Positions 1 to 47,128 of a stretch of DNA of 47,128 nt are shown here, in pieces. A program made the position numbers and the translations under genes. Origin of the DNA: Candidatus Altiarchaeota archaeon (GTDB lineage: Archaea; Altiarchaeota; Altiarchaeia; IMC4; SCGC-AAA252-I15); contig JAZDMS010000013.1 in the NCBI GenBank assembly GCA_043800705.1, positions 1 through 47,128 of the forward strand, given 5' to 3'. The notes under the pieces were generated by a model. It did not search any database. It saw nothing but the letters and a program-made list of their open reading frames with translations, and was not told where the DNA came from. Numbering within the stretch: position 1 is the stretch's first letter; each line of letters begins with the position of its first letter.

Positions 1-503
1 TTGTTTTTGGGTTGTTGAAGACTTTTCGCAGGTGATAGGTCATTGTGGGTAGGGTGTGTAGTAGTCTGTTTCCGATTTTTCTCCTTGCTGGTTTCCAGCA
101 AGGTTCGACAGGGTTGAGTTCTGGGGCGTATTTTGGGAAGCGAAGTATTACGAGGGTTTTTGTATGTCTTGCTTTGAATCCCTCCAAGATTTTCCCTTTG
201 TGCCAGGGTGCGTTATCTACGAAGAGGCATACTCTTCCCCAGCGTTTCAGGAGTTTATCAAGGAATTTGACGTAGGTTCTCTGATTTGTCTTTGTGGAGA
301 ACTGTGCAACAAACGTTTTGGTGCTTCGCGCACCAAAGACGTGGATTCGATCGTATTTGTAGTCCAGTTTGGCGGTGGGTTGTGAGCCTTTCTTTGCCCA
401 ACCGCGCACTACTGTTGGTAGAAGTCCGAATGTGGCTTCGTCCTCTGCTGCAATCACGAATCCTTTCTTGCGCTGAGTTTTCGCCAATTGTGCAGCCTTT
501 TTT
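1..503 (-). CDS. IS630 transposase OrfB (DDE domain), reached by -1 frameshift, partial
   Basis: Manual translation of the -1 frame after TTT AAA AAA AG gives AEDEATFG...LFVDNAPWHK...FPKYAPELNPVEPCWK (DDE triad), open to the window edge. Confidence 0.88.
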
Positions 504-1005
504 TAAAATAGCGTATTTTCGCCTTATTTGGGGCTTGGTAGTTGCGTGGTCTCGGGGTTTGCAGGGAGAACCCTACCCCTATTAAAAGTTCCCAAACATG
601 TTGGTGCGCATATGATACGCCGTATTTTTTGCGGATGAGATCCTGGACTTCCTTTGTTGTCCACAGCCCGGAGGGGTTATTTGGCGGTCCTCTTTCGAGT
701 GTTCGCATGAGTTGTTTCTGTTGGGCTACTGTGAGGCGTGACGGTCTCCCATCTTGCTTGATGCTGTCCTTGCCTTCTATCCCTCTGTCCATGAAACGCC
801 GGAGAGTTTCATGGACTGTCCGGCGTTTCATTCGGGTTTTATCGACAATGTCGTCAAGACTTTTTCCTTCCTTGCGGTGTATGGCGCACAGAAGCCGTAT
901 TTTGGGCTTGACTTTAGGCTCGTTGTTGTACAATCCTCTAAGATGTCCGATACTCGTTTTGGGGAGGAAATCCTCCCCTTTCGGCAGACTCCACATAAAA
1001 CTCAC
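454..1005 (-). CDS. IS630 transposase OrfA (winged HTH domains)
   Basis: GRPSRLT, WTTKEVQDLIRKKYGVSY and GFSLQTPRP motifs typical of the IS630 N-terminus. Confidence 0.9.
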   Translation of the reverse strand: MSFMWSLPKGEDFLPKTSIGHLRGLYNNEPKVKPKIRLLCAIHRKEGKSLDDIVDKTRMKRRTVHETLRRFMDRGIEGKDSIKQDGRPSRLTVAQQKQLMRTLERGPPNNPSGLWTTKEVQDLIRKKYGVSYAHQHVWELLIGVGFSLQTPRPRNYQAPNKAKIRYFKKRLHNWRKLSARKDS

Positions 1006-1061
1006 CGAAACAATATAAGAATAGAAGAATAAAAGTTCAAAAATTAATCTGATGCACTATA

Positions 1062-1114
1062 AGAGGCTCCAGGTGCGGTTTTCTGAAAAACTGCGTTTAC
1101 CCATCATGTTATAT
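1062..1114 (+). repeat. attC-like site 1, right arm only (left arm interrupted by IS630)
   Basis: AACTGCGTTTACCCATCATGTTATAT matches the right arms at 1868-1893 and 2581-2606; GTT at 1108. Confidence 0.65.
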
Positions 1115-1164
1115 TCAATCGCGAGGGGGCAAATGATATTTTATCCCAAATCCATGTTTATTAT

Positions 1165-1698
1165 ATGCTTAAGATTTTTCAAAGAAGTAGGCCACTTATC
1201 GTTCATCTAGGCAATGTGGGCGAGATAGGCGATCCATCAACGATCCCAGATATTTTCCCCTGTAGGGAAACATTTAGACAGGCTAGAGCAGATCTGAAAT
1301 GTGATTTCTTGGGTATTGATTTGAAAGAGTTCCATGTTCATCCAGAAAACGCTAATTGGCGTCAAATCCAGGCAGATTTTATTGAAGGATTAGAAACAGG
1401 AGTTAAGGATAATGGAGCAGATGGCATAGATGCCCAGATGGCAGTAACATACCCTGGGATAGACAGAAAAAAGTTGTTTGATGTTATCCGAAGAAAACTT
1501 AAACCAGGTAAACAATTTACCTTTTCTGTGAGAGAAGAGTATACAGATTCTATTCAACAAGAACTACTAGCGGCAGGCTTTAGTCAAGGCAATATTACCA
1601 TTGAACCGTTCGAGGAAGCTGAGTATAGTAGAACTCAGGCAACTCAAAGGGCAAAAGCTGAGGGCGTAAATCTAATCGATGTGATTGCCAAAAAGTAA
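1165..1698 (+). CDS. Cassette ORF, degenerate class I SAM-dependent methyltransferase-like fold
   Basis: VHLGNVG / FLGIDL / IQADF / RKLKPGKQFTF follow the Rossmann MTase motif order; AT-richer than host genes. Confidence 0.55.
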   Translation: MLKIFQRSRPLIVHLGNVGEIGDPSTIPDIFPCRETFRQARADLKCDFLGIDLKEFHVHPENANWRQIQADFIEGLETGVKDNGADGIDAQMAVTYPGIDRKKLFDVIRRKLKPGKQFTFSVREEYTDSIQQELLAAGFSQGNITIEPFEEAEYSRTQATQRAKAEGVNLIDVIAKK

Positions 1699-1770
1699 AA
1701 GGATGAACTAAATGCGCCCCCTCGCGACTCTTCGTCGGCTTCGCCGCCTCGTCCTCGCTTCGCTCGGAGA

Positions 1771-1893
1771 ATATAACCCGTGGCTAAACGAGCGTATTCT
1801 GCCCCCTGCTGGGGGTTCTTTGCACCCCCAATTCCTGCCATAGTCACTAAATGACGCTCAATCCAGGAACTGCGTTTAGCCACCATGTTATGC
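1771..1893 (+). repeat. attC-like site 2 (123 bp)
   Basis: ATATAAC-CC-GTGGCTAAACG ... CGTTTAGCCAC-CAT-GTTATGC: AAC/GTT ends, 11-bp perfect inner arm, 2x3 internal loop. Confidence 0.8.
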
Positions 1894-1918
1894 GCAATTT
1901 CCGCAGGGAAATACTTCT

Positions 1919-2200
1919 TTAGATCTCTTGATAATCTTTTCCACGATGGAATATTAGAGTTACAAACACTTTCTTTTTTTCAATTCCATACACTGCCCTA
2001 TAATCTCCAACTCGTAGCCGATATGCATGGTCTCTATCCTTAGTGCCAGTCAGTTTTAGTATATCTGCTTTTGGTCGTGGAGTAAAAGGGTCGTCTTCCA
2101 ACTCGGATAATCCATTTTTTATTCTATCCCGTACGGGTTCGGGTAATTTATCGAGGTAAGCTCGAGCTTTTCGATGAACTAACACCTCGAAATTCATCAC
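1919..2200 (-). CDS. RelE/ParE family type II toxin
   Basis: YRLRVGDYRAVY and IFHRGKDY motifs; 93 aa; overlaps the antitoxin stop (GTGA). Confidence 0.92.
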   Translation of the reverse strand: MMNFEVLVHRKARAYLDKLPEPVRDRIKNGLSELEDDPFTPRPKADILKLTGTKDRDHAYRLRVGDYRAVYGIEKKKVFVTLIFHRGKDYQEI

Positions 2201-2388
2201 AAATCACTTAATGGTACGAATTGATCCTTCTCATTTAGCCTTTGATAATGAGTTTCCATAATTTGGGCATGGTCAGCTATTGTTAATAGCTTCCGTATTA
2301 ACATGTCGTAGCTTTCTCCCTTCGTGCCGTAAGATTTCAATATTTCCCTCGTTTCTTTGTGGACCGGAATCATCGCGTAGCTTGCCAT
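2197..2388 (-). CDS. Antitoxin (archaeal RHH-like), start reassigned to ATG 2388
   Basis: MASYAMIPVHKETREILKSYGTKGESYDMLIRKLL; 63 aa directly upstream of relE; sequence further upstream is an AT-rich promoter. Confidence 0.8.
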   Translation of the reverse strand: MASYAMIPVHKETREILKSYGTKGESYDMLIRKLLTIADHAQIMETHYQRLNEKDQFVPLSDL

Positions 2389-2411
2389 AGATATCCCATT
2401 AATTATAATGA

Positions 2412-2427
2412 TTATAACCGTTATAAA
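2412..2427 (-). promoter_or_regulatory. TATA box overlapping a palindromic operator of the TA operon
   Basis: TTATAAC-C-GTTATAA palindrome at 2412-2426; TTTATAA on the minus strand about 33 nt upstream of the antitoxin ATG. Confidence 0.55.
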
Positions 2428-2483
2428 TATTATAGTTTCCCTGCGCAAACTTCCTCGCTACGGCTCGGACCGCTGCGGCGGGC

Positions 2484-2606
2484 GTATAAAAGGCGGCTAA
2501 GCGGGCGTTCGTGGTTCCTTGCCGGGTACGCGGCGCCCCAAATTCCCGCCAAAAGGGGGTCATAGTCAGTCCTTCGCGGGAACTTCGCTTACCCGCGATG
2601 TTATCC
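2484..2606 (+). repeat. attC-like site 3 (123 bp; left core AAA instead of AAC)
   Basis: GTATAAA-AG-GCGGCTAAGCG ... CGCTTACCCGC-GAT-GTTATCC; same length and geometry as site 2; shares AATTCCYGCCA, CATAGTCA and GGAACT. Confidence 0.72.
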
Positions 2607-2663
2607 GACATGCCCGCCGAGCCTTTAACTTGATTAATATTTTCAGCCTTCTAGTCATTATTT

Positions 2664-3683
2664 ATGGCTGGACCCAGCCCAGGTGAAGTTCCACGCGAAG
2701 ACGGATTAAATCGTGATTTAGCGGGAAAAACTCCTCAGATGATGACTACCTTTGCCGAAGTGAGAAAAGGGTGGGGCGCCATCCATAAAGCTGGAATTCG
2801 TCTTTTAGCTTCCGACGGGAGCGAAAAAAATAGTGAGATAGCAGATACTATGATTGAGCCAAATGCTGATAAATTCAACCTTTTGATGAGGCAATTAGGC
2901 TGCGATGATCTCGTTATGACTCGTCTTATAGCTGATGCAGCAAAGGTTGCTAAACCAAGCGATTCGAATAGATATTCTGAGAGACTATTATATTTGGGGG
3001 GATTATTTGATGGGGCAAGGAGGATAGCTGTGAAAATTGGAAATGACCCGTATACTGGCTTACCTGAGCCTCAAAGATTAAAAATAGCCGGACATTTGTT
3101 CAGACCCCCTGAGGAAAGGACATTGACGTGGAATGAACGGGTTGGGATAATGTACCCAAAGATGGCTCTTGACGTATTGGATGGGACTTGTAACCCGGAG
3201 GAGATTTATGAGGTTAGTGGGAGAGGATTGGGCAGAATTGTTAGAACTGTCATTGAGGCAGGACCATTGAATCCATCCCCAAAAGGATTCGCAGTTGATG
3301 AGGCCTGGAAGGCCAAAGGCTGGGGGGATTTTGTGGATATGATGCCGATTCCCGAGGATCTGGAAGACATACGCAAAACACAAAAGGAAAAACGGCAATA
3401 CAAACCTCTTGAAAAGCATGAAGAATCCTTCAAAGGTTATTTACCCCACTATAATTGCCCGGAGGCAATTGAATACATTATACGGGACGTAGTCAACTAT
3501 ATGAGTACTGGACTTCCCCAAGAAAAAGAAGAACGGAATTTGGATAAAATCGTTGGTGAAGCGCTAAAAGTAATGCCTCATAGAAAAAGACTCGAGGAAC
3601 TAGACTATTTCCATGAGAAAAAGACTGAAGGAGAAAGACATAACATGCTCCAAAACATATTCGAAGGAAGGGCTTTATTCTAA
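2664..3683 (+). CDS. Hypothetical protein (cassette 3 cargo, 339 aa)
   Basis: Long AT-richer ORF with no recognised motif, framed by a 15-bp inverted repeat. Confidence 0.75.
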   Translation: MAGPSPGEVPREDGLNRDLAGKTPQMMTTFAEVRKGWGAIHKAGIRLLASDGSEKNSEIADTMIEPNADKFNLLMRQLGCDDLVMTRLIADAAKVAKPSDSNRYSERLLYLGGLFDGARRIAVKIGNDPYTGLPEPQRLKIAGHLFRPPEERTLTWNERVGIMYPKMALDVLDGTCNPEEIYEVSGRGLGRIVRTVIEAGPLNPSPKGFAVDEAWKAKGWGDFVDMMPIPEDLEDIRKTQKEKRQYKPLEKHEESFKGYLPHYNCPEAIEYIIRDVVNYMSTGLPQEKEERNLDKIVGEALKVMPHRKRLEELDYFHEKKTEGERHNMLQNIFEGRALF

Positions 3684-3835
3684 CAAAATTGCCGGCTCGG
3701 CGGGCATGCTCCTTCGCTTCGCTCAGTCGACCCATAAAATGTAAGCACACAGCAAAAAGAAAAAGTCCTAAGGAACGCGGCTAGACTGGGATTCTCTGTT
3801 GTTGGGGGGGTTCTGTATGTTCGTCTTTGTCTGAG

Positions 3836-3875
3836 GAAAAAACGCTGTTGGTAGGCGTTTTTTGAGGCGCCTACC
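3836..3875 (-). terminator. Hairpin/T-rich terminator region downstream of the thermosome gene
   Basis: GGTAGGCG...CGCCTACC and AAAAAACGC...GCGTTTTTT overlapping inverted repeats just past the stop codon. Confidence 0.4.
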
Positions 3876-3887
3876 GTATAGGGGTTT

Positions 3888-5534
3888 TTACATCATTCCG
3901 CCCATGCCGCCCATTCCTCCGGGTGGCATTCCTCCGGGTGGCATTCCTCCGCCGCCGGATTTTTTGGTGGCGATGACGTCGTCTATCCTCAGGATCATCT
4001 CCGCTGCCTCTGATGCGCTTTGTACTGCCTGGGTCTTGATCTTCAAGGGTTCGATGACGCCTTTTTTCCACATGTCTTCGACGGAGGCTTCTTCGACGTT
4101 GACTCCGTAGTCTTGTCCGTTTTTGGTCTCGTGCTTCTGCCGGAGTTTCACGAGGGTGTCGATGGCGTCCATGCCTGCGGATTCGGCCAACGTCCGGGGT
4201 ATTATTTCGATGGCGTCTGCGAAGGCGTTGACTGCGAGTTGTTCGCGGCCGCCCACTGAGTCCGCGTATTTCCTTAGTTTCTGTGCGACTTCGGCTTCTG
4301 GTGCGCCGCCGCCTGCCATTATGTAGCCGACTTCGACCGCGGCTGCGACGCCTCCGAGGGCGTCGTTGAGTGCGCGTTCTACTTCGTCGATGACGTGTTC
4401 GGTGCCGCCGCGTACGAAGATGCTGACTGCTTTGGGGTTCTTGCATCCGCGGACGAATGTCATCTGGTCGCCTGCGACTTTGATTTCTTCGACGAGTTTG
4501 GCCTGGCCTAGGTCGTCTTTGCTTAGGTCTTTTAGGTTGGTTATTATCTTGGCGCCTGTGGCTTTGGCCATCTTTTCCATGTCGGATTTTTTGACCCTTC
4601 TTGCGGCGAATATGCCGGCTTTGTTGAGGAAGTGCTGTGCGAGGTCGTCTATGCCTTTCTGGCAGAAGAGGACGTTGGCGCCTGTGGCTGTGACGGAGTC
4701 GACCATCTGTTTGAGCATCTTCTCTTCCTGTGCTACGAAGGCTTCCAGCTGTTGCGGGCTTGTGATGGATATCTCGGCGTCTGTTTCGGTCTCTTTGACT
4801 TCGATGGCGACGTCGAGGAGCACTATCTTGGCGTTTTCGACCTTTTTGGGCATGCCGGAGTGTGAGCGTTCCTTGTCGATTATGATGCCTTCGATGAGTT
4901 CTGTGTCTTCGATGCTGCCGCCTTTCTTCTTTTCGACCTGGATGTTGTCGAGGTCTACGTCGACGCCTTCTTCGAGGGCTGCGACCTGCTTGACGGCTTT
5001 GACTGTCAGCTTTGCTAGCTTGTTTTTGTGCGATTCGACGCCTTTGCCTGTCATCGAGGTGATGGCTATCTCCTCGAGTAGCTTGGTGTCTTCGAGCGTT
5101 ACCTTCTTTGATGTCTCCTTCAGTATCTCCTGGGTCTTGTCCGCTGCAAGCTTGTATCCGCGCGCTATCAGCGTCGGGTGTATGCCCTGGTCGAGGAGTC
5201 CTTCGGCTTTCGCCAGGAGTTCGCCGACGAGTATTACTGCGGTCGTCGTTCCGTCTCCGACTTCCTTGTCCTGCGTCTTGGCTACTTCGATGACCATCTT
5301 CGCCGCGGGGTGTTCGACGTTCATCTCCTCGACGATTGTGGCTCCGTCGTTTGTGATGACGATGTCTCCTAGGTCGTCTACGAGCATCTTGTCCATTCCG
5401 CGCGGTCCGAGTGTGCTTCTTACGGCCTCTGCGACGGCTTTTGCCGCCATGATGTTGTTTCGTTGGGCGTCTCTGCCTGTGGTCCTTAGCGCCCCTTCGG
5501 GCAGTATAAATATCTGCGGTTGCTGTTGTGCCAT
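3888..5534 (-). CDS. ths: Thermosome subunit (group II chaperonin)
   Basis: [24 protein letters not shown] motifs; C-terminal GGMPP repeats; SD GAGGTGA. Confidence 0.98.
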
Positions 5535-5609
5535 GCTGTCATCACCTCAAAAATGAGATATTCTATAGGTTTGTTTGTGTATAAAAGTGGTTTTTCCCTT
5601 TATCCTATC

Positions 5610-6548
5610 GTGGAGCGTGAGGTTGGGGGTTCGGAGCGCCGTGGCGGTCGTGAGTTTTCTTGGATTGCGCCGTGGAAACTCTTTTTTGGTAGGGAAAGAA
5701 CTGAGCCTGCTGATTTGGCCTGTTCTGAGGGATTGGTTTCCGCTGTGGGGGCGCTGACTCAGGGGAAGGATGCGTCGGAGTGTAGGGGTGTTTCCTTTGA
5801 TTTGGCAAGGCATCTTTTAAGCGATCATTGGGGGCACGCTTTCAGCTATAGGATTTCGGAGGGCATGTTTAATATCAACCATTTGGTCGGCTGTTATCAG
5901 AGGGTGATGAGGGTCTATGGGGAGGCGTTGGTTATCGCATCCGCATTCGATGAGTCCTATAAGAGGTTTATGCGGCCTTCGGTTTATGATCCCAGGGAGT
6001 ATTTCAACGACGGCCGGAGGAATATGAACCGTTTGGCTGGTTTTTTTAGGAGCGAAGGGACTGTGTCGGCTTTTGTTGAGGCTTTTAAGTCCGAGCCCAA
6101 GGGTAGCGAGCCGTGGTTCGTCGACAGCCAGTTTGCGATTTTGGATGTGATAGATGGTGTCGAGTTCAGGGATTCCAGTATCCTAGCCGGCGTAGTCTCT
6201 GAGATGAAGAGGATGAGGGTCCAGTCAAGTGAGTGGAACAGACTTGTTTGTGCAAGGTTCGATAGGGTGGTGTCTAACCTGGGTGAGAGGGGTGTTGTGG
6301 GCGGGAAAACGTCTGCGGAGAGGTTGGTGGAGGAGTTTGAGGGCTCACGGGAGCTCAGGCCTGAGAGGACGAGGCTCTATAAGACTGTGAGTAAGGTCAG
6401 GAGGAGGGGTTATGGGATTGTCGACCTTGGGGCGGGCCCTGACCCCATTGACCTGGCGGAAGGATTTAAGTTTGGGTCTGAGGAGTATTGGAGGGTCCTT
6501 AATGCCGGATTGCGGAAGACAAGGATCGACTATAGGAGGGGGTATTGA
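5610..6548 (+). CDS. Hypothetical protein (likely GTG start 5610)
   Basis: Long ORF filling the ths-hsp20 gap; TATAAAA about 25 nt upstream of the GTG. Confidence 0.6.
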   Translation: MEREVGGSERRGGREFSWIAPWKLFFGRERTEPADLACSEGLVSAVGALTQGKDASECRGVSFDLARHLLSDHWGHAFSYRISEGMFNINHLVGCYQRVMRVYGEALVIASAFDESYKRFMRPSVYDPREYFNDGRRNMNRLAGFFRSEGTVSAFVEAFKSEPKGSEPWFVDSQFAILDVIDGVEFRDSSILAGVVSEMKRMRVQSSEWNRLVCARFDRVVSNLGERGVVGGKTSAERLVEEFEGSRELRPERTRLYKTVSKVRRRGYGIVDLGAGPDPIDLAEGFKFGSEEYWRVLNAGLRKTRIDYRRGY

Positions 6549-6555
6549 TCCGGTT

Positions 6556-7026
6556 TTACTGTATTTGTACTCGTCTTCCTGCGGGTGCGTCGTCGGCCCT
6601 TTTGAGGGTGACTTCGAGGACTCCGTTGTTGTATTTCGCTATGGCGGTTTCGGGCTTTACCTTAGCGGAGAGCCTGACGTCTTTGACGAATTTCCTGAAT
6701 GGTGTGTCGACTTTGATGTAGACGCTTTCGGGGGTGGTGCGCAGGTCGATGTCCTCTTTGCCGATGCCCGGGAGCTCTATGACGACGGCGACGGAGTCGT
6801 ATTTTTCGATGACGTCGGTGACGGGTTCCATGTATCCTGCGATGCCGAAGGGGGATACGTTGCCGAACTCTTCGGCCACCGGCCGTCCTTCTCCCGTGAA
6901 TCTCATGGTGAATCCGTAGACGAGGGGCGCCTGGTATTCCTGGCATCGGCCCTTCGACCTTGCCTCTTCGAACATCTGGCGTATCTTTGCGTGTATCTCC
7001 GAGAAGTCCCCCCCGTAGTCTATCAT
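6556..7026 (-). CDS. Small heat shock protein Hsp20
   Basis: ELPGIGKEDI, AKYNNGVLEVTL and a C-terminal VQI motif; archaeal PLVYGFTM..GRPV..EFGNV N-terminus. Confidence 0.95.
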   Translation of the reverse strand: MIDYGGDFSEIHAKIRQMFEEARSKGRCQEYQAPLVYGFTMRFTGEGRPVAEEFGNVSPFGIAGYMEPVTDVIEKYDSVAVVIELPGIGKEDIDLRTTPESVYIKVDTPFRKFVKDVRLSAKVKPETAIAKYNNGVLEVTLKRADDAPAGRRVQIQ

Positions 7027-7036
7027 CGTTTATGTA

Positions 7037-7942
7037 TTAGTCGGATAGCAATTTAAAAAGCTCCTTTGCTGTCTTTACCTGGGCCAGCTCCTCGGGGGTG
7101 AGGACGTTGACGTCGCTTTCGACCTTTCTTTCGCTTATGCAGACGGTGTATCCGTCGACTATGGCGGATATCTCCTCTAGGACGGTCAGTTTGTCGTGTA
7201 GGCGGCGCCAGTCGTTGGATACTACGCTGAAGACCCGCTCGTGGAGGCTTGCGACCAGGTCAAAGGGTGCGTTTGTGATGGAGGTGTGGAAGCCCATGTC
7301 GTCGAATTCGCGGCGGACCGTCCGTTTGAGTGAGGTTGCGGCTGTCATCCCGTCCTGCGATTCTTCGCATGATCCGTGCTGGGGGGCGTAGTCCCTGTCT
7401 GCAAGTTCGTTCCCGAAGAGCTTCTCAAGGCGTTCGAAGACGTCTAGGCTTACGCGGCCGTTGTGTTCGTACCTGTATACGGACTGCTTGGTTACGCCTA
7501 AGGTTTCGGCTAGGGTGTCCTGGGTGAGGCCCATCCGCCGGCGTGCGTGGGTCAGTTTTTTCTGGCTTATGTGGACGCAGTAGTTTCCGCGGGTCGAGTA
7601 GACGTTCGGGGGGGTGTCGTTGACGAGTTTCGAGAAGGTTGGGATGTTGGAGACGGAGACGCCGTATCTGTCATAGACGGTGCCGTCTGTGAGTTCGGAG
7701 TTCTTCATGCGCTGGGAAAGGACGTAGGGTATTCCTCCGAGGATGGCGGATACCGCCTTGAGCTGTACGACGCTTTCCCTGCTGAGGCCTTCGACGTTGG
7801 CGAGTGTCTTTATGAGGTATAGTGTTTCGTCCCTCTTGGCGAGGATGTCGAAGCTGCTCCTTGATCCGCGGCAGTCGACTACCTTGTATCCCGACTCGAG
7901 GAGTATGCGGACTGCCGAGTCCACCAGCGCCGATTTTAGCAT
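7037..7942 (-). CDS. Archaeal HTH transcriptional regulator (COG1395-like)
   Basis: SFDILAKR..IK, YSTRGNYCVHI and a cro-like HTH (GLTQDTLAETLGVTKQSVYRYE). Confidence 0.88.
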   Translation of the reverse strand: MLKSALVDSAVRILLESGYKVVDCRGSRSSFDILAKRDETLYLIKTLANVEGLSRESVVQLKAVSAILGGIPYVLSQRMKNSELTDGTVYDRYGVSVSNIPTFSKLVNDTPPNVYSTRGNYCVHISQKKLTHARRRMGLTQDTLAETLGVTKQSVYRYEHNGRVSLDVFERLEKLFGNELADRDYAPQHGSCEESQDGMTAATSLKRTVRREFDDMGFHTSITNAPFDLVASLHERVFSVVSNDWRRLHDKLTVLEEISAIVDGYTVCISERKVESDVNVLTPEELAQVKTAKELFKLLSD

Positions 7943-9342
7943 GTTTTTGTCTTGTTTATGAACCGGTCGTGTATGGCCTTTACGACCTTTGGCACGTCCT
8001 TTGAGTTGATGACGAAGGCTATGTTAAGTTCGCTTGAGCCCTGTGCTATCATGATGATGTTGGCGTCGCATTCGGCGACGGTGTTGAAGACCTTGGCCGC
8101 GATCCCCTTCGTCCCGTGCATTCCAGCCCCTACGACGGTTATGGTGGATATGTCCTGCATCACGGATATGGATCTGGCTATGGTCGATGGGAGCCTGCCT
8201 TCCAGGAGCTCCATGGTCTTGTCCAGGTCGGTCTCGGAGACTATGAAGCTGAGGTTGCTTTCCGAGGATCCGGATATCATGGGGACGTTGATGTTGGATT
8301 CCCCGAGGGTCGACAGGACCCTTCCGACGATGTTGGGGGTGTCCGCCAGGCCGACGCCTTCGATGTTGATGATGGCTATGTTCTTCGCTATCGCGACGGC
8401 CTTTATTATGTGGTCGACCTTCTTCTGTTTCTTTACGATGAGGGTGCCTTTGCAGCCGGGGTTGAATGTGTTCTTCACCCAGACGGGGATGCTGGAGAGC
8501 ATGGCAGGCTCGATCATCTTGCTGTGTATGACCTTTGCGCCGTAGTATGCGAGGTCCATGGCTTCGGCGTAGGACAGGGTGGGTATGAGCTCGGCTTCGG
8601 GGACGATTTTCGGGTCGGTGGTTAGTATCCCGTCGACGTCGGTCCATATTTGGACCTCGTCCGCGTCCAGGTATTTCCCGAGGAGCGATGCGGTGTAGTC
8701 TGAGCCTCCGCGGCCTAGGGTGGTGATCCTCGCCTTTTCGTCGCCTGCGATGAATCCTGCGACGACGGGAACGGTCTTCGGCAGGAGCTTCTTGAACGTT
8801 TCGCTGACCTGTTTCTGGGATTTCATGTGCAGTGGGCGCGCCCTGCCGAACGAGGAGTCTGTGATTATTCCGGCCTCGAATCCGGTGAGTGCGACGGATT
8901 TGACCCCGATGGAGTTCAGTGCGCCTGCCATGACGAGTATGTTGAGCCGTTCGCCGAAGGACATTATGAAGTCGAGGCTCCTTGCGCTGAGGTCTTCGAG
9001 GTAGCCTACGCCAAGGAGCGCGACCCGGAGGTTTTCTATGAGATTGAGCGATTGGCTCAACAGCTCGCCGCGGAGCTTCTTGTCCGTTACGGCGACCATT
9101 ATAGCCTTTCGCTGCTGCATCGTGAGCTCCCTGCAGAAGTTGTCGACCTCGCGCTCTACGACGCTGTTCGGCAGGTCTACGACGGATTTTGCCGTGTTGA
9201 TGAGGCGGTCGGTGACTCCGGAAATCGCCGAGACCACTACGACCTTGGAGGGGTTCTTCTCAGCCTGCACAAGCTTCGCTACGTTGACTATTCTTTCCCC
9301 GTTGGCGACTGATGTGCCGCCGAACTTCATCACTACGGCCAT
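7936..9342 (-). CDS. lysC: Aspartate kinase (start at MAVVMKFGGTS)
   Basis: KFGGTS, TLGRGGSDYTA, WTDVDG and two ACT domains. Confidence 0.96.
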   Translation of the reverse strand: MAVVMKFGGTSVANGERIVNVAKLVQAEKNPSKVVVVSAISGVTDRLINTAKSVVDLPNSVVEREVDNFCRELTMQQRKAIMVAVTDKKLRGELLSQSLNLIENLRVALLGVGYLEDLSARSLDFIMSFGERLNILVMAGALNSIGVKSVALTGFEAGIITDSSFGRARPLHMKSQKQVSETFKKLLPKTVPVVAGFIAGDEKARITTLGRGGSDYTASLLGKYLDADEVQIWTDVDGILTTDPKIVPEAELIPTLSYAEAMDLAYYGAKVIHSKMIEPAMLSSIPVWVKNTFNPGCKGTLIVKKQKKVDHIIKAVAIAKNIAIINIEGVGLADTPNIVGRVLSTLGESNINVPMISGSSESNLSFIVSETDLDKTMELLEGRLPSTIARSISVMQDISTITVVGAGMHGTKGIAAKVFNTVAECDANIIMIAQGSSELNIAFVINSKDVPKVVKAIHDRFINKTKTC

Positions 9343-9528
9343 GATACAAAGAATATGTAGAAAGAGTATAAAAAGGGCGGTTATCGGGCTTTTCAAAGGC
9401 ATCTGATTTTTTATTAGGTAGGTCGTGATTAGTCTAACATGCAAGGGAAGAGACCCGCCAAATCGGCTGGGAAGGCGCTCACTGTAAGTGTAGGGCGTCA
9501 TGGCGCCGGTCATCGTGGGAGGGCCCCT

Positions 9529-10998
9529 GTGAAGCGGATGAGGTTCGACTGGGGGAAGCTGGCTTCAGAGGCCGTTTTGGCGTTGATGTTCCTGGCGTAT
9601 ATGACCGTGTTCTGTTGTATCGTCTTCAGCGAGCAGAACGCGTTCTGGTACGGCAACTTCGACCTCGGGATCATCGATCAGGGTATTTGGCTCATTTCCA
9701 GGTTCGAGCCGCCGTTCATGACGACGAGGGGGCTTCACATCTTCGGGGACCATGCGGGGTTCATCAACCTGCTTGTTGCTCCCGTCTTCTGGGTCTGGGA
9801 TGACACGAAGGCGCTGCTTGTTGCGCACACGTTCGCGTTCGCCTCCGGCGTGGTCCCCGTCTACCTGATCGCGAGGCGGAGGTTTGAAAGCAGTTGGGTC
9901 CCGCTTGTCTTCTCCTTTGCATATATTCTTTTTCCCGCAATCCATTTCGGCAACCTCGACAGCGGATACCACGCCGAGTCGTGGACTGTGCCGCTCATAC
10001 TCTTCAGCTACCTGTTCCTTGTCCAGGGGAGGCTCCGCCTCTATTTCGCGTCCGTCTTCCTCGCCTTGACCTGCAAGGAGGACGTCTTCGCCGCCATTTT
10101 CCTTTTTGGCTTATACGTTGCAATCAAGCACAATTTGAGAGTCGGCCTGGCGTCTTCGGTGATGGCGTTGGCATACATGCTCGTGGTCACGGGAGTGCTC
10201 ATGCCTTATTTCAATGACAGGGGGGCCTTTTATGTGAGCCGGACCTTCGGTTCCTTCGGGGATACGCCGATTGAGATGCTCTCGAGTGCGACGAACGCCT
10301 CTTTCATGGCAGGCAGGCTCGACAACGGAGTCAACAGGGAATATGTGAGGGGGCTTTTCGCACCGACCGGGTATCTCGTGGTCCTTGAGCCGTTGGCTGT
10401 CGCGTCGTCTGCGACCCTTTGGGTGAATCTGCTGCAGGATTGGGGCTACGCCCACGACATAAGGTACCATTATTCGACGCCGATCATCCCGTTCATCTTT
10501 ATCGCATTGATTGAGGGCCTGTTCAGGTTCAGAAAAAGGAGGCTTGTCTTGGCCGTTATTCTGGCTTATCTTGCCGTCTCGTCGGTCTACAGCAACTATT
10601 ATTACGGCCCCGACCAGTCGAGCCTTAGGAACGTCGGGAGGATCGTCGACACTATCAGGACGTGCGACGAGGTCCCTTTCATGCAGGCGCAGGTACGGAG
10701 CATGATCGGGACGATCCCGGAGGATGCCTCGGTCTCGTCCACATACAACCTTATCCCGCAGATGTCGCACAGGAGGAGGGTTTACATGTTCCCGAACCCG
10801 TTTAGGGTGAGCCTCTTCGGGATAGACGACGGGGGAATACCCCAGGACAACTATACGGACTATGTGATCCTCGACAGGGTCCTTGTATACGACGAGGAGG
10901 ACAGGTTTCAGACGGCAAGCAGGCTCGTTGGCGAATGGAACTATACTCTGGTGGGCTCGGCTGGCACCGTGGACCTCTACAGACGTCATTTGCGATGA
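9529..10998 (+). CDS. DUF2079-type polytopic membrane protein (probable GT-C-like)
   Basis: FDLGIIDQ, HIFGDH, LTCKED, DIRYHYS and PQMSHR motifs; GGAGG 6 nt before GTG 9529. Confidence 0.8.
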   Translation: MKRMRFDWGKLASEAVLALMFLAYMTVFCCIVFSEQNAFWYGNFDLGIIDQGIWLISRFEPPFMTTRGLHIFGDHAGFINLLVAPVFWVWDDTKALLVAHTFAFASGVVPVYLIARRRFESSWVPLVFSFAYILFPAIHFGNLDSGYHAESWTVPLILFSYLFLVQGRLRLYFASVFLALTCKEDVFAAIFLFGLYVAIKHNLRVGLASSVMALAYMLVVTGVLMPYFNDRGAFYVSRTFGSFGDTPIEMLSSATNASFMAGRLDNGVNREYVRGLFAPTGYLVVLEPLAVASSATLWVNLLQDWGYAHDIRYHYSTPIIPFIFIALIEGLFRFRKRRLVLAVILAYLAVSSVYSNYYYGPDQSSLRNVGRIVDTIRTCDEVPFMQAQVRSMIGTIPEDASVSSTYNLIPQMSHRRRVYMFPNPFRVSLFGIDDGGIPQDNYTDYVILDRVLVYDEEDRFQTASRLVGEWNYTLVGSAGTVDLYRRHLR

Positions 10999-11092
10999 GG
11001 GAATACCGCACTGTTGCAGCGAGATGACAACAGATGGCCCTTCATGCAAATAAATCCCCGCATAATGCCCCGCAGCTCTACTGCGGGGATAT

Positions 11093-11572
11093 TTATTTGA
11101 CGCAGTAGTCGAGGCCTTTGACGCACCTGCCGACGTTGTTGCATGGGCGGTCTATCCTGTTGGAGGCGTGGCCGACGCATGAGGCCTCAGGGGTTCCCGG
11201 ATTCCTGCACGTGAACGAGGTGGTTTGGATGAGTATGCTGTTGTCCTGGTCGCAGGTGTAGGTGACGGAATTTTCAGGGCAGTCGGCCATCGTGACGCAT
11301 TTGCCTAGGAAGAGGGTGGTGGATGTGGTCGTGGATGTGGTCGAGGACGTGGTCGTCGACGTGTCCGTCGTGGTCGTCGACGTGGATTCGGTGGACGTTG
11401 TTGTGCTCGAGGACGTGGTTGTCGTGGTCGTGGGGCTGAATATTCTGCTTATACCCGAGGAGAGGTTGTCTAGGCCCCGCAGTACGGCGTCGAGGAAGCA
11501 GATGCCGGTGTAGTCGTAGGCGCATACTGTGGATGCCATGACCATGATCAATACGGCAGCGGACGCTTTCAT
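11093..11572 (-). CDS. Secreted Thr/Ser-rich, Cys-rich protein
   Basis: Signal peptide MKASAAVLIMV..., poly-T/S stalk, Cys-rich C-terminus. Confidence 0.75.
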   Translation of the reverse strand: MKASAAVLIMVMASTVCAYDYTGICFLDAVLRGLDNLSSGISRIFSPTTTTTTSSSTTTSTESTSTTTTDTSTTTSSTTSTTTSTTLFLGKCVTMADCPENSVTYTCDQDNSILIQTTSFTCRNPGTPEASCVGHASNRIDRPCNNVGRCVKGLDYCVK

Positions 11573-11622
11573 CGTAGAAGATAATGGAGGGATTAATAAT
11601 ATATCAGGCGAAATACTTAGCA

Positions 11623-12522
11623 ATGCTCGAGACGCTGGTCGTCGGGGCCTGCCTGGCCGTTTTGGCGGCAGCCGCCTGGATCGACTTGAAGACGGGGGAG
11701 GTGCCGGAGTGGTGCAGTCTCGGCATTGCGATGATCGTCGGGGCGCCGTGTCTGGCATGTGCCGCGTATTTCTGGGACTTGGGCTACGTTTTCACGCCCG
11801 CCTTGTGGGGTGCCGTCGCCTTTGCGGTCGCGTATGTGGTATTCTATTTAGGCCAGTGGGGCGGCGGCGACGTGAAGCTCCTTGGTGGGATCGGCGGGCT
11901 TCTGGGGTTCCTTGACGCCGGGGGGTATTCGTGGCCGAACGACACGTTCATGTATGCTTCGATTCCGCCTCTTTTGACGTATGCCGTCAATATGGCGCTT
12001 CTTGCAGGGCCGTATGTGATCCTTTACACGCTCTTGCTGGGTCTTGGGCAGCCGAGGGTCTTCCCGGCCTTCCTGGAGAGGTTCCGCGGGCGCAGGACGC
12101 TTTTTGCGTTCGCCTTCAGCATTATTCCGCTCGTTTTCGCGGTCTACTACGGGGTCTTTGTCCTTGCATGGGTTTATGCCCTTGTGCCGCTGATGGTTGT
12201 GGCCCAGTCGTATATGAAGACGGTTGAGGAGACGCTGATGACGAAGACCATAAAAGTCTCGGAGCTGAAGGAGTGGGACATCATCGCCGAAGACGCCGTC
12301 GTGGACGGCAAAGCGGTCGCCCCCAAGGGCAACATCGAGGGTATCACGCCGGAGCAGCTTGCGGTATTGAAGGCGTACAGCCTGGGGGGTAAGTTCAAGG
12401 ACACCATCAAGACGAAGTGGGGGGTAAAGTTTGTCCCGGTCCTGTTCCTTAGCCTTCCGGCAACGATCTACGCAGGCAACCTCCTGGAGCTGGTTTTCGC
12501 CATACTCTTCCAGGACCATTAG
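11623..12522 (+). CDS. A24 prepilin/preflagellin peptidase (FlaK/PibD/EppA-like)
   Basis: WIDLKTGEVP, WGGGDVKLL and C-terminal KFVPVLF motifs; multiple TM segments. Confidence 0.9.
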   Translation: MLETLVVGACLAVLAAAAWIDLKTGEVPEWCSLGIAMIVGAPCLACAAYFWDLGYVFTPALWGAVAFAVAYVVFYLGQWGGGDVKLLGGIGGLLGFLDAGGYSWPNDTFMYASIPPLLTYAVNMALLAGPYVILYTLLLGLGQPRVFPAFLERFRGRRTLFAFAFSIIPLVFAVYYGVFVLAWVYALVPLMVVAQSYMKTVEETLMTKTIKVSELKEWDIIAEDAVVDGKAVAPKGNIEGITPEQLAVLKAYSLGGKFKDTIKTKWGVKFVPVLFLSLPATIYAGNLLELVFAILFQDH

Positions 12523-12630
12523 GTTCAGGCCGTTCCTGCGAACGCCTTCAGCTCACGGATGAGCTCCGAACCCTGCCTGAACCGTCCGGTGTATTCGGCG
12601 GCTGCCGACGCCCTTGTTCAGTCCATGGGC

Positions 12631-13980
12631 CTATTTATTCCTTCGGCGGCCGTAGTTCCAGTCCGAGAACTTCGGCAGGTTCTGCGGCAGGTGCCTTATC
12701 GCCTCCCCGATCTGGGGCAGGTATTCCTGCGGTTCCTGGGCCTTTTTGACGACTAGGATCTCGCCGATGGATATGATCTCCTTGTTGGTGTAGCTCTTGC
12801 TTCCGACCCGTATCTCCTTCAGCTTCATGTTCTCGACGACGGCCTTCGTCACCTTCCCGATCTTGTGGCCTTCGGTGTCGGCGACCTCCTTGCCTTCGGT
12901 CTCGCTCATGACCTTCCGGATTATGTGTATCTCCGTCTTGAAGAATATTTCTGTGAGCCTGATCCAGACGGCGAGGGCGAGCACGCCGAGGAGGCATCGG
13001 ATGATGAAGTTTCCGAAGCCGAAGCTCTCGTTGACCATGTAGTTGGCGACGGAGTCGATCACGATCGCGAGGAGGGCGACGAACCCGGCCATGATGAAGT
13101 ATCTCCTGACGTGTATGAACCTTTTAACCGCCCATTCGTCCATGAGCCTGCCAGCGATCGCGGTCACGGCGGCAAGAAGCAGCATATTGAGGCTCGAGGA
13201 GTTGAGTATGAACATGCCGAGGGTGTTCATCGCCGTGCTGGAGTCCGTGAATGCGAGGCTGCTTCGCTGAAGGTCCTGCCAGGCGAACGCGAGCCCAACC
13301 GAGAACATAAGGACTGCGAGGACGTATAGGAGTGTGCTGACCCTCTCGACGGACAGCGACTTCAGGAACTCGCCGGCTGCTGTGAAGAACTGCTCTTCGA
13401 GGCCGAATCCCTTGATTATGAGGTATGCGCCGACGACGCCGAGTATCCAGCTGAGGGCCTGTATGCCGCCGACCGACAGGAGGACGAGGGCGATGCCTGG
13501 CAAGCCGAATATGAGCCTCGCGAGGGATGGTTCTCCTGTGACTTCCTTTATGAAGTTGGCGAACTTGAAGTATGCTTTCTCCAGTTCCTTGCTCTGCCTG
13601 ACCGTTATTGTGACGACGGAGTCTATCTTTACCCGGGACTGGATGATGGGAATCAGCTGCTCGTCGTCTAGGCCGTCGGAGACGAAGATTATGGATTCGG
13701 GGTGGAATTTGGCCATGATTATCTCAAGCTGCCTAGCCACTTCGGCGTCGGATACGACCCCGACGTGGCCTTCCCCGGTCAATGTGACGACTTCGGTCTC
13801 AAGCTCTGTTGCCAGCTTGATGGCTCCAAATAGGGCGTTGACGTCCGTGTCTGCGGGGTCTGCCAAGGCCAGCTTCTGCGCGGCTTCGAGGTTCCTCTCC
13901 CGCCCGATGATGGGGCCCTTTACATCGGCTTTGCGGCCAATGTCGTCGTCCCTGTCGACGCACATGATCAGAGGTTTCAC
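12631..13980 (-). CDS. DUF373 membrane protein with C-terminal PRC-barrel-like domain
   Basis: CVDRDDDIGRK, DTDVNA, VSDGLDD, VRQSKELE motifs; C-terminal GKEVADTEGHKIGKV. Confidence 0.85.
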   Translation of the reverse strand: MKPLIMCVDRDDDIGRKADVKGPIIGRERNLEAAQKLALADPADTDVNALFGAIKLATELETEVVTLTGEGHVGVVSDAEVARQLEIIMAKFHPESIIFVSDGLDDEQLIPIIQSRVKIDSVVTITVRQSKELEKAYFKFANFIKEVTGEPSLARLIFGLPGIALVLLSVGGIQALSWILGVVGAYLIIKGFGLEEQFFTAAGEFLKSLSVERVSTLLYVLAVLMFSVGLAFAWQDLQRSSLAFTDSSTAMNTLGMFILNSSSLNMLLLAAVTAIAGRLMDEWAVKRFIHVRRYFIMAGFVALLAIVIDSVANYMVNESFGFGNFIIRCLLGVLALAVWIRLTEIFFKTEIHIIRKVMSETEGKEVADTEGHKIGKVTKAVVENMKLKEIRVGSKSYTNKEIISIGEILVVKKAQEPQEYLPQIGEAIRHLPQNLPKFSDWNYGRRRNK

Positions 13981-14040
13981 ATGTATCAATTGTGGCTTTT
14001 GGGTATATAATCCATGGGCGCCAATGTCTGACCAGACAAT

Positions 14041-14586
14041 ATGGAATCCGATTCGAGGATCGATTTTATTGTGGCGTTGGTGGGCGTATTATTCGTAGGC
14101 GGCATACTCTACGAGACCCTCTCCAGCCCCATCGACGTCCCCTCCGGCTACCTTGCGGCCTACGGGGTGACTTCCTGCTGCACGGACTGCTCATGCGACA
14201 TCCAGGAGATATGCTCAGGATGCCCCGGTTGCGTCTATACGAGCGGCTGCCTCGCGCCGACCTTGAGCTTGACGCCGGGGGGCCTTGAGATTCTGCATGC
14301 CGGGCGGGTGTCTGACAATTCTTCGTTCATCCTCAACGCCGTACTGTATCCGAAGTCCGACGGGCAGATGCTGGTGGAGGTCGTGCTCCCGAGGGGTTTC
14401 ACTGCGGACAGGAACTCCGTGGTTGTGGACATGTACGCAGGGGAGAGGATGATCGTCCCTTTCAGGGTGTTCGTGAAGGAGAACGTCGCGGAAATGGACC
14501 ACCGCCTCACTATGAACCTGGTCACGCCGGAGCTGGATGTTGTCTGCAGCGCAGAGGGGACGGTCAGCGTGTACTGGGAACACTAA
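14041..14586 (+). CDS. Membrane-anchored protein with Cys cluster and Ig-like domain
   Basis: N-terminal TM, CCTDCSCDIQEICSGCPGC, beta-rich C-terminus. Confidence 0.7.
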   Translation: MESDSRIDFIVALVGVLFVGGILYETLSSPIDVPSGYLAAYGVTSCCTDCSCDIQEICSGCPGCVYTSGCLAPTLSLTPGGLEILHAGRVSDNSSFILNAVLYPKSDGQMLVEVVLPRGFTADRNSVVVDMYAGERMIVPFRVFVKENVAEMDHRLTMNLVTPELDVVCSAEGTVSVYWEH

Positions 14587-14950
14587 CCGGGTTATGGTCA
14601 CGCTTCTTTAGACTAGTCACGATTTTTGATATTTCCCAAGCGACTAACACTGACCAGATAAGGTATAGGAGGGTGGTCAGGGAATTAATTGTCTGTTGAG
14701 ACAATTTGCCTATGAAGATGAACATGAGAATATTTATAACATATTCCGCCAAAAATACCATAGGGAAAATCATGTAGTGGATAATGATTCCGGGGAAGCA
14801 GAGTAGGTAAAGAAATAATATACCAGGCAAACCAAATACTAAACTACAATAAGAATTCCCTCCTTCAAGGGTGCATGAAAAGAAAAAAAGAGATAACACC
14901 AGATATAGGAAGCTAATATTGAAGATGATGGCTCTGGTAACTTTTGGCAT
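14564..14950 (-). CDS. AT-rich small membrane protein
   Basis: Hydrophobic ORF with composition clearly AT-richer than its neighbours. Confidence 0.6.
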   Translation of the reverse strand: MPKVTRAIIFNISFLYLVLSLFFFSCTLEGGNSYCSLVFGLPGILFLYLLCFPGIIIHYMIFPMVFLAEYVINILMFIFIGKLSQQTINSLTTLLYLIWSVLVAWEISKIVTSLKKRDHNPVSVPSTR

Positions 14951-14960
14951 TATTTTTTAA

Positions 14961-15206
14961 CTATTCCTTTACTACCACTACCTTGCTTACAGCGTTTACT
15001 GCGTCGTAGGGTATTACGTAGTTGCCTTCTTTGTCTTTCGGGTATGCGACCCGCGGAGGGGCTTCGACGACGGGTTCCACTATTATGGAGATGAAGTCTC
15101 CAGTGGATTCGTCCAGGATGACGTCGTCTAGGCGGCCTAGTTCTTCGCCGCCTACAGTTATGACCGGTTTTCCTCCAAGTTGCCTGGCTATGATGTATGT
15201 TACCAT
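14961..15206 (-). CDS. PRC-barrel domain protein
   Basis: LGGKPVITVGGEELGRLDDVILDESTG and IPYDAV..VSKVVVV. Confidence 0.88.
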   Translation of the reverse strand: MVTYIIARQLGGKPVITVGGEELGRLDDVILDESTGDFISIIVEPVVEAPPRVAYPKDKEGNYVIPYDAVNAVSKVVVVKE

Positions 15207-15267
15207 TCTTTGTCAACCCCGCATGTTTGAATAGAATTTATTAAGAGTACAGCTTTAAAAACAATAC

Positions 15268-16176
15268 ATGTTGCCAGCTGATTTTAAGGCGGTACTTTCA
15301 AGACAGCATTACGGCATCGTCGGCGGACACAGCGCCGTGAAGCCGTGCCTGTGGCTGAAGAAGGCGGTCCGCGGGGAGGGCTTCTGCTACAAGCAGAAGT
15401 TCTATGGGATAGAGAGCCACAGGTGCATGCAGATGACGCCTGCGGTCGGCTGGTGCGCGCACAGGTGCCTCTTCTGCTGGAGGAACACTGAGTATACCCT
15501 GGGGCAGTCCATGGATTCATGGGACGAGCCTGAGGGTATCATAGATGGGGCGATCGGGGCCCACCGGCAGGCGGTGTCCGGCTTCAGGGGGCTTGGAGTC
15601 GATGAGCGGCTCTTCCAGGAGGCGAGGAAGCCGAAGCATGTGGCGATAAGCCTTGCCGGGGAGCCGACCGCATATCCTCCCCTTGGGGATCTGATCTCTG
15701 GATTCAAGAGGAGGGGGATGACGACGTATCTTGTGACGAATGGGACGCTGCCGGAGAGGCTCGAGGCTCTCAAGACATTGCCTACCCAGCTTTATCTCTC
15801 TGTCGTGGCGCCGGATGAGGAGACTTATGCGAGGGTCTGCAAGCCCGCGTTCCCTGACGGCTGGGAGAGGATTGGCAGGACGCTCGATCTTCTTCCGTCG
15901 ATCGGGACGAAGAAGGTCGTCAGGATCACGGCAGTCAAGGGCCTTAACATGTTCGATCCCGCGGGCTATGCGAGGCTCATCGAGAAGGCACAGCCGGATT
16001 TCGTCGAGGTGAAGGCGTTCATGTTCGTGGGAGGCTCCCGCAACCGTCTCTCCCAGGACAACATGCCGTCTCATGGGGAGGTCGTCTCCTTCGCCAGGGA
16101 AGTGGGCGACGAACTTTCGTATGTCCTCAAGGATGAGAAGGAGGATTCGAGGGTCGCGCTCCTTGGCCGCGCCTAG
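15268..16176 (+). CDS. taw1: 4-demethylwyosine synthase (radical SAM, TYW1/Taw1)
   Basis: HSAVKPCLW, CYKQKFYGIESHRC, CxxxCxxC (CAHRCLFC), HVAISLAGEPT. Confidence 0.95.
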   Translation: MLPADFKAVLSRQHYGIVGGHSAVKPCLWLKKAVRGEGFCYKQKFYGIESHRCMQMTPAVGWCAHRCLFCWRNTEYTLGQSMDSWDEPEGIIDGAIGAHRQAVSGFRGLGVDERLFQEARKPKHVAISLAGEPTAYPPLGDLISGFKRRGMTTYLVTNGTLPERLEALKTLPTQLYLSVVAPDEETYARVCKPAFPDGWERIGRTLDLLPSIGTKKVVRITAVKGLNMFDPAGYARLIEKAQPDFVEVKAFMFVGGSRNRLSQDNMPSHGEVVSFAREVGDELSYVLKDEKEDSRVALLGRA

Positions 16177-16550
16177 ATCTCGAGGATCGCCTTCCTCGTC
16201 GTTTCCATGTCCGCTATGCAGGGGGTGGCGGCCTTCAGCGGGTCCTCTTCTTTGACGAAGACTATCAGGGCGGTGTCCGTCATCGGCAGGGGTAGGTAGA
16301 CGGTTCCGAATCCGAGTATTTCGGAGTAGAGCCTCGTCTGTCCGATGCATGAGTATTTCTGCACGACGGTGAGCATGTCGTCTATGTTCCTCGAAAGGGG
16401 TTCCCACACGGAAGACACCTCGGTCTTGAAGTCTGCGGGGAATAGGATGAGGCCTTCGAGGCCTTTTTTTGCGACCATGCAGGCCTGTATCTGCGGGTGG
16501 GCTTCCTTTAGGTCCTTTAGAAGCTCCATTATGCTGTCGGCATTGGGCAT
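16173..16550 (-). CDS. Roadblock/LC7-like small protein
   Basis: Real start MPNADSIMELLKDLKEAHPQIQACMVAKKGLEG; helix-strand pattern resembles roadblock; immediately downstream of the ATPase. Confidence 0.55.
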   Translation of the reverse strand: MPNADSIMELLKDLKEAHPQIQACMVAKKGLEGLILFPADFKTEVSSVWEPLSRNIDDMLTVVQKYSCIGQTRLYSEILGFGTVYLPLPMTDTALIVFVKEEDPLKAATPCIADMETTRKAILEI

Positions 16551-16552
16551 CG

Positions 16553-17290
16553 TCACTCCTCTATTTCTATCCCGGTTGTGCCGAACTTCATCAGCGACAT
16601 CGTCAGGTCGACCGGGGTCCCCCTCATCTTCTTTACGGATATCAGCCTCTCTGGGCTTCCGCCGACGGTGTTGACTTCGAGGAGTATGACGCCGTCGACG
16701 GCGAATTCGCTGATGGTGTCGCGGCTGAGGTAGGTGCTCTTCTCCGCGACCTCGGATATCAGGAGGGATGTGGTGCCTATGCGGTTTATCTGGCCGATGA
16801 GGTGGTATATGTCCTTTCTGGTGATGTCGCTGCCTGAGGAGGGGAACTTCATGGTTCCCGGGTGCGGCTGCATCATGCTCAGTTCGCGGGATATCTGGCT
16901 TCTGAATATGACGCCGTGCTCCATCATCGTCGTGAGCGAGTCTATGACGAGGCGTTTGGCTTTGGCCTTGGATACCCGGGCCTTGAGGTCCTCCGGGATT
17001 TCGCCGACGTCGTCGGTCTCGACGACGTAGATGTCGATGAGCCCTTTCTTTTCGAGGGGGGGTATGTCCCAGCCGAATCCCCTGGCGTGCTCTATTATCT
17101 TGTCCTTCGATTCTTCGAATGTGACGTATATGCCGGGCTCCCCCTTGAGCGCGCCGCTCACGAGGTACTGCAGGGACAGGAGGCTTTTTCCCGTTCCGCA
17201 CGATCCGGTGATGAGGACGCTTGCACCCTCGGGTATTCCGCCGTTGATTGTTTTGTCAAGCCCTGCTATTCCCGTGGTTATTCTGCGCAT
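16553..17290 (-). CDS. KaiC/RAD55-like RecA-superfamily ATPase
   Basis: TTGIAGLD, Walker A GSCGTGKS, YVTFEE, RLVIDSL, VKKMRGT. Confidence 0.92.
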   Translation of the reverse strand: MRRITTGIAGLDKTINGGIPEGASVLITGSCGTGKSLLSLQYLVSGALKGEPGIYVTFEESKDKIIEHARGFGWDIPPLEKKGLIDIYVVETDDVGEIPEDLKARVSKAKAKRLVIDSLTTMMEHGVIFRSQISRELSMMQPHPGTMKFPSSGSDITRKDIYHLIGQINRIGTTSLLISEVAEKSTYLSRDTISEFAVDGVILLEVNTVGGSPERLISVKKMRGTPVDLTMSLMKFGTTGIEIEE

Positions 17291-17322
17291 GTTTTTACCG
17301 CGTAAGTTATTTTGCGAGGGGG

Positions 17323-17841
17323 TTAATAATCACCTGACAGTTTTCGTATCTCCCTGTCCAGCTCCAGGATCCTGTCGATCGATGGATGGTGGGCTCCGAG
17401 GCGTTTTCTGAATTTCTCCAGTGTCTGCTCGAGGGATGCCTTCCTCGTTCCGTGGATGAGCTTGTCCGCGTAGCATATCACCTTTTCCTCGAGCGTTTCA
17501 GGAAGGTAGTCCTTCGCGGGCAGGCCGATCCTTTCGGCTTCGTCTTTTCCTATGCCGCCGCCTATGTGGCTTTCGCAGACGCGCGCGTATCGGGGGTATT
17601 CCTTCATGAGGGCTGCGCCTTCGATGCCGTGCCTTATGCCGTGGGTCTTCGACCGTCCTATGTCGTGCAGGAGCGCGGCTGACTCCACGAAATCCATGTC
17701 GATCTCGTGCCCGTTAGATTTTATTTTTTCCGCGATTTCTTTCGCGAAAGAGGAAACGACTAAACAATGTTCAATGACATTGTGTTGAACATTGTTCGAT
17801 TTGAGGAGTTGTATGGATTTTTCCCTGTCGATCGACTGCAT
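17323..17841 (-). CDS. HDIG-domain phosphohydrolase (TIGR00295-like)
   Basis: IEHC, LLHDIGRS, HGIEG, HIGGGI, EEKVICYAD. Confidence 0.9.
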   Translation of the reverse strand: MQSIDREKSIQLLKSNNVQHNVIEHCLVVSSFAKEIAEKIKSNGHEIDMDFVESAALLHDIGRSKTHGIRHGIEGAALMKEYPRYARVCESHIGGGIGKDEAERIGLPAKDYLPETLEEKVICYADKLIHGTRKASLEQTLEKFRKRLGAHHPSIDRILELDREIRKLSGDY

Positions 17842-17843
17842 TC

Positions 17844-18344
17844 TCAAGTCTGCTCGAGGAGGCTTCCAAGACGCGATACCTCGCTGACTATCTCGTCGAT
17901 GACCTCGCTGTTGTCGCATTGGACGAATTCCTTTCCGCAGCTGTGGCAGGCGAAGTTCAACTCCATCGCGACCTCGTACGGGGCGCGCATGCATCCGCAC
18001 TGGAAAGTGACGTTTTTTGTCTCGTCATCCAAACGCGTATTTAGGTCCAATAAATGGGTTTTAAGATACTTTTGGACGTGCTCCTTTATCTTGTCCTCGC
18101 GCCTGACCCAGAGGTACGTGTACCATCCGGTCTTCTTGTTCTTCGTCCGCTGATACTCGACGAGGCTGTTCTCGTGCAGGTCGTTCAGGAGGGTGCGTAT
18201 GACCGTCGCCTTGATCTTCAGCTCGCCCGCGACATCCTCGTCGTACTTCGGATCAGCCAGACGATCCAGAACGTTAACATGACCTTCACTCAGACTTTCA
18301 ACAAGAACATCCCTGACTACTCCCGATTTCATAACAGAAGCCAT
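17844..18344 (-). CDS. tfe: Transcription factor E, alpha subunit
   Basis: DEDVAGEL..IRTLLNDL, KTGWYTYLW and a Zn ribbon (CGC...CHSCG). Confidence 0.9.
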   Translation of the reverse strand: MASVMKSGVVRDVLVESLSEGHVNVLDRLADPKYDEDVAGELKIKATVIRTLLNDLHENSLVEYQRTKNKKTGWYTYLWVRREDKIKEHVQKYLKTHLLDLNTRLDDETKNVTFQCGCMRAPYEVAMELNFACHSCGKEFVQCDNSEVIDEIVSEVSRLGSLLEQT

Positions 18345-18404
18345 CTATACTATCACGGGCTTCTGACTTAAAAACCTCAACGGTTTCGTGAGTGTTTTTA
18401 AACG

Positions 18405-21400
18405 TCAACTGCAGGCGATGTCGATGTTGTCAACGAAAGTGACGCACGCCTTGTCGATCCCGCACACGAAACTGCCGCCGATGTTGCTTGCCGTAGTGAG
18501 CTTGAACGTGTTCACCGCATTCTTCGTTATCGCCCCCGACGCTATCGCGGCGTCGCCCTGGATGCTGCAACCGTACCACTGCGAGTTGTAGAGGTTCATT
18601 CCCAGGTTCGGCCTGCAGTCGCTGCCGGCTCCCGGCATCGTCCCGACCGTGCACGAGCCGATGAGTTGGCCGCCATTGTTTTGGAGTGTCAGTGTCATGC
18701 TGCAGTCGCTCTCCGGCATCGCCTGGATGTCGAAGTCGATGGAATCCCCGCCGTCGACGCTCGCGTTGAAATAGAGATGGTCCCCGTGCTTGACGTAGAG
18801 GTAGCCGCCGTAGTCAGGGGTTCCGATGGACATGTCGTCCTCGTCCGAGTGCAGATACCGCCACCTGCACGTGGTGACGTCGTTCGGCGGGGCATAGCAC
18901 GTCCCCCAGCCCCCGAGATACGTCTGCCCGGCGAAATGGTCCCTGGAATTCAGCCTGATGCCCGGACTGCCGGACTCGTCCTCGTCGCAGTTGACGGATT
19001 GCGCGCAGACCCCGGGCGCGAACTTGATCCCCGTAGGCGCGGGGCTGCACGAACCGATCGGCGCAGCCACGCACGAGCCCGCTCCGTCGCAGTATTCGCC
19101 GGCTCCGCACATATTGGGCGATACTGTGTCGTTGATCTTGTCGAGGTATGTGTTTGTCCCGACGGTCTTGCATGAGCCGGAATAGCCTGTGACGTTGCAT
19201 GACATGCACTCGCCGCAATCGATCCGGCTAGGAGGCATGCTGCAGTTGCCGCCCGTGCATTGGCAGATGCCGCCCGAGCATGAGGCGTCGTACAATGTGT
19301 CTGAGCCGGGGGCGCCCCTGACCAGGCTTCCGCAGAAGTCGCAGGCGAGGCCGTCCGTGTCGCATACGCTCAGGCAGGTCGCTGGAGAGCCTGCCACGCA
19401 TCCCTTAACCCCCATGCAAGGGGCGTCTCTGCCGAGGCCGCTGCCGCAGGTTGAGCAGTTTGTCGCAGCCCATGCGCCGTTGGTGCAGTTCCAAAGCGAA
19501 GCCGCGCCTGCGCATACCGAGGCTATGGCTCCCGGGTTGACCATGCATCCTGGGCCGCATGAGCCCGGGGCTGTGGCGTTGTGTGCGCACATTGCCGCTG
19601 GGGCGCACCAGCTTCCGGAGCCGTCGTAGTCAATCGCGCAATGCCCGGAGGAGCATTCGCTGTCGTCCGTGCATGTGATGCCGTCCGGGCCTGTCAGGTA
19701 GCAGGCCGATCCGCCGGAGCCTCCGCCGTAGAGCTGGTCTATTTCGCCCTGGGTGAGAGCCCTTTCCCATATCGCCACCTCATCAAGCCTTCCGTTGAAG
19801 TAGCCGCTTAAGTCGCCTATATTGAAGTTTCCACCCGTCCCGGTCGAGGATGAGGTTGAAACTCTGGTGGCGCGCTTTACTCCGTCGACGTACAGGGTCA
19901 TGTTGATGCCGTCGAATGTTTCAACTATGTAATGCCACCCGCCGACGCCGACAGGATAATTGATGTTGTTGGCTGCGCCGCCAATATAGCACCAGACCTG
20001 CCCGTCCGTGCTGTATGTGCATCCGTATCTGCGAGTTGACTTGGAGAACATTCCCTCCCCGCTGGAGGGGGTGGCGTCTGCGTACATCCATCCGGCCACT
20101 GTAGTCTGGCCCATGTTCTTATTCAGCCCCCCTGCGTTTCCGCAGCTCAAATAGTCCCCCCAGCCGTCAAGGTTGACTGCTCTGCCGATTTTTCCGGTGC
20201 TCCAGGAAGCGTCGTCATTGAAGTTGCAGTCAGACCCTCCTGCATAGTTGTGGGCCTTAGAACCGGATTCGTCCATCCTCCAATACCCTATCATGCCGGA
20301 GGACCTGCACAGTTCGAACTCGCATGCAGAGCTGCAGCCGTCGTCCGACAGCGAGTTGCCGTCGTCGCACTCTTCTCCTGGGTCGACGGCGCCGTTGCCG
20401 CAGTCCTGCATCGAGGATCCTGACGATGAAGAGCTCGAGCTTGAAGACGTCGAGATGATTATCGGGTCCGGGTCGTTGGGGCAGCCGGCGGAACTGCCTG
20501 GGAGCGCCTTGACGTAGATGTAATAGTCGCCTGGGCAGAGGTAGTCTGCGCCGGTCGGGCTCCAGCAGTCTATCATGACCTGGTATTTCTCGGCCGATGT
20601 CGGGTTGCCGAGGTTGAACATCGTGACGGTCCGGTATTTTCCGTACCCGTCGTAGAATGTCGTGTAGTCCCACGGCCAGAGGTCCGGACGCTCCGGGGGC
20701 CGCTGGCACTGGCAGCCGCAGGTCTTTGAGACTATGTCACATTGGGGGGTGCATTGGTCCTGCTTGTTTATGAATATGTCGTATATGTTGGTCCCGAGCG
20801 GCCCGTCATCGCCGGTGTAGATTTTCACGTCCAGGTTGCATGTTTTCCCGGCAGGGACGACGAACGAGTGGTAGTTGTATTCGTCCATTTCCGTGTGGTA
20901 CGATGCGCCGGTCGGGCAGGCGGGGTCTGCGGGGCAGACGTGGCATCCGCCGAGGCTCGACTCCGAGCTCGACGATGATGTCGAGCTTGACGACGAGTCT
21001 TCGGTCGATGAATCCGAGGAGGACGTCGTCTCAGACGACGGTTCGACGCCTTCCCAGGATATGTTGATGAGGCCTAAGACGAGCGAGGCGTCCGCTGGCA
21101 CGACCAAGTAAAGCGGCTTGCCGCCCATGGGCTCCTGCACCATTTGTGCCTGCAACCCGTCGCAGCAAACGCTGGAGTTCATTAGCGTGTCTGCGCCCCA
21201 TGATTTGTTTTCGACGAGCCACGCCCTCGCGCTCCAGCCCGCCCTCGACTGGTTTTGGCTGTATCCCGATATCAGCCGCATCGACCGGGTCGTCTCGGAC
21301 GCCTCCATCTCCGGGATCCTGCCGGTTTGCGTATAGTTGTCCGAGGAGTAGAGGATGGTGATGTTGTCCTGGTCTATTATCTCTATCCGGTAACCCATCG

Positions 21401-21740
21401 TCCGCGGCACCAGGAGGTCGAGGTTTTTCTTCGCCAGTGTCTCTGCGTATGTGGTGTTGCCTATGGCCCAGAAGTACCCTATCTCCTCCAGGACGCCCCT
21501 CTTGTCCAGGGTGTCTATGCCGTTCTCCGAGACCGAGTGGAGTTCTTCGAACGTCGATCTGCCACGGTTAGTGTCGCCGAGGAACTGCATCCCCATGAAG
21601 CCGAGCATGAATATTATGGTGAAGGTGAGGGCCCAGACGGAATCAGAGCTTATTATGAAACCGTGCCTTCGAAGCTGCCACCAGTCTCCCTTTTTCCCGG
21701 ACATCGTTTGAAGTCGCCCAAGCCTCTGCATCATGGTCAT
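18405..21740 (-). CDS. Giant pilin-like adhesin (about 1111 aa): class III-like signal, Ser linkers, Myxococcus-type Cys-rich repeat, LamG-like domain, Cys-rich repeats
   Basis: ATGA overlap with the upstream stop at 21737-21740; RRHG|FIISSD plus hydrophobic helix; CGNGAVDPGEECDDGN; GYWRMDE...FNGRLDEVAIWERAL. Confidence 0.8.
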   Translation of the reverse strand: MTMMQRLGRLQTMSGKKGDWWQLRRHGFIISSDSVWALTFTIIFMLGFMGMQFLGDTNRGRSTFEELHSVSENGIDTLDKRGVLEEIGYFWAIGNTTYAETLAKKNLDLLVPRTMGYRIEIIDQDNITILYSSDNYTQTGRIPEMEASETTRSMRLISGYSQNQSRAGWSARAWLVENKSWGADTLMNSSVCCDGLQAQMVQEPMGGKPLYLVVPADASLVLGLINISWEGVEPSSETTSSSDSSTEDSSSSSTSSSSSESSLGGCHVCPADPACPTGASYHTEMDEYNYHSFVVPAGKTCNLDVKIYTGDDGPLGTNIYDIFINKQDQCTPQCDIVSKTCGCQCQRPPERPDLWPWDYTTFYDGYGKYRTVTMFNLGNPTSAEKYQVMIDCWSPTGADYLCPGDYYIYVKALPGSSAGCPNDPDPIIISTSSSSSSSSSGSSMQDCGNGAVDPGEECDDGNSLSDDGCSSACEFELCRSSGMIGYWRMDESGSKAHNYAGGSDCNFNDDASWSTGKIGRAVNLDGWGDYLSCGNAGGLNKNMGQTTVAGWMYADATPSSGEGMFSKSTRRYGCTYSTDGQVWCYIGGAANNINYPVGVGGWHYIVETFDGINMTLYVDGVKRATRVSTSSSTGTGGNFNIGDLSGYFNGRLDEVAIWERALTQGEIDQLYGGGSGGSACYLTGPDGITCTDDSECSSGHCAIDYDGSGSWCAPAAMCAHNATAPGSCGPGCMVNPGAIASVCAGAASLWNCTNGAWAATNCSTCGSGLGRDAPCMGVKGCVAGSPATCLSVCDTDGLACDFCGSLVRGAPGSDTLYDASCSGGICQCTGGNCSMPPSRIDCGECMSCNVTGYSGSCKTVGTNTYLDKINDTVSPNMCGAGEYCDGAGSCVAAPIGSCSPAPTGIKFAPGVCAQSVNCDEDESGSPGIRLNSRDHFAGQTYLGGWGTCYAPPNDVTTCRWRYLHSDEDDMSIGTPDYGGYLYVKHGDHLYFNASVDGGDSIDFDIQAMPESDCSMTLTLQNNGGQLIGSCTVGTMPGAGSDCRPNLGMNLYNSQWYGCSIQGDAAIASGAITKNAVNTFKLTTASNIGGSFVCGIDKACVTFVDNIDIACS

Positions 21741-23464
21741 ATTGGTTGAGGATAGACTAAATAGACCCAGATGTGTCCGACCTGGATGTGATCGGAAGCA
21801 AGCAGGCTCCACTTGCCGTCCCCGGCGGGGGAGTACTTCTGCGCAAGGGCGAAGAAACAGTATCTGCCGACGTTCTCCTCCGACGTTATAAGCCCGGGGG
21901 GGTAGTTTTTGCACTCTTCGGCGTCCGGAGGCATGCACGTGTATTCGCTTATCCAGTCTATGCCGTGGTCGTCGAGCCATTGGTCGTTGTAGGGGTCGGT
22001 TATCTCGCCCAACCAGTTTCGCTCGAGCGCGAGGTCCGTGCAGTTGGTGATGAACGCCGAGACTAGCGTTCCGTTGCTGATGAGGAGGCGGCTGACTCCG
22101 GCGTTTGAGTTGCCGGCCACGTCCACTTCGATGGGTTCGTTCGGGCCGACGATCTTCCCGTTCGTTCCGTTGTGGACGAATATCGTGACGCCGATCTCCG
22201 CCTTGACGCAGTAGCCGTCGAAGCAGGTGTCGCATCCTAGGGCGCATTGCTGGCTGGGGTTCAGCGGGCCGCACGGCTTGCAGCAGTCGCCCTGCTGGCA
22301 TGTGAAGCTTGTGACGTTGCACCATGCGCACCCGACCTCGCATTCGGGGATAGGCGCCCCGGGCCCGCATCTGCGGTCGCAGTCCCCGGTCGCGCATCTG
22401 CCGGATCCGGGAACCGCCGGGTTTTCTTCGCAGTGGACGCATTTATCCTGGCATTCGGAGCAGTCGTCGTAGACGAGGTTGGAGCAGGGTTGGCCGCAGT
22501 CTTCGGGAGGAATGCAGAGGTAGCTATCCTCTCCCTGTCCCGGGCTCGGGCCGGTCTGCTTCCATTCATGGTAGCATAATGGGCACATGGTCTCGTTGCA
22601 CCAGCTGGAGTTGAGACTTCCCGCATCGAATGGGGGGCAGGGGCCGCATGTCTGGTAGGGAGGCTGTTCCTGGCATACCCCGCCCAGGCATTCGGTGCAG
22701 AGGTTCAGGAATTCGTTCAGTCCGCAGTCGTTTTTGCTGCTGCACGAACTCCCGCAGTAGCCGTTGTACCAACACCTTCTGATTCCGTCAGGGAACCAGG
22801 CGGGGCTCTGGGGACAGTATGTGCAGAGGCCTTCGACGCCCTGGTATGTTATCTTTTGGCAGTTGAGGGGGTCCATCTCGCCGGTCTTGTTGCACGGGGT
22901 GTTGAAGCACTGCGGAATCGTCGTCACGGTCGTGTCCGTCGTCGTCGGAGGGGTCCACCCTGGCGGGACGTTCTCCACGAGGCCGTATATTTTTCCGACG
23001 CTGTTGTGGGCTGTCTTCGTCGCCTTGTTGGTGTAGTTGATGACTGCGTCCATCTCGAATTCCTCGCCCACGTCGTATTCGTCCCCCAGCCTCGGGCAGT
23101 CGACCTCGAAGATGTAGCGCTGGCCCGGCAGGAGCGTGATGTTGTCGGTGCCGGGGGGCAGTACCGGCCCCAGGTCGCAATACAGGCGGCCGGGGAACGT
23201 GTAGTTGACGCCGTTTTCGAATACTGCGAGAGGGGAGCCGCTTTCCGACCTGAAGTTGACATATACCTTCCCGGTGGTCGAGATCGCCCAATCCGTCGGG
23301 ATCAGCTGGCTGAAGCCCACATAACCCCTCTTCTGCAGGTGCGGCCGGAGTATGTTCATGACGGCTATGAGGCTGACGACCATCACGACCAGCACTACGG
23401 CAATGAGGATCTGGTTTTCTATCGAGACCTGGCCTCGTCTTATGAGGCGCTTTTTAGGGGTCAT
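21737..23464 (-). CDS. Class III signal-peptide pilin-like protein with long Cys-rich region
   Basis: RRG|QVSIE plus hydrophobic helix; many CxxC repeats. Confidence 0.85.
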   Translation of the reverse strand: MTPKKRLIRRGQVSIENQILIAVVLVVMVVSLIAVMNILRPHLQKRGYVGFSQLIPTDWAISTTGKVYVNFRSESGSPLAVFENGVNYTFPGRLYCDLGPVLPPGTDNITLLPGQRYIFEVDCPRLGDEYDVGEEFEMDAVINYTNKATKTAHNSVGKIYGLVENVPPGWTPPTTTDTTVTTIPQCFNTPCNKTGEMDPLNCQKITYQGVEGLCTYCPQSPAWFPDGIRRCWYNGYCGSSCSSKNDCGLNEFLNLCTECLGGVCQEQPPYQTCGPCPPFDAGSLNSSWCNETMCPLCYHEWKQTGPSPGQGEDSYLCIPPEDCGQPCSNLVYDDCSECQDKCVHCEENPAVPGSGRCATGDCDRRCGPGAPIPECEVGCAWCNVTSFTCQQGDCCKPCGPLNPSQQCALGCDTCFDGYCVKAEIGVTIFVHNGTNGKIVGPNEPIEVDVAGNSNAGVSRLLISNGTLVSAFITNCTDLALERNWLGEITDPYNDQWLDDHGIDWISEYTCMPPDAEECKNYPPGLITSEENVGRYCFFALAQKYSPAGDGKWSLLASDHIQVGHIWVYLVYPQPI

Positions 23465-23518
23465 GCTAGCGGCATCGAATATTTATTAATGGGGGGCCCT
23501 AATTAAAAACAAGTGATC

Positions 23519-24331
23519 ATGTTGGATAGAAAAATCGGCTTATTGTCGTTATTGTTCGCAATTTCCCTCGTGCCCCAGGTCTCCGCCGCCAGGATACAGA
23601 TGGGCGTAAGCCTGGTCCCAGAGGATAACATATCCTCCGAATCGTTCACCATGGACCTGACGATACTGAACTCCGGGGATGAGGCTGCGCGAGAGGTCAC
23701 TGTCTCCCTCCTTCTGCCTGGCGGATTTTCCGCAGATGACATCTACGCAGGGACGATGGAACCCGGCAGGCCGTTTCACGGAACGTTCGAGGTCCGGGTC
23801 CCGGGTTCCGTGAATCCCGGACTGTATCCGGTCGTCTTGAAGACGCATTACACCGATGCGAACGCATATCCCTTTTCGACTGTCTCCCCCAGCTTCATTA
23901 AATACAGGTCGTCTGCTCCGGTCATGACGAGGGGGCGGATCGGCAACCTTACGCTCGCGGGGCAGGGCGAGAAAAACCTCCTTGTGGAGTTCGACAACCT
24001 CGACGAGAAGCCACACAGCGTGCTGATCACCGTAAGAATCCCCGACGAGATAAAGGCACGGGAATACTCTAAACATGTGTCGATAGGCGCGAAGGAGACT
24101 GGAGAGGCCTCGTTTCCCTTGAAATCGTTCGGTGCGCTGCCGGGTTCGATATACTACGTTTTTGCCCAGGCGGAATATGACGACGGAGGACTGCATTACA
24201 GCTCGATCGCGCAAGGGAGAGTGGATATAGTCAGCGAAGAGGAAAGGGGGTTGGAGGCCCCCCCATGGCTGTTTGCGGCGGTATTGGCGCTTCTTATCAT
24301 CGCAGCCGCGTATATGCAGGTAAGGAAATGA
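23519..24331 (+). CDS. Surface protein with Ig-like (CARDB/COG1361-like) domains and C-terminal TM anchor
   Basis: Signal peptide, NSGDEAAREV, PGLYPVVL, C-terminal TM plus basic tail. Confidence 0.75.
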   Translation: MLDRKIGLLSLLFAISLVPQVSAARIQMGVSLVPEDNISSESFTMDLTILNSGDEAAREVTVSLLLPGGFSADDIYAGTMEPGRPFHGTFEVRVPGSVNPGLYPVVLKTHYTDANAYPFSTVSPSFIKYRSSAPVMTRGRIGNLTLAGQGEKNLLVEFDNLDEKPHSVLITVRIPDEIKAREYSKHVSIGAKETGEASFPLKSFGALPGSIYYVFAQAEYDDGGLHYSSIAQGRVDIVSEEERGLEAPPWLFAAVLALLIIAAAYMQVRK

Positions 24332-26664
24332 ACATGTTGAGGCTCGCCCTGTGGCTGAGGAACCCTGCGTTCAGGCTGGGGGGGCGCGTCGTGGCATTCG
24401 CTGCCGAAGAGTTCGGGCAGATTATGATCAATGTGATAGTCCTTCTTTCCATCTATGCGTTCCTTATCAGCATTTTCAAGCCCGACCTCATGCTCAGCGA
24501 GACGATCACCACCGGAGGCGACACCGCATCCCACTATTATCCCGCCAAATTCCTCAGGGACGAGCTTCTGCCGAGGGGGCACATAATCGGCTGGCTCCCC
24601 GGATGGTACGCTGGGATGCCGCTGTTCCAGTACTACTTCCCGCTCCCGTTCCTCATGATCGCGGTCATGGGATACGTGATACCGCTTCAGATATCGTTCA
24701 AGCTCGTGAGCGTCGCAGGCACGTTCCTCCTGCCGGTCGCATGCTTCGCGTGCATGAAACTGATGAGGTTCAAGTTCCCGGTGCCCATATACGCTGCCCT
24801 ATTCTCCCTCCCGTTCCTGTTCATGGAATCCCACAGCATGTGGGGGGGCAACATACCGAGCACCCTGGCGGGCGAATTCTCCTACAGCCTCAGCCTCTCC
24901 CTGACGATCCTCTTCTTCGGAACACTCTACCGCGGCCTGGAAGACCGCAGATACATCCTCCACAACGCACTCCTCCTGGCTGCCGTCGCGCTCACCCACG
25001 TATATACGGTGCTCTGGGTCGTCTGCTCCTCCGCATACATGCTCGTCACAAACAGCCTAGCCGGCACCAAGGAGAGGATCACGTACATGGCCAAGTCCTA
25101 TCCGCTCGCCTTCCTGCTCACAGGCTTCTGGATCATTCCGCTCCTGGTCAGGCTGAAATACACGACATCTTACGACATAGCATGGGTCATCACCGAGGAC
25201 ACGATGCCCCCGATACTCTGGCCGTTCCTCATATTCTCCTTCGTCGGAGCCTACCGCTGCATCGCAAAGAGGGAGCATAGGATGGGCTTCTTCTGCTTCT
25301 CCATAGTCACGTCGCTCGTCTTCTTCAGGCAGGCGAGCATGCTGGGCGTCGTCGACATAAGGTTCCTCCCTTTCGTGTATCTCGCACTCCTGATACTCGC
25401 CGCCTACGGCCTCAGCCAGGCGACGGGCGGCTTCAAGGCGAAGCTTCTTCTTCCGCTCATCGTCCTCATCCTCACCGTCTTCTGGGTCACCGCGAACAAG
25501 GCGGTCGTGACAGCCGTGGATGACAATGCAGGCTCACAGGGCATCGGCGGAGCAGCCTACATCCATTTCTCGAACGATCCGAAGAAGGATTCGAACCTCG
25601 CCAAGCCCGGCGTGCACATAAACCTGTACGAGATCCCGAGGGAGCTTCGCACATGGAAATACTCCGGCTTCACGCCGTATTGGATACAGTGGAACTACGA
25701 AGGCTTCGAGAAGAAGCCCCTCTGGACGCAGTTCAAGTCCACGAACGAGTTCATGTCCGGCGGATACAACGACTCCAGGGCCCAGTTCGAGCACAACGAC
25801 CAGCACAACAGCGCCGGGACCGTGCGGGCCTACGAGAGCATACCCCTGTTTTCCGGCAGGAGCATACTCGAGGGGGTTTACATGCAGTCCATCGAGTCCT
25901 CCCCCTTCGTCTTCTACATGCAGTCGGAGTTCTCGGAGCAGCAGAGCTGCCCGTTCTGGGCGGGCTACCCGTGCACGAGCTTCAACCTGGAGCACGGGAC
26001 GAGGCACCTGAAGATGTTCAACGTCAGGTACCTCGTCGTCAGAAGCCAGAAGCTCAAGGACGCGATTAGGGAGAATCCTGAGTGGAAGCTTGGCTTCGCG
26101 GACGACCCCTACGAGGTCTGGGAGCTGACGACAAACCCCGAACACTACGTGACCGTCCCGAATTTCGAGCCGGTGCTGTATCGGACATCCGACTGGAAGA
26201 ACATATCCTACCAGTGGTTCAGGAACCTCAGCCTCTACGGCGTCCCGATAGTGTTCAAAGGCGACACGGACTCGCAGGACAGGGAAAGGTTCCCGCAAAT
26301 CGTGGAGAACCCGGCGGTCTCAAGCCTGCAGAGCCTGCCCATGACCCCCCTGAACAGGGAATGCAACATCAGGGAGAACATAGGCGCCGAAGAGATGGAG
26401 TTCGACACCGACTGCGTCGGTGCGCCGCACATAATCAGCATCTCATACTACCCGAGCTGGGTCCCGGAAGGCGCCGACAGGGTCTATCTGGTTTCGCCCT
26501 CGTTCATGCTCCTTTACCCGACGCAGACACATGTGAAACTCACATACAGCAAGCTGCCGGAGGACTGGGTCGGCATACTCCTGACCATGTCTGCGTCGGC
26601 CGTCATAGCCTACGCCTTCCTCGGCAGGGACGAGAGGGCGAGGAGGTTCTTCGGACTCGATTAG
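24328..26664 (+). CDS. PTPS-related (PF10131-like)/YfhO-like polytopic membrane protein, probable GT-C glycosyltransferase
   Basis: TGGDTASH, GWLPGWYAGMPLFQYYFP, GGNIPSTLAGEFSYS, SYYPSW..EGAD..YLVSPSFM; ATGA overlap start. Confidence 0.8.
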   Translation: MNMLRLALWLRNPAFRLGGRVVAFAAEEFGQIMINVIVLLSIYAFLISIFKPDLMLSETITTGGDTASHYYPAKFLRDELLPRGHIIGWLPGWYAGMPLFQYYFPLPFLMIAVMGYVIPLQISFKLVSVAGTFLLPVACFACMKLMRFKFPVPIYAALFSLPFLFMESHSMWGGNIPSTLAGEFSYSLSLSLTILFFGTLYRGLEDRRYILHNALLLAAVALTHVYTVLWVVCSSAYMLVTNSLAGTKERITYMAKSYPLAFLLTGFWIIPLLVRLKYTTSYDIAWVITEDTMPPILWPFLIFSFVGAYRCIAKREHRMGFFCFSIVTSLVFFRQASMLGVVDIRFLPFVYLALLILAAYGLSQATGGFKAKLLLPLIVLILTVFWVTANKAVVTAVDDNAGSQGIGGAAYIHFSNDPKKDSNLAKPGVHINLYEIPRELRTWKYSGFTPYWIQWNYEGFEKKPLWTQFKSTNEFMSGGYNDSRAQFEHNDQHNSAGTVRAYESIPLFSGRSILEGVYMQSIESSPFVFYMQSEFSEQQSCPFWAGYPCTSFNLEHGTRHLKMFNVRYLVVRSQKLKDAIRENPEWKLGFADDPYEVWELTTNPEHYVTVPNFEPVLYRTSDWKNISYQWFRNLSLYGVPIVFKGDTDSQDRERFPQIVENPAVSSLQSLPMTPLNRECNIRENIGAEEMEFDTDCVGAPHIISISYYPSWVPEGADRVYLVSPSFMLLYPTQTHVKLTYSKLPEDWVGILLTMSASAVIAYAFLGRDERARRFFGLD

Positions 26665-27350
26665 CCCGTCTTCACCCGCCACCAGAGGGCGACAAGGTTC
26701 CTGAACCTGTAGAAGATCTCATGGACCAAGTTGAATTTGCTGGGCCTTTTATCGTTGCAGTTAACGGGCGTCTCCGCGACCTTCTTGCCGTCCTTCTTCT
26801 CGACGAAGTAGACAAGCTCTATGACATATGAGGAGCCGTAATCTATGCCATCCACGTACCCGAGGATGTCGCTCCTTCGCCACCCCTTCGTGCCGATGCT
26901 GTAATCGTCGTGCCCAAGGCCCAGAAGCGCCCGCACAAGGGCAATGAAGACCCCGCTGATGAAGAGCCTGTACCATTTGCGGTCCTGCACCCCCTTGTTC
27001 TTGGACCCGATGACTATGTTGAATTCATCTAGGAGCTTCACGCACTGGGGGATGAAGTTCAGATCGCTCGTAAGGTCGACGTCGATGGATACGAGCTTCG
27101 CCGTCTTCGCCTCAGCCACCATCCGCTTGAACGCCCGCCCCACTCCGCGGTCGGGTATGCTGATGAACCTGATCCTCGGCTCCCTGAGCCCGCGGCCTAT
27201 CTCGTCAGTCCGGTCCGTGGACCCGTTGCTGCAGACGATGATCTCATAGTCGGGGCAGGCCATGTCCAGATAGGCCGACAGCTCCCTGAGCTTAGCCTCC
27301 AGGATGTCGGCCTCGTTATAGACCGGTATAAGGACGCTGTAATCGGCCAT
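26661..27350 (-). CDS. GT2 glycosyltransferase (dolichol-phosphate sugar synthase-like)
   Basis: SVLIPVYNE, NGSTDRT, DVDL. Confidence 0.9.
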   Translation of the reverse strand: MADYSVLIPVYNEADILEAKLRELSAYLDMACPDYEIIVCSNGSTDRTDEIGRGLREPRIRFISIPDRGVGRAFKRMVAEAKTAKLVSIDVDLTSDLNFIPQCVKLLDEFNIVIGSKNKGVQDRKWYRLFISGVFIALVRALLGLGHDDYSIGTKGWRRSDILGYVDGIDYGSSYVIELVYFVEKKDGKKVAETPVNCNDKRPSKFNLVHEIFYRFRNLVALWWRVKTG

Positions 27351-27595
27351 AGAAAGGATAGTCCAAGACGTCAATAAATAAGGGATACTGCACACTTAAC
27401 TGCTTATCGCTGAACTCAAACTCATTGAACCTGAGCTGCTCGTGCGGCTGCTGCTGGAGCTGCTCGAACTTCTGCTCGAGCTGCTACTGCTGCTTGATAA
27501 TTGAGTTGGGGTGCTGGACAGGCGTGTGTCGCTGGTTGACGGAGAAGTGATAAATAGGTTGCCCGATGCATTGTTGTTGTCCTCCCGCCATTCAC

Positions 27596-29617
27596 TCACA
27601 TGGGGGTCAACGTCACATTCCTCAGGTTCATTCCGGTCGACGTCACCCAATTCTCATTGTAGTTTGAGTATCCCGACTTGGTCAAAAGAAGCGGGTGGGT
27701 GCCTGCCGCCACATCATACAAAGTCACAGGCGTCACACCCGACGAGGCGCCATCCAAAGTGATGCTCGCCCCTTGCGGGACGGAATCGATTTTCAGCGTG
27801 CCTGTAGCCGGAAGCGAATAGAAGTCGACATATACAGTCGTAGTCTGGCCCGGATAGACGGTGACAACCCCCACATAATCGCTATACCCCGTCTTTCTCA
27901 CAGTCAGATTATGCTGACCGGCTGAAAGGCCCGACAACAACCGGAGCGTCATGCCAACACCCACACCATCCAGATAAATAAAGGCATTAGAGGGATTGGA
28001 AGAGACCGACAACGACCCCGGCCCCAAGGATTCCAAGGTAATATTGCGGACAGTAACCCCGGACCCGGTCGTCACATTCGCAGAGTAACTGGAATACCCC
28101 GACTTGGTCAAAAGAAGCGGGTGGGTGCCTGCCGCCACATCATACAAAGTCACAGGCGTCACACCCGACGAGGCGCCATCCAAGGTAACACTCGCACCCT
28201 GCGGAACAGAATCGACGATAACAGTCCCCGAAGGCATAAGGACCAACACGGCATTCTCAGTAGTGGTCTGGCCGCCAGTTATAATGATATTCTTGGTATA
28301 GTCGTAGTATCCGGGCTTGACCAGGGTGAGGTTGTACGTTCCCGCCGGGATCTGGAATGACCGGTAGGTGTATCCGTAATCGACGCCGTTCAGTAAGATC
28401 CTGGCAGAGGGCGGGTTGGAGTTGACGTTCAGGGTCCCATTAGAGGTACAGGGGCCTCGCCCGGGAGCCATGCCCTCGGCGATCCTGCTTATCAGGACCG
28501 CATCCAAACCTGAAACATACCCATCACCGCTTAAATCTATACAACACAGATTCGAAGGGGCAGGTATCAGGCCGACGGTCACCTTCGCCGTCAGATTCGC
28601 ATCATGCGAGGTCACAGCCCCGCTACCGTCAACATCCCCGATCAACTGCCCGGGAAGACAAATGACACCGCAGGGGCCTCGCCTCGGATCAATGCCCTCG
28701 GCGATCCTGCTTATCAGGACCGCATCCAAACCTGAAACATACCCATCACCGCTCAAATCTATACAACACAGATTCGAAGGGGCAGGTATCAGGCCGACGG
28801 TCACCTTCGCCGTCAGATTCGCATCATGCGAGGTCACATCCCCGCTACCGTCAACATCCCCGATCAACTGTCCGGGAAGACATTCCAGAGAGCCCCCACT
28901 TATCGGGACCAGCTGGGCATATACGTATGCGGCCGTGCCGGGATCTACGGTGACGTTCTCAACGTAGGGAAGATATCCGGTTTTCGTCACGTTGACGAAG
29001 TAATTGCCTGCCTCGAGGTTGGGGGCGTAAAGCGAGGTCTGCCCCTGTAATATGCCGTTTATCTGGACGTCAGCCCCAGACGGCAGCGATGAGACGTATA
29101 TTCCGCCCTTTAGCGGTTCTAGCGGGAAGTAGATGTATTTTACGGACATGTTCGATAAAGTGACGGTTCTGTTTGCGGGCGCGTATCCGAGGAGTGTGAC
29201 CCTCACATTATGAGACCCTTGTGCAAGGTCCAGGATCTGTAATTTCGTCCCCCCCTTGAGTACCCCATCCACATACACCGATGCCCCACTTGGCGAAGAT
29301 GACACTACCAGCCTCGCCCCCGGCTTATCCAGATAGCCGTAGACATTGATGGACTGCCCGGCAACCACGTAAGCGTTGATGTTAAGGGGCATATAGCCCG
29401 GAAAACTGATAAGTACTGAATGAGCCCCCGCAGTCAGGTTCTCGATTAACAATGGCGCGGAACCGTATGACACCCCGTCTATCTTGACATTCGCGCTTGG
29501 AGGGTATGTGGAGACGTAGATATTTCCAACGCCTGTCTGTGCGCACGACAATGACCCAAGACAGAACACTGCAACGATGGTAAAAAATAGCCTCGAAGGA
29601 AGATGATTTGAACTCAC
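27596..29617 (-). CDS. Secreted PEGA-repeat protein with two dockerin-like modules
   Basis: About seven PEGA-like repeats (VSSxPSGAxVxxDG...G.T...G.H.....KxGY); GDVDGSGDVTSHDA..IDLSGDGYVSGLDA twice. Confidence 0.88.
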   Translation of the reverse strand: MSSNHLPSRLFFTIVAVFCLGSLSCAQTGVGNIYVSTYPPSANVKIDGVSYGSAPLLIENLTAGAHSVLISFPGYMPLNINAYVVAGQSINVYGYLDKPGARLVVSSSPSGASVYVDGVLKGGTKLQILDLAQGSHNVRVTLLGYAPANRTVTLSNMSVKYIYFPLEPLKGGIYVSSLPSGADVQINGILQGQTSLYAPNLEAGNYFVNVTKTGYLPYVENVTVDPGTAAYVYAQLVPISGGSLECLPGQLIGDVDGSGDVTSHDANLTAKVTVGLIPAPSNLCCIDLSGDGYVSGLDAVLISRIAEGIDPRRGPCGVICLPGQLIGDVDGSGAVTSHDANLTAKVTVGLIPAPSNLCCIDLSGDGYVSGLDAVLISRIAEGMAPGRGPCTSNGTLNVNSNPPSARILLNGVDYGYTYRSFQIPAGTYNLTLVKPGYYDYTKNIIITGGQTTTENAVLVLMPSGTVIVDSVPQGASVTLDGASSGVTPVTLYDVAAGTHPLLLTKSGYSSYSANVTTGSGVTVRNITLESLGPGSLSVSSNPSNAFIYLDGVGVGMTLRLLSGLSAGQHNLTVRKTGYSDYVGVVTVYPGQTTTVYVDFYSLPATGTLKIDSVPQGASITLDGASSGVTPVTLYDVAAGTHPLLLTKSGYSNYNENWVTSTGMNLRNVTLTPM
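27672..28183. repeat. 86-bp identical direct repeat (27672-27757 and 28098-28183) in PEGA domains
   Basis: CCCGACTTGGTCAAAAG...GGCGCCATCCAA occurs twice, 426 bp apart. Confidence 0.85.
28448..28882. repeat. Near-identical tandem duplication (period 222 bp) encoding the dockerin modules
   Basis: ATGCCCTCGGCGATCC at 28470 and 28692; GGGAAGACA ending at 28660 and 28882. Confidence 0.9.
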
Positions 29618-29648
29618 GAGTATCTAATGTAGATTAATAATATATAAG

Positions 29649-32054
29649 CTAGGGGACTATCAGGGTCTGGTCCGGTGAAAATAGCCACTCGGAACTGGAA
29701 TCGTCGAATGTTATGTTCAGGTTCCAGTAGTATGTGCCGGCAGAAGGCACCGTGAAGGAAACCGCTTGGACGCCGTCGGCGTAGGGGACGTTGGGGACCG
29801 TTACATCCCAGGGGCCTAAAGCCGTCGAGTAGAAGTCGGCGCCGGTCTTCTGAGGGTCGCCGAGGGGCATGGTAGGCATGAAGTAGCCGACAGTCACCGG
29901 GATGCCGCCGGAACTCTCAGAGGAACTCGACGAGGGGCTGCTTGAGGCCGTGGATGTGGCGCTCGATGCTGAGCTTGACGATAATCCCGCCCCGGAGCAG
30001 TCGACGCTCACCTGCCTCCTGAAGACGGCCTCGGCGTCTGCGCCGTCGGGGTTGTTGCAGTATTGGTTTGCGTCGGATTCGGCGATGACTTCAAGTTCAT
30101 ATGAGCCGTCGGGGAAAGTGTAGGGGATTCCGCTGCAGTCGGTCCCGTTCAGCTTGATGTTGCATCGGAGGTCGTAGTACTCCTTCTGCGTTTCAGCCGA
30201 GGCTACGTTCGAGCGGCAGAGGCCTACGCAGGTGTATCCTCCGCTTGGGTTCTTGAGCATGTACGCCCACTGGATCTGCAGGTCGTTGCCGTGGATTCCG
30301 CCGAATGAGACGTTGACGGGTATGGGGACGTCGCAGACGAGGGTGTCGCCGGTGACATCGACGCGGTATATCCTGTCGACGGTGTCGGTTATGCTGAGGC
30401 AGCCGAATTTTATGCCGCTTGGGGGATTGCACTGCAGGGGGTCGTAGACGACGCAGCCTTCGAGGTTGACTTTGAACTTTCTCTCATCGTCTGTGTTGAT
30501 GTTCCGTGGTGGGCAGTATCCGCTGAAGTCCTCGCCGGTGACGATGAAATCGTATTCGCCGTCCGGGAGGTTGAAGCTTGCTGGGGTCGTGAGCGAGCAG
30601 TTCATGTCGTATTCGTAGCTGTTTTCGCCGATTTCGACGACTGTGTTGTTGCTCTGGCATGCCCCCACCTTGTAGCTCCCGTTCTCTATGAAGAACCCGA
30701 AAAAGTTGGGGTCGCCTGCGTGCCTGCCGGACCATGCGACAGTTAGCGGTTCCGTCGCGCCGCATACGAGCCTGTTCGACTGGCTCCCCCCCTGCCAGAA
30801 CGTTACGCTCTGGAGTTTGACGACCGGCCAATTCGGGGAGATGCAGCTTTGCGCGGGGTTTCCGTCGCATGTGATCGAACTAGCAGACCTCAGGGTCGTC
30901 GACGTGGTCGTCGGCGAGCTCTTGTTCCGCGGCTGCATGGCCTCCCCGCTCCATAGCACCACCCTAAGCTGCACCGTGTCGTCCACGACGGGCTGCATGC
31001 CGGAGAAGAAGACGCTGCTTGTCACAGGCAGCCCGACGATGGCGGTCTTCGTCCTCGCTATTATGTTGGCGCCTTCTTTTGTGTTTCCGAAGACGCATTT
31101 GCCATAAAGGTTCGGGTCCCCGAGGGATTGCACGTTCGTCAGCCTCGGGTCATAGAACCTGTCAGTAGTAAGTAGAATGGCGTCGATCGTATCCCCCAGT
31201 TCCTGGTCTGCGATAGCGAGGTCCGTCGTCGGGGCAAGTGTCTGGTTCCCAAGCCAGTTCCAGCCGACGAAATCCTTGGCCGATGAGTTGAACAGGTTGT
31301 GCGGAACCCCGTTTACGAGGAGCTTCGCGCCCGAGTTGGAGTCTACTCCACGAACCCATAACATATAGTCGCCGGCGGGCGTCCTGATATTCCTTTCCGT
31401 GTCGCCGCTCAGCAGGCCGATGCTACTCATGTTCCCCGCGCTGCAGAGCTTCTGGCAATGGCTCGGGTCCAGGTGACCCCAGAGGTCTTCGGCCTCGATC
31501 CACATGTAGACGTCGGTGAACCTGTTGTTTTTGCTGTACGTGTTGACGTGTATGCTGCTGTTGAGGTTCCTGCATTCGACGGAGCCGGTGACCGAGTTCA
31601 AAGGCATCCCCTGCAGGCAGTGCAGGCCGCTGGAGTTGAGGCAGGACAGCTCGAAGTAGATCTCGTATTTTCCGGATCCGAGGAGATGATCCCTGCCCAG
31701 GCTGTAGTTCTCGTTGAACATGTCGATCAGGGAGAGTAACTTGTCGGGGTCCAGGATGCGGCTTTCCACGACGCGCCCCCCTCCCCTCGCCCTCGCAAGC
31801 CCTATTGCGACCACGTTTGACGGCGTCCAGTCGTAGGGGTCGCCGGCGGTCCTCACAAGCTGGTTCGCGGCCGTCTCCGCCAGCCAGTTCATCTCATACT
31901 CCCCTTCGGCGCTCCACAGGTGGTCGTATGTGCTCTGCCAAAGCTGCATCAGGATGCCAAGCGTTATCATGAAGATGAAGATGCCGAACACCATGTCTCC
32001 CGTGAAGAGCTGTGCCCTCATTTGAGCCCGCCTAGGGGTAGCTGATGCAGACAT
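29649..32054 (-). CDS. Large pilin-like protein with duplicated Cys-containing beta domain
   Basis: RA|QLFTGD plus hydrophobic helix; LVRTAGDPYDW; two related modules (LVC...WSGRHAGD...PDGEYDFIV / LVC...FGGIHGND...PDGSYELEV). Confidence 0.8.
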   Translation of the reverse strand: MSASATPRRAQMRAQLFTGDMVFGIFIFMITLGILMQLWQSTYDHLWSAEGEYEMNWLAETAANQLVRTAGDPYDWTPSNVVAIGLARARGGGRVVESRILDPDKLLSLIDMFNENYSLGRDHLLGSGKYEIYFELSCLNSSGLHCLQGMPLNSVTGSVECRNLNSSIHVNTYSKNNRFTDVYMWIEAEDLWGHLDPSHCQKLCSAGNMSSIGLLSGDTERNIRTPAGDYMLWVRGVDSNSGAKLLVNGVPHNLFNSSAKDFVGWNWLGNQTLAPTTDLAIADQELGDTIDAILLTTDRFYDPRLTNVQSLGDPNLYGKCVFGNTKEGANIIARTKTAIVGLPVTSSVFFSGMQPVVDDTVQLRVVLWSGEAMQPRNKSSPTTTSTTLRSASSITCDGNPAQSCISPNWPVVKLQSVTFWQGGSQSNRLVCGATEPLTVAWSGRHAGDPNFFGFFIENGSYKVGACQSNNTVVEIGENSYEYDMNCSLTTPASFNLPDGEYDFIVTGEDFSGYCPPRNINTDDERKFKVNLEGCVVYDPLQCNPPSGIKFGCLSITDTVDRIYRVDVTGDTLVCDVPIPVNVSFGGIHGNDLQIQWAYMLKNPSGGYTCVGLCRSNVASAETQKEYYDLRCNIKLNGTDCSGIPYTFPDGSYELEVIAESDANQYCNNPDGADAEAVFRRQVSVDCSGAGLSSSSASSATSTASSSPSSSSSESSGGIPVTVGYFMPTMPLGDPQKTGADFYSTALGPWDVTVPNVPYADGVQAVSFTVPSAGTYYWNLNITFDDSSSEWLFSPDQTLIVP

Positions 32055-33001
32055 TTTTTTCCTTGCTCAATATGATATTCCGTCCGTCCCCGCTCAGGAC
32101 GACCCAGCCACCGGAGGGCATGTTGTAGGGCTCAGGCATGACGCACGCATGGAAGCCGCCCCTGAACACGATGCTTCCGCCGTGGATGTCGCCCGTGGCG
32201 TTGCCCTTCCACTGCCCCTGCGGATCGGCTTCGAGCGCGAATTCCGGATCATCCCCGGCGTAATGCGAGCGGACCTCGACTATGTGCCCAATGATCCGCC
32301 CCACCCTGAGCCTCGCTATCTCATTGTTCGTCAGGTTCATGCTGAATACAAGGCTTATCGTGTCGTTGACGGTGTTGTGGTGCACAAGAAGCGCGTTCCA
32401 GGATCCGGACGATTCCTTTGCTGGAAAGACGACGGACCCCGGCTCGGAGAGGTTGAATTCGCCGGCCCCCTTCGAAGGCGGCGACGAATCCGCCGGTGCT
32501 GTCCTGCAGGACGTTGTTGGTTGGGGTGACGTATATGCGCCCAGCATATTTGACAAGCCGCATCTGCACCCCGCCAGTTACGTTGAGGCATTCCTCGGAG
32601 GAGGACTTGTTACAGGTGTAGTTGCACTGCGGCATGATGCAATGGACCCGGCTCGTGGACAGAGGGCTCGAGAACCGAAGCTCTTCCCCGCTAGAGAACC
32701 CGCCGCCTTCGACGAATACGCTGGATTCGTTTTCGTAGAAGTTGACGGTGTATTTCACGCCGCCTACCATCGTCTCAGGCAGTGTGAACGAGGAGGAATA
32801 TCCGTCTCCGAGGGCGTTGAGGTCGTTGATCTGGTCGGCTATGACGTTCGACAGGCGTGCGCCCGCGATATGAAGCTTCAAATCCGTGCTTTTCACGTAG
32901 TTCTTGAAGACAGTGTACCCTAACATGACGAATATCATGAGCAAAACGCCCAAAACGAACATGCTCTCAATGCTGGCCTGTCCTCTTGCTTTAGTGGTCA
33001 T
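32032..33001 (-). pseudogene. Class III signal-peptide pilin-like gene split by a 1-nt frameshift in a G5 run
   Basis: ARG|QASIE N-terminus; removing one G from TTC GAA GGGGG CCG (32466-32470) fuses 32321-33001 with 32032-32556 (…AAFEGAGEFNLSEP…). Confidence 0.7.
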
Positions 33002-33022
33002 GAGCTTATGGTAGACTTCTAT

Positions 33023-33451
33023 CTATGTTAGCACCGTGATGTTGATAGAATCCTCCGAAGTCGACTCCACCCGGAACACATAGTAGCCTTCCTTGTCCAC
33101 ATCCGACAGGTCTCCGTAGATCTTGCCCTTGGTGACGGCGTATATGTCCGTGTACGTCTCGCCGACCGAGACCCTCGCCACGACGCTGTTGTTGGTGTCA
33201 ATTATCGTGAGGTTCTCTATGTTCGGGGGGATGTAGATGTTGACTTCGGTCCTCGAGGGGAAGCCGTGGATGTATACGAAATCCGCAGAGCTCTTCAGCT
33301 TCTCTACCGCACGCTGCGCCGAGTCGACGCCAACCTGCATGCTCGACGAGCTGATGAGGATGCTAGTGCCGTAGACGATCGCAGAGAAGATGATAAGGGA
33401 GAGCGCGAGCATAACCATGTACTCAAGCGAAGCCTGAGCCTTTTTTACCAT
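33023..33451 (-). CDS. Class III signal-peptide pilin-like protein
   Basis: MVKKA|QASLEYMVMLALSLIIF; ADFVYIHGFPSRT..IYIP. Confidence 0.88.
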   Translation of the reverse strand: MVKKAQASLEYMVMLALSLIIFSAIVYGTSILISSSSMQVGVDSAQRAVEKLKSSADFVYIHGFPSRTEVNIYIPPNIENLTIIDTNNSVVARVSVGETYTDIYAVTKGKIYGDLSDVDKEGYYVFRVESTSEDSINITVLT

Positions 33452-33573
33452 GTATAAAACCTTGTCTTAGCGTCTTCCATCTCACCGGGAGACTAATAGC
33501 CCGGTTGACCTGTTGTATTACACGCATTTAAATTATAATATAGATTACTTATAAAATAGACTTTAGTTGAGGT

Positions 33574-33849
33574 ATGGAAATGGAATACGAGACGATACTG
33601 AGCGAATACGTAGACTATGGACGGAACAAGTTCATAGAAGTGTCTAAGAAATGTGTCAAGCCCGACAACGCAGTCTTTGTGAACATCTCAAAAGGCTACT
33701 ATACCCAGGAGGGAAGCAAGAGATACCAGCGGAGCATCGGCTTCCCGCCGGAGGAAGCCATCGTCGACGGCCTCATCGAGAAGCTTCAGGCCATCAGGGA
33801 CAGCATAGATTCGACGGATGCACGCCAGACTGCGGATCTCGACGACTGA
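33574..33849 (+). CDS. Small conserved-looking protein, possible PC4/PUR-like nucleic-acid-binding fold
   Basis: Four short beta strands (FIEVSKK, FVNISKGYY, KRYQRSIGFP) followed by one helix; fold assignment is inference. Confidence 0.55.
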   Translation: MEMEYETILSEYVDYGRNKFIEVSKKCVKPDNAVFVNISKGYYTQEGSKRYQRSIGFPPEEAIVDGLIEKLQAIRDSIDSTDARQTADLDD

Positions 33850-33897
33850 TCGTGTCGGGGGCCACAGGGCCCCCGCATTATACTATCGTGGGTTCAG

Positions 33898-33934
33898 GGA
33901 AGACCCCGACGTTTACGTAGGGGGGGAATGCCAC
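33898..33934 (+). mobile_element. IS200/IS605-type right-end hairpin remnant
   Basis: GGAAGACCCCGACGTTTACGTAGGGGGGGAATGCCAC resembles the GAAGCCCC-hairpin-GGGG...TCAC right ends of tnpB elements. Confidence 0.45.
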
Positions 33935-33974
33935 AACTCTGAATCTGAGATATAATACTGCAGGGAGCGGTATT

Positions 33975-34066
33975 TTATTTTTTCAGGGCATAGTTCAGGG
34001 CTTCCTCGTCGTATCCGACGATTATCGTCCCGTCGACGTCCGTGACCGGGATGCCCATCTGCCCGC
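33975..34066 (-). pseudogene. Displaced duplicate 3' end of the glutaredoxin gene
   Basis: Encodes GQMGIPVTDVDGTIIVGYDEEALNYALKK*; 34009-34066 matches 34163-34220 at 57/58 nt; no start codon. Confidence 0.85.
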
Positions 34067-34125
34067 ATAAGGGCAGGAACTACGTTCCCGCCCTTATCAA
34101 CCCTACCCTCCTATAAAAAAAACAA

Positions 34126-34359
34126 CTATTGTCTTCTCAAAGCCTTGCCAAGAGCCTCTTCATCGTATCCGACGATTATCGTCCCGTCGACGTCCGTGAC
34201 CGGAATGCCCATCTGCCCGCTTTTTCCGATCATCTCCTGCGCCGCCTTCTGGTTTCCGGCTACGCTTATCTCCGTGAATGCGACGTTATTCTTCTGTAGG
34301 TATTCCTTGAGCCGCCTGCACCAGGAGCATGAGGGGGTGGTGTAGACCTTGACTTCCAT
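34126..34359 (-). CDS. Glutaredoxin-like protein (NrdH/YruB family)
   Basis: VYTTPSCSWC, GQMGIPV, IVGYD. Confidence 0.93.
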   Translation of the reverse strand: MEVKVYTTPSCSWCRRLKEYLQKNNVAFTEISVAGNQKAAQEMIGKSGQMGIPVTDVDGTIIVGYDEEALGKALRRQ

Positions 34360-34415
34360 CGAATATGATAGGGAGGCGGCCCCTATTAAAGCTTCGGCGC
34401 CTTTATGGTATTTCG

Positions 34416-35309
34416 ATGAGGAAGCGGCTCAAGAGGCTGGAGGATTACGTTCGGGACAACGTCTACGGCAACCGTAGCACCATGGAGTTCCTCTTCCTGT
34501 TCCTCCTAGTCTATGCCCTGTTGGATGCGATCATTATTGTGTGGTTCCTCGCGTCTCCGGTCCTCGCCCAGACGGACAACCGACTCACCTTCGGCCTGGG
34601 AATGCTCGCCTACAACGTGGGATATCTCACCTCGAACTGCCATCAGATGCCGGAGCGTTCGATAATATTCTCAGATCTTGAGATGCCCTTCTGCTCCAGG
34701 GACACGGCCATATACATCGGATGCCTCATAGGAGCTCTTCTGCCGTTCTATGTGCCTATGCCCAGGTTCGCGAAAACACTCCTTTTCGCCGCTTCCCTCA
34801 TGGTCCCGATGGCCGTGGACGGGGTCTCGCAGACCATATTCGACCTGAGGGAGAGCTCCAACCCCCTTAGGATCGTCACAGGCCTCCTTTTCGGATACGG
34901 AATCGCCTACTACTTCGCAGTCAGGGTCGTCGAGAACTCGAGGTTCATGGATTTCGGCAGGGAGGCGAGGAAGGTGGCCGTGATGGGGGCAATCGCGAGC
35001 ATCCTGCTTTTGGCTCTCGGATACAATGAGGGGGGCGCCTACGTGACCAAGGGGGAGGCGGTGGAAAAATCCGGGATGAATCCGACATTTGTGACATACG
35101 TCACGAAGAGGGCGCTTCGAACAATCCACTACGACCCCTATTTTGAATCATATAACGACCCGATACTGACCGCCATGTACAACTACGAATACAACGGCGC
35201 CGGAGCATGGATCATATACGAGGGGCCGATGGAGTATGAAGGAAAATACGCGTTCTTTTCCGGGACCGGCGGGAAGATCAGGATGGTCCCGGACGTCAGT
35301 AGTACCTGA
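34416..35309 (+). CDS. DUF2085 membrane protein
   Basis: CHQMPERS, PFCSRDTAIY, PMAVDGVSQ..RESSNPLRIVTG. Confidence 0.85.
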   Translation: MRKRLKRLEDYVRDNVYGNRSTMEFLFLFLLVYALLDAIIIVWFLASPVLAQTDNRLTFGLGMLAYNVGYLTSNCHQMPERSIIFSDLEMPFCSRDTAIYIGCLIGALLPFYVPMPRFAKTLLFAASLMVPMAVDGVSQTIFDLRESSNPLRIVTGLLFGYGIAYYFAVRVVENSRFMDFGREARKVAVMGAIASILLLALGYNEGGAYVTKGEAVEKSGMNPTFVTYVTKRALRTIHYDPYFESYNDPILTAMYNYEYNGAGAWIIYEGPMEYEGKYAFFSGTGGKIRMVPDVSST

Positions 35310-35919
35310 CGTAGGTGTATTTCGGCTGCTCTGGCGGCCTCTGCAGGAGTTTCCCCATCATCAACCCGGCTACAAGTCCGCCGACGTGGGCCGTGACCGC
35401 TGTACCGCCGCTTAGCTGTGTCGGGATCGCAACGATGCTGTAGAGCATGTAAAGGAGGCCGAATACCCATAGCGGCATCGGAAAGAGGAAATACAGATAG
35501 ATCTTCATGTTCGGCTGCAGGACGATGAGGGCGCCCACTATCGCGAAGACCGCACCCGACGCCCCGACTGCGCTCACGAGGGGATTTGGCAGGCCGAATA
35601 CCAGCGACACAGCAACGTAGAAGAGGGAGGCGGCCAATCCGCCGAGGAAATAGACATTCGTAAACTCGCGCTCGCCGATTATCTGCTGCAAGTAGGAGCC
35701 GAACATGAACACGCCGAAGAACATGTTCATGAGTATGTGCTCGAAGCCGGCGTGCATGAACATGCTCGTCAGGATCGTCCACGGCATCTGGAAAACGTAG
35801 GCCGGAGTGAGGGCGAAATATTCAGATGCCGCCCGCCCGTAAGCCAGCTGCGCAATGAACATCAAGGCGTTCGCGAGTATGATATACTCTATCACCCGGC
35901 TTCTGATTGCAGAGAACAT
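35296..35919 (-). CDS. Rhomboid intramembrane serine protease
   Basis: TSMFMHAGFEHILMNM, VGASGA, AHVGG. Confidence 0.95.
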   Translation of the reverse strand: MFSAIRSRVIEYIILANALMFIAQLAYGRAASEYFALTPAYVFQMPWTILTSMFMHAGFEHILMNMFFGVFMFGSYLQQIIGEREFTNVYFLGGLAASLFYVAVSLVFGLPNPLVSAVGASGAVFAIVGALIVLQPNMKIYLYFLFPMPLWVFGLLYMLYSIVAIPTQLSGGTAVTAHVGGLVAGLMMGKLLQRPPEQPKYTYVRYY

Positions 35920-35977
35920 CTTACAGACTAAATATCAACGCCATAATAAATACCTCCAGCCTAAAGGATGGGGCATA

Positions 35978-36046
35978 TATCCCTAAACCGCAGATCCGTC
36001 GATCAGCCACAACATGAATGAGGTGGTATTCTGCGGTTTAGGGATA
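35978..36046. repeat. 17-bp perfect inverted repeat with 35-bp spacer (MITE-like)
   Basis: TATCCCTAAACCGCAGA at 35978-35994 and TCTGCGGTTTAGGGATA at 36030-36046. Confidence 0.75.
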
Positions 36047-36067
36047 CATAGATAGCCGGGCACGGAG

Positions 36068-37222
36068 TCAATTGTAGCCGGCGTTGATGTTCACGTATTC
36101 AGGGGTCAGATCGCAGCTCCAGCCGACCGCGGAATGCTTCCCGTCGTGGAGGTCTACGACGACCCTGATGTTCCGGTTGGCGAGAACCGCCCTAGATGCG
36201 TCCGGATTCAGTATCTTCCCGTAGCTGACCAGTTTCGCGCTGGATTTCCCGCTGTGGAACGACAGATCGACCTTCGACTCGTCCACCCTGATCCTTGAAC
36301 CCATTGCTGCCACGATCCTGCCCCAGTTGGGGTTCTCGCCGTAGAATGCGGTCTTCACAAGAGGGGAGTTGATTATCGCCTTCACCGCGAGCCTCGCGGC
36401 CTTTATGCTCGCAGCACCATTCACCTCGACCTCGAGGAACTTGCTCGCGCCTTCGCCGTCGCGGGCTATCATCTTGGCGAGCTCACACATCACGTGCGTC
36501 AACAGGCGCTGGAAATCCTCGGCCCTGCAATTCTGGCTCTTGTTGGTAAGAAGCAGGACGGTGTCGTTGGTGCTCATGTCCCCGTCCACGGAGACCATGT
36601 TGAAGCTGACCTCACACGCCTCCTTCAGCGACGACTGGAGCCTCGCCTTCGGAAGCTTGGCGTTTGTCGTGATGAAACAGAGCATCGTGGCCATGTCCGG
36701 TGCGATCATCCCCGCACCCTTGCAAATGCCCCCGACCCTTATCCCGCGATACTCCGCGGAATACATCTTGATCCGCGTATCAGTCGTCATGATGGCCTTC
36801 GCAGCCTGGAGACTGCCGTTAGGGCTTGGCGCCATGCTGCCTGAAGCCTCGACTATGAGCTCCCGGACCTGCCCGATATCCATCCTCCTGCCGATGATGC
36901 CAGTAGACGACACCGCAACGTTTCGCGGATTGATCCCCAAAGCCCTCCCAGCCTCGGAAGCCATCTCCTGCGCATCAGCCAAACCATTGGGGACACAGCA
37001 GTTCGCGTTCCCGGAATTGGCCACAATAGCTTGGATCCCGCCTTTGATGACTTTTTGGCAGTATTTCACCGGCGCGGCCTTGACGCTGTTTTTCGTGAAT
37101 ACGGCAGCGGCTTCGCAGACCTTGTCGGAAACGATTAACGCGACCCCGTATTTGCCCCTTTTTATCCCCCACGCTTTGAATCCAGGAAGGCAGACGCCGT
37201 ACCTTGTCTCGCGGAAATCCAT
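36068..37222 (-). CDS. argJ: Ornithine acetyltransferase / N-acetylglutamate synthase
   Basis: NSGNANC, STGIIG, IMTTDT, KGAGMIAPDMATML, DGDMSTNDT, RDGEGA, NWGRI. Confidence 0.97.
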   Translation of the reverse strand: MDFRETRYGVCLPGFKAWGIKRGKYGVALIVSDKVCEAAAVFTKNSVKAAPVKYCQKVIKGGIQAIVANSGNANCCVPNGLADAQEMASEAGRALGINPRNVAVSSTGIIGRRMDIGQVRELIVEASGSMAPSPNGSLQAAKAIMTTDTRIKMYSAEYRGIRVGGICKGAGMIAPDMATMLCFITTNAKLPKARLQSSLKEACEVSFNMVSVDGDMSTNDTVLLLTNKSQNCRAEDFQRLLTHVMCELAKMIARDGEGASKFLEVEVNGAASIKAARLAVKAIINSPLVKTAFYGENPNWGRIVAAMGSRIRVDESKVDLSFHSGKSSAKLVSYGKILNPDASRAVLANRNIRVVVDLHDGKHSAVGWSCDLTPEYVNINAGYN

Positions 37223-37265
37223 GGTTATTTATTTAACTTATGTGTAGAAAAGTATTACTTCCCCC

Positions 37266-38624
37266 ATGATAAGAGAGAAATGCGCCGTTTTCGGGGCAAA
37301 ATCTAGGACAGACGTGTTCGAGAGCATATACTACGCGCTGCATGCGATGCAACACAGGGGGCAGGAGTCCGCCGGAATCGCAACCTGCAACGACAAGATA
37401 CGGACCCACAAGGACATGGGCCTCGTCACCGACGTCTTCAAGAACGCCTACCTATCCGGCTGCTGCGGCGTAGGGCACGTCAGATACTCCACCACTGGCG
37501 GCTCAAGGATCGAGAACGCCCAGCCGTTCATCATAAACTACCTCAAGGGACAGTTCGCGATCGCCCACAACGGCAACATCGTCAACCAGAGGCAGATCCG
37601 GCAGGGCCTCGAAAACGCAGGCTCCACTTTCACGACCACCTCCGACACCGAGATCATAGCGAAGCTGATAGCGTACGAACACACCAGATGCGGGGACATA
37701 GTGAAGGCGATACAATCCACCATGACCCAGCTCATCGGCTCCTACTCGCTGACGATACTGTACGACAACAAGGTCATAGGCGTAAGGGACCCAAGCGGCA
37801 TCCGTCCCCTCTGCCTCGGCAGGAAGGACGACACATACTACATCTCCTCGGAAAGCTGCGCCCTCGACGTCCTCGGCGCGGAGCTGATAAGGGATGTCAA
37901 GCCCTCCGAGATAATCGTCATCGGGGACGGGATCAAGTCCGAGACCGGACTGAAGGGGAGGATATGCCACTGTATGTTCGAATACGTCTACTTCGCAAGG
38001 GCCGACTCCATCATCGACGGAAAATCCATATACCAGGTGCGGAAGAACCTCGGCAGGAACCTCGCGAAGGAGAGCCCCGTGAAGGCGGACATCGTATGCG
38101 CGGTCCCCGACTCCGGCGTCACCCATGCCATAGGATACGCACAGGAGTCCAAGATCCCCTACAGCGAATGCCTCATGAAGAACAGGTACGTCGGCAGGAC
38201 CTTCATCATGCCGGACCAGAAGCAGCGCGACCTCGGAGTCAGGGTCAAACTCAACCCCATAAAGTCAGAGGTCACAGGCAAACGGATCATACTCGTCGAC
38301 GACAGCATCGTCCGGGGAACAACCCTCAAGAGGATAGTCCAGACGCTCAGGGACGCCGGAGCAAAGGAGGTCCACGTCAGGATCGCATCGCCGCCGATAA
38401 AACACCCCTGCCAATACGGCATAGACATGCAGACCAGCAAGGAATTCATAGCCACAGAACGCACCATAAAGGAGATAGGGAAGATGATCGGCTCAGACTC
38501 CATCGCCTACCAATCCCACGAAGGGCTCATCAAGGCGATAGGCCACAAGGAAAGCGACCTATGCCTCGCCTGCCTCAACGGCGAATACCCCCTTAAAGAC
38601 AAACAGAGGAAACTGACCGAATAG
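37266..38624 (+). CDS. purF: Amidophosphoribosyltransferase
   Basis: EKC N-terminus, QHRGQESAG, GHVRYST, CMFEYVYFAR, LVDDSIVRGTT. Confidence 0.97.
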   Translation: MIREKCAVFGAKSRTDVFESIYYALHAMQHRGQESAGIATCNDKIRTHKDMGLVTDVFKNAYLSGCCGVGHVRYSTTGGSRIENAQPFIINYLKGQFAIAHNGNIVNQRQIRQGLENAGSTFTTTSDTEIIAKLIAYEHTRCGDIVKAIQSTMTQLIGSYSLTILYDNKVIGVRDPSGIRPLCLGRKDDTYYISSESCALDVLGAELIRDVKPSEIIVIGDGIKSETGLKGRICHCMFEYVYFARADSIIDGKSIYQVRKNLGRNLAKESPVKADIVCAVPDSGVTHAIGYAQESKIPYSECLMKNRYVGRTFIMPDQKQRDLGVRVKLNPIKSEVTGKRIILVDDSIVRGTTLKRIVQTLRDAGAKEVHVRIASPPIKHPCQYGIDMQTSKEFIATERTIKEIGKMIGSDSIAYQSHEGLIKAIGHKESDLCLACLNGEYPLKDKQRKLTE

Positions 38625-38675
38625 ACGCCTAATAATTGCGAACCAGCCTATTATTGACCGATTAGGCGGTTTTAC

Positions 38676-39698
38676 ATGGCCACCAGATACATAATCGTCG
38701 GCGTAGACCCAGGCACCACCACAGCAGTCGCCGCAATAGACCTCAGAGGCAGGATAGTCGGCCTACACTCCAGCAAAGACATGGGACTGGCCGAGACAGT
38801 AAAATACATACTCTCCGTCGGAAGACCGTCCCTCGTCGCATCGGACGTCAACCCACCCCCGGACTTCGTCGCCTCAGTCGCAACAAAGTTCGGAGTCACC
38901 CTGTTCATTCCCGAAAAAACGCTGTCCGTCACAGACAAACTAGACCTGACACGACCCCACAGCGCAGCCGACGCCCACCAGAGGGACGCACTGGCCGCGG
39001 CACTAAACGCCCAACACGAATACGGAAACAAACTCAGAAAAGCCGAATCCATCGGCCTCCCAGACGAAGCCAAACACCTCGTACTCCAGGGACACTCCAT
39101 CAGCGCCGCCAGGGCAGCCATCGAAAGGACGGAGCCGGAACCGGAAGAGGAAAAACCTGCGGAGCCGGAAAAACCCCGGACAGATGAGGAACGGATGCTC
39201 AGGGACCTCCAAAAGAGGATAAAAAACCTGCAGGAGCTCATCTCCGAAAAGGATGCCCGGATACTGGAACTTAATGTCGAACTGGCGCAGGCGAAGAGGG
39301 TCAAACACCTGAAACCGGAGCGCAAAAGCGACGAAGACAAAAGGATACAAACCCTCCAGGCAAGGCTCACACGACAAGACAGGATAGAGAGGCTCCTCAA
39401 ACGCATTATATCAGGCGAAGCCGTACCCGTCGGATTATACCCCCAGACCATCGGCGGCCTAGCAGTCGTCGAAGTCAAACCCGACGACATAAGATGGATA
39501 AAGGCAGCCTTCACATCGAAGAAGAGGATCGCAGACCAACTCATCGAACAAAACATCCCAGTATACGACTCCAAGGAAGTCGAGAACGATTCAGGCTACC
39601 GATACATAACTAAAAAAACGCTTCAAGAACTGATGAAACCCAAACCGGAAAAACCGGACATTGAAAAAATAATCAACGAATACAGACAAAAAAGATAA
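38676..39698 (+). CDS. DUF460 protein (RNase H-like fold plus coiled coil)
   Basis: IVGVDPGTTTAVA, ASDVNPPP, HQRDALAAA. Confidence 0.88.
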   Translation: MATRYIIVGVDPGTTTAVAAIDLRGRIVGLHSSKDMGLAETVKYILSVGRPSLVASDVNPPPDFVASVATKFGVTLFIPEKTLSVTDKLDLTRPHSAADAHQRDALAAALNAQHEYGNKLRKAESIGLPDEAKHLVLQGHSISAARAAIERTEPEPEEEKPAEPEKPRTDEERMLRDLQKRIKNLQELISEKDARILELNVELAQAKRVKHLKPERKSDEDKRIQTLQARLTRQDRIERLLKRIISGEAVPVGLYPQTIGGLAVVEVKPDDIRWIKAAFTSKKRIADQLIEQNIPVYDSKEVENDSGYRYITKKTLQELMKPKPEKPDIEKIINEYRQKR

Positions 39699-39708
39699 AG
39701 AAGAAAAG

Positions 39709-39997
39709 TTGCAGTGGCTGCGTAGTCCGCCTTAAGTCGGCTTTCGGCGCGCAAGCGCGCACACTGCCGTCTGGGGATCCTTCTAAGCGCCGGATAAACG
39801 GCTTGCACCAGATGCGGAGGCGACACCCGTTTCACACAGCCGACAGACAACTCAGCTTGCGCATCACCGTTGACGCCCGCCGGCCTCTCGTCTCTGTATT
39901 GCCGCCCGGACACTCGCGCATCCGACCGCACAAAAGCTGGTGGGCGGAACCTCCTCAGGACCCATAAGGCCCCGTAGCCCCAAAACAGCCACTGCAA
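39709..39997 (-). ncRNA. rnpB: Archaeal RNase P RNA (type-M-like)
   Basis: 12-bp P1 (TTGCAGTGGCTG/CAGCCACTGCAA); CR-I GAGGAGGTTCCGCC, CR-II ACAGAGAC, CR-III TGAAAC, GGTGCAAGCC, CR-V ACTTAAGGCGGACTA; TTTATAA about 25 nt upstream. Confidence 0.9.
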
Positions 39998-40078
39998 GAG
40001 AAATTAGGGCAAAATGGGCTTATAAACAGCGGGGAAAATATTTAAACAGGGCCTAAAACAAAAATCAAGTGGAGGGTC

Positions 40079-40924
40079 ATGGAACATACAAAAATCCTAG
40101 TCATAGGCGAAAACCCTGACGAGATACGGACGATAATGGGGTTATTCGAGGCAAAATTCCCCAACGCAGCCCTCAGGGCCGCCACAACCATAGACCAGGC
40201 CATCAGGATGATGTCCGAAGAGACGCCAGACATCGTACTGATGGACGTGACAGTCCCCGAAACTGACGGCATCCCGTTGGCACTGCAGATGCGAAACGAC
40301 AAAAGGCTGAAAGACGTCCCCATAGTCTACCTCACTGAACACGGCGACGAAAAAAGCCTCAAGATAAGCAAAATACGGAATGAAGACTACATCCTAAAAC
40401 CACTCGACCCGGACAATCTGATAAAATGCATCAAGATAGTAGCCGTCGAAAACAAGCTCCTGAAGAAGCCGATATATCCGATAACCTACCTAACCCTTGA
40501 CCTCGCAGCATTGATCCTGCCTATCGCCGCAGCCACATACTACCTCATAAAGGAGATACAGATACCAACCTACCTGCTGACACCATACGCATTACTGACC
40601 GTTCCGACCATTGCCGAACATGCAAAAGCCCTAATGGTCTGGGCCTTCACATACATGATAATCCTCCTGTGCATCGACCTGTTCCTAAGGAAGTGTATGC
40701 CAGACATCCATGAAATGAAACACACCCTCCCGGAGACAAACCTAGACTACTGGCAGAAGAACAAGATGAAATTCCTCACACAGACCCTGTTCCCCATATG
40801 GCTGGTGACCTTCCTGCCAGCCTACTTCCTGCGCCCCACCATAACACTCGCCATAATATGCCTGATGCCCCCCTCGATGCTGGGACTATTCGTCGCCGGA
40901 TACTGGCCTAAGAAAGGAAGATAA
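40079..40924 (+). CDS. Response-regulator receiver domain fused to a C-terminal membrane domain
   Basis: PDIVLMDVTVP..DG, PIVYLT, DYILKP, then about 4 hydrophobic segments. Confidence 0.85.
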   Translation: MEHTKILVIGENPDEIRTIMGLFEAKFPNAALRAATTIDQAIRMMSEETPDIVLMDVTVPETDGIPLALQMRNDKRLKDVPIVYLTEHGDEKSLKISKIRNEDYILKPLDPDNLIKCIKIVAVENKLLKKPIYPITYLTLDLAALILPIAAATYYLIKEIQIPTYLLTPYALLTVPTIAEHAKALMVWAFTYMIILLCIDLFLRKCMPDIHEMKHTLPETNLDYWQKNKMKFLTQTLFPIWLVTFLPAYFLRPTITLAIICLMPPSMLGLFVAGYWPKKGR

Positions 40925-41046
40925 AAAAAAGGGCAATATCAGGCCCCCTCAGATACGACAAAAACGACCTGTCCCCATGCCAAATACTGAACCGACTGAA
41001 ACAAGGCGTTGCCCATTTATCAACGCCAGCAACAATAGATAAGAGG

Positions 41047-42042
41047 ATGGAAACAAACACTAACCAGGCTGATATCAGGGACAGGATAAACCGCCTGTTT
41101 CGGGACTTCCTCGGCTCAAACACGGATTTCAGCCTCGACAAACACCTCAAAGCCCAAGGACTGCAGGACATCTCCACCCTCAACCAAACACAGAAGAGAC
41201 AGTTCGCGGAAGACCTAATCGACAAGGTCATACGACCAGCCGCATCAAGCGGAAAAACCAGCATGGCACGCGTGGAGCTCATGAGCATACTAAGGATCGG
41301 GGTCGAGCCGTGGAAGATAACAGCCGACTACGTCCCAAGCCCGAGGGAACACCTCCTCGCCCACGAAATGAACGAAGAGTTCCAGAAACTCAACAGACAG
41401 ACGATATATGCAGAGGTCGCGAGAAACAACCTAAGGGAAAGGGTCGAACCCGACCAGCATACAAAGAACGCAGTAATCACGTCGGTCATCGCCACCATCT
41501 TCGGAACGATGCCGAAGACCACCCTCGTATACACGAAAAAACTCTTCAACAAACGCCCGATAGAGTGGGTTGTAAAAAACAGCCTCTCAGCCTACATGAA
41601 AAACGAGGAAGCCAGGGAATCAGCAAAGAACCTTACACAAATGTTCGGCGTCCTCGTAAAGGCCAAAGACGACCAGATCCAGCCGAACGAGATAAACATG
41701 GAACTGCTCTCCGAGAAGCTGAGGGACGACTTCACCGACACCAACCAGGTCGTCATCAGAAGGCTCAAGAACGAGCTTAACATAGACGACATGAAAACCG
41801 TCAACGAAGCCAAAAAACAGAGGATAATGCAGACCCTCATGACGCACTACTTCGGCCAGATGAGCGATAAATACCTCAGCCTGGAGGCCGAAAAGATGAA
41901 GCTCAACGCCGACACGAACAGGGCGACAACCGACAAGATGCGCCTCATAAACGCGATCATATACGACTGCCTGCACACGACTATGGCCGCCGAAGACGCG
42001 AAACTCGCACACACAGACCTCTCATTCCTCATCAACCCCTGA
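41047..42042 (+). CDS. Hypothetical helical protein
   Basis: 331-aa ORF with host-like codon usage. Confidence 0.7.
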   Translation: METNTNQADIRDRINRLFRDFLGSNTDFSLDKHLKAQGLQDISTLNQTQKRQFAEDLIDKVIRPAASSGKTSMARVELMSILRIGVEPWKITADYVPSPREHLLAHEMNEEFQKLNRQTIYAEVARNNLRERVEPDQHTKNAVITSVIATIFGTMPKTTLVYTKKLFNKRPIEWVVKNSLSAYMKNEEARESAKNLTQMFGVLVKAKDDQIQPNEINMELLSEKLRDDFTDTNQVVIRRLKNELNIDDMKTVNEAKKQRIMQTLMTHYFGQMSDKYLSLEAEKMKLNADTNRATTDKMRLINAIIYDCLHTTMAAEDAKLAHTDLSFLINP

Positions 42043-42045
42043 AAA

Positions 42046-42447
42046 ATGGCTGAAGAGTTACCCCTCAAAGACATAAAAAACAGCACTATATTCAGGATAG
42101 ACAAGACCCAGACTGTCTACGAGGCCGCTAAACTGATGAGGGAAAAGAACATATCATCGGTCATTGCCCTGGACAAGAACACCATAGCAGGCATCATGAC
42201 CGAACGGGACATCGTCCAAAAGGTCATATGCCAGGACATGAACCCCAAAGAAACCAAAATCGAAGAGATAATGACCAGCCCGGTCCCGTCCATAGACATA
42301 GGGAAAACATTAGTCGACGCGGCGCGGACGATGAGGCAACTGAAGGCCAATGAGCTCCTGGTCACGGAAGGACGGGAAGTGAAGGGGATAATAAGCGAAC
42401 ACGACATAGTCGAACTCGACCCCGCCCTTCACCGGCCGGAGAAATGA
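42046..42447 (+). CDS. CBS-domain pair protein
   Basis: EAAKLMREKNISSV, GIMTERDIV, IMTSPV, GIISEHDI. Confidence 0.92.
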   Translation: MAEELPLKDIKNSTIFRIDKTQTVYEAAKLMREKNISSVIALDKNTIAGIMTERDIVQKVICQDMNPKETKIEEIMTSPVPSIDIGKTLVDAARTMRQLKANELLVTEGREVKGIISEHDIVELDPALHRPEK

Positions 42448-42914
42448 GCATGAGGGGGATAAACATCATCGTCGCGTTGCTGCTGGCTTCAGGCTGCCTG
42501 CAGGAGACAGACCCGAAAGACGCCAAAACATTCCAAGACTGCCAAGCCGCAGGCTACCCCATACTCGAAACATACCCCCGCCAATGCAGGACCCCGGACA
42601 ACCGGACGTTCACCTCCGACCAGGACGTCTTCCAAACCACCCGCGACAACACATGCGGCGACGACTCCGAATGCGCACTCGTCAACACGAAAAACGGACT
42701 AAGCTGCTGCTGGATCGGAAACTGCGAACAACCTGACTACTCACTAGGACACTGGCAGGCGGTGGACAAAGACTGGTACCAGCGCCAGAGAACGCAGACA
42801 TGCCCGAAAGAAGCGGACTGCGGCCCCGCCCCGATGTGCGAGGCAAATGCGCCAATCGGCGACTACAAGGCTGCATGCGTCAACTCGAAATGCATAAAGC
42901 TTATGATAACATGA
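42444..42914 (+). CDS. Cys-rich lipoprotein
   Basis: Lipobox LASGC; FQDCQAAGYPILETYPRQCRTPDNRTF module. Confidence 0.8.
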   Translation: MSMRGINIIVALLLASGCLQETDPKDAKTFQDCQAAGYPILETYPRQCRTPDNRTFTSDQDVFQTTRDNTCGDDSECALVNTKNGLSCCWIGNCEQPDYSLGHWQAVDKDWYQRQRTQTCPKEADCGPAPMCEANAPIGDYKAACVNSKCIKLMIT

Positions 42915-42931
42915 TGGCATAAGGGAAGAAA

Positions 42932-43612
42932 GTGTTCCGCGAAACCGCCAAAAATGGGAGAGGCTGGTCTTTTGAATACAACAGCATATTAGAAGAACCC
43001 ACGACAGACAGGCCGGTATATTCCATCAAATGCGATATTTCCCTCTGGACGCTCCTTGCCTCGAATGCCCTGACGATGACCCTGGCTATAAGCCAATCAT
43101 GGAATGTGATCACCGTTATGTGGATCTATTGGTTCCAAAACATGACCATATGCATCTTCAACACCGCCAAGATCAAAAGGCTTAAGGATTACTCGACAAA
43201 AGGCGTCAAGATAAACGGCAACCCCATCGAACCAAGCGAGGAAATGAAGAACAACATAGCAAACCACTTCATAGGAGGATATACCATCACCCATCTCGGC
43301 CTGGCCTTTTTCCTTTTGATAATCGGCTCACCATTCTTCAAAGAACCTGGATACGTCATCCTCTCAGCCGCAACATTCCTCATAAACCACGGATTCTCCT
43401 ATGCATACAACAAAGAGAGCCTCGAAGGAGTGAACATTGGGAGGATGTACGCGCTCCCGTTCCTTCGACTCTTCCCCCTGACATTCACGATAGTATTCTG
43501 CGCCGCCATAATCTTCTTGGGGGGCCAGTCCCCCATGATTCTTTTCCTCACCATAAAGACGATAGTAGATGCGACAACCCATATAATAGAGCACCAATAT
43601 ACCAGCGCATGA
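42932..43612 (+). CDS. Membrane protein (DUF6498-like)
   Basis: W....VMWIYWFQN, HGFSY, MYALPFLR, IKTIVD..TH..EH. Confidence 0.7.
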   Translation: MFRETAKNGRGWSFEYNSILEEPTTDRPVYSIKCDISLWTLLASNALTMTLAISQSWNVITVMWIYWFQNMTICIFNTAKIKRLKDYSTKGVKINGNPIEPSEEMKNNIANHFIGGYTITHLGLAFFLLIIGSPFFKEPGYVILSAATFLINHGFSYAYNKESLEGVNIGRMYALPFLRLFPLTFTIVFCAAIIFLGGQSPMILFLTIKTIVDATTHIIEHQYTSA

Positions 43613-43647
43613 ATACCGCATCAGGCCGGAAAAACGCGGTCAGATGC

Positions 43648-44049
43648 TCAATCCTTGAACAAAATCTTCCTCAGAGGCCCAAAAATGGCGACCATCAGGA
43701 TCAAGCCGACACCGTCGATGGCCCAACTGGGTCTCGCAGAAAAGATATCCGCCACAAAAGCCACGAATAGCACAACTTCCGAGAGGACGATGCCCCAGGA
43801 CTTGTTTTTCGAAAGCCCGAATCCTCCGACGATGAAACCCGCATATACTGCCATGCTGAACTGGGGATTCAGATAGACCGGCTCCGTAGACGATTCACCA
43901 CCGAGATAAAGTAAAATCAGAGCTAAAATGCCCCTGAGCACCAATAAACCCCCGATGTACTCGAACAAAAAACGCATGTCAAGATGCTTCAACATCATGA
44001 TCGGATCGTCCCTGCGGCTCATACAAGAAACAATATACAAAACAGACAA
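43648..44049 (-). CDS. Small membrane protein (start uncertain)
   Basis: Four hydrophobic segments. Confidence 0.6.
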   Translation of the reverse strand: MSVLYIVSCMSRRDDPIMMLKHLDMRFLFEYIGGLLVLRGILALILLYLGGESSTEPVYLNPQFSMAVYAGFIVGGFGLSKNKSWGIVLSEVVLFVAFVADIFSARPSWAIDGVGLILMVAIFGPLRKILFKD

Positions 44050-44073
44050 TAAAAATGGCGCCCAATAACCGAA

Positions 44074-44472
44074 TCACGACGCTAATTGCCGGCCACATTT
44101 AGGGCACTCAGAATCCCGATTATTGACTGTATAACCGCAGTTTAGACAGTATTTTTCACATTTAGGGCAATGCCAGTATTTACGATATTTCTCCAGGCGA
44201 CCGCCACATAACGAGCAAATCCTGTCTGTCGACGGCTTCAGCCGAGTGTACGCAACCGATCCGATGAGCGAGGTGAGGATGATGATGAGCAAACTCAAGA
44301 CAGGATCGGAGACGAACAGAATGACCCACGGAGACATGCCGATTGCCTCATTAGACGGGCGACCAGTGCGAATATTGTCCAAAAGGGGGGTCGAAGTTAG
44401 GAGGCTATACTGTAATATGAACAATAACAGAAAAACAACTAAAAACCGACGCCCCCCAGAATGCTCAGTCAT
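44074..44472 (-). CDS. Membrane protein with C-terminal double zinc ribbon
   Basis: Two TM segments; CSLCG, CPKC, CLNCG, CPKCG. Confidence 0.75.
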   Translation of the reverse strand: MTEHSGGRRFLVVFLLLFILQYSLLTSTPLLDNIRTGRPSNEAIGMSPWVILFVSDPVLSLLIIILTSLIGSVAYTRLKPSTDRICSLCGGRLEKYRKYWHCPKCEKYCLNCGYTVNNRDSECPKCGRQLAS

Positions 44473-44620
44473 GTGAAAAGTATTGACACAAATGGATAAT
44501 AAGGATTCCGTTAAGCCTTTTTCCAAAAAGGCCGGCAAAAAATCTGCTATCTTCGACTAACGGCCTCGATAACACTGAACCCCTCCCTAGTCTCCAATTT
44601 TTGACAAATAATCCGCTAGG

Positions 44621-45157
44621 TTAAGACTCTTTGAGGCCGCCAAATTTGTCCGTAAAGTCACACAATGTATCGATTATCCTAAGAAGACGACCGAGGTCAT
44701 CGATTGAATCCCCCTCGACATAATTGACGCTTTTAGCATCTACTATTAACTTCGCCTTCTGAGGAGAATTCATTCCAAGAAGGATTCTTTGAATCTCTGA
44801 GTCTAGGATAGTATTCTTTGAAATATCACTCTCATCGCGGAGCACTACGACAGTAGTCCGGATACCCTTGTTAAAATGCATATGATAGAGGACATCGCCC
44901 ATTACCGAAACCTTTTTTCCGCGGTATAGTCCAGTGAAATAATAACCGTCGATGTCGACATCCGACCAGCCCTTAGAATTCTTGAGAACCTGGAAATTCT
45001 TCAACATCTTCCGCTTTTTTCGCCCGTTGTCGATGAACCTCTGGAAATCCAAGATTGATAAGGCGATCAGAACACCAAATAGAATGATCTCCAAAGGGGA
45101 TAGGGTCTGAAGATGATCGGAAACCAGATAAAGTAAAGCCGCAAAAAAAAGGGCCAC
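44621..45157 (-). CDS. Membrane-anchored hypothetical protein (possibly frameshifted from ATG 45186)
   Basis: Hydrophobic N-terminus; a T8 run separates it from an upstream out-of-frame ATG. Confidence 0.6.
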   Translation of the reverse strand: MALFFAALLYLVSDHLQTLSPLEIILFGVLIALSILDFQRFIDNGRKKRKMLKNFQVLKNSKGWSDVDIDGYYFTGLYRGKKVSVMGDVLYHMHFNKGIRTTVVVLRDESDISKNTILDSEIQRILLGMNSPQKAKLIVDAKSVNYVEGDSIDDLGRLLRIIDTLCDFTDKFGGLKES

Positions 45158-45611
45158 TCAAGGACGAGGAGCAGATCGAAATCCATATTAACAATTGAAA
45201 AATGCGGTTTAAATGCTTCTGCGCTTCGCTTAGCCTAGGTTCAACATGGTTTATCGGCTTTCTCCCGAGGAATACGACAGCAGGATAAGGCTCGAAGTCA
45301 ACCCGAAGCCGAGCAAGACCGTAAGGACGCCGCACGTAATAGTGCGCTTAAACGATATCAGTGACGAGTCCCCACCATAGCTGCTAAGCCCCCACAAATG
45401 ATGATCCATATCAGTCATCGCAGTCTAACTCGAAGACTATATCCGCACAATCGTAGAACACGTCCAAAGTGGGAGTGACCATGAGAGGAATAAGACTAAC
45501 CTGCATTACTTAAAAAATAGTTTTCTCGCTTACGCTCGATAATCCAGAATTTTAGTTTAACGCAACTGGTTATCTAGCTTGTTGCAAAAAAGACACCGCA
45601 CCATAATCTGG

Positions 45612-46298
45612 TTAGGAAATGCGAGAAATGTTAGGAAATCTAGTGCCGAGGGTATTCGATACCTCGCACAAGAAATCAATAAACGCTATGATTTCATCCT
45701 TGCCGACTTCCGGATAATTGATACGAGCAATAATTTGGCGCTCATCAATTTGGATAAATGCCGGGGAATCCGAGGTAACAAAAGGGTAATACTTTGGTTC
45801 GATTCGAATGATCTTTTTTTGAAGGTCATCATCAAGGAGTTCAAGGGCGAAACTCATGTCCAAGGAAGATATAGAGAAGTTATTTTTAAAGTCTTCCGCC
45901 CCAATTTTTTCTCCAGGTATTGAGCGTCCAGTCAGTAGAGTGTCTGAGACATATTTCAAATTCTTTGTCGGCCGAATCGATATTTTCTTGCTAACAAATC
46001 CATCATGAGAAACATAAATCTTTGTTTGGGTAATACCATAGTATTCATCAGGAAAGTCGACCTCAATCTTGATATCCTTACTTTTATATTTGCCTGCAAA
46101 GCACTCTTTGGGGAAAAAAGAAAAATCCTTTGGAGAAATAGATAATCTTTTAAGGGAATACGCCAAGCCGAGGTCCGCGGATAAAAAATTGAGATTAGCT
46201 CTTGTGGTTTTATTTGTTTTTCGCATTAAAACGAAAAAAATCCTTAAAATGGAGAGTATAATTAGAAAAGTGAATAAATTTGACAATAGATCGACCAT
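45612..46298 (-). CDS. AT-rich membrane-anchored hypothetical protein
   Basis: N-terminal TM; 228-aa ORF; resembles 44621-45157 around (F)xGxY(K/R)xKxV/I. Confidence 0.65.
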   Translation of the reverse strand: MVDLLSNLFTFLIILSILRIFFVLMRKTNKTTRANLNFLSADLGLAYSLKRLSISPKDFSFFPKECFAGKYKSKDIKIEVDFPDEYYGITQTKIYVSHDGFVSKKISIRPTKNLKYVSDTLLTGRSIPGEKIGAEDFKNNFSISSLDMSFALELLDDDLQKKIIRIEPKYYPFVTSDSPAFIQIDERQIIARINYPEVGKDEIIAFIDFLCEVSNTLGTRFPNISRIS

Positions 46299-46664
46299 AC
46301 AATACTATTCGTCTGTCGAAATAAAAACTTGATAAGAAAAGGGTATGGAAAGGCGTCATAAGAGGAAATCATCTGATCTGGATTGAATATTTGCCTTTGC
46401 CGACCAAGCCTTTCGCGAAGAGCGCATAACGCTCTACGCACGCCACAATCACGAAAGCGATTGTGAGCGTTACGAAAAAGGCTGGCGAAAAACGAGCTAT
46501 TGCAGACTCGAAAAGTCTGCAAGACATGCCGTAGTGCAGCATGGAATCTTCGGCTTCCGCCTAAATAGCATTGAACCACGATTTTAAACGTAGAAAAAAG
46601 TTAGAAAGGTGGTGTAGGAGGAAACTTTTCGAATCTTGCATTGAACATTTGGCTTGTCGCCAAA

Positions 46665-47128
46665 AAGATGCCAGACTATGATGGCGATTAGTATTGGTGG
46701 ACTGAACACCTCGCCGAAGCTTGGTGCGTACATCCCCAACCTATCAAACCACTCTTTTAGTGGAACCTATGCTGTCTATTTTTGAGGGCGGTTTCGGGCT
46801 TAGATGCTTTCAGCCTTTACCCGCGAGCGGCGTAGCTACCCGGCGATGCCCTGTCGGACAACCGGTAGACCAGAGGCCACGGGCCCATGTTCCTCTCGTA
46901 CTAATGGATCCTTTCTCTCAGACAACCACAATTCCAGCAGATGCCGCCAAACTGTCTCGCGACGTTCTAAACCCAACTCACGTACCGCTTTAATGGGCGA
47001 ACAACCCCACCCTTGGCTGCTTCTGCACAGCCAGGATGCAGTGAGTCGACAGCGAAGTAGCAAGCAGCGGGGTCGATGTGTACTCTTACCCGCTACCACT
47101 CAGTTATCCCCGGGGTAGCTTTTCCATC
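46665..47128 (-). rRNA. rrl: 23S rRNA, 3' portion (partial)
   Basis: Reverse complement of conserved domain V/VI: AAAGCTACCCCGGGGATAAC, TCGCCCATTAAAGCGGTACGTGAGTTGGGTTTAGAACGTCG, sarcin-ricin loop AGTACGAGAGGAAC, GCTGAAAGCATCTAAG. The 3' end coordinate is approximate. Confidence 0.97.

Follow-up and report, generated by a model that had tools for sequence, protein, structure and literature searches.

Tail of an archaeal chromosomal array of integron-type gene cassettes, most likely served by a XerA-type recombinase

The window, i.e. the whole 47,128-nucleotide stretch of DNA analysed here, contains between positions 1061 and 3800 three low-GC cargo units, with two full attC-like sites between them and two site remnants flanking them (Table 1). 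The three cargo units separated by homologous palindromes that the initial annotation had described are present in the sequence, with a GC content of 0.38-0.46 against 0.52-0.60 past position 3750, climbing to 0.53-0.59 at the chaperonin flank. The contig also carries an archaeal 23S rRNA gene, and the relatives of its genome are labelled Altiarchaeota.

Table 1. Features of the array and of its immediate flanks (window coordinates)
Feature	Position	Strand	Details
IS630-family insertion sequence	1-1060	-	contig begins inside the element; right end at 1060 interrupts site 0
Site 0 remnant, attC-like 3' part	1061-1116	+	L' arm 1094-1104, 3-nt spacer, R' GTTATATTC 1108-1116
Cassette 1	1109-1887	+	ORF 1165-1698, 177 aa, no family; closed by site 1
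attC-like site 1	1769-1895	+	R'' 1769-1777, L'' 1780-1790, two inner hairpins, L' 1873-1883, R' 1887-1895
Cassette 2	1888-2600	+	inverted toxin-antitoxin pair; closed by site 2
attC-like site 2	2482-2608	+	model R1, 130 bits on +, 14 bits on -
Cassette 3	2601-3735	+	ORF 2664-3683, 339 aa, no family; C/T-rich spacer; R''-like 3727-3735
Remnant of IS110-family element, right end	3734-3776	+	sits between R'' and L'' of site 3
Site 3 remnant	3777-3798 (end approximate)	+	L'' arm and first centre bases; 3' half missing
Group II chaperonin gene	3888-5534	-	chromosomal flank outside the element; Pfam Cpn60_TCP1 2.8e-181

On its head side the array is cut by the IS630-family element with which the contig starts, and on the other side its last site is truncated beside the chaperonin gene. 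The IS630 transposase, split over two ORFs (454-1005 and 2-487), was assigned from its DDE_3 and HTH domains (Pfam) and from transpos_IS630 (NCBIfam), and the element was delimited at 1060 because copies of 922-1060, 100% identical, begin contigs C28 and C11. Its left end was found on contig C1 alone, flanked by tandem repeats and with no adjoining site, so C1 was rejected as the carrier of the other half of site 0 and the head of the array is absent from the assembly. At the distal side, the end initially placed at 3735 had to be moved outwards, since the IS110-family remnant and then the left arm of a fourth site follow. Over 3734-3783 the sequence shares 92% identity with the right terminus of an IS110-family element in the array of contig C35, and a contig from another sequencing run (X2) spans 3734-3794, with IS-like DNA 5' of this stretch and an attC centre 3' of it, the similarity of the site 3 remnant to the full site of that run ending at 3794. 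Same-genus genomes were compared at the protein level, as the flanks were too diverged at the nucleotide level. In two relatives (G004 and G002), the stop side of the chaperonin orthologue directly adjoins homologues of the window genes at 11096-12504 and the cassettes are absent; gene order at the locus thus differs in relatives, instead of being identical as it would be under the initial annotation's refuting scenario. No recombinase gene was found in positions 1-8000 of the window. Region 1061-3800 is the distal end, or tail, of a chromosomal array of integron-type gene cassettes in an archaeon. Provided that its sites count as attC, it is formally a CALIN, with at least two attC sites and no integrase gene nearby. 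The initial proposal, either an intI-less array or an integron tail whose attC family is divergent, is supported, the head being cut by the IS630 and the last site truncated.

Delimited with 7-nt R boxes, the full sites occupy 1771-1893 and 2484-2606 and measure exactly 123 nt each, and they display the geometry previously noticed (AAC/AAA, 2 nt, 11-nt arm ... 11-nt arm, 3 nt, GTT), the arms pairing at 11/11 positions for site 1 and at 10/11 for site 2. Their 3' ends form, together with that of site 0, a three-copy repeat family (D1; 1089-1119, 1868-1898 and 2581-2611; 84% and 68% identity in a repeat search), site 0 aligning with sites 1 and 2 over their 3' halves and the site 3 remnant over their left halves. 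Six full sites of the genome, with 76% column identity in alignment, served to build a global covariance model (R1), which scored full sites at 115-132 bits, and this on a single strand (site 1: 115 bits on + against 11 on -), and, being global, gave no match on the two partial sites (0 and 3). For these six sites RNAalifold predicted 32 pairs, of which 12 showed compensatory changes. Folded as a single strand, the ~125-nt site is predicted to form an R box, then a bulge of 2x3 nt, an L box of 11 bp and a pair of inner hairpins; the DNA fold z-score of site 1 was -3.8 on + and -3.3 on -. Site 2 is ~90% like a site at 73033-73159 of C35. The window contributes two full sites and two partial ones, and C35 another four; these imperfect palindromes of the form R''-L''...L'-R' share one orientation and follow each other at 0.6-1.8 kb, less than 4 kb apart, as in integrons. 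Counted in their strict form (GTTAT-N4...N4-ATAAC within 5 kb), as a loose 8-mer pair scan (205 pairs) and a generic hairpin scan returned mostly noise, 16 pairs occur in the 2.0-Mb genome, 5 of which lie in the ~8.6 kb of arrays. This share and the contrast in R1 bit scores between strands place the site family beyond chance, and the attC-like sites are one structured, polar family. In classical attC sites, the L box has extrahelical bases and ~5 nt separate it from the R box. Neither feature was found here: the R-L spacers are of 2 nt versus 3 nt, and the L stems are paired at 11/11 positions or mismatched, without a bulge; the initial annotation had likewise noted no extrahelical base at the L'' position.

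The cassettes delimited by these sites follow the integron rule, in which the crossover lies inside R' and the bases after GTT complement the downstream R''. As initially claimed, the start of cassette 1 (GTTATATTC, 1108) is complementary to its end (GAATATAAC, 1769) at 9/9 positions, and that of cassette 2 (GTTATGCGC, 1887) to its end (GCGTATAAA, 2482) at 7/9; cassette 3 reaches only 5/9. Of the six cassettes of this genome, five are complementary at 9/9 positions and one at 7/9; the value is 8/9 in the single cassette of contig C21, and 9/9 in further pairs from related DNA (two in L041, three in L048, one in L025 and two in L146). The exception is an array of a relative (G015:C63), where only one of four inner cassettes showed 9/9 and one site was complementary at 9/9 with itself. 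This complementarity follows the cassette, not the site. Cognate circular junctions also gave the best fold in four of the five cassettes tested (-84.3 for cassette 1, with non-cognate starts at -68.1 or weaker), the fifth having no preference for its own start. Each cargo is moreover bracketed by outer inverted repeats whose sequence is specific to the cassette: 1119-1130/1716-1727 (12/12) in cassette 1, followed by a C/T-rich spacer (1728-1768), 1898-1911/2436-2449 (13/14) in cassette 2 and 2609-2623/3694-3708 (15/15) in cassette 3.

Regarding the cargo itself, the ORFs of cassettes 1 and 3 had no match in Pfam, NCBIfam or PADLOC. Cassette 2 encodes, in the direction opposite to its site, a ParE/RelE-type toxin (1919-2200, - strand; Pfam ParE_toxin, 3.8e-08) and, upstream of it, a small ORF (2197-2448, - strand), with DUF7557 under its cut-off. 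ParE-type toxin-antitoxin cassettes are present in the window and in the metagenome contig L146, other cargo being mostly without family, and a PADLOC search of eight cargo proteins returned nothing but a weak SduA-domain match for a response-regulator protein.

The genome-wide covariance-model search suggested by the initial annotation did reveal further copies of the sites beside variable genes, both in this genome and in related DNA, the family being present in 9 of 40 relatives. Two further arrays of this genome lie on contigs C35 and C21. Parts of the array also recur with other neighbours in other samples. The comparison concerned contigs only, from four of five sequencing runs that each share 5-7% of words, and these four do not cover cassettes 1 and 3 or the chromosomal flank, which is not evidence of their absence. 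Nor was an excision joint seen, a junction that assembled contigs would not reveal. Contigs from three other runs carry pieces of cassette 2 with 0-2 differences, cassette 2 is joined there to a different site centre, and in run X2 the stretch 2493-2608 (site 2) has other DNA on both sides. These observations bear on a non-mobile interpretation, in which resident genes would be separated by intergenic palindromes of REP or MITE type, or by elements acting as structured RNA. The covariation would suit an RNA as well as a single-stranded DNA, and the sites lie downstream of most ORFs in sense orientation. Nevertheless, such an origin is very improbable given that complementarity goes by cassette, that the toxin-antitoxin pair runs counter to the site of its own cassette, that the low-GC cargo is missing in relatives, that in other samples one and the same site stands beside different DNA, that Rfam gave no family match over positions 1-4200 (one chance-level match, isrN, E 0.98), and that all six full R1 sites of the genome fall inside two multi-cassette arrays (C37 and C35).

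The enzyme serving these arrays was sought in the same genome, whose only PF00589 match is a gene at C17:175-993. Its contig is not an array contig, offers 174 nt upstream of the ORF before ending, and its start matches no other contig end of the genome. The protein scored 172.5 bits with the XerA model NF040815 (below the cut-off of 220) and 168.2 bits, in two pieces and below cut-off, with the IntI model TIGR02249. Its best PDB match is XerA of P. abyssi, aligned as one stretch (26-263), and it has 32 residues where the domain of VchIntIA has 77. By these alignments it is a predicted XerA-type tyrosine recombinase without the IntI insertion; a candidate recombinase does exist, but not of the IntI type that the initial annotation had proposed to look for. 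The protein appears to belong to the general archaeal XerA family: among 8000 candidates scored, 1717 relatives were retrieved at E<=1e-30, with 57% identity to a Methermicoccus protein. Directly upstream of the gene lies a short, three-arm, dif-like site, kept in six relatives (G024, G028, G037, G026, G008 and G023) and in DHVE2 MAGs. Short sites homologous to it head the C35 and C21 arrays, giving three in one genome, although the arm letters of the C17 site differ from those of the two head sites. No recombinase gene was found beside either head site, nor within C35:70001-77500, where Pfam matches only IS110 transposases, a response regulator and DUF6485. Across C17, C35, C21 and L048, the core of the short site appears to consist of two inverted CGNNTAA half-sites 6 nt apart, and its ending in GTTAT/GTTAA, upstream of the Xer-type gene and at array heads, makes it a putative analogue of attI.

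Related DNA connects these elements. On L146, a recombinase 71% identical to ours, a short site whose arms are those of the C35 and C21 sites (80% identity in alignment A3) and four sites of the family (38-86 bits with R1, within 2.8 kb) follow each other in a row. The same layout occurs in a 511-kb Pacearchaeota contig (L048), with four R1 sites upstream of the recombinase gene, in a DHVE2 contig and in the genomes of two relatives; two R1 sites were found on L153, and the short site anchors cassette pairs in L041, L025 and G026. No array was found upstream of the homologues L149 and L150 (53-54% identical), of G021:C11 or of a second Xer-like gene of G026. The order recombinase, short site, array is therefore observed in related DNA.

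We consider it probable that a XerA-type recombinase lacking the IntI insertion serves this integron-type array, formally a CALIN. Each cassette comprises a cargo gene or toxin-antitoxin pair and, behind it, a polar ~125-nt site of presumed recombination; it would enter as a circle. The enzyme, encoded at the array head beside the short three-arm site with dif geometry, would act on the folded single strand of the site, with a crossover in the invariant ATGTTAT of its 3' end, whereby the final bases of each site would belong to the next cassette. We infer the single-stranded substrate, the crossover point and the role of the array-head recombinase.

An ordinary integron remnant would share this architecture, with divergent attCs, a canonical IntI acting in trans or lying in the unassembled 12% of the genome, and the Xer-like gene as a bystander. 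An IntI could indeed lie there, since the genome is 87.6% complete. According to a 2022 survey (Ghaly et al., PMC9668308), which described archaeal integrons and CALINs, archaeal arrays are mostly CALINs (539 attC sites for only six IntI genes in 75 genomes), missing integrases were attributed to fragmented assemblies, and IntI1 recombined eight of nine archaeal attCs tested. Against this account, which we regard as improbable, TIGR02249 exceeded its cut-off in none of 41 genomes (this one and 40 relatives), the array-head gene is of Xer type in L146, L048, L041, L025 and G026, and the short head site is conserved along with it. The sites studied here also lack the extrahelical bases that the additional domain of IntI reportedly reads (MacDonald 2006).

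The recombinase may also be a plain housekeeping Xer whose gene adjoins its dif site. The short site would then be the dif of the chromosome, as in XerS/difSL, and the cassettes would be small integrative elements that exploit this XerA by folding two inverted dif-like halves into a hairpin, in the manner of the CTX phage. The protein looks like a typical XerA, the putative half-sites of the short site have a dif-like arrangement, and each attC-like site holds two inverted copies of the motif half-site, 7/8 nt, half-site, ~80 nt apart. We nonetheless hold this possible but rather unlikely, as one genome contains three short sites, tyrosine recombinases are wholly absent from 9 of 12 same-family relatives and from all four same-genus genomes, no more than 12 of the 42 genomes sampled from the phylum have a homologue, and the second Xer-like gene of G026 lies away from any array. 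The sole difference between this account and a XerA-served integron-type array is whether the enzyme is dedicated.

Array-borne XerA-type genes in related DNA may explain the apparent lack of integrase in most archaeal arrays. There is, in our estimation, an even chance that most archaeal 'integrase-less' arrays are served by an array-head XerA-type recombinase beside a dif-like insertion site, i.e. a Xer-based integron that lacks the IntI domain and works on folded hairpins, as an ancestral form of integrons or an independent invention. If a Xer-type enzyme unseen by the standard IntI detector runs such arrays, the tally of 'complete' archaeal integrons has to be revised, the ancestry of integron integrases, long assumed to be Xer-like, gains a living, bench-testable intermediate, and the IntI domain and extrahelical bases become comparable against a system without both. 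The array is in addition a clean case of horizontally acquired cargo, toxin-antitoxin cassettes included, in a little-studied archaeal phylum.

Several known systems share part of these traits. CTX-phage type IMEX integrate by XerCD at dif. They resemble the present arrays in their Xer-type enzyme and, as far as folds can be predicted, in a folded single strand with two inverted dif-like halves ~80-90 nt apart, a duplex core and an imperfect centre, whereas single-gene cassettes are stacked here in arrays, not phage genomes, in an archaeal host with one Xer. The pdif modules of Acinetobacter plasmids, plain 28-bp duplex sites of alternating orientation, likewise bound cargo by Xer-type sites, but the sites here are all direct, ~125 nt long and structured. 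In XerS/difSL, a single-recombinase Xer system (PMC2958812), and in XerH/difH, the recombinase gene also directly adjoins its own site; those sites resolve chromosome dimers, however, and carry no cassette arrays. Sedentary chromosomal and archaeal integrons (PMC9668308) have in common with our arrays tandem one-ORF cassettes with a polar imperfect palindrome of R''/L''/L'/R' parts, 3' site bases that belong to the following cassette, cargo mostly of unknown function with toxin-antitoxin cassettes, some inverted, and a recombinase gene transcribed away from an insertion site, putative in our case, at the array head. Unlike integrons, the present system has a recombinase without the additional IntI domain, an ATAAC/GTTAT R box with an R-L gap of only 2/3 nt, no extrahelical L-box base, a branched three-way centre fold, cassette-specific outer inverted repeats with a C/T-rich spacer, and several head sites per genome. 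In the part of the literature covered by our search, no link of Xer to attC arrays was found.

Finally, the sites themselves carry insertion sequences. In two sites, one on C35 and one on C21, an IS110-family element is inserted at an identical position, 2 nt past ATAAC. Both C35 elements show the family features of a DEDD transposase and Transposase_20 (PF01548 and PF02371), and a 15-nt subterminal inverted repeat and a fixed target point recur in C35 and C21; a choice of these sites as targets is suggested, from two junctions only. In bacterial integrons, the IS1111-attC group of the IS110 family likewise combines a DEDD transposase and subterminal inverted repeats with a fixed point of the cassette site. 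The fixed insertion point recurs here in two independent cases and in the window remnant, with a different site family and in an archaeal host.

Over window positions 1-5400 the array read letter for letter as the initial annotation had described it, and the observation as a whole was confirmed: the sites, their geometry and a three-copy repeat family are all present. Three cargo stretches with a GC content of 0.38-0.46 (cassettes 1-3) lie between attC-like sites (sites 0-3, of which 1 and 2 are full), with chromosomal flank of GC 0.52-0.60 beyond. Both full sites have an R'' box whose last bases are ATAAC (ATAAA in site 2). An 11-nt arm comes 2 nt later, then ~80 nt of centre and the complement of that arm, with GTTAT a further 3 nt on. 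The 3' ends of the sites make up the repeat family, whose first copy (1089-1119) belongs to a site of which the left part has been lost. The window covers contig C37 from its first base to about 47 kb, so this contig starts within the IS630-family element. On the other side, the array does not end at 3735 as first proposed: positions 3734-3783 share 92% identity with the right terminus of an IS110-family element from a second array of the same genome (on contig C35) and run into the left arm of a fourth site. A contig assembled from a different metagenome spans 3734-3794 and carries on with an ordinary site centre, at which point the window departs from it. An IS110-family element thus inserted into site 3; most of it, together with the 3' half of the site, was subsequently lost. 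The 23S rRNA gene fragment on the same contig places the array on an archaeal contig; no tRNA genes were found within the whole 47-kb window.

Coordinates of the array, its neighbours and related loci of the same genome (window positions unless a contig is named)
Feature	Position	Details
IS630-family element	ends at 1060	identical copies of 922-1060 begin contigs C28 and C11
Full site 1	1769-1895	R boxes counted as 9 nt
Full site 2	2482-2608	R boxes counted as 9 nt
Fourth site (site 3)	from 3777	left arm and first centre bases
Group II chaperonin gene	3888-5534	Pfam Cpn60_TCP1; next after site 3 remnant
Archaeal 23S rRNA gene, 3' end	46668-47128 (-)	447 bits; at window end
Second array	C35:70526-76421	opposite orientation; four full sites, two IS110-family elements (Pfam)
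Third locus	start of C21	one cassette
Tyrosine recombinase gene	C17:175-993	

Just inside the R boxes, each cargo carries its own outer inverted repeat (12/12 positions in cassette 1, 13/14 in cassette 2 and 15/15 in cassette 3), and the 3' outer repeat is set off from R'' by 18-41 nt of C/T-rich spacer containing CTTCGCT-like words, which recur in arrays of distant relatives. The start and end of a cassette are complementary at 9/9 positions in five of the six cassettes of C37 and C35, at 7/9 in window cassette 2 and at 8/9 in the C21 cassette, while agreement between the R'' and R' boxes of one and the same site, as it stands, is lower (6-8 of 9), the last C35 site excepted. When circular cassettes were imitated by script and the fold with the cassette's own start was compared with folds using other starts (n=5), the own start gave the most stable fold in four (-84.3 vs -68.1 or weaker; -86.6 vs -79.0; -100.9 vs -93.6; -82.3 vs -73.6) and a tie in the fifth.

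Across the genome (2.0 Mb in 43 contigs, 87.6% complete), the six full sites align with 76% column identity. Their consensus folds into a three-way junction, and 12 of its 32 pairs show compensatory changes. The covariance model built from them (R1), run on the whole genome as the initial annotation had proposed, recovered exactly its six source sites, scoring on one strand only. Further cassettes lie in the C35 array and at the C21 locus. Strict GTTAT-N4...N4-ATAAC pairs number 16 genome-wide, 5 of them within arrays. The IS110-family elements of C35 and C21 share an insertion point 2 nt past ATAAC and a 15-nt subterminal inverted repeat.

Among 40 related genomes, R1 found 30 additional sites in nine, including a 13-kb contig (G015:C63) that is array throughout. 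In two genomes of the same genus, G004 and G002, the chaperonin orthologue has homologues of window genes 11096-12504 directly past its stop, with no cassettes there, which marks the cassettes as inserted in this lineage. Identical gene order in relatives, which would have spoken against mobile cassettes, was not observed: the order around the chaperonin gene (window 3888-12504) differs from that on G004:C129 and G002:C109, and the array tail thus falls at a rearrangement breakpoint. In other metagenomes, from freshwater and sediment, contigs match parts of the toxin-antitoxin cassette with 0-2 differences, flank site 2 (2493-2608) on both sides with other DNA, or join the end of cassette 2 to a site with a different centre; small as their shares are, these contigs show modularity, not movement.

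The products of cassettes 1 (177 aa) and 3 (339 aa) matched no Pfam, NCBIfam or PADLOC family. Cassette 2 carries an inverted ParE/RelE-type toxin gene with a small ORF upstream, and the C35 cargo comprises one response-regulator receiver protein among otherwise family-less proteins. A/T-rich TATA-like words (TTTTATCC within 1130-1165, TTAATATTT within 2625-2664) stand ~23-30 nt ahead of the ORFs of cassettes 1 and 3. The cassettes may have their own promoters and leaderless mRNAs, which would set them apart from bacterial cassettes, which are promoterless.

A search for a tyrosine recombinase carrying the IntI insertion, as the initial annotation had envisaged, instead revealed an enzyme without it. 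The single tyrosine recombinase gene of the genome, on C17, encodes a protein that reaches neither the cut-off of the archaeal XerA model (172.5 vs 220) nor that of the IntI model (168.2 vs 265, in two pieces). It aligns continuously with P. abyssi XerA, and it places 32 residues opposite 77 of the integrase VchIntIA, so the additional IntI domain is absent; TIGR02249 was above its cut-off in none of 41 genomes. The 174 nt between gene and contig start contain a short site in which an R''-like TTTAAC is followed after 3 nt by an 11-nt arm; a short loop separates this arm from its inverted copy, and a third arm lies about 13 nt further on. The same layout with different arm letters lies upstream of the homologue in G024, G028, G037, G026, G008, G023 and five DHVE2-labelled MAGs, and short sites ending in GTTAT head the C35 and C21 arrays, neither with a recombinase gene beside it. 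In the C35 array, the position just past the short site that a recombinase gene should occupy instead holds a small, Cys-rich DUF6485 gene (C35:76432-76677, locus L026 6432-6677); ~30 nt at this place can still be aligned to the 5' leader of recombinase genes in the alignment of short sites (A3).

As a duplex, the cassette-proximal part of the short site comprises two inverted CGNNTAA-type half-sites 6 nt apart, a spacing that agrees with the dif geometry of 11-bp arms and a 6-bp spacer given in the parts consulted of a review of archaeal tyrosine recombinases and of Cortez et al. The 3' half of every full site holds a CGNNTAA-type half-site, 8 nt and TTAT (invariant columns CG.TTA and ATGTTAT), mirrored in the 5' half with 7 nt. 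With its mirrored half-sites, the folded site would be a dif-like core with a bulged centre, which is our own reading of the letters.

Among loci with an array at the gene, L146, a 7-kb metagenome contig, is the strongest case for linkage. Its recombinase and the C17 protein share 71% identity, and the short site directly upstream has the same arms as the C35 and C21 sites (80% column identity across the 123 columns of A3). Four R1 sites (86, 84, 60 and 38 bits) then follow in a 2.8-kb stretch, with two cassette pairs matching at 9/9 and a GC content of 0.38-0.44 that gives way to 0.52-0.59. Two of its cassettes are of the ParE-type toxin-antitoxin kind (3221-3690 (+) and 2428-2945 (-)), one of which is oriented opposite to the remaining cargo ORFs, like that of the window. 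A 511-kb contig labelled Pacearchaeota (L048, 36% recombinase identity) has four R1 sites upstream and three 9/9 pairs. On a 117-kb DHVE2 contig (L041), the ends of two cassettes (2.7 and 2.9 kb) match at 9/9, and the first of these cassettes is anchored at the short site; L025 in G037 has one cassette of this kind and an R1 match; and at L153 two R1 sites lie on the upstream side. At L147 and L148 the short site is followed by GTTA(T/A) and the contig end. Upstream distance from gene to contig end is at most 1,056 nt in eight of the ten closest archaeal genome loci and at most 222 nt in six; this distribution supports the linkage, since hypervariable repeat arrays break assemblies in this way. 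In the one-contig genome G026, an ORF-less short unit behind the short site gives way to a masked N stretch; by this recombinase locus (L022, G026:C1), N stretches at 115-220 and 6030-6129 follow an ATAAC word at expected cassette-site positions. ORF-less mini-cassettes right behind the short site (171 nt at L048 9815-9985, about 135 nt at L022 5771-5905) contain an outer repeat, a C/T-rich spacer, R boxes and nothing else.

No array was found upstream of L149/L150, of G021:C11 or of the second G026 gene, and the G015 array shows poor cassette-wise end matching. The C17-type protein belongs to the broad archaeal XerA family, and a purely housekeeping role is a rival explanation. Against it, a PF00589 gene is missing from all four same-genus genomes and from 9 of the 12 genomes of the same family, and a homologue occurs in 12 of 42 genomes of the phylum sample, points that incomplete assemblies weaken.

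The array as such is of a known type: in the parts consulted, Ghaly et al. 2022 (PMC9668308) describe archaeal integrons and CALINs (75 MAGs, 539 attCs) with the same layout and cassette rule, and only six IntIs, all said to have the IntI domain. The proposed reading, an intI-less array (CALIN) or integron tail with a divergent attC family, is supported. Extrahelical bases and a 5-nt spacer define the classical attC; the window sites have neither, and the system lacks the IntI domain of classical integrons. In recombinase and core sites it resembles Xer/dif, and its putative folded substrate is similar to the CTX-phage hairpin, itself a folded substrate, while its mode of working would be most like that of an integron. 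We infer catalysis, the strand used and the crossover point alike. The insertion is 'not fully conserved' in an integron-like subgroup according to Smyshlyaev et al., with nothing further on this point in the portion consulted, and no paper tying attC arrays to XerA was found in the literature searched. The platform of the array is probably Xer-type, and in this it would be new relative to known archaeal integrons.

Elsewhere in this genome, a low-GC stretch of contig C41 contains a repeated palindromic element beginning with TTTATCCGATAAAGCGCA (4090-4180, 4463 and 23918-24022), by eye unrelated to the R1 family. The IS630 transposase at the window start lies in two overlapping ORFs, 2-487 and 454-1005 (both -), one for the HTH part and one for the DDE part, reflecting either a frameshift or a programmed frameshift. 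At least three right-flank junctions of this element are present (C37, C28 and C11), and its left end, assembled only once (on C1), adjoins long tandem arrays (C1, about 180-500) of short TTTTCGGTTCTCGG-like words, followed by AAACTGGAAACTG-like words on the other strand.

What the first reader, a model, noticed from the sequence alone, without database searches (positions are those of the whole stretch)
1119..3726. Each cassette's cargo is enclosed by its own inverted repeat plus a shared CCTCGCTTCGCTCGG motif
Seen: 9-14 nt after every GTT begins a GC-rich sequence whose exact reverse complement lies just after the cargo, and it differs per cassette. The pairs are TCGCGAGGGGGC (1119-1130)/GCCCCCTCGCGA (1716-1727); CGCAGGGAAA (1902-1911)/TTTCCCTGCG (2436-2445), 13/14 when extended; and CATGCCCGCCGAGCC (2609-2623)/GGCTCGGCGGGCATG (3694-3708). 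Each right repeat is followed by a conserved motif: CCTCGCTTCGCTCGG (1753), CCTCGCTACGGCTCGG (2453), CTTCGCTTCGCTCAG (3712). Standard attC descriptions do not include such a layer, as far as I know. Inference: in single-stranded form the whole cargo loops out from a cassette-specific stem, and in the excised circle the stem would extend the attC hairpin through a branched junction. It could be a footprint of how cassettes are made, a second recombination or inversion signal (cassette 2 cargo is inverted), or an RNA end-pairing element.
Basis: partly seen in the sequence, partly recalled or inferred. Interest (0 to 1): 0.88.

Follow-up and report, generated by a model that had tools for sequence, protein, structure and literature searches.

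The report
Extended attC recombination site in archaeal cassettes
The inverted repeats around each gene cassette are real, and they are the two halves of an extra outer stem of an unusually large, branched integron-type recombination site, which standard descriptions of such sites do not include.

Summary
Observation confirmed. The three pairs sit at the stated coordinates: 12/12, 13/14 and 15/15. A second array in the same genome (contig C35) shows the same layer in 4 of 4 cassettes.

Over 31 cassettes from this genome, nine loci of seven related genomes and six metagenome contigs, a perfect repeat of 9 nt or more links a cassette's own two ends in 16 of 31 cases. Mismatched cassette ends give 16 of 930. 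The two flanks of a single site do not pair.

The window holds an integron-type array with no integrase found (a CALIN). The outer 4 nt of the 9-nt R box match the R'' of the downstream site, which is the G/TT crossover signature.

In the circular cassette the two arms flank the attC. They form an outer helix, here called P0, that starts directly after the R' box. On the R'' side a 20-60 nt insert carrying mini-hairpins separates P0 from the R box.

Related P0 arms occur with unrelated cargo and differ by compensated changes, so P0 belongs to the site and not to the cargo. Its conserved non-Watson-Crick features would be stable on the bottom strand only.

Function is inferred: a clamp for the folded single-stranded site. 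I rate this a new variant of a known kind.

The parts
2..1005 (-). IS630-family insertion sequence (ORFs 454-1005 HTH, 2-487 DDE_3). It replaces the 5' half of the first attC. The contig starts inside it.
   Evidence: Pfam HTH_33/HTH_32 and DDE_3; sequence
1040..1116 (+). Remnant of attC-0 (3' half). L'-R' box at 1091-1112; 9-nt R' box GTTATATTC at 1108-1116. Crossover between G1108 and T1109.
1109..1887 (+). Cassette 1. Cargo ORF 1165-1698, 177 aa, no Pfam family.
   Evidence: R' 1108-1116 is fully complementary to R'' GAATATAAC 1769-1777
1117..1130 (+). Left arm of outer helix P0 of cassette 1: AAT plus TCGCGAGGGGGC
   Evidence: (I10)
1716..1729 (+). Right arm of P0 of cassette 1: GCCCCCTCGCGA plus CT. 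A1118 lies opposite C1728 (A.C mismatch).
1730..1768 (+). Insert between P0 and the R box of cassette 1.
1769..1895 (+). attC core of cassette 1: R'' box, L'' box, inner three-way junction, L' box, R' box GTTATGCGC 1887-1895
   Evidence: covariance model R1, 115.2 bits; consensus structure with 12 of 32 pairs covarying
1888..2600 (+). Cassette 2. Cargo on the minus strand: ParE toxin 1919-2200 and antitoxin within 2197-2448.
   Evidence: Pfam ParE_toxin 3.8e-08; DUF7557 at 20.0 bits, below its 25-bit cut-off
1896..1911 (+). Left arm of P0 of cassette 2: AAT plus TTCCGCAGGGAAA. C1901 is a derived mismatch; the homologous cassette in L142 has G there and a 14/14 helix.
   Evidence: (I7)
2436..2451 (+). 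Right arm of P0 of cassette 2: TTTCCCTGCGCAAA plus CT
2452..2481 (+). Insert of cassette 2 with TC/TC-loop hairpin CCTCGCTACGGCTCGG at 2453-2468
2482..2608 (+). attC core of cassette 2. R'' GCGTATAAA is degenerate; R' box GTTATCCGA at 2600-2608.
   Evidence: R1, 129.6 bits
2601..3733 (+). Cassette 3. Cargo ORF 2664-3683, 339 aa, no Pfam family. Its own attC is decayed.
2609..2623 (+). Left arm of P0 of cassette 3: CATGCCCGCCGAGCC
   Evidence: (I2 core)
3694..3708 (+). Right arm of P0 of cassette 3: GGCTCGGCGGGCATG
3709..3733 (+). Start of the insert of cassette 3, with hairpin CTTCGCTTCGCTCAG at 3712-3726 (outer pair changed from C-G to T-A), then a broken R'' region
3734..3786 (+). About 42 nt resembling the right end of the IS110-family element that sits intact in an attC on contig C35, followed by an L''-like GCGGCTAGAC at 3777-3786. 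The rest of this attC is missing, so this is the decayed end of the array.
   Evidence: comparison with C35, L126 and a loose end in run X2

Best explanation
Window 1040-3790 is the end of an integron-type cassette array with no integrase nearby (a CALIN), in an archaeal genome. Each cassette carries a recombination module of about 190-240 nt, larger than a textbook attC.

Read on the circular cassette, the module runs in this order:
1. Right arm of an outer helix P0 (about 10-17 bp, sequence specific to the cassette).
2. A conserved joint, A(A)CT.
3. A 20-60 nt insert carrying one or two mini-hairpins.
4. A 9-bp R'' box.
5. The L box and an inner three-way junction.
6. A 9-bp R' box.
7. AAT, then the left arm of P0.

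Recombination at G/TT inside R' cuts this module. In an array the short piece (TTAnnnnn-AAT-left arm) therefore opens the cassette and the long piece closes it. That is why the cargo looks enclosed by its own inverted repeat.

Shown here: the anatomy, its statistical support, the crossover signature, that the arms travel with the site and not with the cargo, and compensated changes in the arms.

Inferred: P0 is a selected helix of the folded single-stranded (bottom-strand) site. It stacks on the R box and clamps and insulates the folded attC in the excised circle. In a single-stranded array it can zip a cassette's two ends together, which brings the two crossover points side by side.
For: 1. 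Own genome. All 7 cassettes with two identifiable ends have the repeat: window 12/12, 13/14 and 15/15; C35 13/13, 13/13, 13/13 and 12/13, read by eye.

2. Over 31 cassettes. A perfect repeat of 9 nt or more occurs in 16/31 cognate pairs against 16/930 non-cognate. The cognate end is the best duplex partner in 20/31. 0/20000 permutations reach the observed mean. The two flanks of the same site stay at background in 44 sites.

3. Crossover signature. The outer 4 nt of the R' box fully match the downstream R'' in 13/23 cassettes. The same site's own R'' matches in 5/44, and non-cognate pairs in 24/506.

4. Fixed register. The helix starts at the third nt after the R' box in 15/31 cassettes (12/930 non-cognate). 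In all 15, A lies opposite C at position 2, and the neighbouring pair covaries: AAT/ACT 12 times, CAT/ACG 3 times. AAT follows the R' box in 32/44 sites.

5. The arms travel with the site.
- The CATGCC lineage (window cassette 3, C35-C, L138, L067) shows compensated changes on both arms.
- BLASTP found no likeness between the cargo ORFs of C35-C and the L067 cassette, nor between C35-B and L067-4731. Window cassette 3 and L138 were not in that comparison.
- Similarity between C35-C and its L067 relative, and between C35-C and window cassette 3, stops near the outer edge of the arms.
- A 95-nt ORF-less cassette (L126) is essentially the module alone.

6. Folding. Circularised junctions fold with P0 closing a multibranch loop. 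Window cassette 1 gives -46.3 against -37.5 kcal/mol in array context. The bottom strand is more stable than the top in 29/31, mean 3.6 kcal/mol.

7. The motif is a hairpin. It occurs at 25/64 sites against 0.12 expected, with 13 different stems and outer pairs CC/GG 20, CT/AG 4, TC/GA 1. Its TC/TC loop reads GA/GA on the bottom strand, where tandem G.A pairs are stable. That stability is established nucleic-acid chemistry, recalled and not computed here.
Against: - The layer is not universal. 15/31 cassettes have no perfect repeat of 9 nt or more. Several from more distant families (L073, L077, L065 4886, L075) show none by eye. So it cannot be strictly required for this site class.
- No function was tested. 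All folds are thermodynamic predictions for naked DNA.
- One cassette of four did not show the long-range pairing in the whole-cassette fold.
- Nine archaeal attCs built from annealed primer pairs recombined with IntI1 in E. coli as well as a bacterial site (PMC9668308, passages). I could not see whether any was of this family or how far the oligos reached, because the supplements are closed.
- No integron integrase passes the TIGR02249 cut-off in any of 61 genomes of the group, so the enzyme acting here is unknown.
- Energy asymmetry between strands depends on the DNA parameter set.
Confidence: 0.6

Rival explanations
1. Footprint of cassette birth. The arms are left over from how a gene and an attC were first joined. 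For example, the attC element inserted into a palindrome downstream of a gene, or the gene inserted into the end loop of an empty module. On this reading the arms have no present function.
For: The module-cargo boundary coincides with the outer edge of the arms. An ORF-less cassette consisting of the module with a 29-nt loop exists in L126. The same module lineage occurs with unrelated cargo, as expected if modules capture genes. Gene and attC are already regarded as independent units (PMC3053210, passage citing Leon and Roy).
Against: Compensated changes on both arms within one lineage and a conserved A.C position with a covarying neighbour point to continuing selection on pairing. The arms do not follow the cargo, so they are not the cargo's own terminator. 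No reverse transcriptase was found in G000, G015, G011, G018 or G020. This reading is compatible with the best explanation rather than opposed to it.
Confidence: 0.15
2. Array lock. In single-stranded array DNA each R' box pairs with the fully complementary R'' of the next site, helped by P0. This withholds it from its own site's hairpin and suppresses excision, so it stabilises sedentary arrays.
For: In the whole-cassette folds the upstream R' box pairs with the downstream R'' box in both strands of 2 of the 4 cassettes folded, and in one strand each of the other two. Within a site the R box is only partly complementary in arrays: all four outer nt match in 5/44.
Against: This rests on prediction alone. 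The same geometry could equally promote synapsis of the two flanking sites. Passages of PMC5371416 say that bringing two folded sites onto the same single-stranded stretch is likely to favour excision.
Confidence: 0.1
3. RNA-level element. A transcript of the bottom strand, or of the cassette, folds into the same structure, and its ends pair for stability or processing. G.U and tandem G.A pairs are also stable in RNA.
For: The conserved non-Watson-Crick features cannot tell DNA from RNA of the bottom-strand sense.
Against: The two arms lie in one cassette only after a DNA crossover that splits the module. The arms keep their relation to the attC whichever way the cargo points; the largest ORF is on the minus strand in 7 of 23 cassettes. 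No Rfam family matches: the best hit has E 0.98. No RNA data were available, since the runs found were DNA contigs.
Confidence: 0.07
4. Inversion signal. The arms let the cargo flip between them.
For: Cargo of window cassette 2 is inverted, and a related toxin-antitoxin pair lies in the forward sense in L064. Reversed cargo is frequent, 7 of 23.
Against: The two toxin-antitoxin pairs are only 37.5% identical and carry different arms, so this is not a recent flip. No strand-changing joint appeared in 4 runs, which were contigs only. Arms of 10-17 bp are short for homologous inversion. Toxin-antitoxin cassettes are commonly reversed in integrons (recalled).
Confidence: 0.03
5. Chance or assembly artefact.
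For: None beyond the small size of each single repeat.
Against: The layer is seen in independent assemblies: two contigs of G000, nine loci of seven other genomes and six metagenome contigs.
Confidence: 0.01

Closest known systems
Canonical integron attC site (59-base element) and CALIN arrays
   Same: It shares the inverse core ATAAC and core GTTAT, L''/L' pairing, and a bottom strand predicted more stable than the top. It shares tandem sites less than 4 kb apart separated by short ORFs. Cassette-specific R-box halves show a G/TT crossover. Archaeal CALINs without an integrase are described (PMC9668308, passages).
   Different: The textbook site ends at the R box and is 57-141 bp, with extrahelical bases, an unpaired central spacer and a variable terminal structure as its unpaired features (PMC5027507, passages). 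Here there is a further helix outside the R box, a 20-60 nt structured insert on the R'' side, a 9-bp R box and no obvious extrahelical bases. In the one classical cassette I read (aadA1 of plasmid R100), the start codon lies 4 nt after the 7-nt core and the stop codon ends 1 nt before R''. That leaves no room for such a helix, and the flanks match 6 of 16 by eye.
Long attC sites of sedentary chromosomal integrons (VCR type)
   Same: These are long sites, similar to one another within a genome. Their folding and the cassette length govern excision (PMC5371416, passages).
   Different: As described, their extra length and branching lie inside the site, in the variable terminal structure, and not outside the R box. 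I did not test any bacterial chromosomal array, so an overlooked outer helix there is not excluded.
Group IIC-attC intron model of cassette formation (Leon and Roy 2009, seen only as cited in PMC3053210)
   Same: It treats gene and attC as separate units that become joined. That agrees with one module lineage carrying unrelated cargo.
   Different: No reverse transcriptase or intron is found next to the arrays or in the attC-rich genomes. The model predicts no inverted repeat spanning the cargo.
pdif modules of Acinetobacter plasmids (recalled, no call)
   Same: Gene modules bounded by inversely oriented sites for a Xer-type tyrosine recombinase. Here the only tyrosine recombinases found are XerA-like.
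   Different: There the inverted sites are the shared recombinase-binding sites. Here the arms differ from cassette to cassette, and the shared site lies between cassettes.
IS1111-attC group of IS110-family elements (recalled), and IS110 bridge-RNA recombinases (PMC11208160, search listing only)
   Same: IS110-family elements sit in or next to attC sites of the C35 array, and a remnant lies in the window's last attC.
   Different: These are parasites of the site, not part of the repeat layer.

Membership tests
Integron gene cassette array / attC (CALIN) | Inverse core RYYYAAC (R'') and core GTTRRRY (R') at the two ends of the site | tested here: met
   ATAAC and GTTAT are conserved in the 6 sites of G000. 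One R'' is degenerate (GCGTATAAA).
Integron gene cassette array / attC (CALIN) | Imperfect hairpin with R box and L box, supported by covariation | tested here: met
   RNAalifold consensus: 32 pairs, 12 with compensated changes
Integron gene cassette array / attC (CALIN) | Extrahelical bases near L'' that mark the bottom strand | tested here: inconclusive
   The consensus shows a 1x2 asymmetric loop between the R and L boxes and a 1x1 mismatch in the L box, but no clear extrahelical G or T. Strand asymmetry exists by other means.
Integron gene cassette array / attC (CALIN) | Crossover at G/TT, so that the start of a cassette belongs to its own downstream attC | tested here: met
   All 4 outer R-box nt are complementary in 13/23 cognate pairs, 5/44 same-site pairs and 24/506 non-cognate pairs
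Integron gene cassette array / attC (CALIN) | Two or more sites less than 4 kb apart, separated by short ORFs (criterion quoted in PMC9668308) | tested here: met
   Window sites at 1108, 1887 and 2600. C35 has 5 sites. L064 has 7 sites.
Complete integron | Integron integrase (IntI) with its specific extra domain, next to the array | tested here: not met
   TIGR02249: 0 of 61 genomes over the 265-bit cut-off. The best candidates score 220-229 bits and pass the XerA model NF040815 instead. No recombinase was found among the ORFs of 90 aa or more that I scanned upstream of arrays L064 (6 ORFs) and L067 (3 ORFs). The genomes are incomplete (G000 87.55%).
Rfam RNA families | Match to any curated covariance model | tested here: not met
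   Window 1-4200: the only hit has E 0.98, at 17.8 bits against a gathering score of 44
IS200/IS605-type or REP-type hairpin elements served by HUH Y1 enzymes | Co-occurring Y1 transposase | tested here: not met
   PF01797 is present in 18 of 61 genomes but absent from G000, G015 and G011, which hold arrays

The most novel reading that the evidence does not exclude
The module of about 200 nt (outer helix, GA-loop hairpins, attC) is a self-contained single-stranded DNA element whose outer-helix loop is where new genes are taken up. It would be served not by a classical integron integrase but by a XerA-type recombinase together with a factor that reads the GA-loop hairpins. If so, these archaeal arrays expose the unknown step by which gene cassettes are made, and a second enzyme system for attC-like sites.
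Probability: 0.15. Interest if true: 0.9.

Novelty: new variant of a known kind. Interest (0 to 1): 0.66.

Why it matters
In the papers I read, integron recombination sites are defined as ending at the R box, and all detection models and assays use that core. A family with a further conserved helix and structured insert outside the R box has three consequences.

1. Site boundaries, and therefore cassette boundaries and "non-coding" cassette ends, are misdrawn for these arrays.
2. The folded form is much more stable in the excised circle than in the array. This offers a simple physical bias between capture and loss that can be tested.
3. The site is a discrete unit with sharp edges that recurs with unrelated genes, and once with no gene at all. 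This gives a concrete handle on how cassettes arise, a question the papers I read still treat through models.

No integron integrase was found in any of the 61 related genomes, which also raises the question of which enzyme acts on these sites.

Tried and rejected
- Plain-string significance of the shared motif. It is not significant: 3 matches against 1.34 expected. I replaced it with the structural pattern.
- Exact-pattern scan of genome contigs. 25 loci were returned, and only one (L008, a record labelled Candidatus Woesearchaeota) matched at E below 0.01. The other two matches listed had E 0.8 and 0.92. My rough estimate is about 70 chance matches for 17 specified bases.
- Searches at class and phylum level reached the same 61 genomes as the 'relatives' search, so they added no new arrays.
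- Integron integrase: none over the cut-off. The five bacterial genomes reached through loci gave only split sub-threshold hits and were not pursued.
- Y1 HUH transposase and reverse transcriptase as partners: no co-occurrence with the arrays.
- Unsplit modules, meaning both arms around a single site: none among 44 sites. The strongest own-flank duplex is -15.6 kcal/mol, and it is gapped.
- Public runs. No run holds the stretch (shares 0.05-0.07). Laying four runs of contigs showed the toxin-antitoxin cassette and module pieces in other contexts, but no circle junction and no inversion joint. Contigs cannot show rare forms, so this says nothing about activity.
- Cargo homology between cassettes that share arm lineages: none found.
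- Bacterial comparison. Only one classical cassette was read (aadA1 of R100).
- Supplements of PMC9668308 (attC sequences, figure S1) are closed. They may show where those authors drew the site boundaries.

Full report
**What is in the window.**
The left 3.8 kb of the window lies between an IS630-family insertion sequence (2-1005, minus strand; Pfam HTH_33/HTH_32 and DDE_3) and a thermosome gene (3888-5534, minus strand; my reading of the translation, no family search). It holds three short units. Each begins just after a conserved box CTKCGYTTASCCRYSATGTTAT, at 1091, 1870 and 2583, where 0.00 matches are expected by chance.

The boxes at 1870 and 2583 are the 3' ends of sites of about 127 nt that have the shape of integron attC sites. 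These have ATAAC and GTTAT at the two ends, a paired L box, and an inner three-way junction. An alignment of six such sites from this genome gives 32 consensus pairs, 12 of them with compensated changes.

The cargo is:
- a 177-aa ORF with no Pfam family;
- a ParE toxin with an antitoxin, on the opposite strand;
- a 339-aa ORF with no Pfam family.

The three repeat pairs are at the stated places: 12/12, 13/14 with a perfect 10-nt core, and 15/15.

The same genome has a second array on contig C35, on the minus strand, at about 76350 to 70500. Reading it by eye, all four of its cassettes also have their own repeat: 13/13, 13/13, 13/13 and 12/13.
- In one cassette an IS110-family element has been inserted into the attC.
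- In another, a second IS110-family element sits between GTT and the left arm.
- For this reason the automatic windows used later miss these two pairs.

So 7 of 7 cassettes with two identifiable ends in this genome show the layer.

**Wider sample and controls.**
A covariance model of the site (R1) matched in 17 of 61 related genomes at E of 0.001 or less, G000 included. These 61 are all that the genome collection holds for this group up to phylum level.

An exact-pattern scan of metagenome contigs gave 54 loci. Fourteen of them carried model matches, 24 matches in all. I left out L162 because it repeats L119.

For every pair of neighbouring sites I compared two stretches:
- the 30 or 45 nt after the upstream R' box;
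- the 90 nt before the downstream R'' box.

Results over 31 cassettes:

| Measure | Cognate ends | Non-cognate ends |
|---|---|---|
| Perfect repeat of 9 nt or more | 16 of 31 | 16 of 930 |
| Perfect repeat of 12 nt or more | 12 of 31 | 2 of 930 |
| Mean duplex energy (kcal/mol) | -15.5 | -9.3 |

The cognate end is the best partner in 20 of 31 cases. None of 20000 permutations reaches the observed mean.

Most strong non-cognate pairs are A+T-rich cargo matches. Two are the window's cassette 2 against its homologue in L142.

The two flanks of one and the same site do not pair. Over 44 sites the strongest is -15.6 kcal/mol, gapped, and the rest are at background.

The layer is common but not universal. 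Fifteen of 31 cassettes fall below 9 nt, and several cassettes from more distant families show nothing by eye.

**Why the cargo looks enclosed.**
The R box here is 9 bp long. Its outer four bases differ from cassette to cassette.
- The four bases after GTTAn at the start of a cassette are fully complementary to the R'' of the next site downstream in 13 of 23 cassettes.
- They match the R'' of the site they physically belong to in 5 of 44 sites.
- They match unrelated sites in 24 of 506 pairs.

This is the mark of integron-type recombination at G/TT. The first bases of a cassette were once joined to the end of that cassette's own attC, in a circle.

The repeat arms follow the same logic. On the circular cassette the two arms flank the attC. 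They form a helix that I call P0.

**Anatomy of the extended site.**
P0 has a fixed register.
- In 15 of 31 cassettes a perfect helix of 7 bp or more starts at the third base after the R' box, against 12 of 930 non-cognate pairs.
- AAT follows the R' box in 32 of 44 sites.
- The right arm is followed by CT. The junction therefore reads AAT against ACT (12 of the 15) or CAT against ACG (3 of the 15).
- In all 15 an A lies opposite a C at the second position, while the first pair changes from A-T to C-G.
- The one exception I saw is window cassette 3, which is outside this set. There A2610 pairs normally with T3707.

On the R' side, P0 therefore continues the R-box helix without a gap.

On the R'' side, 18-62 nt lie between the right arm and the R'' box. 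This stretch is rich in C and T on the top strand (C 33%, T 26% over the 60 nt upstream of the sites). It often begins ACTCT or ACTTC (24 of 43 sites; shuffles mean 5.6). TCGG or TCGC lies within its last 6 nt in 27 of 43 sites.

**The shared motif.**
- It occurs at 25 of 64 sites. Shuffles give a mean of 0.12 and a maximum of 2, and the reverse complement gives 0.
- It has 13 different stem sequences.
- Its outer pairs are CC/GG 20 times, CT/AG 4 times and TC/GA once.
- By my reading, the third copy in the window (3712-3726) carries the CT/AG form. It was not among the 64 sites scanned.

**The arms belong to the site, not to the cargo.**
Window cassette 3, C35 cassette C, a cassette in L067 and one in the metagenome contig L138 have related arms.

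| Cassette | Left arm |
|---|---|
| Window cassette 3 | CATGCCCGCCGAGCC |
| C35 cassette C | CATGCCTGCCAAGTT |
| L067 | CATGCCCGCCGAGTT |
| L138 | CATGCCTGCTGAGTT |

In three of the four, every change on the left arm is matched on the right arm. The L067 copy has one uncompensated position.

BLASTP found no likeness between the cargo ORFs of C35-C and L067, nor between those of C35-B and L067-4731, which share a second arm lineage. Window cassette 3 and L138 were not in that comparison.

Similarity between the C35 and L067 copies ends near the outer edge of the arms.

Window cassette 2 has a close homologue in L142 whose arms pair 14/14. The window's C1901 is therefore a derived mismatch.

One cassette in L126 has only 95 nt between boxes. 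It consists of the arms, a 29-nt A+T-rich loop and the insert, so it is a module with no gene.

Contigs from other public runs also show the right arm and motif of cassette 3 next to other sequence. They also show the end of cassette 2 joined to a different attC interior (short contigs, a hint only).

**Folding.**
Each cassette's own 3' end was joined in silico to its own 5' end. With DNA parameters these junctions fold into a multibranch structure in which P0 closes the junction. One or two mini-hairpins branch off, and the R box stacks next to P0.

Window cassette 1 gives -46.3 kcal/mol, against -37.5 for the same attC in its array context.

I also folded whole cassettes with both flanking sites as single strands. 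The arms pair across 580-1000 nt in 3 of 4 cassettes. The upstream R' box pairs with the downstream R'' box on both strands in 2 of the 4, and on one strand in each of the other two.

The bottom strand of the circular module is predicted to be more stable than the top strand in 29 of 31 cases, by 3.6 kcal/mol on average.

Both conserved non-Watson-Crick features point the same way.
- A opposite C on the top strand is G opposite T on the bottom strand.
- TC/TC on the top strand is GA/GA on the bottom strand.
- Tandem G.A pairs are stable there (established chemistry, recalled).

In classical integrons the bottom strand is the one that recombines, and its unpaired features mark it (PMC5027507, passages).

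**Most likely mechanism.**
Shown:
- an integron-type site with a crossover at G/TT;
- an outer helix and a structured insert that are inherited with the site;
- compensated change in the arms;
- strand asymmetry of the conserved mismatches.

Inferred: P0 is a clamp on the folded single-stranded site. Its two arms are contiguous with the attC only in the excised circle. It therefore stabilises and insulates the recombinogenic fold exactly at the stage where the cassette must be captured.

In a single-stranded array the arms can zip the ends of a cassette together and place the two crossover points side by side. Passages of PMC5371416 report that excision falls with cassette length for some site pairs, and suggest the reason is that both sites must fold on the same single-stranded stretch. 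The arms would remove that dependence.

The opposite outcome is also possible: pairing of each R' with the next R'' could lock the array. This cannot be excluded without an assay.

I put 0.6 on a selected structural role in recombination.

**Enzyme.**
No integron integrase was found.
- TIGR02249 passes its 265-bit cut-off in 0 of 61 genomes.
- G000's only match to the Phage_integrase family at the search threshold is a 283-aa open frame on contig C17. It matches the integron-integrase model only in two separate parts, with the middle of the model unmatched, which reads as Xer-like.
- Proteins of about 350 aa in five other genomes were the best candidates. Two of them were scanned: they pass the archaeal XerA model (237-242 bits, cut-off 220) and miss the integron-integrase model (220-229 bits). 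Only one of those five genomes has arrays.
- None of the ORFs of 90 aa or more that I scanned upstream of two long arrays is a recombinase.

The genomes are incomplete, and archaeal arrays without integrases are the rule in the published survey (PMC9668308, passages).

**Comparison with what is known.**
I searched the paper library four times and read passages of four papers. None mentions a helix outside the R box, cassette-spanning repeats or such an insert. The archaeal integron paper has no occurrence of "inverted repeat", "hairpin" or "R box" in its main text.

In the one classical cassette I read (aadA1 in plasmid R100), the gene fills the cassette from 4 nt after the core to 1 nt before R''.

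I did not test bacterial chromosomal integrons. The claim is therefore [quoted passage not shown], not "absent from bacteria".

**Verdict.**
Its functional guesses are mostly not supported.

The feature is best filed as a new structural variant of the integron attC site: an extended, branched module in an archaeal lineage.

Noticed in passing
window 2-1040: An IS630-family element (HTH plus DDE_3 ORFs) replaces the 5' half of the first attC, and the contig starts inside it. The array probably continues on another contig.
   Followed up: partly
G000 contig C35 about 74440-73300 and 72320-71190 (L033); window 3734-3775: Two IS110-family elements sit in the C35 array, with transposases 30% identical to each other. 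One lies inside an attC just after R''. The other lies a few nt after an R' box. About 42 nt like the right end of the first one remain in the window's last, decayed attC. This looks like site-specific targeting of attC, as known for the IS1111-attC group (recalled).
   Followed up: partly
L126 (metagenome contig), between the two sites, reverse-strand coordinates 1429-1524: An ORF-less cassette of 95 nt made of the outer-helix arms, a 29-nt A+T-rich loop and the insert. Its R-box halves are not complementary although its arms are.
   Followed up: partly
window 2194-2505 compared with run X2 contig 10: In another sample the same toxin-antitoxin cassette end, insert, R'' and L'' continue into a different attC interior, resembling that of C35 cassette C. 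This suggests mosaic attC sites.
   Followed up: no
window 1919-2448 (minus strand); L064 cassette starting at 7764 (plus strand): Related ParE-type toxin-antitoxin pairs (37.5% identity) lie in opposite orientation relative to their attC. Overall the largest ORF is on the reverse strand in 7 of 23 cassettes.
   Followed up: partly
L108 699-1757, L106 1195-2268, L105 1252-2268: XerA-like tyrosine recombinases of about 350 aa with an N-terminal extension of about 70 aa, in five genomes of the group. The two scanned fall just below the integron-integrase cut-off. They do not correlate with the arrays.
   Followed up: partly
G000 contig C35 about 76420-76341 (minus strand): The first site of the C35 array is a short variant that the model misses. 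It has ATAAC, an L''-like box, an L'-like box, an extra perfect 12-bp hairpin, and then GTTAT.
   Followed up: no
L073 and L077 (and L132, L109), 60 nt upstream of R'': Another attC subfamily, without clear outer arms, shares a different conserved upstream block (CCTTCGRCATCGTTGCACTAAAA or GGGACGTTGCACT).
   Followed up: no
G018 contig C37 16560-16907: A Y1 (IS200/IS605-type) transposase gene lies about 480 nt from an attC site at 15969-16081.
   Followed up: no
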